Under the pieces are notes generated by a model, which saw nothing but the letters and a program-made list of their open reading frames with translations, made no database searches and was not told the origin of the DNA. The position numbers and the translations under genes are program-made. A stretch of DNA of 63,947 bases, counting the filler, from Perkinsus chesapeaki ATCC PRA-425 (taxonomy: Eukaryota; Protista; Perkinsozoa): NCBI GenBank assembly GCA_013115145.1. It is 10 parts of 10 records of this genome, joined end to end, with 100 filler letters (N's around TTAATTAATTAA, not from the genome) between each part and the next. Parts side by side here need not be neighbours in the genome. Positions count along the whole stretch, not along the records: positions 15,368 to 33,978 come from JAAPAO010000659.1; 9 more parts are not named here. One strand, written 5' to 3'. Positions 1 through 63,947 of this stretch are shown one piece after another. How positions within the stretch are numbered: position 1 is the first letter of the stretch; each line of letters opens with the position of its first letter.

Positions 1-150
1 CCGCTCGCTTGGGTGCACTGCGCTGCCCCATCCGCCTTCGTGAGAGAGAGTTGGTTGATGACGTAAAACTAAGATAATCTGATGGCTTATTATGGTCGTA
101 TGCGTGAAGTTATGATGAAGTCGGCTGAAAAGTGGAAGAATAAAGTCTGA
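1..150 (+). CDS. 3' end of a FAX/metaxin GST-like paralog (partial, 5' outside window)
   Basis: Reads ...SAFVRE...DNLMAYYGRMREVMMKSAEKWKNKV*, matching the C-terminus of the downstream gene (SAFCQE...DNLMSYYERM). The junction near 50-73 needs a very short intron or a frameshift. Confidence 0.5.
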
Positions 151-648
151 TTTTTTTATGTCTTTCCAATATGTGTCTCCTATTGTGGTGTATTGTGTTC
201 ACAGTGGGGTATTGGACGCAACGAATTGTTAAAGACCATACGGAGTTTTCCTTTTTTTCCATCAGAATTCAACGGTCCGCTTCTCGATAGAGTCGTGGCC
301 CAACTGAATCTCTTTTGAGTATCTTGTGACACTTGTATATCTCGCGTATGGGGCTTCGTTTAGCCTTACGGAAATCGGCCCTTGCTGGTCCACTGTGAGA
401 TGTGACAGGGAATACGTTTTCGATCGAAAAAAGTTTATGAATAGAATTCTTCTGGGTTAACTATTAGACCGAGAAGCGGAGGCAAAGTGACTTTGAGCTC
501 AATAAGTTGAGCTTCTAAAGATTTATTAAGCGTACGATGTTTCTCTATGACTCGAAGTGGAGCTCGGGACACTTTAAAGGGAAACATTCTAACTGTTGAG
601 GGTTTTTCCTATTCTTGCTAGAAGCATTTTTAAGACTACTGCATTGTA

Positions 649-1822
649 ATGTCTGCCGCTACAAGTGAATTGAAGGACCATGTCTATATGTAAGAATGTT
701 CAACTGTTTGAGAGAAGTGTGGTATGAGCTTGTAGGTACATATTCAGTAACAAAGGTTCAGGGCCATCACCAACAGTCAGCCATTTCTGTGCTAAATTGC
801 AAGTCTGGCTCGATCTGGCCGGTGTCCCGTATTCCCTTATTAACCAAGAGACGCCTGCCGGGCCATACAGTAAGACCTCATCTGCACCACCTTGTGCATG
901 CGTGCAAATATATTGTGCGACAAGTACCACTGATCTTTTTTCATGCTGCAAATTTTGGTTATTTTCGAAACAAAAATAAAGTGAATATTGAAGGTAGAGT
1001 AAAACGGGGCCGACTAGTCAGGACAAAGCTCAAGTGTAAATAGATGCTATGAGCTTCCTCATTATACGTTTTTTATTATTTTTATGAGAGCTTCCCTTCG
1101 ACTTCACAGTGTGAAGTTTACACACTTTGTGAATATGTTTATAATATAAAGTAGACAATTCATATATCTTTGAGTCACGACATGAAACGGTTGATCGATT
1201 TTGCCTAAATCGATTGTGATCATCGATTGTGATATCTCTGGCAGATAAGCTTCCTTACATAAAGCTAAACGGCGAGGAATATGGTGATTCAAGTATCATT
1301 ATCGATACTCTGTCACATAAGCTCAACAAGAACTTGGACAAAACCCTCGATGAAAAGCAAAAGGCTGCCGGCCTGGCTGTAAAGAGAATGATCGAAGAAC
1401 ATACATTTTTCCTGCTCGTCGACGACAGATGGTCAAACCACCCAGATCTTTTTTCTGAGTATCTTGGTACCGTTCAATCGTACCCGTCGCTCATGAGACC
1501 GATTGTGAAAATGGTCGCCAGAAGACGTCTTCTGGGCGCCACTTACTCGCAAGGCGTTGGTCGTTTGCCCGATGAAGAAAAGAAAAAACGACTAAGTCAA
1601 GATGTCTCTTCGCTTGCAAGTATTCTCGGAAACAAGTCTTACATGTTAACCAACGACGAACCAACCGAAATCGATGCCACTGTGTTTGGTTTTATGCTAG
1701 CTGAGCTTGGCATCGACCCTGAATACACTAAGGTCTCAGCGTTCTGTCAAGAGTGTCAAAAATATGACAACTTAATGAGCTATTATGAACGTATGAGTGA
1801 TAAGATTAAGATAAGCAAATAA
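649..1822 (+). CDS. Failed-axon-connections/metaxin-like GST-fold protein (3 exons)
   Basis: Spliced reading MSAATSELKDHVYM|YIFSNKGSGPSPTVSHFCAKLQVWLDLAGVPY...GPY|NKLPYIKLNGEEYGDSSIII...EPTEIDATVFG. GT-AG introns at about 690-735 and 869-1243. Motifs are typical of the FAX/metaxin thioredoxin-like and GST-C domains. Confidence 0.8.
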
Positions 1823-3274
1823 ACGACTGCATTGTGCCGCATATCTGTCTGAAGGACTTTTTATTACTATCATAGTCCCCTGGTGAGAACATCCCACCCC
1901 ACGAACGATTGCGTTCCTTGGGGGAATATCGAACCACTACCTTCGCTGTGGGTACTGTCGACAAAAAAATGGTATGACCGTATCTTAAGTGTCTCCTGCA
2001 TTATCCGTTTTATAGTCAGTCAAGATATTAGTCTCTCTAACATATTAGTTTTGTTACCAGTTTCGTGGGGATCAAGTGAAGATGGCTTGTGCAATAACTA
2101 ATCAATATCTTTTAAGGGAAATGTCAGTACAATGATATGTTTTAGTCCCTACTGGGTCTGTTTTAGAGCATGTTATTATCTATTCAGGATTGGGTAATCA
2201 GCTTGATAATGACTCAACATTGCATATGATATATCCATCGATCTCGAAGATACCTCATTAAAGTCGAAACCGCTCAAGAAATTGCGAGGCTGCCACCTCG
2301 AGCGGATCTCAGAAAGGGAAGCGAGAAAGACTTTCAAGAGGATAATGATGACGACATCAACCCCAGTGGGCCCGGCAGTATTTGCACGATGCTCCTGATA
2401 TGACCATCAATTGCGAGCTCTATCGAGGCTTCGCGCAGACTTGATGCGAAAGGTTGCCGGTTCGATTCTCGGTCAAAGGATCTAAGGTATGCCGTTACTT
2501 CACTTGGTTTTTTACCTGGATCGGACTCTTTGAGGGCTACGATACCGTGTTTACATCTTTTCCGGCCATGAATAAGCCCGTCTTCATCCAACAACCCGTT
2601 GGTGAATTCCATTTAGGGTCGCAGATCCGTACCTTCCAGCATCGTTTGCTTGCTAAATGATACAGCAGGGGCGGATTTCGGGTTGATATGCTCACTCGAA
2701 AACCATGATGTTGCCAAGCTTCAGGACCAGTAACATTGCCCATGTGAAACAGACTCATCCACCACAGCGTTCGCGACACAATTTCTGTCCCCCTAGGTAG
2801 TGTGGCTGAACAGTCCCGCCCGTGCCGAATCCGGAGACATCGGGAAGTATCTTCAACATTTACAATCTGACAATAGAAGAGCCCTTTAGAAGCTACACTG
2901 GCAACGGGGTCAGGTGGCCGAGCTCTATCAGTTGTTATATGTTCATTACCTTAGGAAAGTATTCCCTGCTATATTTCGCGGCATAATTTAGCCTCTTTGC
3001 CCGACTGCCTTTACGGTTTTCGTCTCATACTTTTGTCATGTATGATTAGCATAAGCTCTTATCATCGTTAAGCGTAAAATTTCGAGTGAGTGTTGTCTCC
3101 ACCTGTCGAGCTGTCCCATTTGCACAAACATCAACAGCACACCACTGCCGCTATTTAACTCTCTTTTCCTAGCTAAATCATCCTCCGAACTATCATACGA
3201 TTTTTTGCACAGTTTTGCGCCACCTCGAAAAAATCAAAGAATACGAACTTACTTCGTAGTTTGGTTTTTCTGTT

Positions 3275-5233
3275 ATGCGTTTTCTCGCCGGAGCATTCGC
3301 TGCCTTGGCGCTGTCCATCGGGCTATCTGGTTGCTCTAGCTCAAAGAGCACAACAACTACAACTACTCCCAAACCATCGGGCTCTCAGTCCAATACCGCT
3401 ACTGGTGCCCCTCTCCCTAAGGGGGAAGTGGGTATCCAAAACGGTCCTATCTCCGGCTTGACGGTGCCGAAAAACACTACTAAGCAGCAACCGATCATTC
3501 AAGACGTCGAGGTGTTCTATGGTATTCCCTTCGCCAAGTCTCCTGTTGGAGATCTGAGGTTCAAGGCTCCTCAAGAGTACGATGAGCAGTGGTCCTCAGC
3601 TAAGAAGATGATTACTAAGTCCAATCATTGCCCTGATAAGTACGGCCGCGGAAATGAAGACTGTCTTTACCTTAACGTTTTCCGTCCGGCAAATGCAACT
3701 ACTGACTCAAAGCTCCCGGTGATGGCTTGGATATTTGGTGGTGGATTCGTGGATGGTGACGCTGCTGATTCTGATTATGATGGCAGTGCGTTGGCCTCGC
3801 AGCATAATGTTATTGTTGTTAGTATGAACTACAGGCTTGGTGACCTTGGGTACTTTGCCTCTCCTGCATCGTTGCAGCAGGAAGGCACTACTGGTAACTG
3901 GGGTCAAATGGATCAACAAATGGCATTAAAGTGGATACAGAGGAATATCGGTGCATTTGGTGGTGACGAGGATAGGGTTTTACTGTTTGGTGAATCAGCC
4001 GGTGCCTTCAGTGTTGTATGGCATATTGCCGCACCCAGTAGTGCTGGTCTCTTCCACTCGGCTGTCCTCGAGTCCAGTACCAGCCACACTGATATATTTT
4101 TCCAGCAGCCCGATGATGCTTATCGTTATTATGATTGGGTTGCGCAAGAACTTGTTGGTTGCAAAGATGCTAATGATATGGATTGCCTTCGTAAGGCAGA
4201 TGCCTCCAAATTCACCCTCCCCAAGAACGTTCGTTTCGACCCCGAGAAGTGTCCCGAATGGGGCTCTCCGATCTTCCCTATGATGCCAGTTGGACCTTGC
4301 ATCGATGGCAAGATTCTTCCGGATATTCCTTTGAACATGGTTAAGAAGGGCAAGTTCAACAAGGTGCCCACGATTGTCGGTACGAACCGTGATGAGGGCA
4401 CTGCTTTCGTTGCTGGACTATCAGGAGTTGTTCCTGGTGTGCCGAGACAACCCGATATGGATGACGTTAACACACTCCTGTTTTACATGCTTCAGAATGA
4501 GACCGCCGTCAACGAGGCATTGGCTTCTTACCCCGTGGCTGACTACGCTACAACTTATGGTGCTGATAGCCAGGGCTTCGAGCTGGCCTCTGAGATGATA
4601 CGTGATGCTATCTTCCACTGTCCTAGCCAGGAGTTGGCCCAAGCCATCACAGACCAGGGAGGAGATGCCTACGTTTACCTCTTCAATATGGACCCTATTT
4701 TCCCTAAGTGGGTCGATAAGATCAATACTGGTGACAAGCCCTTGTTCGGTTTTGGTAACTTCACTCCAGAGCAGATGGGAACTTTCCATACTGCAGAGAT
4801 TCCCTTCGTCTTCAAGCGTTTCGAGGACCACGGTGTGACTATGAAGGACCCCAACATGTACGAGGTTTACATGGGACACCCTCCACGCAACCCTGGTGAT
4901 GTCTACCATGAAGTATCAGATCAGATTTCGTGTATGTGGGCGAGCATGGCCGCTAGTGGGAAGCCCAACGGGGACGGTGTTGTTTGTCCACCTCATCCTG
5001 ACCTTCCCGATTGGGGCACTTATTTGGGTAACCCCAGCAACTCCTTGGGACAATATCTTCATCTAGGCCGGGATGTGAAGATGGATCCCTTGGCCCAAAC
5101 AAATGCATATCCTCACTCAGAGTTTGCTAGTAAAGATGTTTGTAAGTTCTGGAATGCCCAGCAGTTCAGATTTCACGACTTGAGGAGCGATCTCACCAAT
5201 AGCACGGCAAAGACCGTCTCCTTCGTCGTATGA
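3275..5233 (+). CDS. Type-B carboxylesterase (cholinesterase fold), copy 1, intronless, lipobox-like N-terminus
   Basis: 652-aa ORF with FYGIPFA, EDCLYLNV, WIFGGGF, GNWGQMDQ, GESAG (catalytic Ser), NRDEG (Glu) and GTFHTAEIPFVF (His). Confidence 0.92.
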   Translation: MRFLAGAFAALALSIGLSGCSSSKSTTTTTTPKPSGSQSNTATGAPLPKGEVGIQNGPISGLTVPKNTTKQQPIIQDVEVFYGIPFAKSPVGDLRFKAPQEYDEQWSSAKKMITKSNHCPDKYGRGNEDCLYLNVFRPANATTDSKLPVMAWIFGGGFVDGDAADSDYDGSALASQHNVIVVSMNYRLGDLGYFASPASLQQEGTTGNWGQMDQQMALKWIQRNIGAFGGDEDRVLLFGESAGAFSVVWHIAAPSSAGLFHSAVLESSTSHTDIFFQQPDDAYRYYDWVAQELVGCKDANDMDCLRKADASKFTLPKNVRFDPEKCPEWGSPIFPMMPVGPCIDGKILPDIPLNMVKKGKFNKVPTIVGTNRDEGTAFVAGLSGVVPGVPRQPDMDDVNTLLFYMLQNETAVNEALASYPVADYATTYGADSQGFELASEMIRDAIFHCPSQELAQAITDQGGDAYVYLFNMDPIFPKWVDKINTGDKPLFGFGNFTPEQMGTFHTAEIPFVFKRFEDHGVTMKDPNMYEVYMGHPPRNPGDVYHEVSDQISCMWASMAASGKPNGDGVVCPPHPDLPDWGTYLGNPSNSLGQYLHLGRDVKMDPLAQTNAYPHSEFASKDVCKFWNAQQFRFHDLRSDLTNSTAKTVSFVV

Positions 5234-5627
5234 GCCCTTCCATTTGCCTTCTATAGTATTTTGAAACACACACGCCTTTATTGACAATTATTTGGCTACA
5301 AGTCATGGTCGGCATTCCGCTTTAGTGCAGATCTTTTTTGCCGCCGTGTCTTGCGAACTCGAGCTGAAAGCTCCTTTTGTCACCCCTCCAATGTGGCGGT
5401 TACATATTGTCTAATTACCCGTCTTGAGTACATCAATCATATTGGGAGTGGGAGGTAGACAACTTTTGTGTCGATCTGCACGCACGCGCAAGAGAGGGCT
5501 CTGAGGGGACTGGTCCTACGAGAAGCTAGCAATGTTCTGTACCACGCTTTGACTTTCAGTCTTTATATTCCTGTAGTTAGCGCCCCTTATTGTTCGTCTT
5601 TAGCATTGTGCGATTTCCTTTTTTGGT

Positions 5628-7604
5628 ATGAAAATTTCCGTGCCGGTATGCTCCGCCCTGGGTGCCTTAGCTTTAGCCCTATCTGGTTGCTCTTCCTCGA
5701 GCACCACACCACCCCCAACACACAGTCCCGCTTCGGTGCCGACAACTCCCGCTCCTACGACTCCTTCCAAGTCAGTAGTCGCCAGTGTTGAAACTGAGGC
5801 GGGTCCGATGGCAGGTGTCCTTTATTCGGCGAACCTCACTTACCAACAGCCGATCATACAGGACGTCGAGATATTCTATGGTATCCCATTTGCCGACCCT
5901 CCAGTGCGAGACCTCCGATTCCGAGCTCCTCACGAGTTCAGTGATACATGGAGCTCACCAAAGTTGATGGACACCAAGAAGAGCCCATGTGTTAATAGCG
6001 GTGGCAAGGGCGATGAGGATTGCCTCTACCTCAACGTGTTCCGTCCCGCCAACGCTACTGCCAATTCCAGTCTACCGGTGATGGCCTGGATATTTGGTGG
6101 CGGACTCGTTAATGGTGACGCTGCCGATTCGAACTACGATGGCAGCGCCTTGGCCTCGCAGCATAATGTTATTGTTGTTACGATGAACTACAGGCTTGGT
6201 ACCTTCGGTTACTTCGCGTCTGATTCCTCAATGGGGGAGGAAGGCACTACTGGTAACTGGGGTCAAATGGATCAACAAATGGCATTGAAGTGGATACAGA
6301 AGAATATCGGTGCATTTGGTGGTGACAAGGATAGGGTTTTACTGTTTGGTGAATCAGCCGGTGCCTTCAGTGTTGTATGGCATATTGCCGCACCCAGTAG
6401 TGCTGGTCTCTTCCACTCGGCTGTCCTCGAGTCCAGTACCAGCCACACTGATATATTTTTCCAGCAGCCCGATGATGCTTATCGTTATTATGATTGGGTT
6501 GCTCAAGAACTTGTTGGTTGCAAAGATGCTAATGATATGGATTGCCTTCGTAAGGCTGATGCCTCCAAATTCACCCTCCCCAAGGACGTCCGTTTCAATG
6601 CATCAATAGCTCCTGAGTGGGGCTCTCCCATTTTCCCTATGATGCCAGTTGGGCCTTGCATCGATGGAAGTATCCTCCTCGATACCCCTTTGAATGTGGT
6701 GAAGGCCGGAAAGCACAACAAAGTCCCCACTATTGTCGGTGTCAACCGTGATGAAGGCACTGGTTTCGTTGCAGCCCTATCGGGAGTGATGCCGGGCATC
6801 CCTAAGCAGCCAACTCTGTCTGACGTCCGGAAGATACTTTTCTATGTTCTCCAGAATGAAACGGCGATCGACGAGGCGCTTGGTCAGTATGCCTTGGATA
6901 ATTACGATGATGTGTACGGTGAAGTAAACCAAGGCTTTGAGCTCGCCTCTGAAATGATCAGGGATGCCATCTTCCATTGTCCGAGCCGTGCCTTCGCTAA
7001 GGCTTTGAGTGAACAAGGCGACGATGCTTACGTCTACCTGTTTAACATGAACCCTATTTTTCCGAAGTGGATCCAGGAGATCAATACTGGCGACCAACCT
7101 ATGTTCGGTTTTGGTAACTTCACTCCAGAGCAGATGGGTACATTCCATTCTGCGGAGATTCCCTTTGTCTTCAAGCGCTTTGAAGAGCGCTCTATGAGCC
7201 TCCTCGAGATAAACATGTACCAAGCTTACATGGGTCATCCACCTCGTGAGCCAGGCGATGCCTTCCATGGTGTATCTGACAAAATGTCTTGCATGTGGGC
7301 TAACATGGCTTATAGTGGCAAGCCCGTTGGTGGTGACGCTGTGTGCCCTCCAAACCCAGAGTTGCCTGATTGGGGCACCTACATGGCCAACAGCAGCAAT
7401 CCTCTTGGCCAATATCTCCATCTTGGTCGTTCAGTTGAAATGATGCCCGTGAAAAAATCTGTATACTATCCCGTGTCGGAGTTCGTTAGCTCCGACAAGT
7501 GCGATTTCTGGGATGCCCATGATTTCGTCTTCCATAATCTTCGCGCTGATCTCGAGTCGACTACTACTACTACCGCCACCATTCGTCCTACAGTTATCGT
7601 TTGA
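5628..7604 (+). CDS. Type-B carboxylesterase, copy 2, intronless
   Basis: 658-aa ORF with the same motifs (EDCLYLNV, GESAG, NRDEG, GTFHSAEIP). Tandem paralog of copy 1. Confidence 0.92.
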   Translation: MKISVPVCSALGALALALSGCSSSSTTPPPTHSPASVPTTPAPTTPSKSVVASVETEAGPMAGVLYSANLTYQQPIIQDVEIFYGIPFADPPVRDLRFRAPHEFSDTWSSPKLMDTKKSPCVNSGGKGDEDCLYLNVFRPANATANSSLPVMAWIFGGGLVNGDAADSNYDGSALASQHNVIVVTMNYRLGTFGYFASDSSMGEEGTTGNWGQMDQQMALKWIQKNIGAFGGDKDRVLLFGESAGAFSVVWHIAAPSSAGLFHSAVLESSTSHTDIFFQQPDDAYRYYDWVAQELVGCKDANDMDCLRKADASKFTLPKDVRFNASIAPEWGSPIFPMMPVGPCIDGSILLDTPLNVVKAGKHNKVPTIVGVNRDEGTGFVAALSGVMPGIPKQPTLSDVRKILFYVLQNETAIDEALGQYALDNYDDVYGEVNQGFELASEMIRDAIFHCPSRAFAKALSEQGDDAYVYLFNMNPIFPKWIQEINTGDQPMFGFGNFTPEQMGTFHSAEIPFVFKRFEERSMSLLEINMYQAYMGHPPREPGDAFHGVSDKMSCMWANMAYSGKPVGGDAVCPPNPELPDWGTYMANSSNPLGQYLHLGRSVEMMPVKKSVYYPVSEFVSSDKCDFWDAHDFVFHNLRADLESTTTTTATIRPTVIV

Positions 7605-8507
7605 AACACACGTTCCTGTTCCTACTAGGAAAACGGAAGTTCCCCTGGGAAGTTCCCAGTGGCATTTTCTGAGAGATCCTTCTCATCTCGTTTGCTTCTT
7701 CTCTTTGGGGCTGCGTTGTGCAGCTCCGTTTGTCCCCTTATTTCCTTGGGCTCCCAAAGTTGCCCTTAATATCTCTTGTTTGTCTTCTACATACACTTAC
7801 TACCACCATTTCTTCACCGTACAGGACACCTCTTGTGTTGTTCCAAGTAGGCCGAGGAAATTCGCGAAATCTCCGATGTGTTAGAGAAACGTAATGCGGA
7901 TATTTCACGAGTAAACAATTGTGAAACAAGCCTCACTGAGCTCATATTGGGGAGTCCACCTGGGTCTGGCTGCGTGGCAAGAATCACGGTATATGTATTA
8001 AACTCTCTCGGCAGTTGCGCATAGAAGGGATAGTCCAACGAAGCCTTCTTTGGCGTTGTACTATAAGTCAAGCACACGAATAAACACCCTACGCAATATC
8101 ATTGTCACAACTTGACGTCAGCTTACATAGTCTGACTATGATAGTCAAGGTTTGCTGCTTACTATTGAAAGGTTGCCCTCTGCGAGAATACATGATATCG
8201 TTTAATATAGCTTATCGGGTAGTTCAAATGGTGAAAACTGTTATTAGTCATGCTTATGTTGTCTTAAAACCCACGCGGCGCTACGTGCATCTGGCCGAGA
8301 CCTGGTACTGGTTTCACGCCAATCGCACTGTCTCCTTGTACGGGGTTGATACGCTAGTATGTTGTGCGGATCGACTAGCCTAGCTGAACCCGCCTCGAAT
8401 ACCACTGACAGACTCCAGTTTGTATTCGATATTGTTATCGATAATTATGGCTCATGTCGGTTCTCAAGTGTATCTGTTTCTCTAGTTTTTGGCTTATTTT
8501 TGACCCC

Positions 8508-10457
8508 ATGCGTTTCGCCGCCGTCTCGTGTGCAGCAGTGGCTGCCTTCTTCATCGCCGGTTGCTCGGAGGAGCCCAGTGCGAGCACTACTCCTGCAGCT
8601 CAACCATCGGGTGACCAGACCACTCCATCGCCTATAACGACAACTAGCTCTCCATCTTCACGCCAAGTTATGATCCAGAACGGCCCTATTGTTGGTGTTA
8701 CGTCTTATGCTAATATGACAAAGCAACAGCCGATTCGCCAAGATGTTGAAGTCTTCTATGGTATCCCCTTTGCTAATCCACCGGTAGGTGACCTTCGTTT
8801 TAAAGCTCCTAGGGAGTTCACCGACTCCTGGGATGACGTCGAGGAAATGAGCACTAAGAAGAGCATGTGCGTTCAGAGCAGCGGCAAAGGAGATGAGGAC
8901 TGCCTTTATCTCAATGTCTATCGTCCTGCTAATGCCACCGAAGCTGATAAGCTTCCTGTAATGGCTTGGATCTACGGTGGTGGTTATGTTAACGGCAATG
9001 CATTGAGCTACGATGGAACAGCTCTTGCTGCGGAGCACAACTCTATCGTCGTCACAATCAACTATAGGCTCGGACCACTTGGTTTTTTCGGTTCTCCAGC
9101 CTCGTTTGAGGAAGAGGGGACCACAGGCAACTGGGGACAACTTGACCAGCAACTAGCCTTGGAGTGGATCCAGAAGAATATTGCTGCCTTCGGTGGTGAC
9201 AAGGATCGAGTTATGATATTCGGTGAATCAGCCGGCGCATTCAGCGTCATGTGGCATTTGGCAGCTCCCGGTAGCGCTGGGCTTTTCCACTCTGCTATTC
9301 TTGAGTCTGGTACTAGCTACACTGGTATATTCTTCCAACAGCCCGAGGATGCTTATAAGTACTATAATTGGGTATCTCAGGAACTTATTGGCTGTGCCGA
9401 TGGTAACGACCTGTCTTGCTTGCGCCAAGCCGATGCTTCCAAGTTTGCCTTGCCCAATGGTATCCGATTTGACCCTAGCGCCGCTCCTGAGTGGGCATCT
9501 CCGATATTCCCCGCTATGCCTGTTGGTCCTATTATCGACGGTGTCGCTCTACCCGATGTTCCTCTGGAGGTCGTTCGATCTGGCAAACACAACAATGTCT
9601 CCACCATTGCTGGTGTTAACCATGACGAAGGCAGTGGATTCGTCCTCATGCTCAAATCTCTTGTGCCTGATGTTCCTGCCATACCAACTGAGGAGTCTGT
9701 TAGGTCCACCATCCAGTACATGCTACAGGATGAGGAAGCCACGGAAGAGGCGATGAAGCTTTACCCGCCTGAGAACTTTGCTTCTGTCTACGGTGAGGAT
9801 AACATCGGGTTCGAGCTGGCAGCTGTGATGATCAGAGATGCTATCTTCCACTGTCCAACAATGGCCCTTGCTGAAGCTCTCACTAAACAGGGAGGAAGCA
9901 GCTACATGTATGGCTTTCAAATGAACCCCTTGTTCCCTAAAATGGTAGCTAACATTAACACTGGTGATATCCCCGGCTTAAACTTTGGCAACTTCACAGT
10001 TAATCAGATAGGGACTTTCCATTCTGCTGAGATTCCCTTCGTTTTCAAGAGCTTCAGCGACAAGGCGGTGTCTCTGAAGAGCCCTAATATGTATGACCTA
10101 TACATGGGTCACCCCCCTCGTAAGCCTGGTGATTCTTATCATGTTGTATCCGATAAGTTTTCCTGTATGTGGGCGAACATGGCCTCTGGTGCTTCACCTG
10201 TTGACGGCGGTGCTACTTGCCCAGCTAAGCCGGATTTGACTGAGTGGGGGCAATACTTGGGAAACTCCGAGAACCCATTGGGTCAGTATCTTCATATTGG
10301 TACCGATGTTGAGATGAGAAGTATCCGTGAGGACAACCAGTATCCTGATGCTGAGTTCCCTAACGTTGAAGTGTGTGAATTTTGGAATTCTCACCCGATA
10401 GTCTTCCACAACTTACGAGCCGATTTGGCTGCTACTACCACAACTGTTCAAGTGTGA
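8508..10457 (+). CDS. Type-B carboxylesterase, copy 3, intronless
   Basis: Start set at the ATG at 8508 (MRFAAVSC...) by parallel with copy 1. Contains EDCLYLNV, WIYGGGY, GESAG, NHDEG and GTFHSAEIP. Confidence 0.9.
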   Translation: MRFAAVSCAAVAAFFIAGCSEEPSASTTPAAQPSGDQTTPSPITTTSSPSSRQVMIQNGPIVGVTSYANMTKQQPIRQDVEVFYGIPFANPPVGDLRFKAPREFTDSWDDVEEMSTKKSMCVQSSGKGDEDCLYLNVYRPANATEADKLPVMAWIYGGGYVNGNALSYDGTALAAEHNSIVVTINYRLGPLGFFGSPASFEEEGTTGNWGQLDQQLALEWIQKNIAAFGGDKDRVMIFGESAGAFSVMWHLAAPGSAGLFHSAILESGTSYTGIFFQQPEDAYKYYNWVSQELIGCADGNDLSCLRQADASKFALPNGIRFDPSAAPEWASPIFPAMPVGPIIDGVALPDVPLEVVRSGKHNNVSTIAGVNHDEGSGFVLMLKSLVPDVPAIPTEESVRSTIQYMLQDEEATEEAMKLYPPENFASVYGEDNIGFELAAVMIRDAIFHCPTMALAEALTKQGGSSYMYGFQMNPLFPKMVANINTGDIPGLNFGNFTVNQIGTFHSAEIPFVFKSFSDKAVSLKSPNMYDLYMGHPPRKPGDSYHVVSDKFSCMWANMASGASPVDGGATCPAKPDLTEWGQYLGNSENPLGQYLHIGTDVEMRSIREDNQYPDAEFPNVEVCEFWNSHPIVFHNLRADLAATTTTVQV

Positions 10458-10687
10458 TTTGATTGGTATTTTGACAACGATACTCTATTTACTTTTCTTC
10501 TTTACTTCAAATATTTGCCATCCAGAAGCGATGAGTAACTTGTTAGTTTTGACCAATACATTGTCAAGAGAATGGACCCCAGAGGTGCGTTAGCGTTGCG
10601 TTGAAAAAGCAGTCAATGTCGATGCCTGTTCCACTGTGTAGCTTCCACTGTACACAACAATGTGCTGATATAGCTTCAATAGATGAC

Positions 10688-10831
10688 TACACTTTTTTCA
10701 ACGACTATTTCGACAATAGTTTACGAAATTTACGTTAAGATTCTCGTTTAGTATCGGTCACTTCAATATACCCTGGGAGGTGGTAGTGGTGGTTTAGTAT
10801 CGGCCACTTCAATATACCCTGGGAGGTGGTA
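10688..10831 (+). repeat. Contig-terminal repeat family copy A: conserved flank plus 46-bp tandem units
   Basis: The unit core CTTCAATATACCCTGGGAGGTGGT occurs twice with period 46. The flank and core match the reverse complement of 54751-54922. Confidence 0.8.
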
Positions 10832-10931
10832 NNNNNNNNNNNNNNNNNNNNNNNNNNNNNNNNNNNNNNNNNNNNTTAATTAATTAANNNNNNNNNNNNN
10901 NNNNNNNNNNNNNNNNNNNNNNNNNNNNNNN
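10832..10931. other. Artificial contig-join spacer (N run with TTAATTAATTAA). Identical spacers at 13360-13459, 15268-15367, 33979-34078, 37189-37288, 38948-39047, 50092-50191, 54651-54750 and 62795-62894
   Basis: Each spacer is exactly 100 nt and contains the six-frame-stop palindrome TTAATTAATTAA. Confidence 0.97.
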
Positions 10932-11853
<922 letters not shown>

Positions 11854-13633
11854 TTACTGGTATCATTTATAGGGCTACCGCCGATTAGTTTGTTCTTTCC
11901 AACAGCTAAGTCAAACTCCTCGGGGGTGAGATGAGTGAACGGGGTTATTCCCATCTTGAATGACGATTCTGAAAAGACCGTTACATCTCCCTCTCAGAGG
12001 GCGAGCTTACCTTGAGCATTATGCTCATCGATCAACTCGAGATTTTTATAATAGTTCCTCTCTTTTCTCGCGTAATCTTCGGACCCTTCCTCAAAAAAGT
12101 ATCCATACCTCGACAGGGAGAACGCTAGTATTTAACAACCACGTTGTTTTAACCTACATAATGGAGTACTCTACAAAGCTTATATGATCCTGCAGGCTAA
12201 TGTTAATGCAGAGCCACGTTATAACAGGTCTCAAATAGGCGGTTGTACTAGCCATGAACGGAGTAAACAAAACTGTACACTCGACCATAATATGTTCACG
12301 CTCACAGTGAGGGGCTCACTCTGAGGAGGTTGCGCCTCCAAAAGCCTGATACTGAAATCATGGTATTCGACCACTACCCAGCTTGCAGATACTCTGAAAG
12401 ACCAGAAAACCGTCGCTGGGCATCAGTTTCCGTTTTAGGGGAACCAGGCAGTTTTCGAATACACTGTCTACCAGACTGGAGAAGACTAACTCCTCAGAAG
12501 AAGTGTAACCGTCAAAAGAACATATGACGTCTTGATTGAAAAATTGGAATTGAAAGTTCTGTGCTCTATCGACCAGCACCCATTTGCACAGGGATAAACT
12601 CTAGTTGTCACCATTGCTGCCGTGACGCAACCGCACCGCGGCCCGCCTCCACAGATAAATGTAATCCCAAGAGTTTTATTTGAAGCGAGCGTATATGGCC
12701 CAAGGACGAAACGAAAGCCGCGAGTTGGCGTGAAAAAAGTCTGGAGACTCCGCTACCTCCCTATGGGCTGCAGGGGTTCTTCCGACGAACCTATTCGAGG
12801 AATGGAAATTCTTCATCCCACTGTCTCCATTGGAGACAATTCCAGTCGCTGGGGCCCAGTGGGGCTGCCCCACCTACATCCAGCAGACTCGGTATTATTA
12901 AATCGACTTGCACTGCTTGACTCGACAATTTTGGTGCCGAGGCTTGTGAGTTAAGGACTCTTCTGCCACATATCTCAACCGATAACGTTGTTTCGCAAAG
13001 AACTCCAAGTGTTTTAAAGTAAATCTGTGACGAGTCTGCCGTCACGCACACAGGCACAATGGGTTCTGTGTCAAGTATCCTGTGGATACTATCCTCAGTA
13101 CTAGCGAGAATATTGTATTCTTGAGTATTAGACGTAACCGTGAATAAACTGTGAAAGTCTTTCCTAAGGGGTTTTCGGAGGGGTTTTCTTCCGAGGAGGA
13201 GTTCCTGCCGATGACGCGAGCGGGACGAGAACGAGTGGGATTATTCCGCCAGGATTCCTCATGGTCATGTGTTGTGGGTCCAGATTGGAAAATTACCTAA
13301 ATCCAAGCTACTCTCCTTAAACCAAGCATGATTTCCTAAGCCAAGCAAACATCCCACAANNNNNNNNNNNNNNNNNNNNNNNNNNNNNNNNNNNNNNNNN
13401 NNNTTAATTAATTAANNNNNNNNNNNNNNNNNNNNNNNNNNNNNNNNNNNNNNNNNNNNGAAAAATTTTCACGCGCAGAGCTCGTGTGAAGACCAGAGGC
13501 CGAGTAGCGGCGCATAACTCCGCCAGTATAATTCTGAAACATCCCCGAATATACCTTCAAAATTTCATCATCAAACACTTCCTGGTTCGGGAGACTCCCA
13601 TTCGAAATTGGATGAAAAGTTATGGGACACCCT

Positions 13634-14350
13634 TTACTCTCGCCAAAGAGATGATCGTACTTGCTCTTCTAGGTTTTTAGCCGGTGTTCCTAGTCTTAGA
13701 GCAGTGATCAATGCTTTACCCACTCCGAAAGCCGCCCCGTAGGCCACGAATGGGAGGACCTGCATATGCCGTGGCAAACTCTTCACATATCTGTTGTCGA
13801 AAGTTGTACAGTGTGCTCCGCACGATTTGCATTTGAGATCTAGGCCTTGTGCGTATATAGGCCAACTCTCGGTATAGACCATCTTGAGTTTTGATACGGC
13901 GTTGACCCTCATCTCTCTGGATCCGCAGGAAACGCATTGACCCACGGTAGGACCATAGAGGTATAAACGCAAACTGCCAGTGACTGGAACAAAGCTACTC
14001 TTGCCTCTTATATCAGCCACTGTCATAGATTTTGGCTTTGGAGGAAGAGTACTGACAATCCGCAGCTTGTTAGGGCCGGCCTCGACACTTTTTATGCAGT
14101 CATGGTTTACCGGAGGGGTAGACTGGGCTGGGGTATCTGTCTTGTGATATCCGCAGTTGCATCCCCGAACCACGGTAGGCCGGAATACATCACAAGTACC
14201 GAAAGGACAACGGATGATGTTCTGCATAGTAGAATACCACTTGGAGTTCTTTGGCGGAGCACAGCCTCTGGGCATCGTAGTCGCCTTCGAGGCCGCAAAG
14301 GCCTTCATGGTTGACTGCCACTCGGCGTCGGTCTTGGCATTCTTTGGCAT
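13634..14350 (-). mobile_element. Intronless Cys-rich ORF resembling DUF6729/CxC-type transposon-associated proteins (truncated or frameshifted)
   Basis: Pattern C-x2-C ... C-x2-C (QCVSCG...LKCKSCG) followed by D-x-x-Y-V-x-x-LP...LPFV...LRLG...NLEEQ, recalled as typical of DUF6729-like proteins. The family assignment is from memory only. Confidence 0.4.
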
Positions 14351-14389
14351 AGTAGGATGATATGTAAATAAAGCCCTAAATTGGTTCGT

Positions 14390-14457
14390 AAACACGGAAT
14401 TGAACCCGGGTCTTCCTCTTTAAAGCCGACGTATTTTACCACTTGCGCTGGCCTCAC
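14390..14457 (-). pseudogene. Degenerate tRNA (probably tRNA-Glu-derived) with A/B boxes
   Basis: Minus strand CAGCGCAAGTGG (A-box-like, 14439-14450) and GGTTCAATTCC (B-box, 14396-14406) at tRNA spacing. TCGGCTTT...CCCGGGTTCAATTCC resembles tRNA-Glu. The stems do not pair. Confidence 0.5.
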
Positions 14458-14537
14458 TTGATATATTGTAATTAGAAACGGCTCGTACGTGTGCGCCCTC
14501 TGCCATTCCGTGTAATGCTGAAAATAATACTCTGAAT

Positions 14538-14660
14538 GATTTTTTTCTTCTCTTTTCTTTTCCTTTCTTCTTTTTTCCTTCCCTTTCCCTTCTTTCTTCT
14601 CTCCTCTCCCCTTTTCCTTTCCCTTCTTTTCCCCCTTTTTTGCAGTCGCTTTTCCCCCGG
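14538..14660 (+). repeat. Polypyrimidine (CT-rich) low-complexity tract
   Basis: About 120 nt almost entirely C/T, directly upstream of the tRNA-Leu array. Confidence 0.85.
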
Positions 14661-14710
14661 ACCATGCTCAGTGTGACCATTTCTCGGCTGTGTCACTTGC
14701 AACACTCACC

Positions 14711-14791
14711 GACCAGTTATGGCCAAGTGGTCAAAGGCATTAGCTTAAGGTCAAGTCCGAAAGGGCGTGGGTTCGAACCCCACAGCTGTCA
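14711..14791 (+). pseudogene. tRNA-Leu(AAG) pseudogene, first unit of the array
   Basis: The 3' half is identical to the intact copies. The 5' half carries indels and substitutions that break the acceptor, D and anticodon stems. Confidence 0.8.
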
Positions 14792-14933
14792 TGGCTTTGG
14801 CATGTGGAGTGATATCTCTTTCGCGTTTTGCGGAAATAAGCAGCTGCGCGGGGAAAACGAGAAGTTTCAGACTTGAGTGACTCCACGCAACTTGCCCAAC
14901 GCCAGTGTGTCATCATTTATCGGCTGTTTCACC

Positions 14934-15013
14934 GACAGTTTGGCCGAGTGGTCTAAGGCGCTGGCTTAAGGCGCCAGTCCGAAAGGGCGTGGGTTCGAAC
15001 CCCACAGCTGTCA
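14934..15013 (+). tRNA. trnL-AAG: tRNA-Leu (anticodon AAG)
   Basis: Acceptor GACAGTT/AGCTGTC-A; anticodon arm CTGGC-TTAAGGC-GCCAG; long variable arm; T-loop GGTTCGAACCC. Confidence 0.93.
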
Positions 15014-15155
15014 TGGCTTTGGCATGTGGAGTGATATCTCTTTCGCGTTTTGCGGAAATAAGCAGCTGCGCGGGGAAAACGAGAAGTTTCAGACTTGAGT
15101 GACTCCACGCAACTTGCCCAACGCCAGTGTGTCATCATTTATCGGCTGTTTCACC

Positions 15156-15235
15156 GACAGTTTGGCCGAGTGGTCTAAGGCGCTGGCTTAAGGCGCCAGT
15201 CCGAAAGGGCGTGGGTTCGAACCCCACAGCTGTCA
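15156..15235 (+). tRNA. trnL-AAG: tRNA-Leu (anticodon AAG), second intact copy
   Basis: Identical to 14934-15013. Array period is 222 bp, and the array runs into the gap. Confidence 0.93.
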
Positions 15236-15367
15236 TGGCTTTGGTATGTGGAGTGATCTGTCTTTCGNNNNNNNNNNNNNNNNNNNNNNNNNNNNNNNNN
15301 NNNNNNNNNNNTTAATTAATTAANNNNNNNNNNNNNNNNNNNNNNNNNNNNNNNNNNNNNNNNNNNN

Positions 15368-16953
15368 CTCGACGCACCAATTTGAAAGCTACCTTGAGAC
15401 TGAGCGAGTCTCCTAACCAGACCATCGGGAGTAGTATGGATGTAGTATTCGGCATAGCTGCATTTGTTATCCCGATAGCCAACCTGGCTGCAGTTGTGAC
15501 ACTGACCACCCACGCAGGCTTTATCACCAAATTTGTTGGCATCAAGCAGCATCACTGAGCTTACAGAGGTATCAACTAAGACTTGGATTAGTTGATCGTC
15601 TACCGATAGCATCGTAGTTAGATCATAATCGATAGTAAAAGTTGTTGAACCAACGCCAGCAAACTTTTCGTTGTCGCTCGCAGCCCGCCTGGCAAGATAC
15701 ATGTGGACCCCATGTTTGAACGTAAAAGTGACGAAATGATTTTGGAAGAATGGCCGCCCCATCACCAGATAGTCCACTTTGTTGATAATACCATTGTTAG
15801 ACGTTCCAAATAGCCAACGGCATTGCGTCGTGTCACCCACTTTACGGATATAATCCCTCGGCTGGATTAATATTTCTACAATATATCGTTTATCCTTATC
15901 AGTATATACCTGGAACATCCACTCAGGAAGCTTAGGTTCGATATCACAACGGAACCAGTAACCTTTCTTGGCGTCGAGTACATCGTACTCTTTCAGACGG
16001 TTGTCAAAGTGCTTGGCGTTGTAGTGCTTCAACCATTTGTTGGTGATAGGTATAAATATACGCTTCAGGGTGCGTTCATTAACGTATATGATAGGGGCGC
16101 TCGAGTCAAAGGCGACGACTGGGGCATTTTTCGAGACCACTGTCTTCCAGGGGGTTTCCTCTACTAGAATGGAACTCACCTGAGCCTTGTAGTGCCATTT
16201 ACGGAAGTCATTGTACAGGGGTCTGTCCAAGTACACTGCTAGGGAGTATTCATCAAGATATTCGGGTGGTTTATCCGCCGCCTTACCAAGAACCAGACTT
16301 CCTAAACTAGACCAAGGGTGAGGCGCTGGAATGAGCGAGATAACCCCATCAAGAGGTTCTTCACTATAAACAAACAATGTCTGTAAAACGGTGTCGTCAT
16401 CTTTATTGAGGCCTCCTCCAAGTCCAAGGGCACTACCGTGCAAGGGTTCGAGTCCACGACGTATATTATCTTCGTCATGCATGACACCATAATCAAGCCA
16501 TACATTACCAGAGCCCAGTGTAATAAAGGCGGGCCAGAAACTGGTGCGGTAGACGACATTGCGGGAGTCTGACCAACCGACAAAAATTTCCTTTTTGTAC
16601 AAGCATCCAAGTCCGCCAGCATAGCAGACATAGCATTCGTCACCGGAGCAAGTGCTTTTATTTGCACCGTTTACAAGCGGTCTGACTCTAAGTCGTGGAC
16701 CCCCGGTGTCGACATTAACGTAAAGCTTCTGACCGACTATTTCCAAGGGAACACGGAAATCATAAGTCATGGGAAGGACAAAGACATCTTCAGTTTCGTT
16801 TGCAGTTCGCCTTCCGTGGGCAGAGAGGCCGGATCCATCAGAATATGACCGAAGCGGCGACTCTTTAGTTTTGACAGTCGCACCCTCTTGACTAGAGCTG
16901 CAAAGAACCAACCAAACTGTCCGGATCACTGTAGTGGTTTGATGGAAAGCCAT
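15368..16953 (-). CDS. Secreted pepsin-like (A1) aspartic protease homolog with the start of a second protease unit; 3' truncated by gap
   Basis: Hydrophobic N-terminus from MAFHQ (ATG 16953). VNVDTGG and VAFDSSA lobes; VMGRPFFQNHFVTF (pepsin-like LG.PFL...Y..FD). VLVDTSVS plus a repeated C-x4-C-x2-C motif then begin a second unit. Intronless. Confidence 0.7.
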
Positions 16954-18663
16954 GAATGATAATGCCAGGAGATTCAAGAGCTTAGTGTAAAGCCTGTTGA
17001 AGGGAGCTGCGGCGGTGCTCGCGTGTAGGCTATGTACGCCCATCTCGCGTCACATGCTTCAGTGCCTCCATGGTTACCAAGCGCACTGGGTTGGGATCAT
17101 TCTGGGGGCCGGATATCAGGTATGTTAGTGACTAACTTAGGAATTCTGAGTTAGGATCACGTGGTGATCCGAGTACATCCGAGACTTCAACTATTAGAAG
17201 CAATCAGTTATCATAACCGTAGTAGCTAGCTGTTCTCGCGTACCTTAGTTAGCTGCAACCGTAGCTACAACCTTTGCTGTGTTCGTTACCCTCTGTACTT
17301 CTCTAAGAATAGAGCCCCGATGTAACAGAGGGCCTAAATAGGAGAGACGGTGGGAAAGTGGAGAGACAGCAGGCACTGTGCCTGTAATAAATGTGCCGTT
17401 CTTGCGTATTGTTCTGAACAATTTGTTTCCGTGTGGGCAATTCATGTTGTGCTAGCCGCAGGCTAACTGAGCAACTCCCGTAAGGCAAATCTTCCTGGCA
17501 GGTCCTCAATTGGAATGCTCTCTACAATGTTGCGGAGCAGCAGTTTTCAGTATTTTGCTCCGCCGGGCAGCAGCAGCGGTTTCTGGCCAGGCGTGGTTAG
17601 TACTTGCTTTTCTTATAGATATGCTACGCTCCAACAAAAACTTATAACGATGCTGCTGATTAAGTGAATCATTGAGTGAAATACTCTATGAAGTATTTCC
17701 TATCGATGCCTCACGACTCGATTCCACTCAGCAGTTACTCCGTTGCATAGCTTTCGTAACATGAACCCCTGCCTTCCGCACAGCTGTCTCATCCCACAGC
17801 CAATGATAACAGATATTCTACTGGGGGACCTCGATAACCGAAAACTGGCAACGAGCAATCTCGTCGCAGGAGCGGATAAAGTCTTTCTCGCCGCTCCATG
17901 GTTCTCTTTTTGTCCAGGACGAACGGTTTGCACTATATATTTTGTTAATGACTTGTCTCCATGCCGATTACTAGGCTTGCTTGTTATGTTCATTTTCTTG
18001 CATTTCATTATCGTCTTCTCGACTATCATTAAACACAATACATTCCCATAAGAAGAAGAAGAATAATGTTGGTGATAAGGAAATGATGTGTACAGTATAA
18101 AAACAGAGGCTATACAAGTAAGTTCCCTTCAACTCCTCCTCTTCACTGGACAACCTGAGCAACAATACAATGTGACATAATAGCTATAAAGACATTGAGA
18201 AAGCAACAACTTCATAAAACATCAAGTATCCAATGCGCACAGTCTGTGCGGCACAGATGCCGAAAAATGATCTAGAAGATATTAGTCGTTCCTCAAGTGC
18301 TCGAAGTGAATCCTTGGGTAATCATGAACGGGGATTTCAATAGAGAAGGAAACAGAAGGAAATTAGTTTTGGTTGCTAAGAGAATTTCCCGCTAAGTTTG
18401 CGCATCTCTAGATGGCGCGTGCTGTAGGGTATCATACTTGTCAATAACTACCGTATGCGGACCAGCCTAGTGCCTTTGACGGCTAAATTCAACCCATGCT
18501 GCCTCAAGGCTAATCTCAGTCTGGTTATAGCATCACACACTACTTGCTATTATGAATAGTAATTGTGCTACCGGACGCTCAGATAACACAGATGCCAAGA
18601 TGTGATCGGAATACCAGACAGGCTCACTCAGCGACCTCTTCACAAGGTTTCTTGTTCTTGTCA

Positions 18664-21600
18664 TTACCGTATATAAAGGAGGTAACCCAATTCAGCGCCT
18701 CTCCACACTTTAAACGTCTCAATAATAATCAGACACAAATCGGCCATAAAACTCCTTACTTTGGCTTCCACCCGTCGCTTCCCGTCAGCAACGCCGACAG
18801 CACTCGAATGAGCAGTCGGAAGTGTTGATGATGATGATGATGATGAGGTATTCGACTTCATGCTGTTAACCATGGTAACGAGGGCTTGATTGACTGGAGT
18901 AGGAACACCAAACTGTGAACCAAACCGAACCTGAAGAGATGAATGCGGACTGAATGGAAAGTCATATCGAGGAAAAATGCATCTGAGCAAACTCTTCTGG
19001 AAAACTTGCTAATTGTTGTATTTGTGCGGAAAACCTTTCCACCAGAACTCCTATCAGATCTCCGCAATAAGGCTAGTTAAACCCCTTGAACGTACCACTT
19101 GACCGTTGATGAAGGCTATCTCAGTGGGCCGTCCCAGGCGGACATCCCGAAGCATCGAGCTCACATTAGTCGCCGTAGAGTGTGCTACCGATGACCAAAG
19201 CTCATCCGAATACTCACAAGGCACCTGATGACACTTTCAATTCCACCCTGTCAGTTCGATGTTACCTCAACACCCATCACTTTAGCAACGTTGTATGCCT
19301 CGTGGGCTGCTGCAGAGGCAAGTGAATACCTGGAATTAAGATCAACGTTAACAAGTGATAATAGTAATTATTAGCCAATAACATTATTTAACAGTAAGAA
19401 GTAGATTTACGCGCCTTAAATTTGAAGCGATATGAAAAACTATTCTGCGATGAAATGGAAATGAATTTGAAGTACTTCATTTTTGAAAGTGTAATAAAAA
19501 ATGCTGAAAGTTGAGGAAATATTCCGCCTAGATGGTGGTAGTAATTCCGACTCACAGCTGTGAGCTCTCCAGAAGCTCTCCATTCAAGACGCCAAAAACA
19601 GCGGTGACCGGGTTGATTGCGGCGTTTATTATCATCTTATCCCAAACCTGAAATAATATAATAATTAATTACATCTCTAATCATCTCATTGCAGACTTTT
19701 CACAAAAAGTTTTTTTCGTAACCATAATTGGGAAAGTAACCAATTTATGTTTATTAAAAATAATAATTCAACGGAAATACGGTGAAAGAGAAGGGCACAA
19801 GTCGTCGAGGAAAAACGAAGCCGAGAACTCCCACTTGAGAGTTATTTACTAACAAAATTATACCGCACCATCGCGCACTGCTTACCATCTGTTGAGCTTC
19901 ATCGGTGTCTTTGGCATCATCCACTCTGCATGGTATCTTGGCATCCTCAAAACACGATGACAGAAGTCCGGCGAGGGGATCCTCGGGAATACTATCTTCA
20001 CTTGTGGATTTAGGCGGTATCAACTAACAAGTTGAAATAAATGGCTCGCAAAACAAGTTACGTGATTCCACATCCGATTCGCAGATTCGACAACTCACAA
20101 TTTTCTATACGAACAGATAATCATCGAATTGAACGATTATCGAAAATTGAGAAACTGGTACTTTACAACATTTAAACCAAAATTAAAGTGTTGCCGCCGC
20201 CGCCCCACTCAGTGCGGTTAATCGATTACTGTATAGTTAATGCCCCCTCCAAAGCTGAAGACCTTATATCCTTACGAGTGTTGAAAATAATAAAATATAA
20301 ACTACTCGATTTAAAGTATAATTATACAGAATGTGTATATCTCTCATCATACTGATGATCGGACCAGGCCAATCGGTAGGCCGAGTATGCCTCTAATCGT
20401 GACATTGGTTTTCCTATTCAACGACTACCCCCCAATTGCCGTCCTTTTAAATATGCTTCATAGGCTCACCTTCATCCAAGCATCTGTTCCAGGTAAGATA
20501 TTAACTTCGAGGACACCAGGCTTGGGGAGATTGCAACCGATAGAAGTCACAGCCTGCATCAAGATGAACGATACTAATACAGCTTAGTCCTCCTTTCCAA
20601 TCCATTGACTGCCCAATCATAAGAAAATACTGTTCGAAGGGGATTGCCTAGGACTTGCCCAACATGTTGAATAATTCACAGACCAGTCCACTGCACGCCA
20701 ACTTACTTGCCAAATGTTGTTACTAACAACTGAGAGAGCGTCAACTGATCCGATACCATTTTGGATCTGAAAGTGAAGAGGCATAATGCACAATAATCGA
20801 TCACGTGATCGATTATCTACTATTAGCTAATCTACTTGTCACCCCAAATTCTCGCGATACAACAGGAAAAGACTCCCCAAAGCCCTAACTCACATCAAAA
20901 ACATTTTAACCGACGAACTTGGTCTAAGAAAAGCGAACTCTAAAAATCGAAACTGAAATGATATTTCCAGCAAAGCATCATCCGGGCAACATAACTCCAT
21001 ATCGGTCTTACACTTAGAACAGGTGCTCCATCTGCCAGCAGTCCAGATAACAGTTTCTTAACAATAACCGGGTCTTCAAGCTGCCACGCCTTCGATGCTA
21101 CCACTACCAGCTCTGGTGTGGTGCCACCAAACGCCGACAAACAATCCGATACCTGACGGATGCGGAATTCTACAAGGGGAAAGTAGACTCAGTATTGGAC
21201 CAGATCTCTATTTGTAATGTACTAGTAGTAACTAAATATTTATGATAGTACTAATGATATACATTGTAAAAAGTAAATAGTAATTAATAAGAAAGATAAG
21301 TTTTGTAAATTAATAATATAATATAGTAGTAGACGCAGTAAGCCTTGGTGAGAGTATCCTGAAGAATTGAAACTAGGAATTTGAAAAGAGTGTGGCGACT
21401 CGGATGGAGGAAATGTTAACTTCAAGACCTTCAACAGTACGGGAAGATCTGTATCAATCAACATAACTTCCCAAAACCTTCCGTGGACACTTCCGGTGCG
21501 GTCGAGATTCCCCACAGGATGATTTTCCGCAAACATCTCCTCATCGCATTTCTGGAGACATGTATCGAATTCAACAAGATGGTCATACGTCATGAACGTA

Positions 21601-24600
21601 TAAAGTTGCGAAATGGAGTTTGGTGAGATGAGGATACGGCGAGCAACGTGAGAACGATTTAATCCAAATGGTGATTCACGACCATGTGAACCTTTTGGAG
21701 CAAAAGTAAATGACATCTCTGAAAGATTCCCCGGAAACTTACATTATGAACAACCCGGAAGTTGGTCGATGAAGAGTTGCCTTCCAGAGCAGGCAAAACT
21801 CTTCCTTGACTGTCAACACATTCCAAACCAGATGAGCTCATCGCATCAGCATGCGAGTGAGGACCAGTTATCAGCACAACATCGGGAACCTGAAAAATAG
21901 GAAAATACGGTATGAACAGTTTTGGAAAAGAAGCCGATCCCAGTGGGATCATTTGCCAAGTTTTTCACCACTCGCATGCCCGACGACCAACCGACAGCGG
22001 TCGGTTTTTCTTCGAGATCATATATCTGCTCCAGCCCGTGTCTCAGACCTTCCCTCTCGGATTGCGCTGACCTTCGCCCAACACAGCTAAATAAACCCCA
22101 TCGGCCAACACTGCATTTCAAAGCTTTCCATTCCATCCTTCATACCGAACTTCCCTCCAACACCCTTACTTTCTTCGATAATGCCTTCGCGAAAAACGTC
22201 CCCATCGCTCCACCACCAACAACTGCAACTCTAGTTGGATTCGAGCTCATCCTCGCCACCGGCTTGTCGCATTCAGCTGTAGAATCTGACCAACGAAGTA
22301 AAACAGATTTGATAAGTTCTCATTACTCTCAGTCTCGGACTCTCCACTATTGCCTTTGATCTCATTGACCAACATACTGTATTCAATCGGCTTCATTTTT
22401 GTATAAGTCTCGGGGCCCGGAAACTGCCCAGATTTAACCTCATCGACGTACCTGTTGACCCCAGCGTAATGATAAAGTACATATATAGAAATATTGGGAT
22501 AATATTGGTAAAGATGATATATATAATAAATACATCCCCACCTGATCCAGTCTAACGATTCCCTATAATTACTACTGCCATCATTAATGATTCTCCCAGG
22601 AACATTTTCCCACTGAGTCTCTCCTTCACTATTAACTTTCTATCATTGCCGAAGACGAATAGCAAATTGCGGAAAAGGAAAAATATTTTCCGCAGAATTA
22701 ATTATTGCAATATTTTCCAAGCATTTCCTTCCGCAAAAGAATTGATTTTTCATCTGTTCAGACCCTGACCCAAAAATCGATACCAGAACAAATTCAAAAA
22801 ATAGCAAAGCGGATACGAAATTCCAAAATAAACGGTATGCAAGCCTAAACGAACTTCTTTCAGAAAAGCCTTTTTCTCCTCCTCCGCCTCATCCCTACCA
22901 CTTACCGCATCACACCGATGTTCATCAACTCTCGGAGATTCACAAACTGCTTTGCCAACTTAGGCGCCCTAGGGGTCAACCCAAGAAGATCGTGGACAAC
23001 CAGCACTTGGCCAGAGGTATCTGGCGTTGAGGAAATACAAGATTGCAAGATTTAACATCACTACCAGGACCGGAACCGATGCCGATAGTCGGTACAGTAA
23101 GAGCTTCTGTGACCAATCGGGCAACTTCACCAGGGACGCATTCGAGGACCTTGGAGGGAGTATTAAAGGCAACGCGATGGCAAGGTTTGTGATGACTGAT
23201 AACAACCGTGCAACGACTTTAGCTATTTAAAATGAAGCAGCGCTTCTTGCCAAGATGGCTCACACTATCGACAGTGGGGTAAGGGTTTCTACAGTCCTCT
23301 TGATTTCAATAATTTCGCATGCTTGAATAAACATACTATTCTAATACGGCATTCCAAGCGATCTCAGAGCATGCCACCACTGACATCAAAATGGCTCTGT
23401 TATATAAACACCCTCAATCACCCAAGCAAGTCCGCACCAGAGATTCATGCCGGTAGTTTAACGAATAAAGTTGAGTGGCATTGAATTCAATCCCCTCTCC
23501 CCCATCTACCATCATTATGCATCCTGCCTTCTCTAGCTCTTTGGCGAACTCAATCATGTGGGCTGCTGCCGAGGCGGCTTTGCCTTGGATCTGATAACGA
23601 CATAATAATATTTAAACAAAGTGCAAATTATAACATAATCGTGACCACTGAAACAAAACCCTTCGCAGGCCGTATGTGAGTAAGTGAGGGGGAGACCGTT
23701 GCTGGAGCTACTTAGAGGAAGGATTCATTGGAAGCGTTGATAAGCATCTCGTAGCTGGAGCGATAGTTACAATAAATATTAGATGAATTCCATAGACTAA
23801 TAAAATGGAAGCTCCACTAAAGTGAAACCCTTTTTTAGATACCCCAACCGGGATTCGAACCCACGACCTACCCGATACCCTCCCATTTGAACATGACTTT
23901 GCGGTGTTAAACCGATATGACCAACTACACCTATACCAGCTGCTGTCATTCGACGGACCAACTCCGTCGAGAATTCTTGGGAGCTCCCCGGACACTAATA
24001 AAGTTAGTTTCTCAAGTTCGAGCAAGTGATCCTCACCTCAAGCTTGACTATGTCAGCATTACCCTCTTTGATGAACCTGATAAAATGAGCCTTGTTGCAG
24101 GATTCCAACCGACTGTATGTGTTCGCTTTGGGAAAGGGGCTAGTTCCTAATATATTGCGATATAATTAAAATAACATGTTTATTAATGCATTCGACAATA
24201 CCCCTCCCTTTGAGGAAAATGCAGGTTTAGTTCAGTAATAGGTCACGACTATCCCAAAACAGCTAAACGTGACGTATTAAAAAATATTAATGTGAATCAG
24301 TCTTCTACCTTGCTCCATTTTTCACGCCATCTTCATAGGTCAAGAAGGACCCAAAAGGCATATCACCGATGATCATCGGCCGGTGATTCACCAACCCACG
24401 CCTGACTGCTTGAGTGTGGAGAATCTGATAGAATTTTAGGAAAATAACTTCCGTTGAATTCTCTACCATCGCGTCCATCGAAATAGGGACGGTCGAATCG
24501 AACCCGTGAACGACGTTCGAAACAGAGTCTCCCACTAAAAGGAGATCTACACCGCACTCCTCAGCGATGCCTAAAATGCAATGTGCCGGGATCGAACCAT

Positions 24601-25358
24601 GGACCTTCATATCACCAGCTGTCATTGCGTCGTAGGCCGTCATCATCGTTATCTTCCGGCCTTGTCGGTGAAATTTATTGAGTTGAGTTAAACTCACTTT
24701 CTTCGGCAGTTTCATTTTCTTATCTGAAAAACGTCAACACTTTCGAAAGTGACGCTTTTAAAGAAAGATCGGACGATAGACCACCAAAAAATACCCAACG
24801 CTGAATTTCAGACTCGACTTCCGGAACTGGAAGGTCAATAAAGCCACCCTGCTCGGGTGTAATGAAGATGCAATCCAATCAACGAGTTTGTTACATTAGC
24901 AACAGTAATATAACTCCGGCCGATTTTTCAGTAGGGGGAGTTTCAATTTCAAGTACATCTGTGTAAGACTGAGAGATATTTCGACCCTTTTAGGAATGCA
25001 ATAACGTCCCACTTTTATTACCATGTGACGAAGCCTTGGCGCTCCCGTACGGCGACGCAGATGAGAACATCCTTGCAGGCCTGTGACTGAAAAAATAGAA
25101 ATGACCTTGAATTTGGTAGACCGCAGGCAAGTGGGTCGATTGGGTTTGTGAGGGAACTGGTTAAAATACATTCATCAATATCAGACCCGAACAGAAAAAA
25201 TTTTAAAATAGTTTTTTTTTCGGAAAAATTTAGGAATTTTTCGTATTATGATTTTCTTACTTGATTGTTGCAGAGCGAGTAGCTGACGTTCGCAAAGCGG
25301 ATGAAAGGACTTGTTGACAGGCAGATGTGGCTCGATGGAGGGGCACAAGAGAAGACAT
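18664..25358 (-). CDS. panB-panE: Bifunctional ketopantoate hydroxymethyltransferase / ketopantoate reductase (PanB-PanE fusion), many exons, mitochondrial-type presequence
   Basis: PanB exons: [58 protein letters not shown]...[30 protein letters not shown]. These join in frame across a 50-nt intron (22277-22326) to PanE exons: [46 protein letters not shown]...[16 protein letters not shown]. Exact 5' and 3' ends are inferred. Confidence 0.85.
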
Positions 25359-26477
25359 ACGGGGGGGGCAAGCAACTGGGGGAGGAGGGGGGGGTTAAGA
25401 TGGTAATAATCTTATTATTAGTTATATTATGAATAGTCAGAGATGGGTGTGAAGGAGTAGGGATTTATCATTAATAACATATTTCCTATCGAGTTTATCA
25501 TTATATTCCATCCCTTATAATAATAACATTTATTATACACTCATCACCTATATAAGGTATCGAGGAGACTATATAAAAGATGATATCATTGGACATTTAA
25601 TATTAACGATTATATTAATAACATATCTCCTATCAAGTTTACCATTATACCGAATGCAATAACATTGATTATAGTGCCATCTTTGCAGTAACATTACCCC
25701 TTCTCGGTGTCTGGAATTTTCCCGATTTTTTCCAAATATTACATATTTTGCGTCCACTATATAACTCAAGATTATAAAGAGTATAACAAATAGTACATCA
25801 ACTCCAAACATAACGAAATATCCCACCGGCCCAGTTGCACCCCAGCCGTCGACGGCGTGCGCTAAAGCAAGGAAAAAGGCGCGCGCCCAAAAATGGCAAC
25901 TGCGCAGAATCTTGGAGATGGTTTTCGGCAAAGGTTACCCCCGCGCGAGAAGAAAAATACTTATCGTTTGCAGATGAGGGAGCGAAATACCAATTCCTCC
26001 TAAGCTCCTTAGAAATTTGTATTCTCCAAGCTTTTCGGTGCCTCGAAAAACCTAAAAACTTCACAAAAAGATTTACAGTAATTGACACGAGTTCTCATTT
26101 TAGGTTGCTGCGGAGCTGCTGAATTTCAGAACATTTTCATTGAAACACAGCCTCTTTGTTATATGTCAACTTAAATGAAAGTTACATTGACAAGGCAGGA
26201 GCTAGTCTTAGCGGTGATAATTGATGATTGGCATAGTACCTATGCAGAGCTAACGGCGGCCTTAACGGGGCTCATTACAGGCAATATGCTCCCTAGCATC
26301 ACGAAGAGGACTATCCTTCCCCAACCTACCCAAAGGAATCAAAGTCATATTGATGGTTAATTATTGCTCATTTGTAATATTATTATAGCTAAATATTAAT
26401 CTGCTCTTTATCAGGTCATCGGATACAGTGTATAATGGCCTTGCCACACGGCGATGCCCTTTTCCTTATTAACCAGC

Positions 26478-26794
26478 AAGTGAAGGTCCATCGAATTAAG
26501 CTTGGATTGACCGCCAATGGCCGGCCAAAGGAATCGTCCGTGATTGGAAATCTTCAGGTTGTATTAGGATGATAATGTATAGATTATATATATCATCTTT
26601 ACCGTTATATTATATAAATATACCATATTATCTCCATCTTTATCATCCAATTCGGATGCCGATATACTTTTCACCAAGCAACCGGCAGAAAATGAACAAG
26701 CTAAGATTGAGGAAGAGGCGAAGTGTAATCCGCTTCCAAATGAGGAACGGGAAATCGCTGAAGTGTGGGGAGATGAGGAAGATTGTAATGATTG
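26478..26794 (+). pseudogene. Internally deleted duplicate of the hypothetical gene at about 30.7-32.2 kb
   Basis: Two blocks (VKxHRIKLGLTANGRP and KIEEEAKCxPLxNEEREIAEVWGDEE) match 30864-30912 and 32063-32230. They are about 130 bp apart here and about 1150 bp apart there. Confidence 0.5.
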
Positions 26795-28091
26795 ATATAC
26801 TGTTCGGTGGTTAAAGTATATAATGGCCTTGTCACACTGAGGTGGTGTCCCTTCCCTTATTAATCTTTCCTGACAAGTATCACCTCATTGTGTTAGTGTT
26901 GCCATCAATCTCTGGGAGGAATGAGTTTCATTATTCGAGTTGTTAATTGTGAAAGCTACACTAAGTCAGATAGACCATACGAGAATCTTTGCCGAGATAG
27001 GCTTGCATTAATCTTCACCGAATATAATTTTGCATTGAGCGGGCAGCTGTCGATTTGGAAATGGCCAGGGCCCAATCAATAAGGACTGACAAAGTCCGAC
27101 ACTGACCATGCTGGTGAGGACCGGATGAGGTGTCCCAACACTGAGCATGCTGGCCACTAAAATCGAAGATCTTCGGCTCTCTCAGCATTTTATTAGGCTA
27201 CTTGGAATGACAGATTTTCCGAAACAGGTGTGTTAGATTTCCCCTCCTCCGCAATGGCAGTGCCTCCGACGGCCAGCACTCTCATGCCGAGTTCGATAGG
27301 CTCCTTACCATCGACCATCTATGACATCGACATATCGGCCTCACGGTATGACATACATAGTAACCAGGTATATACGAGAGCGCATTCTATTATAGAGGAG
27401 GAGGAGGAGGAGGAGCAAAATGGTGAGTCCAGACAAAGCAATCGATGCCGTTATTTTAATTTCGAAATTTCCTATTTTTTTAATTGACAGGATGCCTCAT
27501 GCCAGTTGATTCTATTTGTACTTTAAGAAGATGCACAAATGCTTATTCAGATACGACCGAGAGAGAACTGCTACGAGATGGAATAGAAATAAGTAAGTGG
27601 TGATAGATGGGTCATTCCTACAAATAATGTACTGACTGGGCAAAAGGAATGCATTTAGATCGACCACGGGCAATTCCTTTGGCGAGTGTGTATGGCTATT
27701 ATATATAGGATTCATCATCGCTAGCCATCATTAACCAATCACCCGGCATCTTAAAGGAAGGCAATACCACCTCAATGGTTACTAGTGGGAGGGCTTCTGT
27801 ATTATACTTTATTCATTCGACCTTGTGCCTTGATTGAATGTGCTCATCGAGGGTTGGAAATTGTTCCCCAGTGCGAAGAGTTGGCGGCAATCTCGATAGT
27901 AAATTCTTAACGACACTTAGACAGCAAATACATCTCTCTTGAGAGCGTTTGTCGAACCCTATGATCAAGCTGTATCCAGCGGCCTGGAGTGGTTTAGTGC
28001 CCCGACCAAGACGCTTTTCTGGAAATAGGGCTTTTTCGAAACGCTCAACACATTTCAAGACCATTTCCTCCTGCTCCATTTCTCGGTCTCA

Positions 28092-28300
28092 GATTCCTCT
28101 GAGTTGGGCTATTACTGCCGAGCATGTCTGGAGTCGCTGGCGAGTCTGTGGGAGGCCCGACAGCATGTCGGATTGCAGACCCATAAGGATGCCATGAGGG
28201 CCTATATTGATATGACTGACGACAGCAGCAGTAGTAGTGATGATGATGACCCATACGGGCCGAGAGGGAGATCTCCAGAGCGATCGGAGAGCAGAGGATC
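28092..28300 (+). CDS. Exon encoding a U1/matrin-type C2H2 zinc finger (gene limits unknown)
   Basis: YYCRACLESLASLWEARQHVGLQTHK fits Y-x-C-x2-C-x12-H-x5-H-K, followed by an acidic/RS-like low-complexity tail. Confidence 0.45.
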
Positions 28301-30698
28301 GATTATGAGTGGTAGGTTAGGTTGGTTACGGATCACGAGCCTCGACTTGTGGATCGAACTTGCATCGACTGCATTCCTATTTCTGGGGAGTTCGTAAGAT
28401 TCTTTATTGCTCATCGTTACGTACATGCTTACTTTTCCTGTTTCAAGCTCCTCTCGATTCCTAAACTGCCGATGCATATTGATTTCTTATGGGAAGTTGC
28501 TGTTATGTAATCTCGTTTCATCCGTCCCCATCAATTCTTCGAGCACTCCGTCAGTATTATGAACAGCAATGATTCCAAGAGCTATCGCTTTCAACTTCCC
28601 CTCAATCGTTAGCATCAGCATCATCTCCCAATCCCAATTTTACAAATTGCTGGTGCGCTTTTGCCTCATCAAAAGGGGTGCTAGGATCGTCGATTCGCGA
28701 GTCCAGAATTTATGCAATGAAAAGTATCAGCTACTTCTATTTTGCAATCAAGAGCAAATCTTCAAAGAGACAAAATACGTATTACCAGCAAAATGGCGGA
28801 ATGATAAGCACCTCAGGGCAACACTCTCCGAGTCGAGACTGCCAGCGACACTCGCAATCAACATCCCGTTGGTTGTTCTCAGCTACCTTGAAGATTCTGC
28901 TGTCTGTTGGATATTTTCTTTCTCAGAGATTCCCACTTCCTCCCGACCTTCCCGACCATCCTTCCCTCCACCCGCCTCATATAGTTCATTCGGCACCACC
29001 AGCACCAATAGAGTCTCACTTACTCCACGGCAGCATTCTTCGAGGTAAGGTTACTTTTACTAGTTTGTCGATGAGGTCCGAATGCTCATCACTGAATCAC
29101 TTTCCCCTCAGGCCGAGTTCGGCGCGAGTTCGGCTAACTCCAGCGTCGAGGTAAGATTCCCCGGGTTGCCCTCTGTGAAGGTTGTCTATATTCCAGCCCA
29201 TTTTCCTCGGAGTAGCTTGTGAGTTATTGGGCTTTAGATTTTGGCCGTTTCTATGATTCTTTCTGGTTCCTTGACCGACTCGGTCACTCCATTCCCTCTT
29301 ACCATCTTGTCGCTGTCAGATCTGAAGCCTCCATGAGCAGCATGAGTTCTAACTTTGCATCCTTTGGGGGAGTTGACACGCCACCGACAAGCCGGCTCAG
29401 TTCTCAATCCATCACAGATGCTCATTATCGACAGCTTAGGTGGGTTAACAATTCAGGAAAGCATGCGGGCATTTATTTGCAATCGTCTAGATAAAAACTG
29501 AGTTCACTTTTGACATCCTATTTTTATATAGCTTTAGTTCTTCCCCATCACCCCCTATCTGTAGGTCTCCTTCTCACTCGAAGTTTCGGTATCACTTCAC
29601 CAATAATCACTATATTACTCCACCCACAGCATTACCCTTCCATCTCTCTCAGTGGCCCGCCCTCCCCTCCCTCCTATCGATTCCTCGGAGCTGTTCACAC
29701 CGATCGAACCATCGGTCGAACGCCAGATGAATTTCTGGCAAGTCGTCGAGGGTTAACACCCAACTCGTCTGACTCGCGAAGGTCAGTGAAATCAACCTTG
29801 GAGAATCTTGACTTGCTTTTCAGGGACTTTTGCCAGTCTTGGCGATATGGCGATGATGAAGAGAGGCCTTGGCGGGCACAGAAACGATTGCGAGAATGTG
29901 ATGAGGAGAAGGCAGTCATATTGAAGGCTAAGATTCCAAGGGAGACTCCAGTGTAGGGGGGAGGAAAGGGAAAGTTAATAGAATTAATTGGCCATTAGTA
30001 GTAGCAGGAAAATGGAATACACGGCCTAGCGTTCGAGATGAGAAAGGGATTGGCATTTTTTATGTTTGAGGTACGATGCTGAGGTTTATCTTGGCCAACC
30101 AGGGGAGAAGTACGGTGGAGAATGGTGCGAGGATGCCGGATGTTGGCTCACCGAAGTTCAGCCAATTTGTGTTGTCGTTGGCGGCACTGTTATTGAGGAG
30201 CAGCCTGATGAAGAGATAGGTAACTGAGCGAAGACACTTGACGGGAAGATTTCGGTCAAAATTTTTCCCTGGATCAAAAAAGTTCGCAATAACGAATTGC
30301 TAGAGTATCGTGGATTCAATCAGTATCCCGCAGATTGAGAAAGCGCTTGCCTTCATTTTGGTAACATCTATCACTCGGTTGCCTGCTAGCAGTCTGTGAA
30401 AGTGGTCCCCCTTGAATTTCAGTGACATCGGTGATGCCAGTCAAACAGCCCTCGCAAGCCAGTGTGGCATCGAATCAGTTTAGGAAGTTCTGAAATTGGA
30501 ATTTTTCCGAATTCTGGAATTTTTCCTTTATCAATTTTTGGGTCGTATTCGTTTGTCGTTGAAATGCTTCCCTAAGATTTATTACATTTCAGTTATCCTC
30601 GATACTTCCATTCGATGCGAGATTTGTAAGCTTTATGTTGACACTCATGATGCGAGTAAGAAGATTCCCCGAGGTTAATTTCGGTGACCATCTCGTTC

Positions 30699-32246
30699 AG
30701 GCGAAGAAGAAGTCATCAGAATTAAATATGATCATCAATCTAATCCGGTGAGACTTGCAACTCTTTTTATCTTGTATATCGCTACGACAGGCCCACCTTG
30801 TCCGTCGGGAAAAAATGCGCAAAAGGTTTGGCATCTGTGAGGCGTTTAATCGAGAAATCGATAAAGTGAAGGCCCATCGAATTAAGCTTGGATTGACCGC
30901 CAATGGCCGGCCGCGACAGTAAGGAGGCGAGGGTAGGACAAACCTTTTTTGTAGGACAACGGCTTCGGCTCTCAAACACTGAGAACTCTGGGCAAGTACC
31001 TTTGCACGAGAGAGCTCTTCTCCAACTACACAACTTCGCACTGGACAGATTTACGCCGAAATGAGGTCTTCGTGCAGTCGGTCCTCGCCAACTGTGAGAA
31101 CTCGACCAATTAGCCAGTCTCGATTATCTTTTTGCCGATAGTACTTTCATAATACCATTTCCGCTTTTCAGAACTGGACTGAAAGATGTGTGGTTTCATT
31201 TTTCGGAGGAGGGAACTTCCTTTGTCCGATTCCCTTTATCCGTGCAAGTATGTCTGTGAGTATCTTACGGTTTCAGTTTTTGGTGTACTTGTTGCGATGC
31301 ATATCTACAGTCACCAGAAGCAGTTCATTTCCATATCGGCATCAACGCTCATCGGGTAAGTCAATCGAAGACCAAAGGGGAGGGTTTTGTTCTCGCTGTC
31401 CGGTGGGCAAGTGATCATTTTATATGCTAATATCGATTCTGGTGTTTTCTGTCACCAAGCTCGATTGATTTGGCTGTGAAAATTGGTATCTTACTTCTGT
31501 TGATGGGTCACGCTCCGAGCTTGGATATGTTCCCCTCAGTCCAATCTGGAGTATCATGATTGGTGCTTTGAAGTCGGTCAAGATCCCAGGCTCTACTACA
31601 ACTCCGGCTGGCAGTGAGAAAGTCGTTCGAAGGTCATTCGGCAGTGTTGGTCTCAGTTTCCCAGTCAAAGAGGAACGGAAAGAAGAAGGGAAAGTGTTGC
31701 CGAAGTCAGACGAGATGAAGCTCGAAGATATCTCTTATTTGACCAAGGGGGATACTGCCGGTGCAAACTACTGTAAGTCATTGTTGCCCCAATTTTTGTC
31801 ACTCCACAAAAGGGGGACAGGCTCATTGTGTGCGTTGTCCCATTCTAAATGCTCGACAAACTCTGTAATCTAATAGTTATTTGTCTCTTCTTCAGGTTGC
31901 CGTTGTAATGTGACGCTGACATCTCCTTGGGAGATTCAGAAGCATCTTCGAACCAAAACTCATCGAGAGAGGTAGACTGGAATTCATTCGATGGTTTTGG
32001 ATTTTCCACAGGTCGGCTGTCGGACAGCAGGTGGACGAGCGGCCGCCGTTAATCGAACTGGAGGCCGATATACTTTTCACCAAGCAACCGACAGAAAAGG
32101 AAGGAGAAACGGAAACGACAGAAAAGGAAGGAGAAACGGAAACGACAGAAGTTAAGATTGAGGAAGAGGCGAAGTGTGATCCGCTTTCGAATGAGGAACG
32201 GGAAATCGCTGAAGTGTGGGGAGATGAGGAAAATTCAGGAGGGTGA
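30699..32246 (+). CDS. Hypothetical multi-exon protein, C-terminal part
   Basis: GT-AG-bounded open segments (AHLVRREKMRKRFGICEAFNREIDKVKAHR...; ...KIEEEAKCDPLSNEEREIAEVWGDEENSGG*). Conserved in the paralog at 26.5 kb; contains a 27-nt TEKEGETET duplication. Confidence 0.35.
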
Positions 32247-32551
32247 GAGAATTCGCTTGCAGGATTTCAGCTGGAAATGCATCTTACAGTTGTCCTGCGT
32301 CGGCGGCGGTTGAGTTTGATAGGATGGTTGCAGCGATCATCAACGGTGAAAGCATCGAGCAATCATTTTGAACGTTGCGAAGATGAGTAGGAGCCTCTCA
32401 GTTGGCCGCCGTTGATGTTTTACATGATGTGATTGTTTCTTACTATTTATTCTGTTGTGTGTTCTAGTGGGCGTGTGACACATTGACAAACTCGGCTAAC
32501 ACAGTCAACCGGAAACCTTGTTAAAAAGCTGCCATCGGCGAGTTAAGATTC

Positions 32552-32983
32552 TCAGTAGCTTTCCTCGATATCAGCATCCCATTCCCCAAGGCACGCCTGA
32601 AACCCAAGAACGTAGCCATTGTGTTGCATAACCAATTCATCGGACTCGTTGTAGTATTTTATACGAGTGAAGTCATCCTTATTGAAGAAGAACTTGTCAT
32701 CAACATCATCAGTAAAAATCTTAACGGTTTTTTCCTCGGGGAGATATTCATAAGTGGCATGCGAGAAGCCTCGCCTACGCCTCCACCAAAGCCCGAAGCA
32801 GAAGAAGTCATATCGAGCATAGGAAACATCGGTCATGTTCCAGAAAGTGATATCATGACGTACTCTAGGTTTCAGCAACGAACCAGTTGTTGGTGTCGAG
32901 CAGTAGCGTTTGGGGAAGTAGTCTTGTAGATCCGTCGAAGAGGAGAAAGCCAATACGGCGACAATGGCGATGAGTTTAAACAT
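32552..32983 (-). CDS. Small secreted orphan protein, intronless
   Basis: MFKLIAIVAVLAFSSS signal peptide at ATG 32983; 143-aa aromatic-rich mature region with no recognised domain. Confidence 0.55.
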   Translation of the reverse strand: MFKLIAIVAVLAFSSSTDLQDYFPKRYCSTPTTGSLLKPRVRHDITFWNMTDVSYARYDFFCFGLWWRRRRGFSHATYEYLPEEKTVKIFTDDVDDKFFFNKDDFTRIKYYNESDELVMQHNGYVLGFQACLGEWDADIEESY

Positions 32984-34689
32984 GAGGGAGGGTAATGTAG
33001 AGAGAGTTGGCGATGAGCGAAGGAGAGGTGATGTGACGCCTCTAGGTGTGACGCCGTACGCGCGACTTGAAGGCTTACTCGCGGGGAGGCGCATTTCGAG
33101 TTCGTATGGTGTTGGCCTGCCTGATGGATGCCTTCCCATTAAAGAGCGTCATGTGAGGCGTGGCTAGCGATTCGTGCCACTTTGCAATCGGCGGAAAGGT
33201 CCTAGTTGCCCCTCCTAAGGATTCGATTGGATCGGTTGAATACGTACGGCCGAGACGCGGAGACGGCCTGTTCTAGAACTGTGAGCAGTTCTGATGATGG
33301 GAGACAAGAAAAGGTGCGGAGCACGACTTGTTGTGTGTAGAGTAAATAAGCGTAGTGCAGGGAGAGTTTGTAACTTCTTAGTTGTGCATTGTGTATTTTG
33401 CGCGAACGCGCCCCTGGGCGAGCGAGGTTCCTGATGGGAATCCTTCCGGCCCCGACTGAAAACAGTGAAGGTGCGCCTTTACAACAACTAAAGAGCTTGT
33501 GGTGTTTACTGCTAGTTTACACACTGAGGCTCATCTCAGCTTGGAGCGTCCGACGAGGAAATCTGACTTCCATTTTGTCCCTCCCGAAAAGATAGCGATT
33601 TACATAACGCATATATGCAAACGCTCGACTGATCGATTATCTCACTCGAAACTCGTCACCTGGACTCTTTTCTTCCTGTCGATCAAACCTACGACTGCTA
33701 GTGGGCTTCACCCGCGCCCAGCAGGCACACACCAGATAACTATATCCAACCCGACAGAATGTATAATATGTCATATACACACACATCGTACGACCTTACA
33801 CGCCAGCCGCCGATACGAGCCGTGACAGAGAGTCGTAGAGGTGCGTGGAATGTTTTGCACTTTTCACTAGGTCTTGTCGGGGCAACGTTCTATTGAACGA
33901 CCTTCTGTCCAGATCCCGCACTATAAAGGATCTGGAAATCTCGATCGCCCAGGACAGCGCGAAACGGCTCGGAGATCTNNNNNNNNNNNNNNNNNNNNNN
34001 NNNNNNNNNNNNNNNNNNNNNNTTAATTAATTAANNNNNNNNNNNNNNNNNNNNNNNNNNNNNNNNNNNNNNNNNNNNCGATTTTCTGAAGTTCTACCGG
34101 TCCGGGAGTCCCGGACCTGGTCTCGTAAAGATTCAGAAATACTTCTGATCTCTGTGGTTCATTGCGCAAAATAAGAAACATTGCGTCGCAAGTATGGACA
34201 AGTCGTTTGTAGTGTTACTCCAAAGTCTTATGAACTTAGTCATGAAAGAGCTAGGTTGTAGCTGTCGTATGCAGCTTGCATCGGGCCACTTGCCGCGGAA
34301 ATTGCAGGGAGGTCTGTGTCGTGTTGTTAATTCTAGTGTTTGACTAAAACAATTAGGACGACCAATTTAGTAGCTTAAGGTGTGTCTACCTTTGCCGGCC
34401 CCTTCATCGTGAACGCGATTCTTGAGATTGGGAGCTGCCGAGCAGTTACGGAGCAATGAGCAAGAAGATATAGAGCGAGCAAGACTATGTCGGAGCCTAC
34501 ATATTTTGAGTACTCATCGATAATTAGAAAAAAACCCTCAGCATCACAGAACATCAATCTCGGTGTTGAGTCATCCGGAGCTCAGTAAGCGTAAATATAA
34601 AAATTATGGGTGGGCTGAATATTGAATATATGGAATCGATACTGGATGTTGGGATGGACGGGGTTGGGGGGCGGGTTATGGATGGGATT

Positions 34690-34915
34690 ATCAGCTTCCA
34701 GCCACCAAAATCACAGTTATATTTTCATTGACACTGGCACTGTACACATCATGACATCACACACATCAGCTTCCAGCCACAACAACCACAGATGCATGTT
34801 TATAGAATCAGAAGGTATAAAAAATCATAACATCACACTCATCAGCCTCCAGCCACCAAAGTCACAGTTATTGGAGCCAGGCATACCTCAATTCTCAAGC
34901 CGATCGATGACAATA
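34690..34915 (+). repeat. Degenerate tandem repeat, about 3 units of about 76 bp
   Basis: ATCAGCYTCCAGCCAC recurs at 34690, 34765 and 34841 with similar downstream sequence. Confidence 0.55.
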
Positions 34916-35810
34916 TTGCAATCCATAAGGGATAGAGATGGTGGCAAACAACCGCCCAGGTAGTAACGTTGATTATTCCGATAAGTCATCCCTTCCTAAA
35001 TGCAGACGCGCAGCCTTTCGGTTGACTTGCCAAGTCACTTGCGGTTGTTCATCGTGCTACACCAATATTATTAGGTTCGATCATGTTGTAGTCTGCCTCA
35101 CCAATGCTGAGGTAGACAAGTGAAACGAGGAATACCTCAAGCTCATACCTTGGCAAGCGCAGGAGTTCAAGGCGCTCGATATCGAAGGTTCTACTCGGAC
35201 GCATGGCCTCCTCTTCGATTACAAGTCGGTGAGGGATCTCGGATATAGAGAGAAGGTTATTCTCAAGGAGGGGTGTAGAGTGATGGCGACCATTAATAGT
35301 TCTGCTACGACCGAGAAGGATAGCTTCACAAACGGACTTCACACCGGAAAAGTGCTGAGAATCTATCGCGACTTAGCCGGCCAGCCTACGGTGGTTGTAA
35401 AGTTCGATGGCTAAGACCATAACGTGCACGTGAAGCGGGAGACTCTAACTGTTTACGCTCGATATGGTTCTATTCGGTTCCAGCGGCAGCGAATACCTTT
35501 GAGAGTAGCGTATGCTGCAGCTGCTCATAAGCTCATAGGAGCTTCGCTGCCCGGTGTGTGGCTGCGATTACCTGCGAACCATGGTAGGCAAACTGACGAT
35601 ATCAGGCAATACTGGGACTCACCATGGCTGGCAGGCTTAATCTACACAGCCCTTAGTCGTGTGGGGATTCGCGAGAATATTCGTGTGTTTCCTCTCCGGA
35701 ATACAATGGATCCTCGGCTATTGTATCCAATCTTCTCGATGAATCCCCCGGCTCTACGGTTCGATGAATCCTGTGCTGAGAAATACTGGTTGCAACAAAC
35801 GCCGCAATAA
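34900..35810 (+). pseudogene. PIF1: Pif1-family helicase C-terminal half, decayed
   Basis: LTNAEVDK*NEEYL, VILKEGCRVMATIN...FTNG, RQRIPLRVAYAAAAHKLIGASL and LIYTALSRV match Pif1 motifs. In-frame stops at 35121 and 35412, with an upstream frameshift. Confidence 0.75.
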
Positions 35811-36013
35811 GCAGTCCCTCCCAGGGTTACTTCAAGCACGGATAGTAGGATGGAGGCTTAGGGCGATGTATCCCATGAGGGAGTAGCCCACCACATTTCT
35901 AGCATCATGAGAGAGCTTAAGGCTTGCAAGTCCAAGATGATGCTACTCCATCACTATACAACTAAGCGTCGGGCATCCCTTCTGGGGATCCCATCAATCC
36001 GGTCTTCTTTTGT

Positions 36014-36847
36014 ATGCAGAACCCTTCGCTCGAAGAGAAGATTGACGGCCTTTTTGTGGAAACTCAGATCAAGTTCTACGACTTGCTGGACGAGAAGCTC
36101 AATCTTACACACCCGAGGCCACATCCAGACCATCTGATGGACCTGATGCGAGACTGTGCATCTATGGCCATAGCTGGTACCAACCCTCGCAGAGACTCCG
36201 GCGAGGAGCCCAGCGGCGCCACCGTGACCGCCGAAGGCATGAACGAGTACCTGACAGATAATACTAGCAAGGACGACGGCTCCAGGGTCGACTATAGTTC
36301 ACCAGATGACCGGCAACATCCGCAAGACGAGGTTGAGGAGCCGGCCAACGACTATATCACGAGGGACGAGGATAACGCGACTGATTAGACTGATGCTTCT
36401 GTGGATGAGCCTGTTGAAATACCTTTGCAGCCTGATGAACCGCCCGCTGATGAGGCAGAATTCGCAGACCAGCCATTTACTGTGTACGAAGGGAGCATGT
36501 TTTCAGTGCTATCAGACTACCCGAAGGAGAAGCCACACTATCGGCTTGTAAGTAGCACTCTAGTGGAGCTGAGGGCGGCCCGGAAGTCGTGTTATCTTGA
36601 GTGTCATCGCTCGGTTTCATCTCGAATCGACGGACAAGACCCGAAGAAGGGAAGCAAGTCTGACTGGAGACTATGGCTGACATTTACCTGCCCTCTGAGA
36701 AGAGTGAAGGTGAAATCCTCTGAAAAGGGCGATGCCTGTCGTATCTTCTACGATCCGTCAGTGCTACCGCAGAGGAATGGCGCACTCATGAACACCATCC
36801 AGGGACTGAGCTCTCTAGGAGCGCGACGATTCCTCCCGATGTCATAG
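36014..36847 (+). pseudogene. Intronless ORF of unknown function interrupted by one TAG
   Basis: ORFs 36014-36388 and 36401-36847 are in the same frame and separated only by a TAG. Acidic linker followed by a globular-looking segment. Confidence 0.4.
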
Positions 36848-38846
36848 ATGATTGGATTGTGGCCCTTTCGTCTAGGCCGTGCCTCTCCAGTGGGGTACTG
36901 AGAAAGATGGCTACACAGAAGAGTATCGCCGGAGGCTACTGTGCTCTCACCACCGAATTTTTGACTCAGAAAGGCCTCGGAAACTACGAGGCGGTGAGAG
37001 AGGCTATACGATCAATTAAGTCATCCAAAGGCTGCGGACTTAGTGTAGCCGCCTTCACGAGGTCTCTTCTGGAAATGGGATGTGGCGAAGACAGGTTGAA
37101 GGGAGAGGCATCTGGTATTATCAGAAGTCTCGATTCCCTAGAGAATGGCACTCACTCAGATGAAGAGCTGAGCCTGGCACGCAGGGCCNNNNNNNNNNNN
37201 NNNNNNNNNNNNNNNNNNNNNNNNNNNNNNNNTTAATTAATTAANNNNNNNNNNNNNNNNNNNNNNNNNNNNNNNNNNNNNNNNNNNNTATACCTTTGCA
37301 TTTCTATGCCCGGCAACGATTTGAGTAACACCAGTGGCGATGAACGTCAACTCTCTACAAATGCTTCTTATTGTCTTATGTGCAGTATTCCACTTCTGCT
37401 GTGGCAGATTAGTAGGCGAATTTCAGTAGGCTCTCCATTTCGCGAATCCGAGTAGCGCGCGCCCGAACCACTCTTCGTAAGTGGGTAGGAAAACGATTTC
37501 CGATGGTTCGAAGGATGTCTTCGAAAGTTGATATGATTAATCGAAACGTCAACTCGCATTTGAAGTCTTCCAAGCGTGATGCAACAGCCAAAATACAATA
37601 CAAACTGAACATTAGTATATAAGGCATAGAATTCGTCAGTGACGATTCGTCATTAGTGTGAAGTCCATACTAGTAAACGGCCAGGAACTGCCACTAGTGG
37701 ATGACTAGATACCTATCTAGCTTTTTGTTTGAGATTCCTGCAACCTTGCCCAGTGAAGAGATGAGTCTATGTTGTAAGATCGATACCCCAAGAACTTTGA
37801 ATTCTATCGAAGAGCTTAAGAGGTGTCGACTAACCTATGAACCTGTGTCCACCCTACCCCACGTCATGCTAGCTGCATCGTTGATAATATCCCCCAGACG
37901 ACCGAGGAATAGTCCTTCGGCATTCTCGACGATCGAAGTGTTAGAGAGGAATCTTAATTACTGTTTTAAACTCTTTTATTTTGTTAATTCATACTCTCCG
38001 ATGAATATTTCTATCCCAAGAGATATACTATCTCCCACACAGTGTTTCTTTCTACTTTCCGTTCATTAATATTGTCATATCTTAGGTTGAACAATCAGTC
38101 TTGCCATAAAACTGTGCTTTGATAGATAATATTGTTGGTCTATAAACCTAGAACCTATCGTTCGAGGAGAGGTGGACGATGGGTAGCCCACTTACGGCTT
38201 TTACCAAGCCGGCATTCCATCAGTATAGCAGCGAATTTAATCTGCATGGAAATATTATTTGCTCCTCAGTTTTCCTGAGTTGTTATGTTCAGCAGCGGTC
38301 GAGGTGATCCAACTGTTGATCCGTCGCCTAAGAGTGCCGACTCATTCGCCGGGGAACCGGTGATGCCTGGTACGGCTGATCTGGACAGGTAATATAGAGG
38401 GTAATTGACATAAGCATAATATTCGGCTTTTATTTGAAAGTAATGTATCACAGTATTATTAATCTGTACTGCGTCACACAGTGACAACTGTTATGTAATG
38501 TCTAAAATGAAACTAATATGGTATATATATTTCATGGTAATTTCATTACTGCTCATACACAACTTAGAATCGCTTTACGTGCAGTAGCTAGTATAATGGT
38601 GCTATTAACGTCTATAAAGTATAAGACGTCTATACTTGTCTCCCTGTTGCGGTTGTATAACACTTGGTGTTGTATCACCATTCTCCCACGAGATTCCCCA
38701 ATAGTCTCTCTTGGAACCCGACCCTTCCTTCGTTCAGATACATTGCAAGTTTGCAGAATTGTCAAGCACTGGCGGAGGACGAATTGGCAGGTGAGGCAAT
38801 GGATTAGAGGAATTCGCTCTTTCGTTGAACATCAACATTTTTACAT

Positions 38847-38947
38847 TTTTACATAGTAAAATGTTATTATATAGTGTTGTTCGATTGTCCTTTATTTTTA
38901 CACTAGTAAAATGTTATTATATAATGTTGTTCGATTGTCCTTTATTT
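38847..38947 (+). repeat. 50-bp tandem repeat at contig end
   Basis: TAGTAAAATGTTATTATATA(G/A)TGTTGTTCGATTGTCCTTTATT twice, period 50, running into the gap. Confidence 0.8.
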
Positions 38948-40212
38948 NNNNNNNNNNNNNNNNNNNNNNNNNNNNNNNNNNNNNNNNNNNNTTAATTAAT
39001 TAANNNNNNNNNNNNNNNNNNNNNNNNNNNNNNNNNNNNNNNNNNNNTATGTGAAACGTATCCGGCGAAACGCATGCGTTGTGTGCAGCGCGCCGGTGCA
39101 ACGCACTATAAATATTATCAAGTTTAACTTGTCATTGCTCAAAAGTGAAATGAAGTGCTTTAAGACCGAATGAGCTAATCGACGTGCATCGGCTGCTACA
39201 GTAACAGTCACAGTCGGCTTGCCTCGATCATTGTCGCACGTATTCGCCGCCACCTATCGGTGTCCGATGCCTTTCCACAGTGCTCTGTTGAAGATGTAAA
39301 TAATTGAAATCAAACAGATTGTCCGTCTACGTCGTATTTTTCCATTGTCATCGACTTTCGGCATCCTTGCCTTATTTCAGAGCCCTACAGAACAGCTTGA
39401 AAGTATCCAAAAGTCAAATTCAAGTTATTGGTGTTACACACAATCGACTGGAAATGTAAGTCAACTCATTTTCTCAGCGAAAACGTCTCGACTAGATACA
39501 TGGATTTGATTGAACCACCTACGGTGTTTGCCGGTGATGATTTGGAGAAGCCCGCTGATGCACGAAAGAGCTCCAAAACTGGAAAGTGAGCCTATCACGT
39601 GACTTTTGATATTCGATCTTTTGCCAGGGGACCGACGCCCTCGGCGGACGAGCTATATGTCGAACTTGACCTTCAGTTGCAGGACAGTCAAAGCCCTTTA
39701 CGGTCACGATCTGAATTCAGCGAGTAGCGCTGCGCTTTACTGCTTTAGTGCTATCGTTTGATTCTTGAGGTATTTAAAAAGTGGCGCAACTTTGCAGAGG
39801 CTAATGGTCGATGAGCGATGGGCCGCTGAATGTATGAAAGAAGTAGGCTCATCCTTCTAAATTACTTCCTTATTTCGTGCTTTAGAACCAAAGGCTTGGA
39901 AGATCTGTTGTCCTCGATGGTACTGGCCGTAAGCAGCGGAAAGTAAGTTGTATAGTAGAGTCTGGCTATTAACGACTTCATCAGGTTGGCTACGAGCCAC
40001 CGGCCTTCGATCCCATGCTGCCAGGCACGGCACTAACCGAAGACCAAGGACTATCAACATTAGGTGGATAGTAGATTTAGTATCGAAGGAGGAATTGTAT
40101 TTATCAGATGCAAGCATTCGTGCATTAGCTCCACCTGGCAAGTTGAGTGATGATTTATTTACACAAACTGTCCCTCCAAGCGTTGGGGCACACAAAGGTA
40201 GGCCAGTTAGAA

Positions 40213-40284
40213 AGGGCGCGCCCGGATTTGAACCGAGGACCTGCTGATCTGCAGTCAGCCGCTCTACCACTGAGCTACACACCC
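40213..40284 (-). tRNA. trnC-GCA: tRNA-Cys (anticodon GCA)
   Basis: GGGTGTGTAGCTCAGTGGTAGAGCGGCTGACTGCAGATCAGCAGGTCCTCGGTTCAAATCCGGGCGCGCCCT folds into a full cloverleaf. Confidence 0.93.
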
Positions 40285-41353
40285 GATGAGAGGTTACTAT
40301 TTCCCCACCTTCTCGTCAGGTGATTCAGCATGGTATATTCCGGCTGGACCATTCCGAACACCATCTCTTCTCAAAGATGAAGACCTTGCCAACCATAGAA
40401 TGTACGCTTATGTCAATATTATGTAAGACTTGTTTATTTTCCAAACAGGTACACTTTTTACGATGTTCGTTCCTGCGATTTGCTACTTCAAGAGAAGTTC
40501 AACCCACACGCTAAGTTTTTCCTTACAAGACATCCCTTATCAAACATAAGTACCAAAGACAAACTTATCCTGGACAAGGCAAGAGGGCACAGGTTCGATT
40601 CTCCCCTGAGATGTTCTTTTCCGTCAGGTCACAGCGCTGGAGTCTAAAGTCGATAACGTTGAAGCAAACGAGGAATCATGAGCCTTATAAAATATGTTTG
40701 TGTCGTTACGTTGTTATCCTCCTATACTGTATTGGTCTTTTGTTACAAACAGTCAACTAACCTACGGTATAGCAGTAACAACGCTTAATGCGACCGGAGT
40801 GAACGCAATGGAAGCATTGCAGCTCAGAGTCTTAACGGCAACCCGTCAATCATTTCGGAAGGATTTATGAACCTTTGATCGGATGCACTTGAATCAAGCG
40901 CGGTATCTGGCGTTGACGGGATGGAAACAAGGAGCCCCACGGGAAGAAGTATATTACCATTGTATTCTAGAGCGAAGTGGTCACACACAGTTTGGGATAA
41001 ATCATGTTTCGGGTGGCCTTATTCTTGGTATTAGGCAGCACGGGAATACTCTATTTATGTGGTTTATCTATTTACTCTATCTGTTTACTCTTTACGGTGG
41101 TTCGTTATTACTATTTGGAATGGTCAGTGTGGCCTAATGATAGCCACATCCTCATATCGCTGGTCTATTCAAGGCTGAGACTGTAACTCAATAAGTGATG
41201 CTGATATAAAAGTACTATCAATAATAAGATATCATCAGATTGGTTGGCCGAGGCGTAATGATGCCCCTGCCTGTACGAAATGTAATGACTCTCTACCATC
41301 TGAGGGTAACACATATCTTCTATAAAATTGATGCTCCTGCTTGCCTTGTTGGT

Positions 41354-41735
41354 CTAGTGGCCTAGAATGTCCTGATTATCGGGCTTGTTGGTGTAATACA
41401 GAGTATTGGTAGCACGGTAGTTGTTGAGATAAACACCAGATACCTAACAAGAATTGAGCGCCACACCTCTGCCGATGTTCACGTACCAGCATAAGACCAA
41501 AGCAGACCTGGAAGGACATGCCACCGAGAAGGCTGTTCCAGCCAGTCCAATCGACCCAGTCTTTAACTTGCTTCAGTACAGGCGGACGGTTCATACCATA
41601 AACGTATCTTCCGTACCTGCTAGGAGTATAAAGATACGTTATAGGTTGAATGACAGACCTTCTTGGGCCGAAGTATTTGACAGGATGAGGGATATGTCCG
41701 CCTTTCATGGGGAGAAGTACTTGCACGGTTGACAT
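41354..41735 (-). CDS. Small single-TM protein, possibly a myzozoan-specific cytochrome c oxidase subunit (2 exons)
   Basis: MSTVQVLL...PPVLKQVKDWVDWTGWNSLLGGMSFQVCFGLML|VSGVYLNNYRATNTLYYTNKPDNQDILGH*, using a short GT-AG intron. The KQV-x-x-W-x-x-W-x-GWN pattern recalls an apicomplexan ApiCox subunit (memory only). Confidence 0.55.
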
Positions 41736-42389
41736 GTCGATAAGGCCACACTCCTCGAGAGTATCTTAGGTTCAAGTAGCAATCATTAATATATCAATAG
41801 AGATCTTACCATCATCCTTAAGAACCCTGCCGTTGTAGGTAACTCTCATATCATAGGTGCCAAGACCTAAGAGACCGAAAGATTCTCCGGAGGTTGATTC
41901 AGGTGCTACCGGTCTTGTCGGCCAAGTCCATTTTAAGCTCAGCAACTAGCTCATCCTTATCAGCGTCAATCACGACTGGACGCTTGTCAATCGCCGAAGC
42001 AAAGATTTGCATAATAAGATCAAAAATCGACCTTGACGAAGATGATGAGAACGCGTTCTTACAAACGATTGTGTAAAAAAGTCACAAACGATTATGAGTT
42101 ACAACGCTGATGTGTAAGTGGGGCATTTATCCCGTTTTCTCCTTTATCGTTAAGCCCGGTAAGTAAAGCCATAGAAATACAGCGGATCCCCTGCCAATGC
42201 ATCTTGTTCGTATCAGAAAACACTAACTGGCTTCTATTATACACTTCAGCTCTAGAGCGCAGTGACTGTTATTAAATGGTATCTTGGTAGGTATCTTTTT
42301 GCCGCTTAAGCTCAAACCGTGAGTTTGGTCTTGGTGGGCTTATCGATTTGGACTGATATTGCTATTGACAGCTTTGTGAGTGTTTAACA

Positions 42390-44863
42390 ATGGCTACTGC
42401 CCTAGGCTCCAGTTCTATTCCCGGTATTCTGGCCCATGGAGCCTCAGAGAACAGGGGTGAAAATGCGAGGTATCTAAGCTTCAACCATACAAGATACACG
42501 GAAGGTTGATTCGCTGACCGTATTTTTTCTTAGACTTGAAAGTTACGTTGGAGCCATCGCTATTGGTGACCTTGTAAAGACCACTCTCGGCCCTAGGGGT
42601 ACTACCCCCTCAGACACTATCGCATTATCTGTTCCTTTCAGGCATGGACAAGATCCTCGAGAGGATGGATAAACAAGGTCCGCGTGGTAAGAACATCACA
42701 GTCACCAACGATGGTGCTACTATACTTCAATCAATCTGGGTGGACAATCCGGCAGCTAAGATCCTCGTGGACATGAGCCGAACTCAGGTAAGTCTGCCCG
42801 ACGTGTACTTTATAGATTCTTATTCAACAGGACCAACAGTGCGGTGATGGCACTACCTCAGTAGTGGTATTAGCCGCTGAGATGCTTCGTCGAGCTGAGG
42901 ATCTCGTCACCATCCAGAAGCTTCATCCCATGGTCATCATTAAGGTACCTGTGATGGCAGTCTCTTGGACCTGGTCAGTTGGGCTCTCAGGGATTCAGGG
43001 CCGCTCTCGCAACAGCTAGAAAGACCCTTGAAGGATGTGCCTTTGATAATGGAAAGGATGAGACTAAATTCCGTAAACTATATGCTAGATTTATTGCGGT
43101 GTGATGGTGGGCTTGGCAGGTGAGGATCTCTTGGCCATCGCTCGAACGACTCTATCGTCGAAGCTTCTCCATTACGAGAAGGACAAGTTCGCCGAGTTGG
43201 CCGTTGATGCCGTTCTTAGATTGAAGGGCCGGAAGACTCTGGATTACATCCAAGTTGGACTCAAGTTGACCTTGGATGCTTTTCATTTGTTGGTTTTTAT
43301 AGGTCATCAAGAAGCCCGGTGGATCGCTACGCGATAGTTACCTTGAAGATGGTTTCATTTTAGAGAAGCGCATCGGCACTGGAATGCCTAAAAAGATCGA
43401 GGACTGCAAGGTGATGAGCGCATTTGTGTTTTTTGTTTATTATCCCACTTTAAAGGTTATGATTGCCAACACTCCCATGGACACTGATAAGATCAAGATT
43501 TATGGTGCTCGAGTTAAGGTCGATTCTTTGACCAGCGTTCAGGAGATAGAGGTACTTTACATTTAACCTAAAATGTCTCTTGGATGCGCGCAGGGTTGCG
43601 AATATCTTTTCAACTTGAAGGGTATCTTTCATGGTTCAACCTTAAAATATCTTAATTGCGTTTCAGGCGGCTGAAAAGGAGAAGATGAAGGATAAGGTCA
43701 ATAGAATTTGCGACTCGGGCTGCAACGTTTTCATCAACAGGTGAGTGGTTCCCAAAACATCATCAAACTAATCTTTTAAATCAGACAATTGATTTATAAT
43801 TATCCCGAGCAATGCTTCCGTGACCGCGGCGTTGTCGCCATTGAGCACTCTGACTTCGAGGGCACTGAGAGGCTCGCCGCCGTCCTTGGTAGAATCTTCA
43901 TAGTGCGCAGGGATGGTATCTTTCGGTTCCATCAGATGCTGATATCGCATCAACTTTCGAGGAGCCTAAGAAGATCAAACTTGGCCGATGCAAAGAAATT
44001 AAGGAGATTATGCTCGGTGAGTTTTTGGATGCTTATCCATCACAGTGAAAAAACTGAAACCGGAAAGATGAACTGTGGATCGAGATTGGTGTGGGAAATT
44101 ATATGGAACGGTGTTTTCAAAATCTATCTCTCGTCCTTCGTATGTAACGCATCAAAGGCACTAGCGTCGGTGCTCATCATGGTTTAACTTATTTTTAGGG
44201 GAGGACAAGGCAATTCAGTTTACAGGATGTGCTTCCGGTGAGGCATGTTGCATTGTCCTTAGAGGAGCCAGTCAACACGTTCTCGATGTAAGTCGACTTT
44301 GCGATGCCCATGATTATGTTTTTTACTTTCCAGGAGGCCGAGCGATCCCTTCATGACGCGTTGGCTGTCCTCTACCAAACGATTGATGAGACCAGAGTTG
44401 TCTACGGTGGTGGATGCACTGAAATGGAGATGGCCGTCCATGTGCTCGAATTAGCTGCTAAAACCGAAGGGAAGGTAAATGAAAAGCATTGGTTATTAAA
44501 CGCAACGGAATGCCTTCTAGGAAGCGCTCGCTATTGAAGCCTTTGCCAAAGCGCTTATGGCGATGCCTGGCATTCTCTCTGAGAATGGAGGATTCGATGC
44601 CGCTGAGTTGGTCGGCAACTTGCGTGCTATGCACCAGAAGGGCGAGAAGGACGCTGGTTTAGATCTCTCTAAGGGGTGAGAAATCAACTTGATGTTAATT
44701 TAAATTGGTCTATTTTAGGGAAGTTGCCAGCATGTCTGAGCTTCGTATCTGCGAGTCATATCGATCAAAGCTCTCTCAGCTGTGTGCCGCCACTGAGGCA
44801 GCTGAACAGGTCGTTCGAGTGGACAACATCATCAGGAATGCTCCTAGACAGCGAAACGCATAA
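42390..44863 (+). CDS. CCT2: T-complex protein 1 subunit beta (chaperonin CCT beta), multi-exon
   Basis: [103 protein letters not shown]. Confidence 0.96.
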
Positions 44864-45523
44864 GTACGGTTTTCATCCCTTCAGTTAAATTGACGGTTCA
44901 GTTTTCAGATTATCTAACGTTCCAATCGTTAAGGCGGTTACGAGTGCCTTTCTAGTGTGTATGGAAGCGATCAGGATCAACAGCCCGCCGAATAAAATAC
45001 CTTTTCCGTTAAATCAATGCATTTGAGTTATGAAGTCAACAAAAACACTCATTAACGAAACCTTCCAACGAGGTCAGTCAAATGCTGGCTAATTTCGTGG
45101 CGCGTGACAAAACGTACAGCCGTCCACGTGAAGGGTCATCGAAGGTGGCAGCCCTTCCAGTCTCTTCCGTCATACATCGGCTTTTACTGATTATTACGTT
45201 TTAATTCGTGTGTTGGTATCTTGTCGATGAATGAGAAAACTCCCGATTGTTTTGAAGGGAGGAAAAGATAACAATGTTATTTTACCAGCCCATCTCCGAA
45301 AGCGAAAAGTCCTTCAAGGGTGATGCTTCAGAGCTTCGGGGAGAGATTCAATTCTGAAGGTTTTGCATGCCGAGCAGGAATTGGTTTACAAGAAGTTCAA
45401 AATGATCGGGAGGTGACGGGGCGTTCAGTGTGACCGTGGTTCGGTCACGACTCGTGTGTCACGTGATCAAGCTGCCGCCCGTTTAAATTTGGCCTGGTAA
45501 CAAAGCCACGGTCCTCGCTAACA

Positions 45524-46471
45524 ATGCCACTTGGATGGCACATACTGATCTTTGCTTCACTGATCTCATGGTCAATCGCTGGTAACAAGAACATCAAGCA
45601 CGATGTTGAGAAGAACTCTTTTGAGGTAAATATTCATGGAGATGGTATAAGAAAATACAACGTCTACACTCCGAAGCATAAGGCTGTAACTTCACTACTG
45701 CTGGCACTACATGACTTCGGTGAACAACGCGCGTATTTCTTGTATCACACTGATTTTAGAAAGCATGCAAATACCTATGGTTACGAACTGCTGGTACCCC
45801 AAGCCGCGGCGCGGGGGGGAGCGTACCCGGCCTGGAATGCGGGAGGGTGCTGCGTACTACGAAACGATTCTATGATACCGAACGACACTCATTTTATCGA
45901 AGCGATTATCGCTGCCCGTCGGGCAGTATATGGTGACGTTCCTGTTTATGGGTATGGTTTTGGGAATGGTGGAATGATGATTGAGACACTCATGTGTGAT
46001 GGTGTTATCATAAAAGGAGTAGATGCAGCTGGAACACTCGCAATATCAGATAATTACAAGACCGGTATAGCGGCATGTGATGAGAGGTTCCAACGAGCGG
46101 CGGCCTTATCAACCGAAACAAGTCTGCTTATCATCCATGGGACTTTCGATTTCTTCATTTCATGGTCGGGAGAGACTGCGATGTTCGGCAATCGAGTCCC
46201 TGCCAAATGGGATAATTTTATCGGATGGGGCGCACGGCTAGGCTGCGACGTCACTTCAAACAACTCTAAGCAAGTTCCGTGGGTTAGCACTGGCCTTCTG
46301 AGTGGATTCTGGAAGATACCGTGCCCTCGCAAAACCGGTAACAAAGTCGTAATGTTCAAAGTCAAAGGTGGGACCCACTTTGTCAACCTTGATTGGCGGG
46401 CATTCTTTAGAATACGTACCGAAGACATCAGTGTAGCATTTCTTTACGATGGGAGAGAGCCATATCAATAA
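45524..46471 (+). CDS. Secreted LpqC/PHB-depolymerase-like alpha/beta hydrolase homolog with Ser-to-Gly nucleophile change
   Basis: Signal peptide; LLLALHD, LLVPQA, AWNAGGCC, NDTHFIEAII, VYGYGFGNGGMM (canonical G-F-S-N-G), IIHGTFD, GGTH. Intronless. Confidence 0.75.
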   Translation: MPLGWHILIFASLISWSIAGNKNIKHDVEKNSFEVNIHGDGIRKYNVYTPKHKAVTSLLLALHDFGEQRAYFLYHTDFRKHANTYGYELLVPQAAARGGAYPAWNAGGCCVLRNDSMIPNDTHFIEAIIAARRAVYGDVPVYGYGFGNGGMMIETLMCDGVIIKGVDAAGTLAISDNYKTGIAACDERFQRAAALSTETSLLIIHGTFDFFISWSGETAMFGNRVPAKWDNFIGWGARLGCDVTSNNSKQVPWVSTGLLSGFWKIPCPRKTGNKVVMFKVKGGTHFVNLDWRAFFRIRTEDISVAFLYDGREPYQ

Positions 46472-49400
46472 CGCTCTACTCCTAATTTTGCAAGGTTCTG
46501 CATTCTCCGTAAATGATATAGTCGTTCATGTTTCTGGACTCGTCGAAACATCTTCACACTAGCCTCCGATGGCAGACTAACGGTTAGTTGATTAATGTCA
46601 GTAGTTTGCCACCATGAATTCGACGTCTTATCGTTGAACTACGAGTAATAGGTCAATTAATTGGGAGGACTCGATTGTTAAGTGGGGCACTATTTTTCAT
46701 GATCGCGATGAACAACGGTCACGATTCGGTCCAAGAAGGCGGGAGCTCCTCTGCACTTTTACAGTGTAGACTCTACACACGAGAAAGCGTGTTTCGATTG
46801 CGACCACATTTGTGACTTCTTATTAACAGAATGAAGAGTTCAGCCACGTGGAGCCAATGTGTGCATCCATTCCATACCATTCCTTTTACTGTATTATCGT
46901 ATGCCAACAAGGTGAGGCGTTCGGCTCTTTGAGCTCACTGGAGAATATGGCAAATATGGTGTAAGTGATGCCAATACGATTTTCCAAACCCAACAAGTGA
47001 CATGCTGGAAATGACAATAACGCTTTAAGACGACATTATTGTGTTGATAATGAGTATTATGAATTGACCATCTCGAAGTAGTACAGCGGCGGGAACGTCT
47101 TAGTGAAGCGGATGCCTCTACCATCAGCCGGTACACCTCGCCAAATGCTGTTAATCTGGTATTTAACCTCTCATAATGATACAACTGATGATGACTTATA
47201 TATAATAATAGATAATCCAACCAACGACGACGACAATGCTAATGCTATACATGCAAATAAGTGATAACACTCAGTAGTGAATTTATGTTGATAATATAGA
47301 AAATCTAAGATGGTGCTGTTGTTTATGATTATGATGGTTATAATAATAATAATAACTTATCGTGCATTAATCTAACTTGGGCAGTGGCAGCGGCACACTC
47401 TGCACACTTCTACTAATGCATAGCTTTATTATTAATCAAATTCTTCACTTAAAAGAATCGTCACTTTCTCCCCGGCCTTCTCGTTACAAGGAGTCACTGA
47501 CAAAAACAAAAAAAAATACATGACAGCTCGGACTGCATTCCAAAGACATCAGAAACGATCGAGACAGTGCACTTGGTTCATGGGCCCAGGGGACCAGATA
47601 AGATTGCATCCAAGTTGCTCACGAGAAAACATCTTTTATGCTTATCGAGTGAGATGTTATGTAGCTTGGCAACTCACTTTGAGGATGCCTCTCGCTGAAG
47701 GGTGACAGCGAGCCCGATGCCATGACGTTGTTTCCTCTAGACTGAGTAAAAACCACTTTACTTTCAATAAAAAGTTTTCAAGGCTTACATCAAGTGGAGT
47801 GTCAAAAGGCAATGTCCTGCTGACCGCCGGAGTGGTCGGGTTCTCTGAGGTGAACAGCTTCAGTTATCGTATCTTTCACGCTGAAACTTGCCATCATTAA
47901 ATCCACAATTGGTATGCACGCCGAATAACGAGGCAGCTGCTATTGCCGCCGGAGACGTTATAGACATGTAGGCCTGTTGGAGAGCTTGTTGTTGATGATG
48001 ATATAAAATCTGAGCCTGCTGGGCAATCACAAGGGCCTGACAGAAATATCAGACTGATGCTCATGTTGGCTTCGGTCTGACGGAATCGATCAGCTGGAGT
48101 TCTTTTACTAAATCGATCACCAAGTCGTTATCCTCGGAAGTCCAAGCATTCACGGGAGCATAGACGGCGGAGCAAGTAGCAGTTCGCTGGGGAGATCCCA
48201 GTCAAAAATGTTTTTCTGCTCGAAAAGATTAAGGTGTCCTGGAAAGTATTTGGAAAGAATCCAAGTTCTTGCAAATGTTGTAAATATATGAAAATAGTAT
48301 GATTCATGGCAAGAAGACATCATCCTTGCTTTCCAGCCAAACGTGAAGATAACCTTCGAATCCCAGAGCTAAGAAAAATAGAGCCGATTTCAACCAGCTA
48401 CCTGCAATTGAGTATGTTGCCGCTGAAGTGTCCCAACAAGTTGTGTGAGAGCATCCACTGACTCGGACTCAGGTGTCGGCGGGTCATGCTGAAATTAACA
48501 AGTTCGAACGGAGCACTACGTAATTGTATTTATTAGAAGGTAGTGAAGAGATACTAGTAGATTAGCGTGTATTAATAATTAATTAAAGTGTACTGTCTTG
48601 AAAAAACTATTTTTTTAATAATAAATAATAAAAATATTATTATGCTTCCAAGTGCTCAGCAGCTGAGCCTCAGCTGTGGGCACAGAAATATAAAAATGCT
48701 AAAGTTGATTGCTGGGCTGATGATTGCTCTGTAAATGACTGCAACAAACCCCTCTATAAGCAAGCATAATCGGAACTTTCCGATCTCAGTAACCCGGCAG
48801 CAAATGTGGGATTTATCACTAACCATGATGATAAAGAGGAAAATATCGTGAAATAGAAGTGCCAAATGATGCGCACTATCAAGAATCTAGTTTTCCAATT
48901 CTCTATCTTTATAACACACAAATACATAGTTCCCCCTATACCCAGTTCTTAGATCCAAATTTGACCATCTTTGAAGATGACACCAGATCACGACTCACAT
49001 CAATTTTCAATCCCGGAGGAAACGGCGTCGAACAGCCAAAGTAACTGTCCCGTCCAGAAGGGTATCTTGTCATCGACGGGGGAGTAGCAGTGAAACGAGC
49101 AGAGCCCTAAAGCAACTTTTACAAACCAAACGAACCAAGTTCGAATCCAGGTACCTGCATTTTGCCCACGACCGGACTTGGGCCCGCCATCGGTGTCATT
49201 ACTTCACGGCGATGATAATCAAACCTACCAGAAATACAAGCGTTGAAGAAGATAGGAGAAGTGGCGGAGACGACAACCGTGGATGAAACAAGATATAGTA
49301 CGTCGACGACCAAGAGTATTATAATGATACCTACTCACGCTTAGGAGAGACTACAGGGTGTCTCTACGGCTTCCCAACGTCGCCGTCGCACTCGGATACT

Positions 49401-49679
49401 CGCTACAATGGAGCTGTGGTGACGGGGGTAAAGCGCTTTACCCCCATCAAACGATAAGATCTACCAGATGCCCCGGAGGAAAGCCTCCATACTGGCCATC
49501 TCACCAGGGCTCCGTATCCGTCACAGTTGTGAATTATATTGCCAACAAGCACCATGATCAAATAGCGAGGCTCCGAAAGAGAACGAGTAAGCACACAATC
49601 ATCAAATTTATCACTTTACGAATCCCTCCACAAAAGGCTGCAGTTTTCGCTTCCTCCACCCCACAGTGGCTCACATAGG

Positions 49680-49870
49680 TGTGGGGCTAGCTGCAGTAGT
49701 AGTCTGACTCCGAGTGCTGGCAACATGAATGCTCCTCAGGTCCTCAGAAGGAATAATAATTATTATAAGTCTAGGATTGCCACCCACCTCCATGCCATGA
49801 GCAAAGCGACACTCAGTCGACGAAAGGGGGCAGGAGTCGACCAACCATTTGTCACACATGGTCGTCTTTC
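49680..49870 (-). CDS. CCCH zinc-finger exon(s) of a larger minus-strand gene
   Basis: KTTMCDKWLVDSCPLSSTECRFAHGME|DLR fits KT-x-(M/L)C...C...C-x3-HG-x-x-(E/D)LR, with a short GT-AG intron before DLR. Confidence 0.55.
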
Positions 49871-49995
49871 TGAAGGAACATCATCATAACCGAGAGAGAA
49901 AATTTGGTGAAGTGTATCTGATTCTCTCATCACTCCTGAAGCCGTGGCGACGTACTCATTCCAGCTGTCAGGCGAGAAATTCCGTAGAGTCGATG

Positions 49996-50091
49996 GAAAG
50001 GAGTTTGATAGGAAATACGTTACTAGTGATACGGAGGAGGAGATATAATAGAAAGGAGTTTGATAGGAAATATGTTACTAGTGATACGGAG
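49996..50091 (+). repeat. 55-bp tandem repeat at contig end
   Basis: GAAAGGAGTTTGATAGGAAATA(C/T)GTTACTAGTGATACGGAG at 49996 and 50051. Confidence 0.8.
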
Positions 50092-50191
50092 NNNNNNNNN
50101 NNNNNNNNNNNNNNNNNNNNNNNNNNNNNNNNNNNTTAATTAATTAANNNNNNNNNNNNNNNNNNNNNNNNNNNNNNNNNNNNNNNNNNNN

Positions 50192-52914
50192 CGTTGCCAA
50201 ATCCAAACCTATCGTAAAGATTGCGATTTATGCATTTCCAGTGCGGACGAAGAGCGATAACTTAACCCCGAAATATGTCCCTGGTAAAGATACATTTCCG
50301 CGACAACCTTCCCACCTATCGCAGCCTCGATTTGCTCAGGAGTGGCCCCCATCAGAGCTCCATACACCGCCGCTGAGGCAATTGCCCCGTGAACCTGAGG
50401 GTGAGGTGGAACGATCAAGTCCTAGGAGAGACTCACAACATGATCGATCTTGTATGACTTCAACGAAAACACTTCACAGAGACGGCCTCGAATCTCATCT
50501 GAAAAGAAACAATACTTCCTGGCGAAGGAAGATATTTGCATAATAATATTTAAATTCCACGATCCCATAAATTATGGAATCTATAATGATAATACAATTT
50601 AATAAAAACTAATTATCTACTTGATAATAGTTAATTTTCAAACTATCAATGTCCGCACTTCAACCAACTGACACTGGACTATCAGCCTGAGTGGAGAAAA
50701 ATGGAGACACAACGACACTCATCTGAAAAACAATATTTTGCAAATGAAAATATCCACATGAATTTTATAGCACCATAACAACGAAATGATATAACTAAAC
50801 AAGTTCACGTTATTAATTTTCGCGCTTCAACCAACGGGCACTAGGCAATCAACTTTCTTTAAACAGGACATTAGCAAACCGCCGCCGACTCACCAACAAG
50901 GATCATAGCCTTTAGAGCCTTCTTTCCGTCAACCTCGCCAGTCCTCTGAGCCGCAGCGACAACCACCGGATAGAAATCATTATGGCCAAACTCGCCAGCC
51001 TATTATGCGGAAAAATGCCTCGCCAAGATTCGAACCAGAGACCGCATTACCTGGTGCTTTGGATTACCGGCATTATACCCGAAAACAGTGCCTACACTCG
51101 AACAATTGTTTCACGCGCCACGAAATTCATACCGTTGGAGTCCCATTCTCTCACAGCGCTCGAGTTGGCTGCGATTGCCTTCTCCGTCTTCACTCTCTCC
51201 GAACTGCCAAACACTTTCGCACCGTGCCTAGAAGAACCGTGACCTATTGTGCCTCTACTCGACCGAAAAGAAGCACTACTGCCTCAGACGATTTTACAGT
51301 AATCATTCGGTCGGCGACGCCGTGAGTTCATGCCGAGCCAGCGACGTAAGCGACAGAACGACGTATACTTGTAGATGAGATATGAAATCATCAAAGGTGT
51401 CGTTCGGGGATTAGGGATCGAAACATAGAAAAGCTGCAAGAAAAGTGTAATTCGACCATCTACTTCAAAATTATAAACAACTACGATACTCTTCATTTAA
51501 CGCTATCATGAAAACCCGAAAACCCGAAGGACCCTTCTAGCAATGCGTAACATTCGAGCAAATGACCTCCGCGAGACCAATTCACAATGCCGAAATATAT
51601 AACAACCTGTTACTAGTCTCCGAACTGTCTGAACTTCCGATAGTTCTAGAACCCTACTCCTTGAAAATATACTCCCCACTCGCAAGAGGCATCAAAGTCG
51701 TAACCGACAATCTTACGCATCTCTATATTCCTCCAAAGCCTCACTCCTCAGAATAGTTGGCGCATTGGTGTGCATAGCCAATGCTGATACGCCACACATG
51801 ACCTGACCATATCAGACTCTTCAGACTCTTCGAGTGTCGCCAAGTGCTCACAGAATCAGTGTGGAACATCTCCACTCTTCTGTAGACAGACTCGTCAATG
51901 TCACCGCCAATCTGAGATGCGAAAAGGTAATCAAACTTGAAGATGATTTGATCTCCATCCGAGCCGGATGAACTCCGAACAGTATAAGCAACTATATTAT
52001 GATATAGTAAATTATAATAAAATGGTCGATCCCAACATCAATGACTATCATTCGAGCGATCAAGATGAAACAGTAATGGCAGAAAGTCTTTCCCATGAAA
52101 AAAACACCTTGAGACTCTTAACGTGTTTTATTGTGTTTAAAATATCCCAAAACATTTATACCACTTTGATGCCCCTAGTATTGTATCATTTCAAAAATAA
52201 AAAGGTACGCAAGATACCAGACGCTCACAAAGTTCATTTCATCCAAATTTACAACAGTAAGACACCCTCGGAGCTCAAACAACAGGATCAACGAAAAGGT
52301 TATCATCCCAAGCAAACTCACCTTGCCATCTAAGAACTCCACCGCGAACTTCCCAATGCCAAGAGCTTGGTTGGAATTGCGAGGCAAAACAATCTGAAGA
52401 AACGACATGGAAATACCGACTCGTGACGGCATCGAAGCCCTCGCAAACAGTCTACGATTCAACTATGTCACACTAAATGATAAACCGTAAAAAGAGAAAA
52501 TAGAAAAAGAGATCCTCACTTTTATCGATACTAGCATCAACTAGCATTCGACTAGGATACTTAACATATCAATAATAACATTAATAATAATATTTAACAG
52601 CGAGTTCAGAGATCCAAATGAATAGGTCCCCACAGATGGTTTCAAATCAGACAGTTAATGCGCCGCAATTATTTCAAAATTATATGTAATTATACACTGG
52701 GTTTTCATGGATGCATCAAGATAAGAATCAAGCCGTCTTCGGACTTCAACATCTACAACTGACAAATCGGACACTCAGAGCAGCATGCCTGAGCTCGAAA
52801 CACACTCGAAAAAAATCCTACCTTCGTGTCGGTACCGCTACTGAAGCATCTAGTACGAGCCACAATGGGAATGAGCGGGAAACCGTGACGAGGGACGGCG
52901 AACTTGGACAACAT
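50192..52914 (-). CDS. prpD: 2-methylcitrate dehydratase (MmgE/PrpD family), multi-exon, 3' truncated by gap
   Basis: LPRNSNQALGIGKFAVEFLDGK, FHTDS|VMCGVSALAMHTNAP, AANSSAVREWDSNG|TVFG, AGEFGHNDFYPVVVAA, DEIRGRLCEVFSLKSYKIDHV|VHGAIASAAVYG. Putative transit peptide MLSKFAVPRH at ATG 52914. Confidence 0.85.
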
Positions 52915-54750
52915 GGAGGAGAAAAATACTAATAGAAATAGTACAGTAAATGACTTAGGGATCTACCAAGTGACATAAAGCCGATCTAAATGAGCAGGTA
53001 AATCCAGGAAAAACTGCAAGTCGAACGAACCCATCTGAAAGGTTAAAAAAGGTGCACTAATTATCATCCACTGCACTCCCATCCAACGGCCACACTAACA
53101 ACACTCATCTGACAAGCATAAGAGAAAAGTATGAAGGCCGAATGAAAGAAGACGGTATCAGGTAGCTCGTGCCCCAATAAATGCATGAGCATCAAAGTTA
53201 GAGAGAGCAACTACTTTCTAATCAGCTTCTCTATAGTAGCAACGTGAGCCCAATAAAAAAAGGCCGAGCAGTAGAGAGGCGAGTAGAGGATCACGGGGAC
53301 GAGCGTCTAAGTACAAAATTGGGGTTATCAAAATAAGGTTCGGTCAATATAATAAATACATGTTCTCACATACATGAATATTGTATTATAGTGTATATAA
53401 ATGTATAACTACTATAAATATAATAAGCTGAAAATAATAAGTCATTATACTGAAATACAACGAGTAGGCAGACTCATAAGAAAATAATAATCAAATAAAA
53501 TTAAAACAAGTTTGAATCGGCTCATATTGAACCACACAATTGCAGAACACCAAGATTTGCGCATGCGTGCAGCAGCGCTGACGATGAGACGCTATCACCA
53601 GACATCCAGGGGGCCAAGAGAAGTCCAACGAACAGCAACAACAATGCCTGGAAGTCATTACAGAAATAGACGAGTTATCTTGGATCTTATTTATGAGTCA
53701 ACTTCACTCTTCAACCTCCGAGTATCTAGCCGTTTCATGCGCACCCGATAGGATTCCTCCACCTCGATTAAAACCGTAACAACGCAACTCCGGTATCTTT
53801 GAAAAATCAGCAGCCTGAATTCTTCCGACCAGCTCGCATTGGTATACGGAGCGTCGGCGATGGCGGAATGTACCGTCTGAGAAAAGATACAAAATAGGTC
53901 AACTTGCGGCCATGCGCATGCGTGCAATTCGGCGCTCACTCGCAATTAACGTTTGCCAATCGCAGCATTCTTCTACTCGCTTTTGCACTGTCACTGTCAT
54001 GGTGACTGTCCGACGCATAATAAACATTCGTTATACCAGCCTGATAATAATTTCCTGGCGCGTGACGCTATCCTCAGCCCACCTGAAGGATCAATTTGCT
54101 ACACTCATGACAAGGAAACAAAGTAGTGTAAATTGCACAGCCTCGAATGTCGTGTTGATTTTTATTCAGAATTGCGTTCATCTCAGCATGGCAAACAAAC
54201 CAGTACCTACGTGAAAGGAATAGAACAAGTCCCTAAATGAATGCTGACTCTGACCTGAAAATACCATTAACGCTAATAGTGAAGAAAACAGAGATAATTA
54301 CGAAGATGACACATACGGAAAACTGATACAAAGGTCGGTCAGGCAAAGGAGAAGCGTTATAGTAACGATCGTCAAGCCTGTATAAAGGGAGACTTTTGTC
54401 AACAGATATAGCAGCTCTCAAAATGGATACCGATAATATTAACTCAGCGACGTAGCCTCACAATCGGTCTACCCTTTCTCGAACAGTCCGATGATGAGGT
54501 TCACGGAAAATAAAAATGCGATGAAAATGTTGACTCTATGGGGCGGTCTTTGACAATGCTACGGATTCTAATTAGTGAAATCCCATCGAACACGGGAGTG
54601 CGGGAGGAATACTCAAACCCGAAACCCGAACACACTCCAAAAGTTGAGCGNNNNNNNNNNNNNNNNNNNNNNNNNNNNNNNNNNNNNNNNNNNNTTAATT
54701 AATTAANNNNNNNNNNNNNNNNNNNNNNNNNNNNNNNNNNNNNNNNNNNN

Positions 54751-54922
54751 AAGCACCTCCCAGGGTATATTGAAGTTACTAAACCACCTCCCAGGGTATA
54801 TTGAAGTTACTAAACCACCTCCCCGGTGAAATTGAAGTTACTAAACGAGAATCTTAACATAAATTTCGCTCGCCTGTCGAAACAGAAGTTACTATTGTCG
54901 AAATAGGCGTTGAAAAAGTGTA
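54751..54922 (-). repeat. Contig-terminal repeat family copy B: conserved flank plus 31-bp tandem units
   Basis: AACCACCTCCCAGGGTATATTGAAGTTACTA units, about 3 copies, and a flank matching 10688-10831 in reverse orientation. Confidence 0.8.
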
Positions 54923-55324
54923 TGTCGACATCTCTGAGTAACCCAACAGGCGTATCTTGTCCCTATTACAGCAATCCCGAATCCAACAACTCCAATGTAG
55001 AGGCCGATGGCGACGAAAAAGTTCATAATGGAACAAGAAACACTGAAGAAAGCTGCGAGCCATTACCCAATCAACCGATGCAAACGAAGCATGGGGCTCT
55101 AGAAATATACATAAGGTCAAACTTAATCGAAAAAGACAGAAAAATGTAGGTGCCTCCACCGGGGATCGAACCCGGATCACTCCAACTTAGCTTCTTTCAC
55201 TGTGGTTTAAAAAGTCGTTATTTCTCACAAGTGTTTAGGTTCAAGGATATTTCCTGTCAAATCGTCTCAGTTGTATCTTAGGTTGAAGCAAGGTCTACAC
55301 ACATTATCTCAGTTCTTCCTTTAT

Positions 55325-56375
55325 ATGGTTTCTGTTTATCTATTCGTTCCCAACCTTATCGGCTACACCAGAGTAGCTCTCATGCTCATCAGCTTTTATG
55401 TGGCCTTCGAGTAACATTGAATATATATCTTTCGTCATACCGATTTTTTTTTTCAGCAACTACAAAGCATTCATATTCTGCTACTTCTGGTCTCAAATCC
55501 TGGATGCATTCGATGGTGCCGCTGCCAGACGCTTCAACGAGTGCAGCATGTTTGGAGCTGTAGTACCTTCCTTAAGGGTATCTTTTCTCGAGGTCAACCT
55601 GTGTAGGTTCTGGACATGGTTACAGATAGGATATCATCGAATATCTTGGCGCTCATCTTGAGCCACTTCTACCCCACGCTCTACCTTCCCCTGGTCCTCT
55701 TCGCTGTCGTCGATTACGCTTCCCATTGGACCCAGATGTAAGCCTTCCTGGGCTGTCTCTGTGGAAGGCTGTCGATGGTTTTAGGTATTCCAGTGTGCTC
55801 GCTAAGAACGGCAGCCACAAGTATATTGCCCCTAACAGACCGTGGTTGCTCAGGAAGTACTACGGCAGCAGAGGTACCATTACTGCTCTTTTAAACGCAT
55901 ATGATTACGACACTTTCTCAGTTATGTTGTTTTCTCTCTGCTTTGCTCAAGAGGCAGTCCTTGTATTGATGTATCTGTATCACTTCGTAACCCTTCCCAG
56001 TGTTGCTGCCCCACTATGGATACAGGATGCTGTCTACTACGGAGCATGGGCCTTCCTTCCACTTGGTTTGCTCAAACAGGTAATACGTACATTCACTGCT
56101 CAATAAGTACTCATACTTCTGCATGTCGAACACTTGCTTTATCTCTCACATGCCAAACACTTGCTTTACCTCTCACATGTCAAGCACTTGCTTTATCTCT
56201 CACATGTCAAGCACTTGCTTTATCTCTCACATGTCAAGCACTTGCTTTATCTCTCACATGTCAAGCACTTGCTTTATCTTGTACATTTCAGGTCATCAAT
56301 GTGATCCAGTTGGTAGATGCCGGTCACGAGATTGTTAAGATCGATGAGGCCAATCGTGCTGAGAAGGTCGAGTAA
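55325..56375 (+). CDS. PIS: Phosphatidylinositol synthase (CDP-DAG--inositol 3-phosphatidyltransferase), multi-exon
   Basis: MVSVYLFVPNLIGYTRV; CDP-alcohol phosphotransferase motif LDAFDGAAARRFNECSMFGAV|LDMVTDR; DYASHW; SHK; LLRKYY; KQ|VINVIQL. Confidence 0.92.
56122..56280 (+). repeat. 27-bp intronic minisatellite, about 6 copies, in the last PIS intron
   Basis: Unit CATGTCAAGCACTTGCTTTATCTCTCA at 56122, 56149, 56176, 56203, 56230 and 56257. Confidence 0.92.
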
Positions 56376-57944
56376 GACCCTCAATGGAGTTTCCTATTGT
56401 ATCCATTACACACACAATTGTTAAGATTCAATTGAACTTTTCTCTGCGTCATTCCCCTAGTCTTGCGTGAGGCTGTTAAATCGTGTCGGACGTCTCTACT
56501 ATCTTCTGTAGTTTTTCTGATGAGTTTGGAACTCATTGATTTGGAGGACGAGGCCTCTCCAGCGGTCCTTACTATCGACAACACCGCTGCCGTTGCTGAG
56601 GAAAGCACGTCCATTGTGGCGGAAGTAATGATATTTCTACCCATGAGATATTGTGTAGTATCGCATAGGTTACAGAAGCCACTTCATTACCACGGATGGC
56701 AGCGAAAGATATTCCCCTTGATAGCTCGAAGAGTAGCCTAGAGAATAGGCTCTCCTACCACGCGGGGATACGGCAGCGTGTCGACAACGCCGCCGACCAA
56801 AGTGCCGCATTGATCTCGTCTTTGGTAGCCAGCAGCTCGGCGATGCCCGACGCTGCCAAGACAGAAGCGGAGAAGCCAGCTAAGGTAGCACGGTGGTGGA
56901 GGTATTTATGTTATATGTATGAGCAGGAGTATGGGAGCGAGCGTATTGAAGAGAAGAGTAGCGAGTTATCCTCTAGTGGATTGTCTTCATCATTTTGCTC
57001 ACGACTACATGTTAGCCTTGCCAGCGGGCCCATCCCTTCAGGAAAGAGAAGTCCGGCTGAGACCACTGCAGTAGGTGCGGTTCTCCTGTTGTTCTTCTAG
57101 GGAGCCTAGATTGACTCCGGCGTCGTAATGTGTAACGTGGAAAAGTCGATTGCGTAGTCCAGTCCATCTTCTTGATACGAGGGAGTCGTAGAGAAACATC
57201 ATGTGGTCCCGAAAGGAATGAACTCGACTCTTCCTTCTGGACAAGGAACATCTCTTTTAGGAAAATGCATCTAGGTATTAGTAACAGTGTTAGAAGAAAT
57301 TGTAACACTTTTTGATCCCCGATGAACAGCCCATACATTCCAAAGCCTATATTCTATAAGGCTAGATGACTGCCTGCTTGGGACATCTTCCAAGTGCCAT
57401 CCTAATTTAGGTTCCATCGGAGCTCCGACTACCCTGCGACCGATCTCACTCCGACGGTGTTCGCATTTGGAAAATTGTTGATGACTCGGCACAGGCAGTT
57501 ACATTCTACTTGGGACGTTTGCAAGACCGTGGCTGGGCGTGGGAGGCCCTAAATGCGTTGACTCGGCTCAAGGATCGTGCACTGGCCGACGGCAGAGGCC
57601 CACAGGATCGGGAGGAGTTCTGGGAAGACTATAAGACAGTATATACCAGATTGGCCGCTATCCCCGAGAAGGACATAGCGTGGGAAGGCGTAGAACATCT
57701 TAACCGAATTCACGAGATCTTCTCATGTGGAATGGATGCCACTGGCGGCGAAGGCATAGGTGAGCACGTGGGTCTCGAATAGGGAGGGGTTTTCTGAGTC
57801 TTCCAAAGGCCATTGGTGTGATAGGAATGATAAGTGTAAAGTGGTCCCTGCTAGTGAAATGAGAATCATTAAAAGTGTTCTTCTGGGCTCGGCACTTGGC
57901 ATTCCTTCACGGGTCTCTGGTTGCTAAGATGGTTAATGCTATGC

Positions 57945-58993
57945 AGGGCGGCGCCAAGTCGAGGAGATTTTCACAGCGTGCTTGGCTCAGCAAGAGAGCC
58001 GCCTCGTCGATACAATACAGCAACTGCTGCAGTCCGAGAGGGAGAATCAACGGCGTGAAGTTGTTGAAGAAGTACTGCAAGGTGTTAATAGGATAAGATA
58101 TGTAAGTGGGAAAGGGCAGGAGGCCTGCTCGAGCAGGAAGGGCACGGTCTATTCCTGATGTTTGATTCAGTGTCTAGTCGGGGACCAACTGGCATTAAGG
58201 TTCATAGCATTCTTAACTTATAAGCAGTCCATTCGATTGGTGCAGTTACGGTGCCATCGTGAAACGGTCGATCGACTGAGGGTGGTGATGTTTCGGATTT
58301 CCATTATAGTGCCCATGTTTACAACTCCTATTATGGAGGGGCAATTGATAAAATAATACGAATTCGCCATTTTCGTTTTTTCGTTCAGGAGGAGCGAGCC
58401 AAGCTGGTTAATCATTTTGATAAACAGCTCGATCAACTTGGGAAAAGATTGAGCGCAGTTCGGCCGGTGTCTCGCTCTGAACGGGTACTATGTTCAAAGC
58501 AAACTTTTGCCTCAGAATGTTCTGATAGGAGAACACGTATAACTTCATTCATCCATCAGATGAGAAAGGGAAGCTTCCTACAGTAAGGCGCTCAATCGAC
58601 TGGTTCGCTTCGGTCACCTTGCTACCTCGCCTTTCAGACCCGAGCTGGCCTGAGCTCCTATAGCGGCGGTTCCTCGTCTTCTCCGCCAAAGGCGCCATCT
58701 GAGGTCTTTCAGCTCGCTTGCTGACTATCATCAAGATTGCTGTGCCTCAGATTCCCGTGTCCTCGCGGCTCACTACTTTACCTCCTAACAGAATTTGTGG
58801 TCTTCGCGCCGAAGTGATGCTCAACTTCCGCAAGGAATCGTCGAACCAGCTCTCTGTGGGAATCAGAGATATCGTTCACGTGGTGTCATCTGAGGTTGAC
58901 TCTAACGGCTGGGTGCGGGTGCGAAGGCAAGGCAGTCAAGACTGCGGTTTCGTACCGGCCTCGATATTGGGAGTGGAACAAAGGGAGATTTAA
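57945..58993 (+). CDS. Coiled-coil plus C-terminal SH3 domain protein (5' extent uncertain)
   Basis: Terminal exon RAEVMLNFRKESSNQLSV...DIVHV...NGWVRV...GFVPASIL is SH3-like. An upstream AG/GT-bounded exon RRQVEEIF...ENQRREVVEEVLQ is helical/coiled-coil. Confidence 0.55.
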
Positions 58994-59085
58994 TGTTGCT
59001 TGATGTTTCTAATTCGATGTTTCGATTGAATATTTCACATACAGTGTTGAGTCAATTGGGCTTGACTAAGATGTAGGCCCAGAGA

Positions 59086-59338
59086 GCATCTTCAATTCGC
59101 CAAGTCACGAGCTCGAAGCATCTTCAATTTGCCAAGTCACAAGCTCGAAGCATGTTCACGTCGCGAACTCAAAGCAACCTCAATTCGCCAAGTCCCGACC
59201 TCAAGGCATCCTCAATTCGCCAAGTCCCGACCTCAAGGCATCCTCAATTCGCCAAGTCCCGACTTCAAGGCATCCTCAATTCGCCAAGTCCCGACTTCAA
59301 GGCATCCTCAATTCGCCAAGTCCCGACCTCAAGGCATC
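59086..59338 (+). repeat. 32-bp minisatellite, about 8 units
   Basis: Unit GCATCCTCAATTCGCCAAGTCCCGAC(C/T)TCAAG at 59086, 59118, 59150 (24-nt deleted unit), 59174, 59206, 59238, 59270 and 59302. Confidence 0.92.
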
Positions 59339-60963
59339 TGTTGTAGGATTTTGCGGAGTCGATGTACTTGTATGTTTCAGTAATCCCTAGCTAAGTGGGC
59401 GACGCGCCTGTGCACATCCTTAATGTGTTCTTTGTGATTCCTACACTCCCTATCGTGAGCCGTTGCGTTACCGTGTTTGAGCTCCTACTGTCTTATTGAC
59501 TAACTTGTTACCCGACCCCGGTAGCACATCCCTTCCAAGCAGTCAGTTTGTACCCCGTGCCTCTTGGTCGGCAAAAGCTGTAATGTGACGCGAATAATCT
59601 GCTTTCAATCAAAGCAATCAATACACAGCCTGCCAGATAGTACTGCGTTTCCGAGAAATTCTCGGCAAAAGGAGCAAGTCTTAGGTTCGAATTCTGACAG
59701 ACGTGATTACGTGCTACTAGAAACCTAGCATCCGACTTCTAGGCCTCACCTCGTTATGGTCTGCGAAAACCAGCGAACGCGTCCCAAAGCTTGACTATTG
59801 GAAATGGCCTCAAAGTCTAGGTTTTTGTAAGAAGACTAGTGGCAGTTGGTTGTGATAGGTAATCAGATTGATATCAGGTGGAGGAGGGCCTCATGAGTAT
59901 CTATCTATATGAGCCACACGATGCGTTTGCTGCAGCAAACTGAAAAAATGTTTCTCGGTGAAAACTTTTCGCTGGACTTCCAGTTTAGATGCAAAATTTT
60001 AGCACTATTCACCGAGCATCAAAGATCGGGTAGCAATTACTGAGTAGTTGTACTCATCCTCTATTGACCTAAGCCGGTCAGTCAATCATTCGCAGAGGTT
60101 GGTATATGATGTTGTGATGAGTTTGTGTTGTGTCCCCTTTTGTGATGGTATCTTAGCGTAAGCTAGTGTAATTGTAATCACACTGTAAATACAATAAATA
60201 AGGTTAAACTTTAATAACTCTTTGTGAGTTGTGTTGTGGTGATTAAAATGTCACTACAATGTGGGGGCACATGTGTGGCTTGGACAAGCAGGCAGTCCGT
60301 TCGAGTTCGGGCCGTTGAGTTCATGATTTCGGGCCGCGGACTTATAAACTCAAAAAACCCCGAATTTCGGGGGTGACGCGCCATAGGCCATGGCCCACAG
60401 CTCCCTTTGTGTGTTTCGAGGGCCGATCCGTCTATACGTCCAAAGTCGGCGATCCGAAGTGGCTGGTTTGAGATTTATTTGGTTGAGCTGTGCGGCTGCT
60501 CAGGAAAGCGAGTCTAACATAAAGAGTTGCTTTCGTACAGTACCGTGAGCGGGAGTGGTAGAGCGGATCCACTGTAGCCCGTGACAGCGCCCGGCGCAGC
60601 AATGAGCACAACATTGGCAGCCTTTCACAAATAGCGTGTATCGGCTCGGCGTACGAACCGATCCCGAGACCAACCGATGAGTTTGAGATGACGTTACGGC
60701 CGCAATTCCATGACTCAAACGAAAACCTGTAGACTAGATGCTAAATTCTAGACTCTAGAAGCTAGAGTATTGGATCAACTTTTGCGTGCAGATGCACGCA
60801 TGCCCCCCTTCAAACATAAGCACAACAAATTGAAACAGCTTGCTTTAAACAAGTCCAATATTGGGACTTGGATAGTAGGGCCTAATTCGGGGTCTCGGGG
60901 GTCTGCGTCCGGATATGAATCACGTGTATGCCCCTTTCAGACGTGTTTCGTTGATTGTCCCGC

Positions 60964-61701
60964 ATGAGGCTATCTTACATCCTCTTGACTACAGGTTGCA
61001 CTTTCGCTGTCGGTGCCCCACTATCTCTGAGGCGTCTGGATGGACCTACACCGTTTGCTTTCCCTGCCAATTGCACAGCCAAGAAGAAACCAGATTCCCA
61101 ACCGTTCTGCGCCTTGGGTACCTTGAGCTACACTCCTGGTTTAAATGTCAACATGACGGTCTATCTGTTCGATGCCAAGGAAACTACCAAGTCAACTCAC
61201 TTTCACATCGAGATGGCACTTAATGGTTCGCAACCCGCGGGTCTCAACATTACCGGTGGTGGCTGCGCTAATGTCGTTGATAAGGAATTCGCGGAAGGAC
61301 TACTAGAAGGCTCCGTCGAGCTCTGCACTGAAACCGTTGGCGATGGTCGCGGCAAGCTCGATGAGAAGACAGGTAACTGGAATGCTGAAGTTCAAGTGAA
61401 AGCGACTGCTGAAGCCAGCGCCTTCGGTAAGTCCTTCACTCTACCGGTTACCAAAGTTGTTCAAGCTCACATCGGACCAAACTATGACTTTGGGCTCGAT
61501 GCCTCTTTCGAGAAGTCCACCGGCGATGAACGTAATGAGGGCCTTGCTATAGCATTCGATCTCTCTATGAACACCAAGGATCATTCCCTCTTCACTTGGG
61601 AGCTTATCGGGGCTGTAAAATTCCACGCTTGGTTCCACCCGATATTCGATAAGGAACCAGAGGTTGACCTATTCCACAAGGAATTTAAGATACATCTGTG
61701 A
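60964..61701 (+). CDS. Secreted beta-rich orphan protein, intronless
   Basis: Signal peptide MRLSYILLTTGCTFAVG; four Cys in the mature region; alternating hydrophobic/polar strands; no recognised family. Confidence 0.7.
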   Translation: MRLSYILLTTGCTFAVGAPLSLRRLDGPTPFAFPANCTAKKKPDSQPFCALGTLSYTPGLNVNMTVYLFDAKETTKSTHFHIEMALNGSQPAGLNITGGGCANVVDKEFAEGLLEGSVELCTETVGDGRGKLDEKTGNWNAEVQVKATAEASAFGKSFTLPVTKVVQAHIGPNYDFGLDASFEKSTGDERNEGLAIAFDLSMNTKDHSLFTWELIGAVKFHAWFHPIFDKEPEVDLFHKEFKIHL

Positions 61702-63024
61702 TACAACATCCTTTCAAAGGCCATGAACAGTGGCTAAGGCCTTGTCATTTCTACTCATTGAAGGCATCGCCTTGGTGACACGCGAGGTCTCTTCCCTCCC
61801 ATCAAGGGTTTGACCTCAAGTAGGCTCCTCACCACTCATATTTAGTCCCGTCGTCAGTTGTAAGCCTTTTTTCATCATTAGGCCTTAATGTCTTATTTAC
61901 ATGTCTTTCAATCCTCCCGGTACGTTGTGTTCGTATCCCCTAGTACGAAATTACGAACTCGGACTGTGTGATGATTTCAAAAGAACCGTTCTTTGTCGGT
62001 CTCTCACAAGGAACTTGAGTATGAAGGCTCTCAAGGTAAGGCCTCTTATCCCACTCACTTGACTTACCAGTAATGTTGTTTCGTGAAAAGCGGTTGACCT
62101 TGAATATTATTATATTACCGCATACCTTAAGGAATTTACCCGGCTTGCAACGCGTTCTGACGGTGCTGTGAAAACGTTCAAGCACTTCGCGCGCAGTGCG
62201 CGTGGCGCGCATCATCTATCTTTGGACGATTACACTATGGTATTCGCACACCTCTTACATATTCACCGATCACGGCATTAGTAACGGATAAGACATTGTT
62301 GAACACGCCAATTTGCTGGAGGACGTTGCTCTTGCCAAGGAGCCCGCCTACGGCATAGCGTGCCCTCTGTGCTGTCCGAAAAGTTACTTGCGAATTGTAG
62401 AAGTGATTGGCAATTGATTGAGAGGCTTCCTTAAGAGGTTCAGCCCAAATTCTCTAAGTCGCAGGCCCGGCCAAAACTTAGGCGAGTCAAACGAGTTCAC
62501 GAACTTGCTCTTATTTCTTAAGATCTTACCATGTGAGCGTAAGGTTTCTTACATTGAGCGTTAAGGCTTGAAATACGTGAACTTATCCTCCTTACCTCGC
62601 ATGTAAAACTTTTCTAAGTAAGCTCTCAAGTGAGTGACATATGAATTTCACATTGTGAAAGAGGCCATGTCACTGTCAGTCACAGGCTGTGACATCGTGC
62701 GATGCCTGGCGAGCGAGAATGAATGTAGCGATCGCTTCGCTCCGCTAGGCAGTTTCATATGTTGAAAAGCTTAGGATTACTCTCAGATTAGAACNNNNNN
62801 NNNNNNNNNNNNNNNNNNNNNNNNNNNNNNNNNNNNNNTTAATTAATTAANNNNNNNNNNNNNNNNNNNNNNNNNNNNNNNNNNNNNNNNNNNNTCGAAC
62901 CTTGACCTACGCTATGAGAGACCACAATCCAAACCAATGACACTATTATCACCTCAGTTTCTGAGGTACCGCAAAAGAGTTCTGCTGGCTGTGAGCTGCA
63001 ACTGTAGAGATGCTTTGCATACAT

Positions 63025-63105
63025 AAAGGTCTTTGCTCCGGAGTGCCTAGCGGATTCCGAATGCAAGAGGACCATATATTTACCTTGAGCCAGAGAGGCT
63101 ACGGT
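63025..63105 (-). ncRNA. Spliced-leader (SL) RNA gene, variant 22-nt exon
   Basis: ACCGTAGCCTCTCTGGCTCAAG (63105-63084) is followed directly by a GTAAAT donor. The downstream intron can fold (GGTC..TTGC/GCAAAGACC and TCCG/CGGA) and ends in TTT at about 80 nt. Confidence 0.8.
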
Positions 63106-63880
63106 GCCAAATAATGGTCGATGTTAAAGCACGCTCAGTAGCATTAAATTACCGCGCGCACCGAAAAACTCATTGCCATACCAGATTTCCCACGACTACT
63201 TCCCCAACAACGTGGTGACAGCCCATCCGTTTTCAGACGTTGAATCACCGTCATGACTCCACACTCACAGTAAATTTGAATGCAGAAAAGCTGGGGGGCA
63301 TGGACAGGATTGCAAATGGTGATTCAATCAAGTATTATAAAGAGTAATTAATATATACTATATTTTAGTATAAAATGCTGTCACCAGTCACCACTTGTAC
63401 GACGCAGGGAAACACGATCGAAGGGTTTCGCGAAGGTGAAGGTAGCTGAAAGATGGGATGCTGATGTGGTGATTCACTTTCAGTTACCAAGCTGGCATGT
63501 CACACTACACATGTCGCGTGTCGTACCGTTTTCTTCCCGATTGAGTTAAATTAATAGTATCGCACCGTGGCCGATTAAAGAGGGTTGTGTCTACGAGAGA
63601 ATCAGGCTCTGCCGGGGTCCAAGGTCGGTTGAAATCGAGATGACGGGACGCGTGATGCTACAGTTGGCGCGATGTGATGACTAGGGCAGTGCAGTGCGCG
63701 GAACAGGGAGCACAGAGGTAAGCAAGTGCGCGTTAGCAGAACGAAGCTCAAAACGATCGAAGGGATGAGTATGTGCAGTCAACGTCACCGGAGCGAACAA
63801 GAGTGCGCAGCTAAATGGGGAACTAGGCACGTTTTAGCTGACTCAACTGTAGACAGGTTCAAGATTGGTACTGCTTAAAA

Positions 63881-63947
63881 TGGAGAACCCGGGCATCGAT
63901 CCCGGTGCCTCTCGCTTGCTAAGCGAGCGCTCTACCATTTGAGCTAG
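63881..63947 (-). tRNA. trnA-AGC: tRNA-Ala (anticodon AGC), 5' end beyond window
   Basis: ...CTAGCTCAAATGGTAGAGCGCTCGCTTAGCAAGCGAGAGGCACCGGGATCGATGCCCGGGTTCTCCA; anticodon arm CTCGC-TTAGCAA-GCGAG. Confidence 0.9.

Follow-up and report, generated by a model that had tools for sequence, protein, structure and literature searches.

In Escherichia coli, PanB and PanE, which catalyse the first two steps of pantothenate (vitamin B5) synthesis, are separate genes and proteins devoid of a presequence, a linker and introns. In contrast, a fusion of both enzymes has been published for Perkinsus marinus, for coccidia including Toxoplasma and for chromerids (PMC8717973; PMC8764084). KPHMT-KPR of Toxoplasma gondii (TGME49_257050) is such a bifunctional PanB-PanE polypeptide from a myzozoan parasite. 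It is expressed as a single mitochondrial protein of ~144 kDa which co-localises with a mitochondrial marker (PMC8764084), and it is apparently inactive in cultured tachyzoites. The chromerid proteins described in the literature, Cvel_3471 and Vbra_16581, are trifunctional (PanB-PanE-PanC). For P. marinus, PMAR019327 is listed as bifunctional (PMC8764084 supplementary data; PMC8717973), so that the evolutionary inference which a preliminary description of the present locus had attached to the fusion, namely, given homology, an origin before the split of perkinsids and apicomplexans, has already been drawn in print. Here we describe the corresponding gene of Perkinsus chesapeaki, a parasite of oysters and clams.

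Results

Identity of the locus

The window, i.e. the whole stretch of DNA which was analysed, comprises 63,947 nucleotides joined from ten parts of the P. chesapeaki genome. Positions 15368-33978 are the exact reverse complement of contig JAAPAO010000659.1 and harbour the gene FOL47_009438, which extends on the minus strand from 25358 to 18624. Its GenBank product (P0221) consists of 785 amino acids and contains a Pantoate_transf (PanB) domain as well as ApbA and ApbA_C (PanE) domains; it is reproduced exactly by translation of 23 GT-AG-bounded exons. All 22 introns obey the GT-AG rule and eight of them belong to a class of short introns measuring 41-52 nt. The fusion is thus already annotated publicly for this contig, and the preliminary description, which had proposed an intron-rich PanB-PanE fusion starting at ATG 25358, is correct: the locus is confirmed as a real and intact gene predicted to join the first two pantoate enzymes, its start is that of the public annotation and all motifs named are found at the places given for them on the minus strand. 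Apart from the acceptor of one intron (see below), the 3' end differs, as the public coding sequence splices out the last, 52-nt intron and extends to 18624, while the description had read through this intron to a stop at 18664-18666. The gene is an ordinary one and already known. Scans for tRNA genes and Rfam families over positions 15368-33978 gave no matches, which rules out two intronic T-arm-like motifs as tRNA genes. Likewise, no Pfam match was obtained for the two open reading frames neighbouring FOL47_009438.

Presequence and PanB domain

Exon 1 (25261-25358; this and all following exons on the minus strand) exactly matches P0221 upon splicing and encodes, from ATG 25358, the first portion of a presequence rich in Ser, Ala, Arg and Thr; the proteins of Perkinsus olseni likewise begin with MSSL. 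The remainder of the presequence, including an internal ATG at 25070, is located on exon 2 (25022-25086), whose junction with exon 3 (24616-24723) is supported by P0001, an MMETSP Perkinsus transcript protein. P0001 also lacks the 45-nt and 42-nt introns following exons 3 and 4 (24467-24570), respectively, and so confirms the removal of introns 2, 3 and 4. P0001, the sole transcript protein found, begins at the Met region within exon 2 instead of in exon 1, which leaves the full presequence unconfirmed; past exon 5 it carries an unrelated tail. Among the 62 N-terminal residues there are ten Arg or Lys, a single Asp or Glu and 26 Ser, Thr or Ala, a composition which fits mitochondrial targeting. 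By analogy with the Toxoplasma protein, the predicted fusion enzyme is probably mitochondrial.

The PanB domain (Pfam PF02548) begins in exon 3. Exon 4 provides the VGDS motif, whose Asp corresponds to Asp45 of the E. coli enzyme, while the GDMPFG motif (Asp84) resides on exon 5 (24309-24424) and the VKLE motif (Lys112, Glu114) on exon 6 (24037-24076), the latter two exons being defined by the spliced match to P0221 and the alignment with 1m3u. Exon 7 (23872-23994) bears a further PanB motif of ten residues (Pfam match and 1m3u alignment) and exon 8 (23510-23590) is assigned by its Pfam match. Exon 9 (23065-23149) with LECVP (Glu181) and GIGSGP and exon 10 (22906-23020) with GQVLVVHD are covered by both Pfam and the 1m3u alignment. 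Exon 11 (22327-22451) opens at 22451 with the eleven-residue terminal motif of PanB, contains the end of this domain, a stretch of 14 residues, and continues into the first half of the linker.

PanE domain

The second half of the linker is encoded by exon 12 (22170-22285), together with an internal ATG at 22250 and the ten-residue Rossmann motif of PanE, in which the nucleotide-binding signature GxGxxG reads GGGAMG. Exon 13 (21743-21889; 70% identity to P. olseni) and exon 14 (21012-21152) belong to the N-terminal domain of PanE; exon 15 (20707-20766) carries the QNG motif (Q490, N491 and G492), in which alignment A3 shows no variation. Exon 16 (20470-20553) and, after exon 17, the variable inter-domain segment of exon 18 (19886-20023) follow. 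The C-terminal domain comprises exon 19 (19556-19647) with a twelve-residue motif containing the equivalents of Lys176 and Asn180, exon 20 (19266-19329) and exon 21 (19096-19224), which harbours SSMLRD and TEIAFING (Ser244, Glu256) as well as a motif of 14 residues. Exons 14, 16, 18 and 20 are based on the spliced match to P0221 and comparison with P. olseni, exons 19 and 21 on ApbA_C matches and the alignment with 1ks9. Exon 22 (18760-18930) completes the PanE fold and adds a Ser-rich tail. In the public model exon 23 (18624-18707) contributes further tail and the stop codon, the alternative being the read-through mentioned above; this tail has no conserved counterpart in P. olseni.

Compared to its Perkinsus relatives, the public P. 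chesapeaki model thus possesses a different C-terminal tail and, in addition, an extra exon of 24 amino acids (exon 17, 20353-20424) which we regard as doubtful. It has no counterpart in six P. olseni proteins nor in the more distant fusion protein P0060 described below, and a blastn search of the P. olseni loci with its DNA gave no match. Its acceptor is not preceded by a pyrimidine tract and skipping it preserves the reading frame. Dropping it reduces the gene to 22 exons.

Completeness of both enzymes

The profile searches were run on single exons and, for the protein as a whole, on the database entry P0221. Between 24733 and 22905, Pantoate_transf matches five distinct stop-free pieces. 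ApbA_C is recognised at 19057-19236 and 19555-19668, and the Rossmann motif is spanned by a weak ApbA match (22143-22319). P0221 matches PF02548 at profile positions 1-258 of 259 (4.9e-96, 321.6 bits), PF02558 (ApbA) with 3.5e-18 (66.1 bits) and PF08546 (ApbA_C) with 2.9e-32 (112.1 bits). Among the NCBIfam models, with 280.1 bits it exceeds the cut-off of the panB equivalog TIGR00222 (207.55), and with 189 bits that of the apbA_panE model TIGR00745 (141.35). The latter is a subfamily model; for the PanE part no equivalog model reached its own cut-off, and a preference for ketopantoate over other 2-oxo acids has contextual support from the fusion to PanB. Judged by these curated thresholds, both PanB and PanE appear complete within one polypeptide.

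The phmmer alignment with E. coli PanB (1m3u_A) reveals conserved equivalents of Asp45, Asp84, Lys112, Glu114, His136 and Glu181; metal-site and catalytic residues among these are Asp45, Asp84, Lys112, Glu114 and Glu181. In E. coli PanE (1ks9) the relevant residues are the catalytic Lys176 and Glu256 along with Asn98, Asn180 and Ser244; Lys176, Asn180, Ser244 and Glu256 all have conserved equivalents in the alignment. By alignment, the Perkinsus protein hence shares both folds and their catalytic residues with the bacterial enzymes.

The junction between PanB and PanE

In the public model the linker is interrupted by an intron of 41 nt (22286-22326, minus strand, GTAATG...GGTCAG) which falls into the short-intron class of this gene. 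The preliminary description had proposed a 50-nt intron instead (22326-22277, GTAATG...CTACAG). Its donor and the in-frame joining of PanB to PanE are borne out, whereas the public acceptor is located 9 nt further upstream; the segment between both acceptors (22277-22285, 9 nt) is exonic in the former and intronic in the latter model. Both tandem acceptors (22286 and 22277) preserve the frame. The description had further noted that, left unspliced, the PanB frame runs into a TGA overlapping ATG 22250, and this is indeed the case.

P. olseni possesses an intron at the same position of the linker. In five P. olseni alleles this interval measures 46, 46, 46, 47 and 53 nt and 31 of its 55 alignment columns (56%) are variable, while only two of the 29 nt between the acceptor and the first ATG vary, each being the third position of a codon in the fused frame (Fisher p = 5e-6). 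GT and AG are retained in all six sequences compared. The overlap of TGA and ATG was rejected as a conserved feature, since three of the five P. olseni alleles, when read without splicing, encounter a stop earlier, inside the interval.

A word search with the stop-free piece 22250-22639 found no transcript protein crossing the junction. The same type of search with residues 300-460 of the P. olseni protein P0058 returned only P0058 and P0221, and neither a long transcript-derived protein nor a P. marinus protein of comparable length. In the literature we found no published demonstration of this splice in Perkinsus. As no junction-spanning transcript was found, we infer removal of the junction intron from the sequence comparison.

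Relatives of the fusion protein

Six P. olseni proteins of 747-753 amino acids, from several assemblies, are fused identically, and the fused architecture recurs in five P. olseni loci from four assemblies. KAF4724184 and its alleles share 74-76% identity with the P. chesapeaki protein overall and 89% within the PanB domain. The domain order presequence-PanB-linker-PanE is common to KAF4724184 and P. marinus PMAR019327, although the linker of the P. olseni/P. marinus group differs from that of P. chesapeaki in sequence and length. Both Perkinsus annotations apparently originate from one project, as their locus tags and accessions run in series, and probably also from one pipeline, so that the P. 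chesapeaki and P. olseni gene models are not independent of each other.

Outside the genus, protein sequences with PanB-PanE (P0114) and PanB-PanE-PanC architecture (P0060) were found. In a PanB tree, calculated from sequences other than coccidian ones, Perkinsus is sister to the trifunctional, chromerid-type P0060 (SH-aLRT 91), whose PanB is its nearest relative beyond the genus. P0060 exhibits the same PanB-linker-PanE order and, as in Perkinsus, its FPGP motif is followed by a short helix-like extension; it differs in possessing a third domain, pantoate-beta-alanine ligase. Just before the Rossmann motif there is one Met in P. chesapeaki and there are three in P. olseni, while P0060 and P0114 have none at this position.

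Discussion

Domains, catalytic residues, exon structure and a fused architecture conserved in P. olseni are directly observed at this locus. We consider it very probable that the mRNA of FOL47_009438 encodes a single PanB-PanE polypeptide of ~760-785 amino acids in which four parts follow one another. Its N-terminus would be a basic, hydroxylated presequence, followed by a complete PanB/KPHMT, a Mg-dependent TIM-barrel converting alpha-ketoisovalerate and methylene-tetrahydrofolate to ketopantoate. A linker of ~45 amino acids, split by the short spliceosomal intron, would lead to a complete NADPH-dependent PanE/KPR reducing ketopantoate to pantoate. With ~85 kDa, the protein would be considerably smaller than its ~144 kDa Toxoplasma counterpart. 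Both its activity and its localisation are inferred: one protein would carry out both consecutive reactions, its probable location being the mitochondrion, where the Toxoplasma enzyme resides, and pantoate would then be passed to a separately encoded pantoate-beta-alanine ligase.

Alternatively, the locus may consist of two adjacent cistrons, with the interval 22326-22277 retained, PanB ending at the TGA and PanE being translated from ATG 22250 by way of a spliced-leader mRNA or re-initiation. The overlap of the unspliced PanB TGA with the PanE ATG in P. chesapeaki and two P. olseni alleles would suit this arrangement, as would the Met conserved between the two species where the PanE domain begins and the failure of both searches (22250-22639; P0058 300-460) to return a transcript covering the junction. 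Moreover, both P. marinus and P. chesapeaki are known to add spliced leaders in trans (PMC2868825), so that the AG acceptor ~30 nt upstream of the PanE ATG could serve a separate PanE mRNA. Yet the unspliced frame stops within the interval in most P. olseni alleles, and GT and AG persist throughout the six sequences despite wide variation elsewhere in the interval. Furthermore, the 29 nt ahead of the ATG show the evolutionary pattern of coding sequence in the fused frame, the interval has the length of the ordinary short introns of the gene, and distant relatives share the fusion architecture, with Toxoplasma producing the full-length protein (PMC8764084). Taken together, this renders two cistrons improbable.

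The same observations, along with two usable acceptors 9 nt apart, might be invoked for the production of both forms, i.e. a fused enzyme besides separate PanB and PanE, if the junction intron were retained in a regulated manner or if cis- and trans-splicing competed for its acceptor. There is, however, no direct evidence of this, and the outcome of retention varies among alleles, which argues against a selected mechanism; we assign this reading a lower probability still. Scarcely more credible is the specific notion of a switch operated by the junction intron: its splicing would yield the bifunctional mitochondrial enzyme, whereas its retention, or spliced-leader addition at its acceptor, would yield a mitochondrial PanB and, from the conserved internal Met, a PanE without presequence. 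If it held true, Perkinsus would represent an intermediate state, with the genes no longer separate but the fusion not yet fixed. That the locus is decaying or mis-assembled and the fusion an artefact of gene prediction could be argued from exon 20424-20353 of the public model, for which relatives offer no counterpart. This possibility is close to negligible, as all domains are full length with intact catalytic residues, every intron is GT-AG, allelic substitutions are concentrated at third codon positions and the architecture is repeated in the P. olseni loci of four assemblies.

The gene marks the spread of PanB fusions among myzozoans. It indicates that P. chesapeaki, in common with P. marinus and P. 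olseni, retains the two opening steps of pantothenate synthesis. Its mollusc hosts, like animals in general, are expected to lack this pathway, which makes it a conceivable drug target. As both the public annotation and two published surveys already cover these points, our work confirms what was known rather than extending it.

Gene model and public annotation

Positions 15368-33978 of the window (18,611 nt) are the exact reverse complement of contig JAAPAO010000659.1 of the Perkinsus chesapeaki assembly GCA_013115145.1, on which GenBank already holds the gene as FOL47_009438 (minus strand; CDS from 25358 to 18624 in window coordinates). Its 785-residue product, P0221, bears the UniRef label 3-methyl-2-oxobutanoate hydroxymethyltransferase and a precomputed Pfam record comprising Pantoate_transf, ApbA and ApbA_C. 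Stop-free pieces of the DNA, searched against Pfam one exon at a time, match Pantoate_transf in five cases (24733 to 22905) and ApbA_C at 19555-19668 and 19057-19236; the Rossmann motif lies under a weak ApbA match in 22143-22319. Threading P0221 exactly through the DNA by script places 23 exons and 22 introns, all 22 of which are GT-AG and whose lengths are bimodal (8 of 41-52 nt, 14 of 153-590 nt). The motifs named in the preliminary description are all found in exons at the positions it assigned to them, and its start codon at 25358 agrees with the annotation; what it observed in the raw sequence, including this ATG and a junction intron that can work, is confirmed.

In the public model, exon 17 (20424-20353, minus strand, 24 residues) is probably spurious and a prediction artefact. 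None of the P. olseni proteins contains it, nor does the trifunctional PanB-PanE-PanC protein P0060; no DNA counterpart was found across the P. olseni loci, its acceptor is weak and its skipping keeps the frame. If it is an artefact, the real protein has 761 residues. The C-terminal tail is non-conserved both in the public last exon and in the read-through end at 18664 of the preliminary description. A 5-residue insertion and two substitutions at the exon 7/8 boundary in the public model of one P. olseni locus (L006, allele P0210) probably reflect another splice-site choice by the predictor, not a real difference.

The only transcript-derived relative found, the 147-residue MMETSP protein P0001 (Transcript_4761), resembles the P. 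chesapeaki locus more closely than it does P. olseni. Compared with window positions 25070-24309, its exon 2 runs straight into exon 3, both in-frame short introns within 24733-24308 (45 and 42 nt) are gone, and its ORF starts at about the exon-2 Met region rather than in exon 1. Hence it confirms three introns but not exon 1. Past exon 5, after the FLTYE motif, P0001 continues with 28 unrelated residues which are not encoded in the window. This points either to chimerism or mis-splicing of that transcript or to an mRNA that can begin at exon 2, for example through addition of a spliced leader; the latter would make the presequence shorter.

Two exact matches to GGTTCGAWYCC, a motif resembling a tRNA T-arm or Pol III B box, occur on the minus strand at 24588-24598 and 23851-23861 (chance expectation 0.06 per whole window). 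Both are intronic and on the coding strand, in the 45-nt intron 3 and at the start of intron 7, and neither ARAGORN nor Rfam reports a tRNA there. Beyond the gene, four plus-strand direct-repeat families (87 nt at 94%, 49 nt at 98%, 43 nt at 93%, and 27 nt) lie at 26478-26784 and 30864-32235, their copies about 5.4 kb apart (49-nt pair about 4.4 kb). One copy set is located between FOL47_009438 and the next gene, the other within the neighbouring annotated 654-residue gene, an arrangement suggestive of a partial segmental duplication. An intronless minus-strand ORF at 15370-17043 (at least 558 residues, running past the edge of the piece; annotated as a 520-residue product) and a 195-residue ORF at 32555-33139 have no Pfam match.

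The PanB-PanE junction

PanB ends and the linker starts within exon 11 (22451-22327, minus strand), and a GTAATG donor comes directly after this exon, at 22326. In the public model this donor is paired with the acceptor 22286, giving a 41-nt intron. The 50-nt intron of the preliminary description shares this donor and is workable, differing in its use of the next AG, 22277; since the two acceptors are 9 nt apart, either brings PanB in frame with exon 12, which contains an ATG at 22250 and the Rossmann motif of PanE. Unspliced, the PanB frame stops at a TGA overlapping this ATG, as had been stated. As a conserved feature this overlap is ruled out, the unspliced frame ending inside the interval in three P. 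olseni alleles.

Because word searches with the 22250-22639 piece and with residues 300-460 of the P. olseni orthologue P0058 revealed no transcript-derived protein crossing the junction, we took a comparative approach. The closest relatives, six P. olseni proteins of 747-753 residues, all share the fused architecture; the annotations of both species apparently stem from one sequencing project, as indicated by serial locus tags and accessions. In each of the five P. olseni genomic loci retrieved, a GT...AG interval is present at the equivalent linker position (46, 46, 46, 47 and 53 nt). Among these alleles, 31 of 55 alignment columns of the interval are variable, compared with only two sites in the 29 nt from the acceptor to the first ATG, each falling on the third position of a codon in the fused frame (Fisher p = 5e-6). 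In the adjoining parts of the exons there is a single 3-nt indel, and most substitutions are at third positions. Judged from this pattern of variability, the interval evolves as non-coding sequence with retained splice dinucleotides, and the stretch 5' of the internal ATG as coding sequence in the fused frame.

The comparison thus lends good support to the fusion, short of proof, and we regard a fused product as very likely the main form. Spliced-leader trans-splicing is used by Perkinsus (PMC2868825) and could in principle provide PanE with its own mRNA, read from the conserved Met; the coding-like behaviour of the sequence preceding this Met favours the fusion, and separate PanB and PanE cistrons appear improbable. 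A mixture of fused and separate products is hardly to be expected.

Known fusions and relatives

A bifunctional KPHMT-KPR is encoded by coccidians, chromerids possess a trifunctional ORF including PBAL, and Perkinsus marinus also shows the KPHMT-KPR fusion (PMC8717973). PMAR019327 appears as a bifunctional KPHMT-KPR in a supplementary table of PMC8764084, which also gives two PBAL genes for P. marinus. The fusion gene is already annotated, and its kind already described in the genus. Searching the full library with the block of PanB exons gave, outside Perkinsus, the trifunctional P0060 (1014 residues), several PanB-PanC fusions and the PanB-PanE protein P0114. A quick tree of PanB with 43 rows (near-duplicates P0205, P0209-P0212, P0215, P0219 and P0220 omitted; no coccidian sequence among the retrieved set) puts Perkinsus sister to P0060 (SH-aLRT 91); the PanB-PanC fusions follow next, and P0114 is placed away from this group.

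Following the PanB FPGP motif, residues 322-345 of P0221 form a short helix-like extension of the pattern M..xE..xL...L. It is common to PanB-PanE and trifunctional proteins and, by eye only, to PanB-PanC fusions (noted in P0221, P0058, P0060, P0114, P0064, P0084 and P0096), which suggests that a C-terminal extension is common to eukaryotic PanB, independent of the downstream partner.

Predicted function and localisation

P0221 scores 280 bits against the NCBIfam panB equivalog (cut-off 207.55) and 189 bits against the apbA_panE model (cut-off 141.35). Alignment with E. coli PanB (1m3u) reveals identity at the equivalents of Asp45, Asp84, Lys112, Glu114, His136 and Glu181, and exons 19 and 21 are identical to E. 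coli PanE (1ks9) at Lys176, Asn180, Ser244 and Glu256; we take the roles of these residues to be those assigned in the structural literature. Since both cut-offs are passed and the catalytic residue equivalents are identical, a single polypeptide most likely performs two sequential reactions: it would transfer a hydroxymethyl group to alpha-ketoisovalerate and then carry out an NADPH-dependent reduction to pantoate. The interpretation originally put forward, a PanB-PanE fusion, is in line with the evidence presented. Residues 1-62 of P0221 include 10 Arg and Lys, one acidic residue and 26 Ser, Thr or Ala, and the P. olseni N-terminus is of like character. This composition fits a mitochondrial presequence, and by analogy with the Toxoplasma fusion, whose mitochondrial location has been demonstrated (PMC8764084), the Perkinsus enzyme may likewise reside in the mitochondrion.
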